DNA from: Candidatus Zixiibacteriota bacterium
Lineage (GTDB): Bacteria > Zixibacteria > MSB-5A5 > GN15 > FEB-12
DNA: 19,513 nucleotides
Reading direction: 5' to 3'
NCBI GenBank assembly: GCA_041742355.1
Contig: JBGSIV010000197.1
Location: forward strand, 1 to 19,513
Shown: positions 1 through 19,513 of the stretch, one piece after another
Layout of the letters: each line of letters begins with the position of its first letter
Numbering within the stretch: the stretch's first letter is position 1
Made by a program: the position numbers and the translations under genes
The notes under the pieces: generated by a model
What the model was told of the DNA's origin: nothing
The model's database searches: none
The model's input: the letters and a program-made list of their open reading frames with translations, nothing else

Positions 1-198
1 CATGGTAAGGTAGGTGCGCGGGCCGGCGGCGATACGCTGGAGGCGTTCGCGGACGCCGGGGTAGGGGGCGGCTTTCATGGGGTCGGCGACGAAGGGAGCG
101 AGGGTGCCGTCGTAGTCGAGCATGAGCAGGGCGTTGTCGGCCCGGGCGAGGGTGGTGAAGAAGCGGTCGAGGTTGCCGGAGTCGGTGAGCTGTTTCAC
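1..198 (-). CDS. otsB: Trehalose-6-phosphate phosphatase (HAD IIB family), 5' part; runs off the left edge of the window
   Basis: Not in the ORF track. Manual translation from GTG at 198: MKQLTDSGNLDRFFTTLARADNALLMLDYDGTLAPFVADPMKAAPYPGVRERLQRIA..., with HAD motif I DYDGTL-AP typical of OtsB. GGAGG Shine-Dalgarno upstream on the - strand. Confidence 0.85.
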   Translation of the reverse strand, partial: MKQLTDSGNLDRFFTTLARADNALLMLDYDGTLAPFVADPMKAAPYPGVRERLQRIAAGPRTYLTM

Positions 199-336
199 GC
201 GTTCGGACCTCCGGCAGGAGCGGCCGTGGGGGAGAGTCCGTGATGATTACGAAGATATGGGAGCATACTAATCGTAACGGTCGGGATGCCGGGGGGTTCC
301 GAGGGATGGAGGGAGGGAAATTCCCAAGAAAAGTCC

Positions 337-364
337 TTGATAATGTGGGCCGGGGGCGTATATT
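337..364 (+). promoter_or_regulatory. Putative sigma70 promoter for the tRNA
   Basis: TTGATA-16 nt-TATATT, about 45 nt upstream of the tRNA. Confidence 0.45.
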
Positions 365-410
365 TGTCGACTATATCGGTGGCGGCAGTGGCCGCCGCAG
401 AGGATCGTAA

Positions 411-483
<73 letters not shown>

Positions 484-524
484 TTTTTCTTTGGGCGGGA
501 GGGTCCGGGGGAGGCAATCGGGGC

Positions 525-553
525 TTGTATAAAAGACTGGCCTGCACTATTTT
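525..553 (+). promoter_or_regulatory. Putative sigma70 promoter, probably leaderless, for the phosphoesterase gene
   Basis: TTGTAT-17 nt-TATTTT, then 6 nt to the ATG at 560; no Shine-Dalgarno. Confidence 0.45.
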
Positions 554-559
554 CCCAGT

Positions 560-1711
560 ATGCAGAGACATCGGCAGTTCATGAGCGCGGTTGCCCTGTG
601 CCTGGCCCTGCCGGTGGTCGGGATCGCGGCGTCGGTGTCGGCCGCCGAAGTGCGCTTTGCGGCGATCGGCGATTACGGGGACAACGATATCGACGAGCGG
701 CGGGTGGCGGATCTGATCGACAGCCTCGCGGTCGATTTCGTGGTTACGACGGGGGACAACAGCTACGGTGCGGACCTGATCGACGAGAATATCGGGAAGT
801 TCTTCGCCCGGTTTATCGGCGGCTATACTGGGGCATACGGGCCGGGGTCGGATACAAACCGGTTCTTTCCGTCGCTGGGCAATCATGACTATTCGGATGG
901 CGCGGGGGTGAACGCGTACCTGAGTTACTTTACGCTGCCGGGGGCGGGGATTGCGACCACAGGGACATCGGGGAACGAGCGCTATTATGATTTCATAATC
1001 GGGCCGGTGCACTTCTTTGCCGTAAACAGCAACGTGCAGGAGCCGAATGGGAACGCGGCTTCGTCGGTTCAAGGCCAGTGGCTGCGGGCGCAACTGGCGG
1101 CGTCGACGACGCGGTGGCAGGTGGTATATCTGCACCACGCGCCGTATTCGTCGTCGACAAGCCATGGGTCACAGGCGGTGATGCAGTGGCCGTACGAGGC
1201 GTGGGGGGCGGATGTTGTACTGGCGGGGCACGATCACACGTATGAGCGGATTCTGCGCGATGATAACGGGGATGGTGATTCGCTGGCGTATTTCGTGACG
1301 GGCCTGGGCGGCAAGAGCCGGTATGGGTTTCCGAGCAGCGGGTTTGTGGCGGGGAGTCAGGCGCGGTACAACGCCGACTACGGAACGATGCTGATTGTGG
1401 CGAGCGATACGAGTATGCTGTTCCGGTTCTACTCGGCGGACAATGCGAAGATTATCGATACGTTTCTCGTGACCGAGTGCTGCGATCACAGAGGGGACGT
1501 CAACGGTGATGGGACGCTGGGGGGCGGGGCGAATGTGTCGGATGTGGTCGCGCTGGTGGGGCTGCTGTATGGGCAAGGGACGGTCGTGCCGTGCATGCGG
1601 GAGGCGGATGTGACGGCGGATGGAGGAGTAGGGTTGCCGGATCTGGTGTACCTGGTGGGGTACTTATTTCGGCAGGGACCGGAGCCGTTACCGTGCCGGA
1701 GTTTCGAGTAA
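560..1711 (+). CDS. Secreted calcineurin-like metallophosphoesterase (acid/alkaline phosphatase-like) with a C-terminal dockerin-type domain
   Basis: Signal peptide (AVALCLALPVVGIAASVSAA). Motifs GDYG, GDNSY, GNHD, HH and GHDH. C-terminal CC-x3-GDVNGDG...D...L and ADVTADG...DLVYLVGYLF...GP-P-PC duplicated Ca-binding repeats. Confidence 0.88.
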   Translation: MQRHRQFMSAVALCLALPVVGIAASVSAAEVRFAAIGDYGDNDIDERRVADLIDSLAVDFVVTTGDNSYGADLIDENIGKFFARFIGGYTGAYGPGSDTNRFFPSLGNHDYSDGAGVNAYLSYFTLPGAGIATTGTSGNERYYDFIIGPVHFFAVNSNVQEPNGNAASSVQGQWLRAQLAASTTRWQVVYLHHAPYSSSTSHGSQAVMQWPYEAWGADVVLAGHDHTYERILRDDNGDGDSLAYFVTGLGGKSRYGFPSSGFVAGSQARYNADYGTMLIVASDTSMLFRFYSADNAKIIDTFLVTECCDHRGDVNGDGTLGGGANVSDVVALVGLLYGQGTVVPCMREADVTADGGVGLPDLVYLVGYLFRQGPEPLPCRSFE

Positions 1712-1762
1712 GGGCGGGTTCTTCAGGGCGGGGCACTTCGTTACATTTTTCACAAATCAGCC

Positions 1763-1791
1763 TTGGATTTCCGCTTGACGCGGTGTATCTT
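1763..1791 (+). promoter_or_regulatory. Putative promoter for the aminotransferase, implying a long 5' leader
   Basis: TTGGAT-17 nt-TATCTT with an AT-rich segment upstream. Confidence 0.35.
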
Positions 1792-2020
1792 GGATCATCA
1801 GGTCCGCACTGGCGGGTCTGGTCGACCAGCGAGTGGCAGTTGCTCCGGCGGCTGTGGAGCTGTCCGGAATTTCAGATAGATTCGGGGCCGTCCGCCCCAC
1901 TGCAATAGAATCTCAGCGGGACGGCCGGGTCGCAGATCCGGGCGATCTCCTTGTCCTGGCGTTCATTCATACTCGGCGGCTGGGGAGCGGCCGCTGATGA
2001 CGACCAAGAAAGGGTTCTGC

Positions 2021-3229
2021 ATGCTGATCGATCAGAAGATGAAGGTCCACACCGATCAGTGGCACATTGCCAGCCACGTAGTCAAACTCGAATCATCGAT
2101 TATCCGTGAAATCCTGAAGATCTCGTCCAAGCCGGGGGTGGTCAATTTTGCCGGCGGGCTGCCGGCGCCGGATCTGTTCCCGCTGGATGACATTCGGTGG
2201 GCGACCGAGCAGGCGATAGCGCATTTCGGGCCGGATGCGGTGCAGTACGGCCTGTCGGCCGGGATGACGCAGCTGCGCGAACTGATCGCCGAGCGGGCGA
2301 CCGCGCGAGGGACGAAGACCGAGGCGAAGAATATTCAGGTTACAGCGGGGGGCCAGCAGGGGATCGAGCTGGTGGCGCGGGCGTTTATCGAGCGGGGGGA
2401 TTATATCCTGACCGAGAACCCGACGTATGTCGGCGCCTTGCAGGCGTTCAACTACTACGGGGCGCGGTACTGCACGGCGGATATGGACGACGAGGGGCTG
2501 GTTATCGACTGCGTCCGCAAGTGTATCGACAAGCACAAGCCGAAACTCATTTACACGATCAGCAATTTCCAGAATCCGACCGGGATCACGATGTCGGAGA
2601 GCCGCCGTCGGCAGTTGATCGAACTGGCGATCGGCTATGACATTCCGATAATCGATGACAATCCGTACGGGGATATCCGGTTCGCGGGCGAGCACCTTCC
2701 GACGCTGAAGTCGATCGGCGGGGATGAGGTGGTGGCGCTGCGGACGTTTTCGAAAGTGCTGGCGCCGGGATTCCGGGTCGGCTGGATGAACGGGCCGGCG
2801 GATATCATGGCGCATTTCGAGAAGGTGAAGCAGTGTACCGACCTTCACACGAATTCGCTCGGGCAGGCGATTATTTACGAGTATGTGAGGGCGGGGAAGC
2901 TTGAACCGCATATCGAGAAGATCAAGGTGAACTACCGTCACAAGCGGGATGTGATGGTGGCGGCGATGAAGGCGTCGTTCCCGGATGGGGTGACCTGGAC
3001 CGAGCCGGAGGGGGGGTTGTTCCTGTGGGTCGAGCTGCCGCTGGGGATGTCGGCGAAGGACTTGCTTCCGAAGGCGATCGAGAAGAAGGTGGCGTATGTG
3101 TACGGGGAGCCGTTCTTTGCGAACGGGGGCGGGGAGAATACGTTGCGGTTGAATTTTGCGACGGCGAGTCCGGAGGCGATCAAGGAGGGGATTGGGCGGT
3201 TGGCGGAGTTGGTGAGGGAGAGTATGTAG
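2021..3229 (+). CDS. PLP-dependent class I/II aminotransferase (LysN/ARO8-like; 2-aminoadipate or aromatic aminotransferase)
   Basis: Motifs FAGGLPAPDLFP, ENPTY, NFQNPTG, DDNPY, TFSKVLAPGFRVGW (PLP lysine), PEGGLFLW and LRLNF. Start moved to ATG 2021, which follows the SD-like AAGAAAGGG. Confidence 0.9.
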   Translation: MLIDQKMKVHTDQWHIASHVVKLESSIIREILKISSKPGVVNFAGGLPAPDLFPLDDIRWATEQAIAHFGPDAVQYGLSAGMTQLRELIAERATARGTKTEAKNIQVTAGGQQGIELVARAFIERGDYILTENPTYVGALQAFNYYGARYCTADMDDEGLVIDCVRKCIDKHKPKLIYTISNFQNPTGITMSESRRRQLIELAIGYDIPIIDDNPYGDIRFAGEHLPTLKSIGGDEVVALRTFSKVLAPGFRVGWMNGPADIMAHFEKVKQCTDLHTNSLGQAIIYEYVRAGKLEPHIEKIKVNYRHKRDVMVAAMKASFPDGVTWTEPEGGLFLWVELPLGMSAKDLLPKAIEKKVAYVYGEPFFANGGGENTLRLNFATASPEAIKEGIGRLAELVRESM

Positions 3230-3551
3230 GGGGGGAGCGGCGCCGGGGGATGTGTGCTGTGAAGGGAGCAAGACCTTGGTCCGGCTGGGGAACGAACAGA
3301 TTTTCTGGGCTGTCTGTACAGGATAACGTTGCTCGGTTGATCGGACGGCTGCACCGGTTCCACGCAAGGACAGACGCCACAACGACGTCTGCGTGATGCG
3401 CACAGCCAACGGTGACAGCGCGAATTGAGCATGAATTCATGATTGGATTAGTAGCAAAGTTGTCAAGTGAGGATCCGGAGTAACGAAGTGGTGAACAAAT
3501 GATGTACTAATAAGCGATGAGTCATCAACGTCAAACCATGGGAGGCTCTCG

Positions 3552-4349
3552 ATGTCACGGGAGAATCGATTGAGGGGCGATTGCGATGCGCAGGGGGCTA
3601 TCATGTGGACTCCAGAATTCACTGATGCGCTTGAGACAGTCAGGCGCATGTCGCGGGATTCGCGCATCGTGGTCTTTGCTCTCCTGACGTTCTCGCTTGC
3701 CAGTCTTATCATGCTCTTGAATGGTTATGACGACGGTTGGACCAAGCAGCGGATTGCGACCGTCAAGAGCGCTTTGATTCAGGATTGTGGAGGATCATTC
3801 AACGATTCGACGCTCAAGCTCGATATGAAGTCCGGGGCGAGTGGCTGGACAGCAGCCTATGCGCATGATAGAAGGTTCCTAAACTGCGCGGATCTCTACT
3901 CACAGTACGAGACCTTGAGAGACATGTACAACGAGGACATTCTCATGATCAGAGTCCCGGTGGTTGGCATGAGGGTGGATGCGAACTGGTTGGCGATATT
4001 ATCTTCAATAGGCTTGGCACTACTTCTGGGGGGACTGGTTACAGCGTTTCGGCGCGAGAGCAGGGCACTGCACTTCGCAGATAGCGAGGATATTTTGCGC
4101 CGCGCGCGTATGGAGAACTTCTTCTCCGAATGGATTGCACTGTGCGTTATCTGGTTTCCTGTTCTCGTGGCTGTACTTGTCTATAGGGAGGATTGGGCGA
4201 CTGTAGGACGCGGCCTCGACATCAACAGAGCTCTTTCGAGAACCACCAGTGTGATTGGAGGACTCGCCGTTTTGGGCTGCCTGATGCTTGCCTGTATTGC
4301 CACCGGGGAACTGCGTCGCCTTGTGAAGACACGAGGGAGAGATCGCTGA
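3552..4349 (+). CDS. Hypothetical membrane protein (about 4 transmembrane segments)
   Basis: 265-aa ORF with GGAGG SD and four hydrophobic stretches; visibly lower GC and different codon usage than the flanks; no family recognised. Confidence 0.6.
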   Translation: MSRENRLRGDCDAQGAIMWTPEFTDALETVRRMSRDSRIVVFALLTFSLASLIMLLNGYDDGWTKQRIATVKSALIQDCGGSFNDSTLKLDMKSGASGWTAAYAHDRRFLNCADLYSQYETLRDMYNEDILMIRVPVVGMRVDANWLAILSSIGLALLLGGLVTAFRRESRALHFADSEDILRRARMENFFSEWIALCVIWFPVLVAVLVYREDWATVGRGLDINRALSRTTSVIGGLAVLGCLMLACIATGELRRLVKTRGRDR

Positions 4350-4585
4350 TCGACTGCCACAGTGACAAGCTGGCGTTCGCTCAGCCATACGATGGTGGTG
4401 CTTAAGTCGGCAGTTGCGATCTGGAACCGGATAGCGCCCCCTCATGGAGTCGCCGTTACAGACGAGTGAGTCTCCAGTCGGGCTCGACGCGGTCGACTGC
4501 GTGGTGGAGTGGTCGCCGCGATAGAAGGTTGCTGTGGAACGTCACTATATGTGATGGACGGCCTTGATCAGTCATTGTCTATCTA

Positions 4586-5083
4586 TCATCGGCTGGGGAC
4601 GATCCCGGCGTATGCATTCTGCAAGGTCCTAAGGTCGATCCTATTCATTTGCATCAATGCCGCAAGGACGCGGTCGGAGCGGGCGGGATCGGAATCATCG
4701 ATCAATTCGCCCGTCGCGGCCGGGACGATCTGCCAGGAGAGTCCGAATTTGTCGGTGAGCCAACCGCACTGGCCCTCCTGGCCGCCGTCGGAGAGTCTCT
4801 TCCAGTAGTTGTCGATTTCTTCCTGCGAGTTGCAGTTCACCATGAACGAGATGGCGGGGGAGAATTTGAAGTGCGGGCCGCCGTTGAGGCCCATGAACCG
4901 CTGACCATCGATTTCGAACACGACGGTCATGACGCTGCCCTCCGGTGGGCCGGAGGATTTGGCGGCGGAGGGGCCGTAGTGGGTGATCTGGGTGATTTTT
5001 GAGTTGGGGAAGACGGAGGTGTAGAAGCGGGCGGCCTCCTCGGCGTTGCCATCAAACCAGAGGCAGGGCATAAGCTTGGGCAT
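4586..5083 (-). CDS. VOC/PhnB-like protein (3-demethylubiquinone-9 3-methyltransferase-like family)
   Basis: Motifs PCLWFDGNAEEAARFY, LNGGPHFKFSPAISF and QCGWLTDKFGLSWQIVP. Confidence 0.92.
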   Translation of the reverse strand: MPKLMPCLWFDGNAEEAARFYTSVFPNSKITQITHYGPSAAKSSGPPEGSVMTVVFEIDGQRFMGLNGGPHFKFSPAISFMVNCNSQEEIDNYWKRLSDGGQEGQCGWLTDKFGLSWQIVPAATGELIDDSDPARSDRVLAALMQMNRIDLRTLQNAYAGIVPSR

Positions 5084-5171
5084 GATTGATCCTTTCTGAC
5101 TATGTTTCGGGTTTAATCGGTATTACGCAGCCGTAGGGGGAAGGGATGGAGAAAATGTGGCGAAGGGGGCT

Positions 5172-5497
5172 GGCGGGAGTCGGAGGGACTCCCGCCCTAC
5201 AGGATCAGTCGCACGGACACGCGGAGCGTGTACGTGGCACGAGCCCCCACCCGTTGGGTGGGGTACAGAGGAATGAGGAATGTGTCAGGTGGGGACACCT
5301 GACACCACAAAGCCTGGATCCCGGGTCGTAGCCCGGGATGACAGTTTCTGATGGTTAGTTTGAGTATGCGAAGTTGGTGCAAATCAGTGTCAGGACCGCA
5401 AGGGTCCTGACCTACAAGAAGAGAAATCACATTAGGCGTACCCTCAAGGACACACAGAGTGTGTCCGTGGTACAAAAAGATGGCGTGTCCGTGGCAC
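5172..5497 (-). repeat. Array of heterogeneous REP-like hairpins: seven complete elements and one half element
   Basis: Hairpins at 5172-5200, 5212-5240, 5245-5266, 5282-5308, 5318-5342, 5389-5415 and 5445-5473, plus a half element at 5483-5497. Each is followed on + by a foot CTAC, GCAC, GTAC, CCAC or TGAC. Confidence 0.75.
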
Positions 5498-5503
5498 AGC
5501 GGG

Positions 5504-5527
5504 CTCGGCTATATACTCGGCTATATA
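5504..5527 (+). repeat. Perfect 12-bp tandem duplication CTCGGCTATATA x2
   Basis: Seen directly, just upstream of the predicted -35 of the dapF-like gene. Confidence 0.8.
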
Positions 5528-5531
5528 TTTG

Positions 5532-5562
5532 TTGTCCTCCGTTTGCGTTTTCCGTACATAAT
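5532..5562 (+). promoter_or_regulatory. Putative leaderless promoter of the dapF-trp operon
   Basis: TTGTCC-17 nt-TACATA(AT); ATG at 5568; no SD. Confidence 0.4.
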
Positions 5563-5567
5563 CCCCC

Positions 5568-6593
5568 ATGCGAATCAACTTTGCGAAATACCATGCGTTG
5601 CGGAACGACTTTCTCGTGATTGAGGCGGGGGAGTCGGCGTTGTCGAAAGCGCGGCTGGGGCGGATTGCGCAGCAGTTGTGCGATCGGAGGGCGGGGGTTG
5701 GGGCGGATGGGATATTGTATGTCAGTTCGCCGCGGCCGACGCGGCAGATGTGGACATCTGCCGCGCACGTGCAGAGGAGTCAGGTGAGGGCGCCAAACGT
5801 CGCACGGACACTTGACGCCACGGACACAGGTGTCAGGCGGGGTCGCCTGACACCACATCGAGTCGAGTTGGTTACTAAAGTCGATGTCTACAATGCCGAC
5901 GGATCGTGGGCGGAGAAGTCGGGGAATGGGCTGCGGATTGTCGGGCTGCATGAATTTCTGAAAGATAAGAGGAAGGTCCAAGGCCAGGGTCGGCAGCACG
6001 GCAAGAGTCAGCGGCAAGCCGGGGCGCAGAAGTGGTCGCTATTTGAGATGGGCGGGGTGGTCAGCGAGGTGCGGGTGCTGAAGAAGCAGGGGGCGGGGTA
6101 CATGGTGGCGACTGACCTGGGGAAGCCGCAGTTCCGGGCGGAGTGTGTGCCGGTGCGGACGAAACAGCAGTACATGGTGCAGGCGCCGCTGAAGATCGGC
6201 GGGCTGGCGTTTCCAGTGACGTGTCTCTCGGTGGGGAATCCGCACACGGTGCTGTTTGTCGACAATTTCGATTTTGACTGGAAGACGCTCGGGTCGGAGA
6301 TTGAACACCACGCGGCGTTTCCCGAGCGGACCAATTTTGATTTTGTCAGGATCGTGAATCGAAAGAAGCTCCAGGTGGCGGAATGGGAACGGGGGGCCGG
6401 GGCGACCGGGTCATCGGGGACAGGGGCGGCGGCTGCGGTTGCGGCGGCAGTCATGAACGGGTTGGCGGGACGCGACTGCGAGGTGGTGTTCGAGCCGGGG
6501 TCTCTCTTTGTGAAGTGGCACGAGGAGACCGATATGATCGAGCTGAGCGGTGCGGTGGAATATGTCGGCGAAGGAACGGCGGAAGTGCGATGA
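5568..6593 (+). CDS. dapF: Diaminopimelate epimerase-like protein with Ser in place of both catalytic Cys and in-frame insertions
   Basis: Motifs KYHALRNDF, CDRRAGVGADG, YNADGSWAEKSGNG, VGNPH, FPERTN, WERGAG-T-SSGTG. Stop overlaps the trpE start (ATGA). Confidence 0.8.
   Translation: MRINFAKYHALRNDFLVIEAGESALSKARLGRIAQQLCDRRAGVGADGILYVSSPRPTRQMWTSAAHVQRSQVRAPNVARTLDATDTGVRRGRLTPHRVELVTKVDVYNADGSWAEKSGNGLRIVGLHEFLKDKRKVQGQGRQHGKSQRQAGAQKWSLFEMGGVVSEVRVLKKQGAGYMVATDLGKPQFRAECVPVRTKQQYMVQAPLKIGGLAFPVTCLSVGNPHTVLFVDNFDFDWKTLGSEIEHHAAFPERTNFDFVRIVNRKKLQVAEWERGAGATGSSGTGAAAAVAAAVMNGLAGRDCEVVFEPGSLFVKWHEETDMIELSGAVEYVGEGTAEVR
5741..5856 (-). repeat. REP-like hairpins inside the dapF-like CDS
   Basis: GCGGCAGATG-TGGA-CATCTGCCGC-GCAC (5741-5768); GTCGCACGGACAC (5799-5811, identical to 5208-5220); GTGTCAGGCG-GGGT-CGCCTGACAC-CAC (5830-5856, sister of 5282-5308). 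Confidence 0.8.
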
Positions 6594-8056
6594 TAAGTTT
6601 GGCTGAAGTCCAGCGCCTGAACAAACAGGGGAACGTGATCCCGGTGTTCGATCGGATCCCGGCGGATCTTGACACGCCGGTGTCGGCGTACATGAAGCTG
6701 GCGACGGGGAAGGGGGAGTCGTTTTTGCTAGAGTCGATCGAGGGGGGAGAGAAAGTCGCGAGGTACTCGTTTCTCGGATTTGATCCGTTTCTAGTTGTCG
6801 AAGGAGAAGCGAACCGTGTTAGTCTGCGGCAAGGGAGGCAGATGCGCGAGATCGAGACCAATCCGCTGGAGTTTATCCGCGAGATGTTCGGATTCTATCG
6901 GCCGGTGAAGGTGGAAGGACTGCCGCGGTTCACCGGCGGCGCGGTCGGGTATTTCGGGTACGACACGGTCCGCTGGGTTGAGCAAATCCCGGACAACAAC
7001 CAGGATCCGATCGGGCTGCCGACGGTGCACCTCGGGTTGTACCGCAACCTCGTCGTGTTCGATCATCCCAAGCAGGATATCCTGCTGATTTGTAATATAC
7101 TCCATGAGCAGGGGGAGAAGGGACTTCGGGAGAAGTACCGCGAGGCGGTAGGCTCGATCGAGACATTTAAGAAGCGGTTGATGTCGCCGCTGCGTCGAAA
7201 GGTCGATGAGAAAGAGCGCGGCGGCAAGGTCAGGGCGCTCTACACGCAGGCAGAATACGAGAAGATGGTCGTTCGGGCGAAGAAGTACATTCGCGAGGGG
7301 GACATATTCCAGGTAGTGCTGTCGCAGCGGTGGGAAGTAGCCAGCGAGATCGATCCGCTGACGGTGTACCGTCGGCTGCGGCGGATAAATCCGTCGCCAT
7401 ACATGTTTCTGCTCAATATGGGGAGTGCCTCGGTGGTGGGGGCATCGCCGGAGATGCTGGCGCGGATCGAGCGCGGCACAATCGAGACGCGTCCGATCGC
7501 CGGGACACGGCCGCGGGGGAAAGACGAGCAGCAGGATGAGCGGCTGGCGGCGGACCTCTTGGCCGATCCGAAAGAACTGGCGGAGCACACGATGCTGGTC
7601 GATCTGGGGCGCAACGATGTCGGGCGGGTGAGTGTGCCGGGATCGGTCGCAGTGCCGCAGCAGATGGCGGTGGAGAAGTATTCGCACGTCATTCACCTGG
7701 TCAGCTCCGTGACGGGGAAAGTCAGCCGGGGGGTGAGTCCGGTGGAGGGATTGATGGCGTGTTTCCCGGCGGGGACGGTGTCGGGGGCGCCGAAGATCCG
7801 GGCGATGGAGATTGTCGATGAACTGGAGAAGTATCGTCGGGGGATCTATGCCGGAGCGGTGGCGTACCTTGATTTCTGGGGGAATCTGGACAGCTGTATA
7901 ACGATCCGGACGGTGGTGCGCAAGGGGAAGACGTATTTTGTCCAGGCGGGGGCGGGGATAGTGGCCGATTCGAAGCCGTCGCGGGAGTTTCGCGAGACGG
8001 AGGCGAAGGCGGGGGCGCTTCTGGCGGCATTGACCGGCAAACCTTACCGTAAATAG
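6590..8056 (+). CDS. trpE: Anthranilate synthase component I
   Basis: Motifs DLDTPVSAY, FLLES, GDIFQVVLSQR, NPSPYM, RPIAGT, EHTMLVDLGRND and GTVSGAPKIRAM. Start at ATG 6590 overlapping the dapF stop. Confidence 0.95.
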   Translation: MISLAEVQRLNKQGNVIPVFDRIPADLDTPVSAYMKLATGKGESFLLESIEGGEKVARYSFLGFDPFLVVEGEANRVSLRQGRQMREIETNPLEFIREMFGFYRPVKVEGLPRFTGGAVGYFGYDTVRWVEQIPDNNQDPIGLPTVHLGLYRNLVVFDHPKQDILLICNILHEQGEKGLREKYREAVGSIETFKKRLMSPLRRKVDEKERGGKVRALYTQAEYEKMVVRAKKYIREGDIFQVVLSQRWEVASEIDPLTVYRRLRRINPSPYMFLLNMGSASVVGASPEMLARIERGTIETRPIAGTRPRGKDEQQDERLAADLLADPKELAEHTMLVDLGRNDVGRVSVPGSVAVPQQMAVEKYSHVIHLVSSVTGKVSRGVSPVEGLMACFPAGTVSGAPKIRAMEIVDELEKYRRGIYAGAVAYLDFWGNLDSCITIRTVVRKGKTYFVQAGAGIVADSKPSREFRETEAKAGALLAALTGKPYRK

Positions 8057-8120
8057 CCTGCCTCTTTCTCCCGATAAGTGACGTATAAGCGGGTAACAAC
8101 CCCTGCGTGGAGCTATTCAG

Positions 8121-8702
8121 GTGATATTGCTGCTGGATAATTACGATTCGTTCACCTACAACCTGTTTCAGTACCTGGCTGAGCTGGGGGCGGATGTGCA
8201 GGTGTATCGCAACGACCAGGTGAATCCGGATACAGTCGAGAAGATGGCGCCGTCGGGGATAGTCCTTTCCCCCGGGCCGGGGCGTCCGGAAAACACCGGT
8301 CAGATGAACCGGCTGATCGAGTCGTTTGCCGGAAAGCTCCCGATTCTCGGGGTGTGCCTGGGGCACCAGGCGATCGCGCAGGTGCATGGGGGGCGGATTG
8401 TGTATGCGCCCTGTCTCATGCACGGGAAAACGTCGGAAATCACACATGACGGATCGACGCTCTTTGCGGGGGTCGCTTGCCCCTTTACGGCGACACGGTA
8501 CCATTCGCTGGTGGTGGAGCCCGGGAGCCTGCCGCTGTCGTTCAAGGTGACGGCGCGGACGGCCGATGGAGTGATTATGGGGCTGGAGCACCGCTCCCAG
8601 CCTTTGTACGGGGTGCAGTTTCACCCCGAGTCGATAATGACTCCCGACGGCAAGAGGATGTTGCAGAATTTCCTGGCGGTGTGCGGGGTTGGGGTGGTGT
8701 GA
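8121..8702 (+). CDS. trpG: Anthranilate synthase component II (glutamine amidotransferase)
   Basis: Motifs DNYDSFTYN, SPGPGRP, GVCLGHQ, RYHSL and QFHPES; GTG start with GGAG SD. Confidence 0.95.
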   Translation: MILLLDNYDSFTYNLFQYLAELGADVQVYRNDQVNPDTVEKMAPSGIVLSPGPGRPENTGQMNRLIESFAGKLPILGVCLGHQAIAQVHGGRIVYAPCLMHGKTSEITHDGSTLFAGVACPFTATRYHSLVVEPGSLPLSFKVTARTADGVIMGLEHRSQPLYGVQFHPESIMTPDGKRMLQNFLAVCGVGVV

Positions 8703-8710
8703 TGATGCCG

Positions 8711-9151
8711 TGTCAAATCCCTCTCTGCGGAGGGTTGCCGATTGAAGTCGGTAGAGAAGTCGGTGTCGGCGCCCGCATTGATGGCGGCAAAAGGGATTTG
8801 ACCTACGTCACAGGCCCTGACCCACGGCTCACAGTCAAACACGCGAAGCCGTGTTTGAGCTACAGGGATAGAGTAAGGAGAAGTCGGGTTTCTCGGAGCT
8901 TGCGCTCCTCGGAACCCGACCTACGGAGATCGGGCGATGTCAAATCCCTCTGGGCAGATTGTTTTGAATTGAGGTTACTGAAGGAGTCGGCATAGGCGTT
9001 GCATGGATGGCAGCAAAAGGGATTTGACCTACGACTCAGGCCCCGACCCACGGCTCACCGTCAAACACGCAGAGCCGTGTTTGAGCTACCGGGATAGAGT
9101 AAGGAGAAGTCGGTTTTCCGGGGCCTCCGGTCCCTCGGAACCCGACCTACG
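8711..9151 (-). repeat. Tandem duplicated ~215-bp cassette (8711-8925 and 8938-9151), each copy made of three GTAG-footed REP-like hairpins
   Basis: A: GTCAAATCCCT...AGGGATTTGAC-CTAC; B: TCAAACACG-6 nt-CGTGTTTGA-GCTAC; C: GTCGG(G/T)TTTC...GGAACCCGAC-CTAC; same order in both copies. Confidence 0.9.
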
Positions 9152-9159
9152 CTGAATAT

Positions 9160-10176
9160 ATGATAATCGAATATCTCAACAAGGTTCTCCTGGGCGAGCA
9201 CCTGACTACGGATGAAGCGAAAGCGGCGATGAGCCTGATCATGTGCGGCGAAGCGACGCCGTCGCAGATCGGCGGACTGGTGATCGCGCTGCGGCAGAAG
9301 GGGGAGACCGCCGAGGAGGTCGCCGGGTTTGTCGAGGCGATGCGCAGCCACTCGCTGCAGATCGAGCTGGACGGTATCGGTGATCAGGCGGTGGACGGTT
9401 GCGGCACGGGAGGAGACGGGGCGAACACGTTCAATATTTCGACGGCCGCTTCGCTGGTGGTGGCGGCGGCGGGGATACCGGTGGCCAAACACGGCAATCG
9501 GTCGGTGAGTTCGAAGTGCGGGTCGGCGGATCTTCTGGCGGGAATAGGGGCGAATATCGATCCGGGGCCGGAGGTGGTGAAGCGGAATATCGAGGAAATC
9601 GGGTTCGGGTTCATGTTTGCGCCGAGGTTTCATCCGGCGATGAAGCATGCCGCGCTGCCGCGACGGGAGCTGGGTGTCCGGACGATTTTCAACATGCTCG
9701 GGCCGATGACCAATCCGGCCGGGGTGAAGCGGCAGGTGATCGGGGTGTACAGCCGGCAGGTGATGTACCTGATGGCCGAAGTGTTGGCGCTTCTGGGTTC
9801 GCACCATGTGCTGGTGGCACATTCGCGGGACGGGTTGGATGAATTTTCGATCACGGCGCCAACGGATTACATCGAGGTGAAGAACGGCTGGATCGCGAAG
9901 GGGTCGCTCGATTCGGAGGCGGTCGGGTTGCCCGAGCGGTATCCCGGCGTGCTCGAGGGAGGGGATGTCGAGCAGAACCGACTGATTCTGACAGAGGTGT
10001 TCGACGCAGAGCCATCGGCCTACCGGGATGCGGTGGTGCTCAATGCGGGGGCGATGATCTACGTGTCCGACCGGGTTGAGTCGATTCGCGAGGGGGTGCA
10101 GGTGGCGCAGCGCACGATTGATTCGGGTGCGGCGAAAGTACTTCTTGACCGGTGGCGGGATGCAACGCACTCTTAG
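9160..10176 (+). CDS. trpD: Anthranilate phosphoribosyltransferase
   Basis: Motifs DGCGTGGDG, NIST, KHGNRSVSSKCGSAD, RTIFNMLGP and GLDE. Confidence 0.96.
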   Translation: MIIEYLNKVLLGEHLTTDEAKAAMSLIMCGEATPSQIGGLVIALRQKGETAEEVAGFVEAMRSHSLQIELDGIGDQAVDGCGTGGDGANTFNISTAASLVVAAAGIPVAKHGNRSVSSKCGSADLLAGIGANIDPGPEVVKRNIEEIGFGFMFAPRFHPAMKHAALPRRELGVRTIFNMLGPMTNPAGVKRQVIGVYSRQVMYLMAEVLALLGSHHVLVAHSRDGLDEFSITAPTDYIEVKNGWIAKGSLDSEAVGLPERYPGVLEGGDVEQNRLILTEVFDAEPSAYRDAVVLNAGAMIYVSDRVESIREGVQVAQRTIDSGAAKVLLDRWRDATHS

Positions 10177-10179
10177 GGA

Positions 10180-11508
10180 ATGAAAGCAACCGACCCGCAC
10201 CCTGGTGAAACGCAGCAGTCCTCGGTTCTTCTTCGTCCCGGCCTTCGGGGGGCAATTTCCGACTACATAGAGAATGTTCGGCTCTTCTCGCGCAACGCCC
10301 GATTGTACCTGATCGGGTCGTTTCTTATGGGGATCAATTTTCAGGTGTTCAACCTGCTGTTGAATCTCTACCTGAAGGAGCAGGGGTATCCTGAAGGGGA
10401 TATCGGCCTGGTGGCGTCGTCGCGGGCGATCGGGATGACCATAATGGCGATTCCGGTGGCGGTGATACTGAGCAAGGTCAGGCTGAAACCGATTTTGCTG
10501 GCGACGGTGGCGATATTCGGGTTCTTCTCGGTGTTCATTGTCACGGTCGATCAGTTGATCCTGATGGTGGGGTTCGGGGTGCTGTCGGGGATGGCGTTTG
10601 CGTTCTACCGGGTCGCGGGCGGGCCGTTTTTCATGCGGAATTCCACGACCAAGGAGCGCACGCACCTGTTTTCGATGTCGTTCGGGGTGATGATTCTGGC
10701 CGGGATGATCGGGTCACTGGCGGCGGGGAAGACGGCGGCGTATTTGACCGGGGTGACCGGTGATCTGGTGGTGGCGTACCGGTACACCCTGCTGGGGGGG
10801 ATCGGGTTGTCGGCGCTGGCGCTGGCGCCGTTTGCGTTCATCAAGGCATTGCCGCCGTCGGCGGAGGAAAACCGGATTGTCTTTTCGGAGGAACGGTTCA
10901 AAGCGCGGGGGATGTTTTATTTCAAGATTACGCTGGCAAACCTGATAATCGGGGTTGGGGCGGGGTTGGTGATTCCGTTTCTCAACCTGTACTTCCGTGA
11001 CCGGTTCGGGTTGTCGGCCGACACGATCGGGTACTACTTCTTCCTGGTCCACGTGTCGATGCTGGCCGGGTCGCTGTCGGGGCCATTGCTGGCGCAGCGG
11101 TACGGGCTGGTCAGGACAGTGGTGTTCACCCAGTTAGCTTCGATTCCCTTCATGTTCGTTTTGTCCTACAGCTGGGTGCTGTGGCTGGCGGTGGCGGCAT
11201 TTATTGTGCGCGGGGGGCTTATGAATCTTGGCGTTCCCATCGTAACTAATCTGGCAATGGAACTTTCCGACAAAGATGAGCAGGGGCTGGTCAATGCTCT
11301 CCTGATGGTGTCGTGGACGGGATCCTGGATGGTCTCGGCGGCACTGGGTGGGGAACTGATCGAAAAGTACGGCTATACGGTTGCGATGAACATTACAATC
11401 GTGCTGTACATCGCGTCATCGCTGGTCTTCTACTGGTTTTTCCGGTCGTCGGAAGAGCGGCGCGATGAACGCAGCGGCTGGGTTATTCTGCGCGAGGAGC
11501 CGAATTGA
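10180..11508 (+). CDS. MFS transporter
   Basis: About 12 hydrophobic segments in two halves with MFS_1-like organisation; coupled to trpD (3-nt gap) and trpC (TTGA overlap). Confidence 0.88.
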   Translation: MKATDPHPGETQQSSVLLRPGLRGAISDYIENVRLFSRNARLYLIGSFLMGINFQVFNLLLNLYLKEQGYPEGDIGLVASSRAIGMTIMAIPVAVILSKVRLKPILLATVAIFGFFSVFIVTVDQLILMVGFGVLSGMAFAFYRVAGGPFFMRNSTTKERTHLFSMSFGVMILAGMIGSLAAGKTAAYLTGVTGDLVVAYRYTLLGGIGLSALALAPFAFIKALPPSAEENRIVFSEERFKARGMFYFKITLANLIIGVGAGLVIPFLNLYFRDRFGLSADTIGYYFFLVHVSMLAGSLSGPLLAQRYGLVRTVVFTQLASIPFMFVLSYSWVLWLAVAAFIVRGGLMNLGVPIVTNLAMELSDKDEQGLVNALLMVSWTGSWMVSAALGGELIEKYGYTVAMNITIVLYIASSLVFYWFFRSSEERRDERSGWVILREEPN

Positions 11509-12284
11509 CCGACATTCTGCACAAGATTGTGACTGAGAAGCGGGCGGAGGTTGAGGCGATGAAGGTCGAGGCCCCGCTGGACACGTTTCGGGACAAGATC
11601 AACCCGAATGTCGGGCTGGATTTCCGTGATGCGCTCACCGGGCCGGACAGCGTGCATATTATCGCGGAGATCAAGCGCGGATCGCCCTCGCGGGGGATCC
11701 TGTCGACCGAGTTCAATCCGGCGGTGCTGGCGGCAAGGTATCGCGACGGCGGGGCGGCGGCGCTTTCGGTTCTGACCGAGCGGAACTATTTTTTCGGACA
11801 CTACGAGTTTGTCAATATGGCCAAGAAGACAGCCCGGGTGCCGGTGCTGTGCAAGGATTTCATTTTCGACCAGTACCAGATTTACCACGCCAAGCTGATC
11901 GGGGCGGACGCGATTCTGCTGATTGTGCGGCTGCTCACCCATGATGTACTGCGGGATTTTCTGCACCGGGCCAAGAACATCGGGCTGGATTGTCTGGTAG
12001 AAACGCATACGCGGGAGGAAGTCCGGACCGCAATCGATTGCGGCGCCGATATCATCGGGGTCAATAATCGGGATTTGGCGGACTTTTCCGTGCGTTTGGA
12101 GACGGCCGAAGAACTGGCCCCAATGATTCCCGAGTCGGTGGTGAAGGTGGCCGAGTCGGGGATCAATAGTTCGGATGACATCGCGCGATTGCAGCGGAGC
12201 GGATACCGGGCGTTCCTCGTGGGGGAGGCCCTGGTGACGTCGGCCGATCCGGTGGGGCTGCTAAAATCGCTGCGAGGAGTATGA
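11505..12284 (+). CDS. trpC: Indole-3-glycerol phosphate synthase
   Basis: Motifs IIAEIKRGSPSRG, SVLTE, LCKDFI, GADAILLI, GVNNRDL and AESGI; TTG start. Confidence 0.96.
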   Translation: MTDILHKIVTEKRAEVEAMKVEAPLDTFRDKINPNVGLDFRDALTGPDSVHIIAEIKRGSPSRGILSTEFNPAVLAARYRDGGAAALSVLTERNYFFGHYEFVNMAKKTARVPVLCKDFIFDQYQIYHAKLIGADAILLIVRLLTHDVLRDFLHRAKNIGLDCLVETHTREEVRTAIDCGADIIGVNNRDLADFSVRLETAEELAPMIPESVVKVAESGINSSDDIARLQRSGYRAFLVGEALVTSADPVGLLKSLRGV

Positions 12285-12922
12285 TTCCATTTCGAGTAAA
12301 AGTGTGCGGTATTACCCGGCCCGAGGACGCCGCGGTGGCGGTGAAATATGGGGCGGATATGATCGGGATGATTTTCGCAAAATCATCGCCGAGGTTTGTG
12401 ACCGAAGAAACGGTTGAGACGATTTTGCCGATGATTCCCCCGGTGGTTTTTCGGGTGGGGGTGTTTGTACAAGACTCGATCGATGACGTTCTCCTGACCG
12501 GGGCCAAGTACGGGCTGGATTTTCTGCAGCTCCACGGGCGGTACAGCGACGAGGATGTCCGCAAGGCACGGCGGGGGGGATTTCGGGTGATCCGGCTGCA
12601 CCGCATTGAAAGCGAGGCGGATTACCGGGGGCTGCTGGTGGATCCGGCCGACTTGGTGCTGCTGGACGGCGGAAATCAGGAGGAGCCGGGCGGGACGGGG
12701 AAGCGGTTTGACTGGAGTATCCGGCCACCGTCAACGATAGTGAACCTGATGCTGGCGGGGGGGATAAACGCGGCCAATGTGGCGGAGGGAGTGGAGACAT
12801 TCCAGCCGCTGGTGGTTGATGTGAATTCCGGAGTAGAGACTGAGCCGGGGGTGAAGTCCCTCGACAAGTTAAAGCACTTCTTTGAGGTATGCAACGCACT
12901 CCGTTATGGTGAAAACACTTAA
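12281..12922 (+). CDS. trpF: Phosphoribosylanthranilate isomerase
   Basis: Motifs [30 protein letters not shown] and DVNSGVE. Confidence 0.95.
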
Positions 12923-14108
12923 GAAGCAGCCTGACAGTCGGGGACGATTCGGCCCGTACGGCGGCCGGTATGTTCCCGAGACTGTCATCGCGGCGCTGGA
13001 TGAGCTTTCGCGGGAGTACCGCCGGATCACGAAAGATGCGGCGTTCCGGCGGGAGCTTAACGGGTTCCTGAAGGACTATGTGGGGCGGCCGTCGCCGTTG
13101 TACTTTGCGGAGCGCTTCTCCGAGGCGATCGGCGGGTTAAAGGTTTACTTCAAACGTGAGGATCTCAACCATACCGGCGCGCACAAAATCAATAATGTAT
13201 TCGGGCAGATCCTGCTGGCCCGGTTCATGGGCAAGGATCGGATAATCGCCGAGACCGGAGCGGGGCAACACGGCCTGGCGACAGCGACGGTGTGCGCCCG
13301 GTTTGGGATGCAGTGTGTCATCTATATGGGGGCCGAGGATATCCGGCGGCAGAAGCCGAATGTCGAGAAGATGGAGTTGCTCGGGGCCACGGTGGTGCCG
13401 GTGGAGAGCGGCTCGAAGACGCTGAAGGATGCTACGAGCGAGGCGCTGCGGGATTGGGTCACCAATGTCCGAAGCACCTTCTATATAATAGGCTCGGTAG
13501 TCGGGCCGCATCCATACCCGATGATCGTGCGGGATTTCCAGGCAATAATCGGGCGGGAGACGGTGACGCAGTGCCGCCGGATGTTCGGCGGGTTGCCGAA
13601 TGCGGTGGTGGCGTGTGTCGGGGGCGGGTCGAACGCGATCGGGATATTCACGCCGTTTGTCAGGCATCCGAAGGTGCGATTGATCGGGGTTGAGGCGGCC
13701 GGATTGGGCGTCAATTCGGGGCACCACGCGGCGACGTTGAGCAAGGGCAAGCCGGGGGTGCTGCATGGGACTTTCAGCTATCTGCTGTACGACAGCGACG
13801 GTCAGGTGGTGCTGCCGCACTCGATCTCGGCCGGTCTGGATTATCCGGGGGTTGGGCCGGAGCACTCGTTTCTCAAGGATACGGGGCGGGTGGAATACAA
13901 GTCGGTAACGGACGCTCAGGCGTTGGCGGCGTTTCACCAGGTGAGTCGATTGGAGGGGATTATACCGGCCCTGGAGACCTCGCACGCGCTGGCGTATTTG
14001 GTTAAAGACCGCCGGGAGTTCAAGAAAACCGATCGGATCGTGGTCTGCCTTTCGGGCCGGGGGGATAAGGACATGGGAATTGTCCGGGCGGCCGGGGGGA
14101 AGGAATGA
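12906..14108 (+). CDS. trpB: Tryptophan synthase beta chain
   Basis: Motifs [50 protein letters not shown] and SGRGDKD. Likely start ATG 12906 or GTG 12909. Confidence 0.97.
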
Positions 14109-14896
14109 ACCGTATCCGGAGCCTGTGGGCGAATCGTCCGGCGCACAGGAAGTTGCTGGTGCCGTTTTTTACGGCGGGGTATCCCGATCTGGCGACATCG
14201 GTGGAGTTGGTCCGGGCGGCCGTGGCGGCCGGGGCGGACATGATCGAGATCGGGATGCCGTTTTCCGATCCGTTGGCCGACGGGCCATCGATTCAGTTTT
14301 CCTCGCACATAGCGTTGCAGAACGGCGTCAACTTGAAGGGGATACTGGGGGCGGTCGCAGACCTTCGCCGAACGGTGGATACCCCGATAATCCTCATGGG
14401 CTACTTTAATCCGCTGCTGGTGTACGGGCTGGAACGATTCCTGCGGGATGCTCACCGTGCGGGTGTGGATGGGCTGATCATTCCGGACCTGCCGGTGGAT
14501 GAGGCGGGGGAGTACCGACAAGAAGCGGCAGCCCATGACTTATCGACGGTTTTTCTGGTTTCGCCGACTTCGGCGCCGGATCGGGTAAAACAAATTGACA
14601 AATCATCGACCGATTTTGTATATGCTGTAACGGTAACCGGGGTCACGGGGGCGGGCAAAGTTTTTGGCGCGGCGACCGATACTTACTTAAAGTCGCTTAA
14701 AAGAGTCCTGAATAGGCCGTTTGTGGCCGGATTCGGAGTGAGCACGGCGGAGTCGGCGCGGCGGATGGCCTGTTTCGCCGACGGTGTGGTGATCGGCTCG
14801 GCATTGGTCGAGGTGGTTCGAAGGGCCGGATCGAAGGCGGCAGCGGTCCGGGACGTGGAACGGTTCCTCAAGGAAATCAGACAAGCGCTTTCATGA
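14105..14896 (+). CDS. trpA: Tryptophan synthase alpha chain
   Basis: Motifs [38 protein letters not shown] and GFGV. Confidence 0.97.
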
Positions 14897-15183
14897 CGGA
14901 CAAGCAAATCGACAGGATTCGCGAGCGGATTGACGAGATCGACGACCGCTTGCTGCGGCTTCTCAATGACCGGGCGGCCCTGGTGGTTGAACTGGCCCGG
15001 GTGAAGCATGAGCATGGGTTGCAGTTGTTCGATCCGGAGCGTGAGCACCAGATCCATGCGCGGCTGGCCGAGGCGAACGGCGGCCCGCTCCCGCCGGATG
15101 CGGTGGCGCGGGTGTTCGAGCGGATAATCGACGAAGCGCGCCGACTGGAGCGCACGGAAGTGTACGACAAGGCTGAGGAGTAG
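14893..15183 (+). CDS. Stand-alone AroQ-class chorismate mutase
   Basis: IRERIDEIDDRLLRLLNDRA...K...DPERE...FERIIDE-R. Confidence 0.92.
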   Translation: MTDKQIDRIRERIDEIDDRLLRLLNDRAALVVELARVKHEHGLQLFDPEREHQIHARLAEANGGPLPPDAVARVFERIIDEARRLERTEVYDKAEE

Positions 15184-15192
15184 ACATCCCCG

Positions 15193-16206
15193 ATGATAGT
15201 CATCATGCAGGAGCAGGCAACCGACGCCCAGGTGCAGCAGGTTATTGGGAAACTGCTGGACATGGGGTTTGACGTTCACCGATCGACCGGCGCGGTGCAG
15301 ACGGTTCTCGGCGTGGTGGGCGACACCCACACGCTCGATCCGCGCATGTTCGAGATAATCGACGGCGTGCACGAGGTGGTCCGGATCACCGAGCCATATA
15401 AGCTGGCCGGGCGGACATTCCGGAAGCACAATACGGTGATCAAGGTGGGGCAGGCGGAGATTGGCGGGGAGAAGATCGCGATGATCGCGGGGCCGTGTTC
15501 GGTGGAGAGCCGGGAGCAGATCCGCAAGATAGCGCCGTTCGTACGTCAGACGGGGACCGACCTGTTCCGTGGCGGCGCTTACAAGCCGCGCAGCTCGCCA
15601 TACTCCTTTCAGGGGATGGGAGAAGAAGGGCTCAAGTATATGCGCGAGGCGGCGGATGAGAACGGGTTGAAGGTCGTGTCCGAGGTGATGGATCGCATGG
15701 ACATCATTCCGGCTTTGAAATACGTGGATATCATCCAGGTGGGGGCGCGCAACATGCAGAACTTCGCCCTGCTGAAGGAACTGGGCAAAATCGATAAACC
15801 GATCTTGCTAAAGCGGGGGATGTCGGCTACCTTACAGGAGCTTTTGATGGCCGCCGAGTATATCATGGCCGGCGGCAACCACAACGTGATTCTGTGCGAG
15901 CGGGGAATACGGACGTTCGAGAACGCCACGCGCAACACACTTGATATCTCGGCGATTCCCGTGCTCAAGAAGCTGACGCACCTCCCGGTGGTGGTGGATC
16001 CGTCGCACGGCACCGGCCTTCGCGACAAGGTGGCGCCGATGGCGCGGGCCGCGGTAGCGGCGGGCGCGGACGGACTGATGATAGAGATCCACTATGATCC
16101 GGACAAGGCGCTGTCGGACGGGGCGCAGACGTTGTATTTCGAGCAGTACGAACAGCTCGTGAAGGAATGCAGGATCATCGCCACGGCCGTGGGCCGCTCG
16201 CTGTAG
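15193..16206 (+). CDS. aroF: DAHP synthase type I-beta with an N-terminal ACT/ferredoxin-like regulatory domain
   Basis: Motifs [37 protein letters not shown] and DPSHGTG. Confidence 0.95.
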   Translation: MIVIMQEQATDAQVQQVIGKLLDMGFDVHRSTGAVQTVLGVVGDTHTLDPRMFEIIDGVHEVVRITEPYKLAGRTFRKHNTVIKVGQAEIGGEKIAMIAGPCSVESREQIRKIAPFVRQTGTDLFRGGAYKPRSSPYSFQGMGEEGLKYMREAADENGLKVVSEVMDRMDIIPALKYVDIIQVGARNMQNFALLKELGKIDKPILLKRGMSATLQELLMAAEYIMAGGNHNVILCERGIRTFENATRNTLDISAIPVLKKLTHLPVVVDPSHGTGLRDKVAPMARAAVAAGADGLMIEIHYDPDKALSDGAQTLYFEQYEQLVKECRIIATAVGRSL

Positions 16207-16271
16207 TTGCAGCGCCGGTCCAGGACGGGCCGGGCGGTACATCGGACAGTAGGAAAGCGGAAGCGGAGTCG

Positions 16272-18074
16272 ATGGCAAAGGACAAGTACAAGGCCCAGTT
16301 CGCCCACACGGTGGCGCAGGCGTTCCAGCACGTCTATCCGGGGGTTCACGAGGAAGCCGGCGACCAGCAGGTGTTCAACCCGGATTTCATTTACGACAAT
16401 CTCGAAAAGCCCAAGGATCCGAAGATGGGGCGGTTTGCCCTGCCGGTGTTCCGGTTCGGCAAGCTGCTTGGCGACAACCCGCCGTCGATAGCGAACAAGG
16501 TCGCCGGGGCGTCGCAGGGGAATGGCGCGAAGGGGGATCTCGTGCGGATCGAGGCGGCCGGCGGGTTCCTCAATGCGCGGGTCGACGAGTCGACGCTCGC
16601 GCGTGAGACGATCAACGACATCCTCACCGGGGGAAACAGGTACGGGGATGCGGATCTCGGGGCGGGGAAGACGGAGCTGGTCGAGTATTCGTCGGTCAAT
16701 ATCGCCAAGCCGTTCGGGATCGGGCATCTCCGGACGACGATTCTCGGCAATTCTCTCAAGAAGATATTCGCCAAGCTGGGTTACACCGCGGTCGGGATGA
16801 ATTACCTCGGCGACTGGGGGACGCAGTTCGGCAAGATGATTGTGGCCTACCGGATGTGGGGGCAGGAGCTCGATCTGTCCGAGAACGCGGTGGAGAAGCT
16901 GGTCAAGCTGTATGTCCGGTTTCACAAGGAGGCCGAGACGAATGAGGCGCTCAATGACCAGGCGCGCAAGGCCTTCAAGGATCTCGAGGACGGAGAGCCA
17001 TCGGCGGTGGCGCTCTGGCAGCAGTTCAAGGACTTGTCGATCGCGGAGTTCATGCGGGTCTATAAACGTCTGGGGATCGAGTTTGACCTGATCACCGGCG
17101 AAGCGGCGCTCAACGACAAGATGGACGGAATGATCGAGCGCCTGCGACGGGCGGGGCTGGTGTCGGAATCGCAGGGAGCGCTGATTGTCGATTTGCAGGA
17201 TCCGCAGTTGCCGCCGCTGCTTTTGAAGAAGGCGGACGGAGCGACGTTGTATTCGACACGCGACCTGACCGGGGCGTTCTGGCGCTGGGAGAAGTGGCGG
17301 TTCAGCGAGTGTCTCTATGTAGTGGCGACGCAGCAGGCGGACCATTTCCGGCAGGTGTTCCGGGCGGCCGCGATGCTCGAGGAGGCGGAAGGGGTGCCGC
17401 CGGCGGAGCGGTTTGCCCACCGTCTGAACCATGTCGATTTCGGCTGGGTGCGGTTCGGCGACGAGAAGCTGTCGACCCGGGCGGGGAATATTGTTTTCCT
17501 CGAGGATGTCATTTACAAGGCGATGGCGCTGGCCCGGGAGAAGATCAAGGAAAAGAACCCGAACCTCGCGGCGATAGACGCCACGGCGGAGATGATCGGG
17601 ATCGGGGCGGTGATGTACTCGCAGATGTCGGTGCGGCGCCAGAAGGATGTCGCGTTCCACTGGGACGAGGTGCTTAGTTTCGAGGGGGAAACGGGGCCGT
17701 ACCTGCAGTACACGCACGCGCGGCTGTGTTCGCTCCTGCGCAACTACGGCAAGGATGTGTCGCCGTCGTTCGATGCGGCCCTGCTGGCCGGCGAAGAGGA
17801 GCAGCGGGTGATCGAGGCGCTGACCGATTTCCCGGAGGCGATTGTCGATGCCGCGCGCAACTACGATCCGTTCTATGTGGCGAGCCACATGATCAAGTTG
17901 GCCGGCGTGTTCAACCGCTTCTACCAACGGAAGACGGAAGAGGGGCGGATCGATAAGATTATTTCGGACGACCCGGCGTTGACGGAAGCGCGGATCGCGC
18001 TGGTCAGGGCGGTGCAGGTGGTGATCAACGAAGGGCTGCGGCTTCTGGGCATACAGGCGCCCGAGGAGATGTAA
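16272..18074 (+). CDS. argS: Arginine--tRNA ligase
   Basis: Motifs NIAKPFGIGHLR (HIGH variant), NYLGDWGTQFG, LYSTRDL, KLSTRAG, GPYLQYTHAR and C-terminal PEEM. Start ATG 16272 after GGAG. Confidence 0.96.
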   Translation: MAKDKYKAQFAHTVAQAFQHVYPGVHEEAGDQQVFNPDFIYDNLEKPKDPKMGRFALPVFRFGKLLGDNPPSIANKVAGASQGNGAKGDLVRIEAAGGFLNARVDESTLARETINDILTGGNRYGDADLGAGKTELVEYSSVNIAKPFGIGHLRTTILGNSLKKIFAKLGYTAVGMNYLGDWGTQFGKMIVAYRMWGQELDLSENAVEKLVKLYVRFHKEAETNEALNDQARKAFKDLEDGEPSAVALWQQFKDLSIAEFMRVYKRLGIEFDLITGEAALNDKMDGMIERLRRAGLVSESQGALIVDLQDPQLPPLLLKKADGATLYSTRDLTGAFWRWEKWRFSECLYVVATQQADHFRQVFRAAAMLEEAEGVPPAERFAHRLNHVDFGWVRFGDEKLSTRAGNIVFLEDVIYKAMALAREKIKEKNPNLAAIDATAEMIGIGAVMYSQMSVRRQKDVAFHWDEVLSFEGETGPYLQYTHARLCSLLRNYGKDVSPSFDAALLAGEEEQRVIEALTDFPEAIVDAARNYDPFYVASHMIKLAGVFNRFYQRKTEEGRIDKIISDDPALTEARIALVRAVQVVINEGLRLLGIQAPEEM

Positions 18075-18935
18075 ATGGCAAAAACAGCGGGCGTGCGGAC
18101 ACAACGGGTGACCATTTGCGGGTTTGGGCTGATCGGGGGGAGTATTGCATACGATCTGAAAAAGGCAGGCGGGCGTCGGGTGGAAATTGTCGCGTTCGAC
18201 CGGCCGTCGGTGCTCAAGGAACTGGGCAAACTCAAGGGGCTGAAGGTTCGTGCCGAAAGCAACCTGGCGAAGGCGGTGGCGGGGGCCGACCTGGTTGTGC
18301 TGGCGGCGCCACACACGGTCAACGAGTCGATCCTGGCCCGTCTGGCGAAGATGAAGGGGTTGACCGACTGCCTGATCGTTGACACCGGGGCGGTGAAGAC
18401 GCCGATTGGCGAGCTGGCGGGGACCCAGTCGTTTCCGGGTGGTACGCAGTTCCTCGGTACGCATCCGATGAGCGGCCGCGAGAAGGCGGGAGCGGCGAAT
18501 GCGATGCCGGGGCTGTTCAGCGGGCGGATCTGGTTCGCCGACGAAGGCGTGCGGCTGAGCGAGTTGAATGCCCTCCGTTGGCAGTGGATGGTTACGGCGA
18601 CCGGGGCAACACCGGCGCTCATCGGCAACGGCCTGCACGATGATCTGATGGCGGAGCTGTCGCACCTGCCGCAGCTGCTGTCGACCGTGCTGGCGGCACA
18701 GGTACAGGAAGACACGATCCAACTGGCCGGGCCGGGACTCGGGTCCATGCTGCGCCTGGCCGGTTCACCTTATAGCGTCTGGTCGGAGATTGTCGACCAG
18801 AATCGCGAGAATATAGTCGGAGCGCTGGAGCGGTACCGTGACAATCTCGATACGGTGATCGGGCTGATCCGGCGGAAAGAATCACTGCAGGACATCTTTG
18901 CGGCCGCAGCGAGGAGTTATAGATGCTTGTCGTAA
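18075..18935 (+). CDS. tyrA: Prephenate/arogenate dehydrogenase
   Basis: Rossmann motif GFGLIGGS, then [18 protein letters not shown]...SHLP and RLA...W. Confidence 0.9.
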
Positions 18936-19513
18936 TGGAGACCTCCGCCCCGCAAGAGGCGGTGGAGCATGTCTGCCGATTAATCGAGGAGATGGGACTC
19001 ACGGCTCACCCGATGCCCGGCGCGCAGCGCACGGCGATCGGGGTGACGGGGAACAAATCGCAGGTCGATTCCGACCGGATCATGACCCAGCCGGGAGTCA
19101 AGGAGATCATCCACGTCACCAAGCCCTACAAGCTGGTCAGCCGGGAGTTCTTTCCCGAGGACACAGTGGTGGATGTGGGGGGAGTGAAGGTCGGCGGGCC
19201 GGAGTTCGTGGTCATGGCCGGGCCGTGCTCGGTGGAGAGCTGCGAGCAGACGATGGCGGTCGCGGAGGCGGTGGCGAGGATGGGAGGGAAGATCCTCCGG
19301 GGTGGGGCGTACAAGCCGCGCTCGTCGCCCTATGCGTTCCAGGGGCTGAAGGAAGAGGGACTGAAGATACTGGCCCTGGCCCGGGAGCGGTATGGCCTGA
19401 AGATAGTGACCGAGGCGCTCGATACTGAGACGATCGCGCTGGTTGCCGACTATGCCGACATCATTCAGATCGGCGCGCGCAACATGCAGAATTACACGCT
19501 GCTGCGGCGGGCG
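18923..19513 (+). CDS. aroF: Second type I-beta DAHP synthase; 3' end outside the window
   Basis: Not in the ORF track. Manual translation [17 protein letters not shown]...KPYKLVSRE...AGPCSVES...[15 protein letters not shown]...GARNMQN; GAGGAG SD; overlaps the tyrA stop. Confidence 0.93.

Follow-up and report, generated by a model that had tools for sequence, protein, structure and literature searches.

We concluded, with a probability of roughly 0.78, that a REP array, namely, a BIME-like mosaic, has grown stepwise in a tolerated surface loop of an enzyme that is probably translated and functional. The window, which is the whole stretch of 19,513 nucleotides analysed here from a Candidatus Zixiibacteriota bacterium, encodes this DapF-fold protein of 341 aa on the plus strand at 5568..6593. 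The expanded loop occupies 5727..5873 of the same strand, where 49-50 codons replace approximately 7, in frame and with no stop; these boundaries are approximate. The class of in-frame intragenic REPs is already known, as described in the accessible text of PMC3733652. The present case contributes a readable history, from an empty loop through one REP to a nested mosaic, with the cognate transposases named for two of the families. It also provides a genome-wide estimate: at least 7 conserved genes are affected, with 5 clear cases among 1467 ortholog pairs.

The host protein belongs to the DapF sequence family and has the DapF fold. It scored 182.9 bits against TIGR00652 (cut-off 114.65), and its structure model, in which the DapF fold is kept, had 9mro_A as the top structural match (E 8e-25). 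Its named homologs are Zixibacteria proteins of approximately 280 aa. The two catalytic cysteines of DapF are absent from the host protein and from nearly the whole family: in the best 120 of 1317 matches, site 1 is Ser in 120/120 and site 2 is Ser in 119/120, with one not parsed. The available portion of PMC13728532 cites a Ser/Ser DapF that was reported to be active (Lamer et al. 2025, J Mol Biol 437:169375). The present protein resembles that diaminopimelate epimerase in its fold and in the serines replacing the catalytic cysteines; in contrast, the Zixibacteria examined here appear to be without dapA and dapB, and the substrate of the host enzyme may not be diaminopimelate.

The Ser/Ser DapF-like gene was present in 61/61 related genomes and was the single DAP_epimerase-domain gene found in the genome of the window, which argues that it is needed. 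However, its essentiality cannot be assumed through the usual lysine-pathway argument because dapB exceeded the cut-off in 0/61 genomes and dapA in 0/21 in profile searches. Matches to ddh and lysA in the window's genome, which is 93.8% complete, were below the cut-off only, and the context of a diaminopimelate pathway (dapA, dapB, lysA or ddh) was not found. We would guess that this family may act on another substrate, such as lanthionine or another cell-wall amino acid. A Ser/Ser DapF-like gene without dapA and dapB may be of greater interest than the insert itself. A trpE-like gene adjoins the DapF-like gene in 20/34 loci. Elsewhere in the window, two 151-base repeat arrays (8775-8925 and 9001-9151) that are 87% identical lie in a tryptophan cluster, between genes that we take from their translations to be trpG-like and trpD-like. 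Two similar genes located 3.7 kb apart (15193-16206 and 18923-19513) presumably encode DAHP synthases.

The loop between the GADG and NADG motifs comprises 60 aa in the window protein. Among the best 120 of 1317 matches, it comprised 16 aa in 13 proteins, 17 aa in 105, 22 aa in one (the closest ortholog, P0002) and 60 aa in the window protein, the net gain of which is approximately 43 aa over its homologs. The loop was also 16-17 aa long in 27 of the 29 genome loci compared (L007-L035; 2 were not parsed), and the insert of 50 aa in the window corresponds to 7 aa in the ortholog of the same-genus genome G002. The preliminary description had placed about 40 extra residues between the two motifs, and 60 aa against 16-17 aa in 118 of the 120 homologs agrees with this proposal. 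A loop of the same length was not found in the other 119 of these 120 proteins, which had short loops (16-17 aa; 22 aa in the closest). The insert scored -0.52 per codon in dicodon usage, versus 0.15 and 0.39 for its flanks. The gene caller used in our analysis placed the start of the host gene at 5868. REP inserts of this kind can mislead gene callers as to where a gene starts.

In the structure model (14 aligned sequences, mean pLDDT 74.6), residues 59-99 had a pLDDT below 50 and were located between strands 48-56 and 102-109. This low pLDDT indicates position more than disorder because low confidence is expected without aligned sequences. The insert is predicted to be a disordered loop between two beta strands, which is consistent with the surface-loop insertion proposed earlier. 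Judging from the motifs, it appears to correspond to aa 49-58 of E. coli DapF. This beta3-beta4 loop is described in the available text of PMC6061855 as part of an exposed RppH-binding platform opposite the catalytic cleft.

Two complete REPs were identified in the insert. Hairpin A (5740..5768, minus strand) has a perfect stem of 10-11 bp and is an exact copy within a family with 10 identical members; the perfect 10-bp hairpin that had been noted at 5741-5764 was confirmed and has a 4-nt loop. Directly before it, 5731..5739 may, as read by eye, represent a partial left arm of a second A variant. Hairpin C (5830..5856, minus strand) carries a GTGG foot and is an exact copy within a family with 12 identical members. 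With 27 bases, a 9-bp stem and a compensatory change between copies, it is a short GC-rich palindrome within the 20-40 bases of typical REPs. In searches of the 4.37-Mb genome at no more than 5 mismatches, with one block-shuffled genome as the control, hairpin A (5741-5768) had 77 copies and hairpin C (5830-5856) had 66, versus 0 each in the shuffle; the hairpins are multi-copy rather than single-copy. According to our own gene caller, 75/77 copies of A and 65/66 of C were outside called genes. The foot of C on the minus strand was GTGG in 51/66 copies and GTGC in 11, in agreement with the canonical GT[AG]G. The foot of A on the same strand was GTGC in 59/77 copies and GTGG in 1, which departs from the canonical form; many of the A copies listed from relatives have the canonical GTGG foot. 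We class family A as REP-like, with a foot that deviates from the standard one.

The intergenic region upstream of the gene (5170..5500) is a mosaic of several REP families, with a copy of C at 5282-5308 and copies of family B at 5208-5236 and 5447-5473. As claimed in the preliminary description, 5830-5856 is a sister of 5282-5308; the three differences between them are a T-A to C-G pair change and one loop base. The identity claimed between 5799-5811 and 5208-5220 is also correct letter for letter, but is weak evidence alone. This B-family match of 13 bases has 3 exact copies in the genome, and at up to 1 mismatch there were 10 copies versus 14 in the shuffle. At its two other exact occurrences, it forms the left arm of members of a small third family, of which there are 7 full copies. 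The statement that the insert is built from the same hairpin families as the adjacent array holds for C and B, but not for family A, the sisters of which are located elsewhere. An Rfam scan of 5000-6700 gave 2 matches, both far below gathering scores, which we treated as chance.

The elements of the insert are RAYT-associated REPs, each of the two families flanking its own RAYT gene. Five genes in the genome exceeded the cut-off of 80 of the RAYT model NF047646 and one fragment was below it. The C-family RAYT (contig C160:8258-8659; 101 bits) has 2 copies of C on one side and 4 inverted copies on the other. The A-family RAYT (contig C233:25635-26051, locus L005; 96.8 bits) has 3 copies of A upstream and 1 inverted copy downstream. 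The latter gene is interrupted by a TAG stop and, thus, this RAYT may no longer be active; even so, 10 members of family A remain identical. The distribution of the two families among relatives is patchy (C in 9/61 genomes, A in 26/61), and the three same-genus genomes had 0-5 A/C matches versus 60-66 in the window's genome. Repeat loci in this genome number approximately 420 and cover 76.7 kb (1.8%).

The history of the loop may be read from an older C-family REP that is split into two arms within the insert (5779..5821, minus strand). The arms (5779-5794 and 5813-5821), if the 18 bases between them are skipped, agree with a copy of C in the genome at 23/25 bases, whereas the best of 400 random gene segments reached 19/25. 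The skipped bases (5795..5812, plus strand; 6 codons) contain the half copy of the B family at 5799-5811, with breakpoints that are ambiguous by a few bases. The closest ortholog, P0002, is 87% identical to the window protein over aligned columns, and the extra peptide in its 22-aa loop matches the C-family translation at 8/9 residues. The corresponding peptide of the window is in two pieces, QVRAP and DAT, with the six codons between them. Among the other 118 homologs, the match to the C-family peptide was 7/9 in one, 6/9 in one and at most 5/9 in 116. The protein with 7/9 is P0042, the loop of which is 16 aa; this match may be due to chance or represent an independent REP remnant. Exact copies of A and C are located on either side of the split older copy. 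The intermediate ortholog and the older copy split by a later insert support the serial insertion that had been claimed. The simplest reading of these sequences is a loop series of 17, 22 and 60 residues, every step of which would have been in frame.

We propose the following course of events. In step 1, one C-family REP would have entered the beta3-beta4 loop in frame, replacing approximately 4 native residues and yielding a loop of 22 aa. This step is drawn from the protein, through a 9-residue peptide match, because the DNA of P0002 was not found: the best that metagenomes yielded was 5 loci at 35-61% identity, a search for shorter fragments led to 13 distant proteins, and the cluster contains a single member. 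In later steps, in whichever order, the 18-base half element would have split the older C-family copy, a full family-A REP would have arrived on its upstream side and a new family-C REP on its downstream side, for a total of 60 aa. By analogy with characterized systems, the RAYTs of the genome would spread REPs by cutting and rejoining single-stranded hairpins. Once the first REP was in place, the site probably attracted further REP DNA, either through RAYT strand transfer or through recombination with other arrays, and the half-elements point to recombination rather than transposition for some steps. Survival would have been limited to products that kept the frame, contained no stop and lay in a harmless loop. 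We consider it most likely that the new peptide is neutral disordered filler and not an adaptation.

A region of multi-copy repeats in an assembly of 310 contigs, the protein of which forms a cluster of one member, raises the concern that repeat-rich contigs were mis-joined within the gene. We compared the locus with contigs from runs X1-X4 and left out runs X5-X13, which had small shares. No RNA run was listed among those containing the locus. An X1 contig (5394-5768, with 0 differences) bridges the left junction of the insert. Contigs that extend across the right junction come from X1 (5798-6900), X2 (5783-5964, with 1 difference) and X3 (5808-6016), the last of which is from a different study. 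Run X1 may be the source sample and, if so, is not independent. Among the contig pieces listed, none spans the whole insert or covers 5769-5782. However, the genome has no second example of the decayed, nested copy, which agrees with the loop of the independent protein P0002. A mis-join within the gene is in our judgment the least probable explanation of all.

The second concern is gene decay in this lineage, in which REPs accumulate in a dispensable protein and the frame is open by luck. The gene contains a second in-frame insert of approximately 18 aa (5976..6029, plus strand; residues 137-154), which is of low complexity and rich in Q, G, R and K. This insert was missed in the preliminary description and is absent from P0002; the distance from SGNG to GNPH is 101 aa in the window and 82-85 aa in the other 118 homologs measured. 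An origin from REP or REP-linker DNA was rejected for this insert: it had 0 matches to the repeat library, and its 9-mers were not clearly enriched in the vicinity of REP loci. Most of the insert is covered by the X3 contig with no gap. Furthermore, the window reads TNFDF where 118/120 homologs read TNVEF. The earlier statement that the frame is open and the downstream motifs are intact requires two qualifications with regard to the motifs: this change, and Ser at both catalytic Cys positions in nearly the whole family. The second, non-REP insert and the two changes in a near-invariant motif could indicate relaxed selection. An open frame alone is weak evidence because 127/450 (28%) of the frames across REP loci 110-170 bases long contain no stop, and the results for dapB and dapA described above do not allow the gene to be called essential.

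However, several results argue against decay. At 6336 and 6341, the bases in runs X1, X3 and X4 differ from those of the window and encode the canonical TNVEF, which indicates that TNFDF is private to the window's assembly or strain; these bases represent a strain variant or an assembly error. Over 5808-6016, the X3 contig differs from the window by 13 substitutions, with no indel. The gene is retained in all of the related genomes and as the sole family member found in this one, its identity to P0002 is high, and the Ser/Ser motifs characteristic of the family are intact. There were at least 3 separate additions, all of which kept the frame, and the same pattern was observed in the single MnmA found in the genome. 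In our opinion, stronger arguments than the bare open frame are that successive steps kept the frame, that the catalytic motifs are intact and that the allele of X3 has no indel. We consider decay to be unlikely and retain stepwise growth in a functional enzyme.

The insert folds with an energy of -70.7 kcal/mol over 145 nt and, thus, contains strong hairpins. These may have been kept for a role in the mRNA, such as stability or translational pausing after the first strands and ahead of the catalytic core, or the peptide may have gained a binding function, as the partner-binding platform formed by the corresponding loop in E. coli DapF (in the available text of PMC6061855) would suggest. An insert at one site of MnmA in three genomes, based on DNA or coordinates, points in the same direction. 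However, the older copy is disrupted and not conserved, 118/120 homologs are without any insert, the peptide is predicted to be disordered, and inserts in different genes have no peptide in common. We regard a gained function as very unlikely, and neutral growth of the array in a tolerated loop as the better reading.

REP-derived in-frame inserts relative to same-genus orthologs were found in six more conserved genes, giving at least 7 in all. MnmA, the only one found in the genome (contig C301:1205-1337, locus L040), contains approximately 41 extra aa of fresh REPs. The MnmA of G002 (contig C7, locus L053) has 29 extra aa at the same linker site, in which one of these REPs appears, as judged by eye, to be present in decayed form, and that of G012, which belongs to another genus (contig C2:871094-871167), is split at the same place with approximately 31 extra aa by coordinates. 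The MnmA of G006 is approximately 16 aa longer by coordinates. DusB (contig C67:4714-4971, locus L037) contains approximately 84 extra aa, including four tandem copies of the most abundant repeat of the genome. At this site, its ortholog in G002 is longer by 8 residues; among the 58/61 genomes with a match, no second large insert that would make DusB a recurrent site was detected by coordinates. The other inserts were 35 aa in two pieces in an acetoacetate-CoA ligase, approximately 49 aa by coordinates in an M50/HlyD-like fusion, 29 aa in a methyltransferase, and 12 aa in a protein that we take from its motifs to be DeoC-like.

The systematic comparison covered 1467 reciprocal best pairs, 2.37 of the approximately 3.5 Mb of G002, and insertions of 6-120 aa; its thresholds were loosened after a first pass missed two known positives. 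Seven of the 56 insertions on the side of the window's genome matched the repeat library (5 strongly), versus 9/1080 control segments and 2/67 insertions on the side of G002. Two of these seven had only 3-5 matches each and are doubtful. REPs are clearly enriched among insertions, although most insertions are not REP-derived. In G002, an 83-aa insertion (locus L132, minus strand) consists of short tandem peptides and a stretch with 11 matches to the repeat library. A census of in-gene repeats gave 8 candidates in which both flanks scored at least 10 and 30 other loose candidates. The candidate on contig C185 was not confirmed against orthologs, that on C182 (EamA) looks like a chance match, and three loose candidates had no family in Pfam or NCBIfam.

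We tentatively raise the possibility that certain protein loops in this Zixibacteria lineage act as REP sinks, in which a first in-frame REP seeds more and the peptide outlives the hairpin. If this is the case, such loops (17, 22 and 60 aa in the DapF-like protein, and MnmA in three genomes) would constitute a dated record, supplied by nature, of how new protein sequence is made and then retained in core enzymes. The insert-bearing enzymes also provide a concrete set for testing the tolerance of loops to repeat-derived sequence and its persistence after the hairpin has decayed.

The preliminary description had likened the insert to RPEs, and this likeness was not upheld: the elements are RAYT-associated REPs with no CGTC tag. 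RPE-1 is reportedly a single longer palindrome of approximately 150 bases. RPEs and the present insert are alike in that palindromic repeats are in frame in likely functional proteins, and the present frame is open in what is predicted to be a surface loop. The accessible part of PMC3733652 states that RPEs carry a CGTC tag at one end, and RPEs have, as far as the available descriptions go, no dedicated transposase. In contrast, the hairpins that make up the mosaic of the present insert are 27-29 bases long, have feet of the GT type (GTGG and GTGC) and are associated with cognate RAYTs. We rejected membership in the RPEs on the basis of the foot motif and the cognate RAYTs.

REPtrons, as described in the portions of Quentin et al. 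2018 (PMC6006769) and Corneloup et al. 2021 (PMC8266576) available to us, consist of a gene for a Y1 HUH transposase and inverted flanking REPs, and RAYTs cut and rejoin their single-stranded cognate REPs. The present families are similar to those described there in having one REP family per RAYT, a 5' tetranucleotide foot, intergenic copies and mosaic arrays. They differ in that the array of the window is within coding sequence and the foot of family A is GTGC.

The closest precedent is intragenic REPs. The available text of Di Nocera et al. 2013 (PMC3733652) describes GTAG/CGTC REPs that are wholly within ORFs of known proteins, more than half of which are dimers or groups encoding 20-30 aa, with clusters encoding 43-82 aa in Thauera and R. 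conorii. Their targets include tRNA-modifying enzymes, and loops and linkers were proposed as the tolerated sites. When six host names were sought in the supplementary files of that paper, no matching host was found; the one epimerase match was unrelated. Our literature search found no paper on REPs in Zixibacteria, with subscription papers mostly out of reach. As far as the accessible text of PMC3733652 allows a comparison, the two cases are alike in their clusters within ORFs and in tRNA-modifying enzymes as hosts. In contrast, the present case adds a further lineage, the Zixibacteria, in which a single loop contains a nested mixture of several families and an ortholog represents the intermediate stage.
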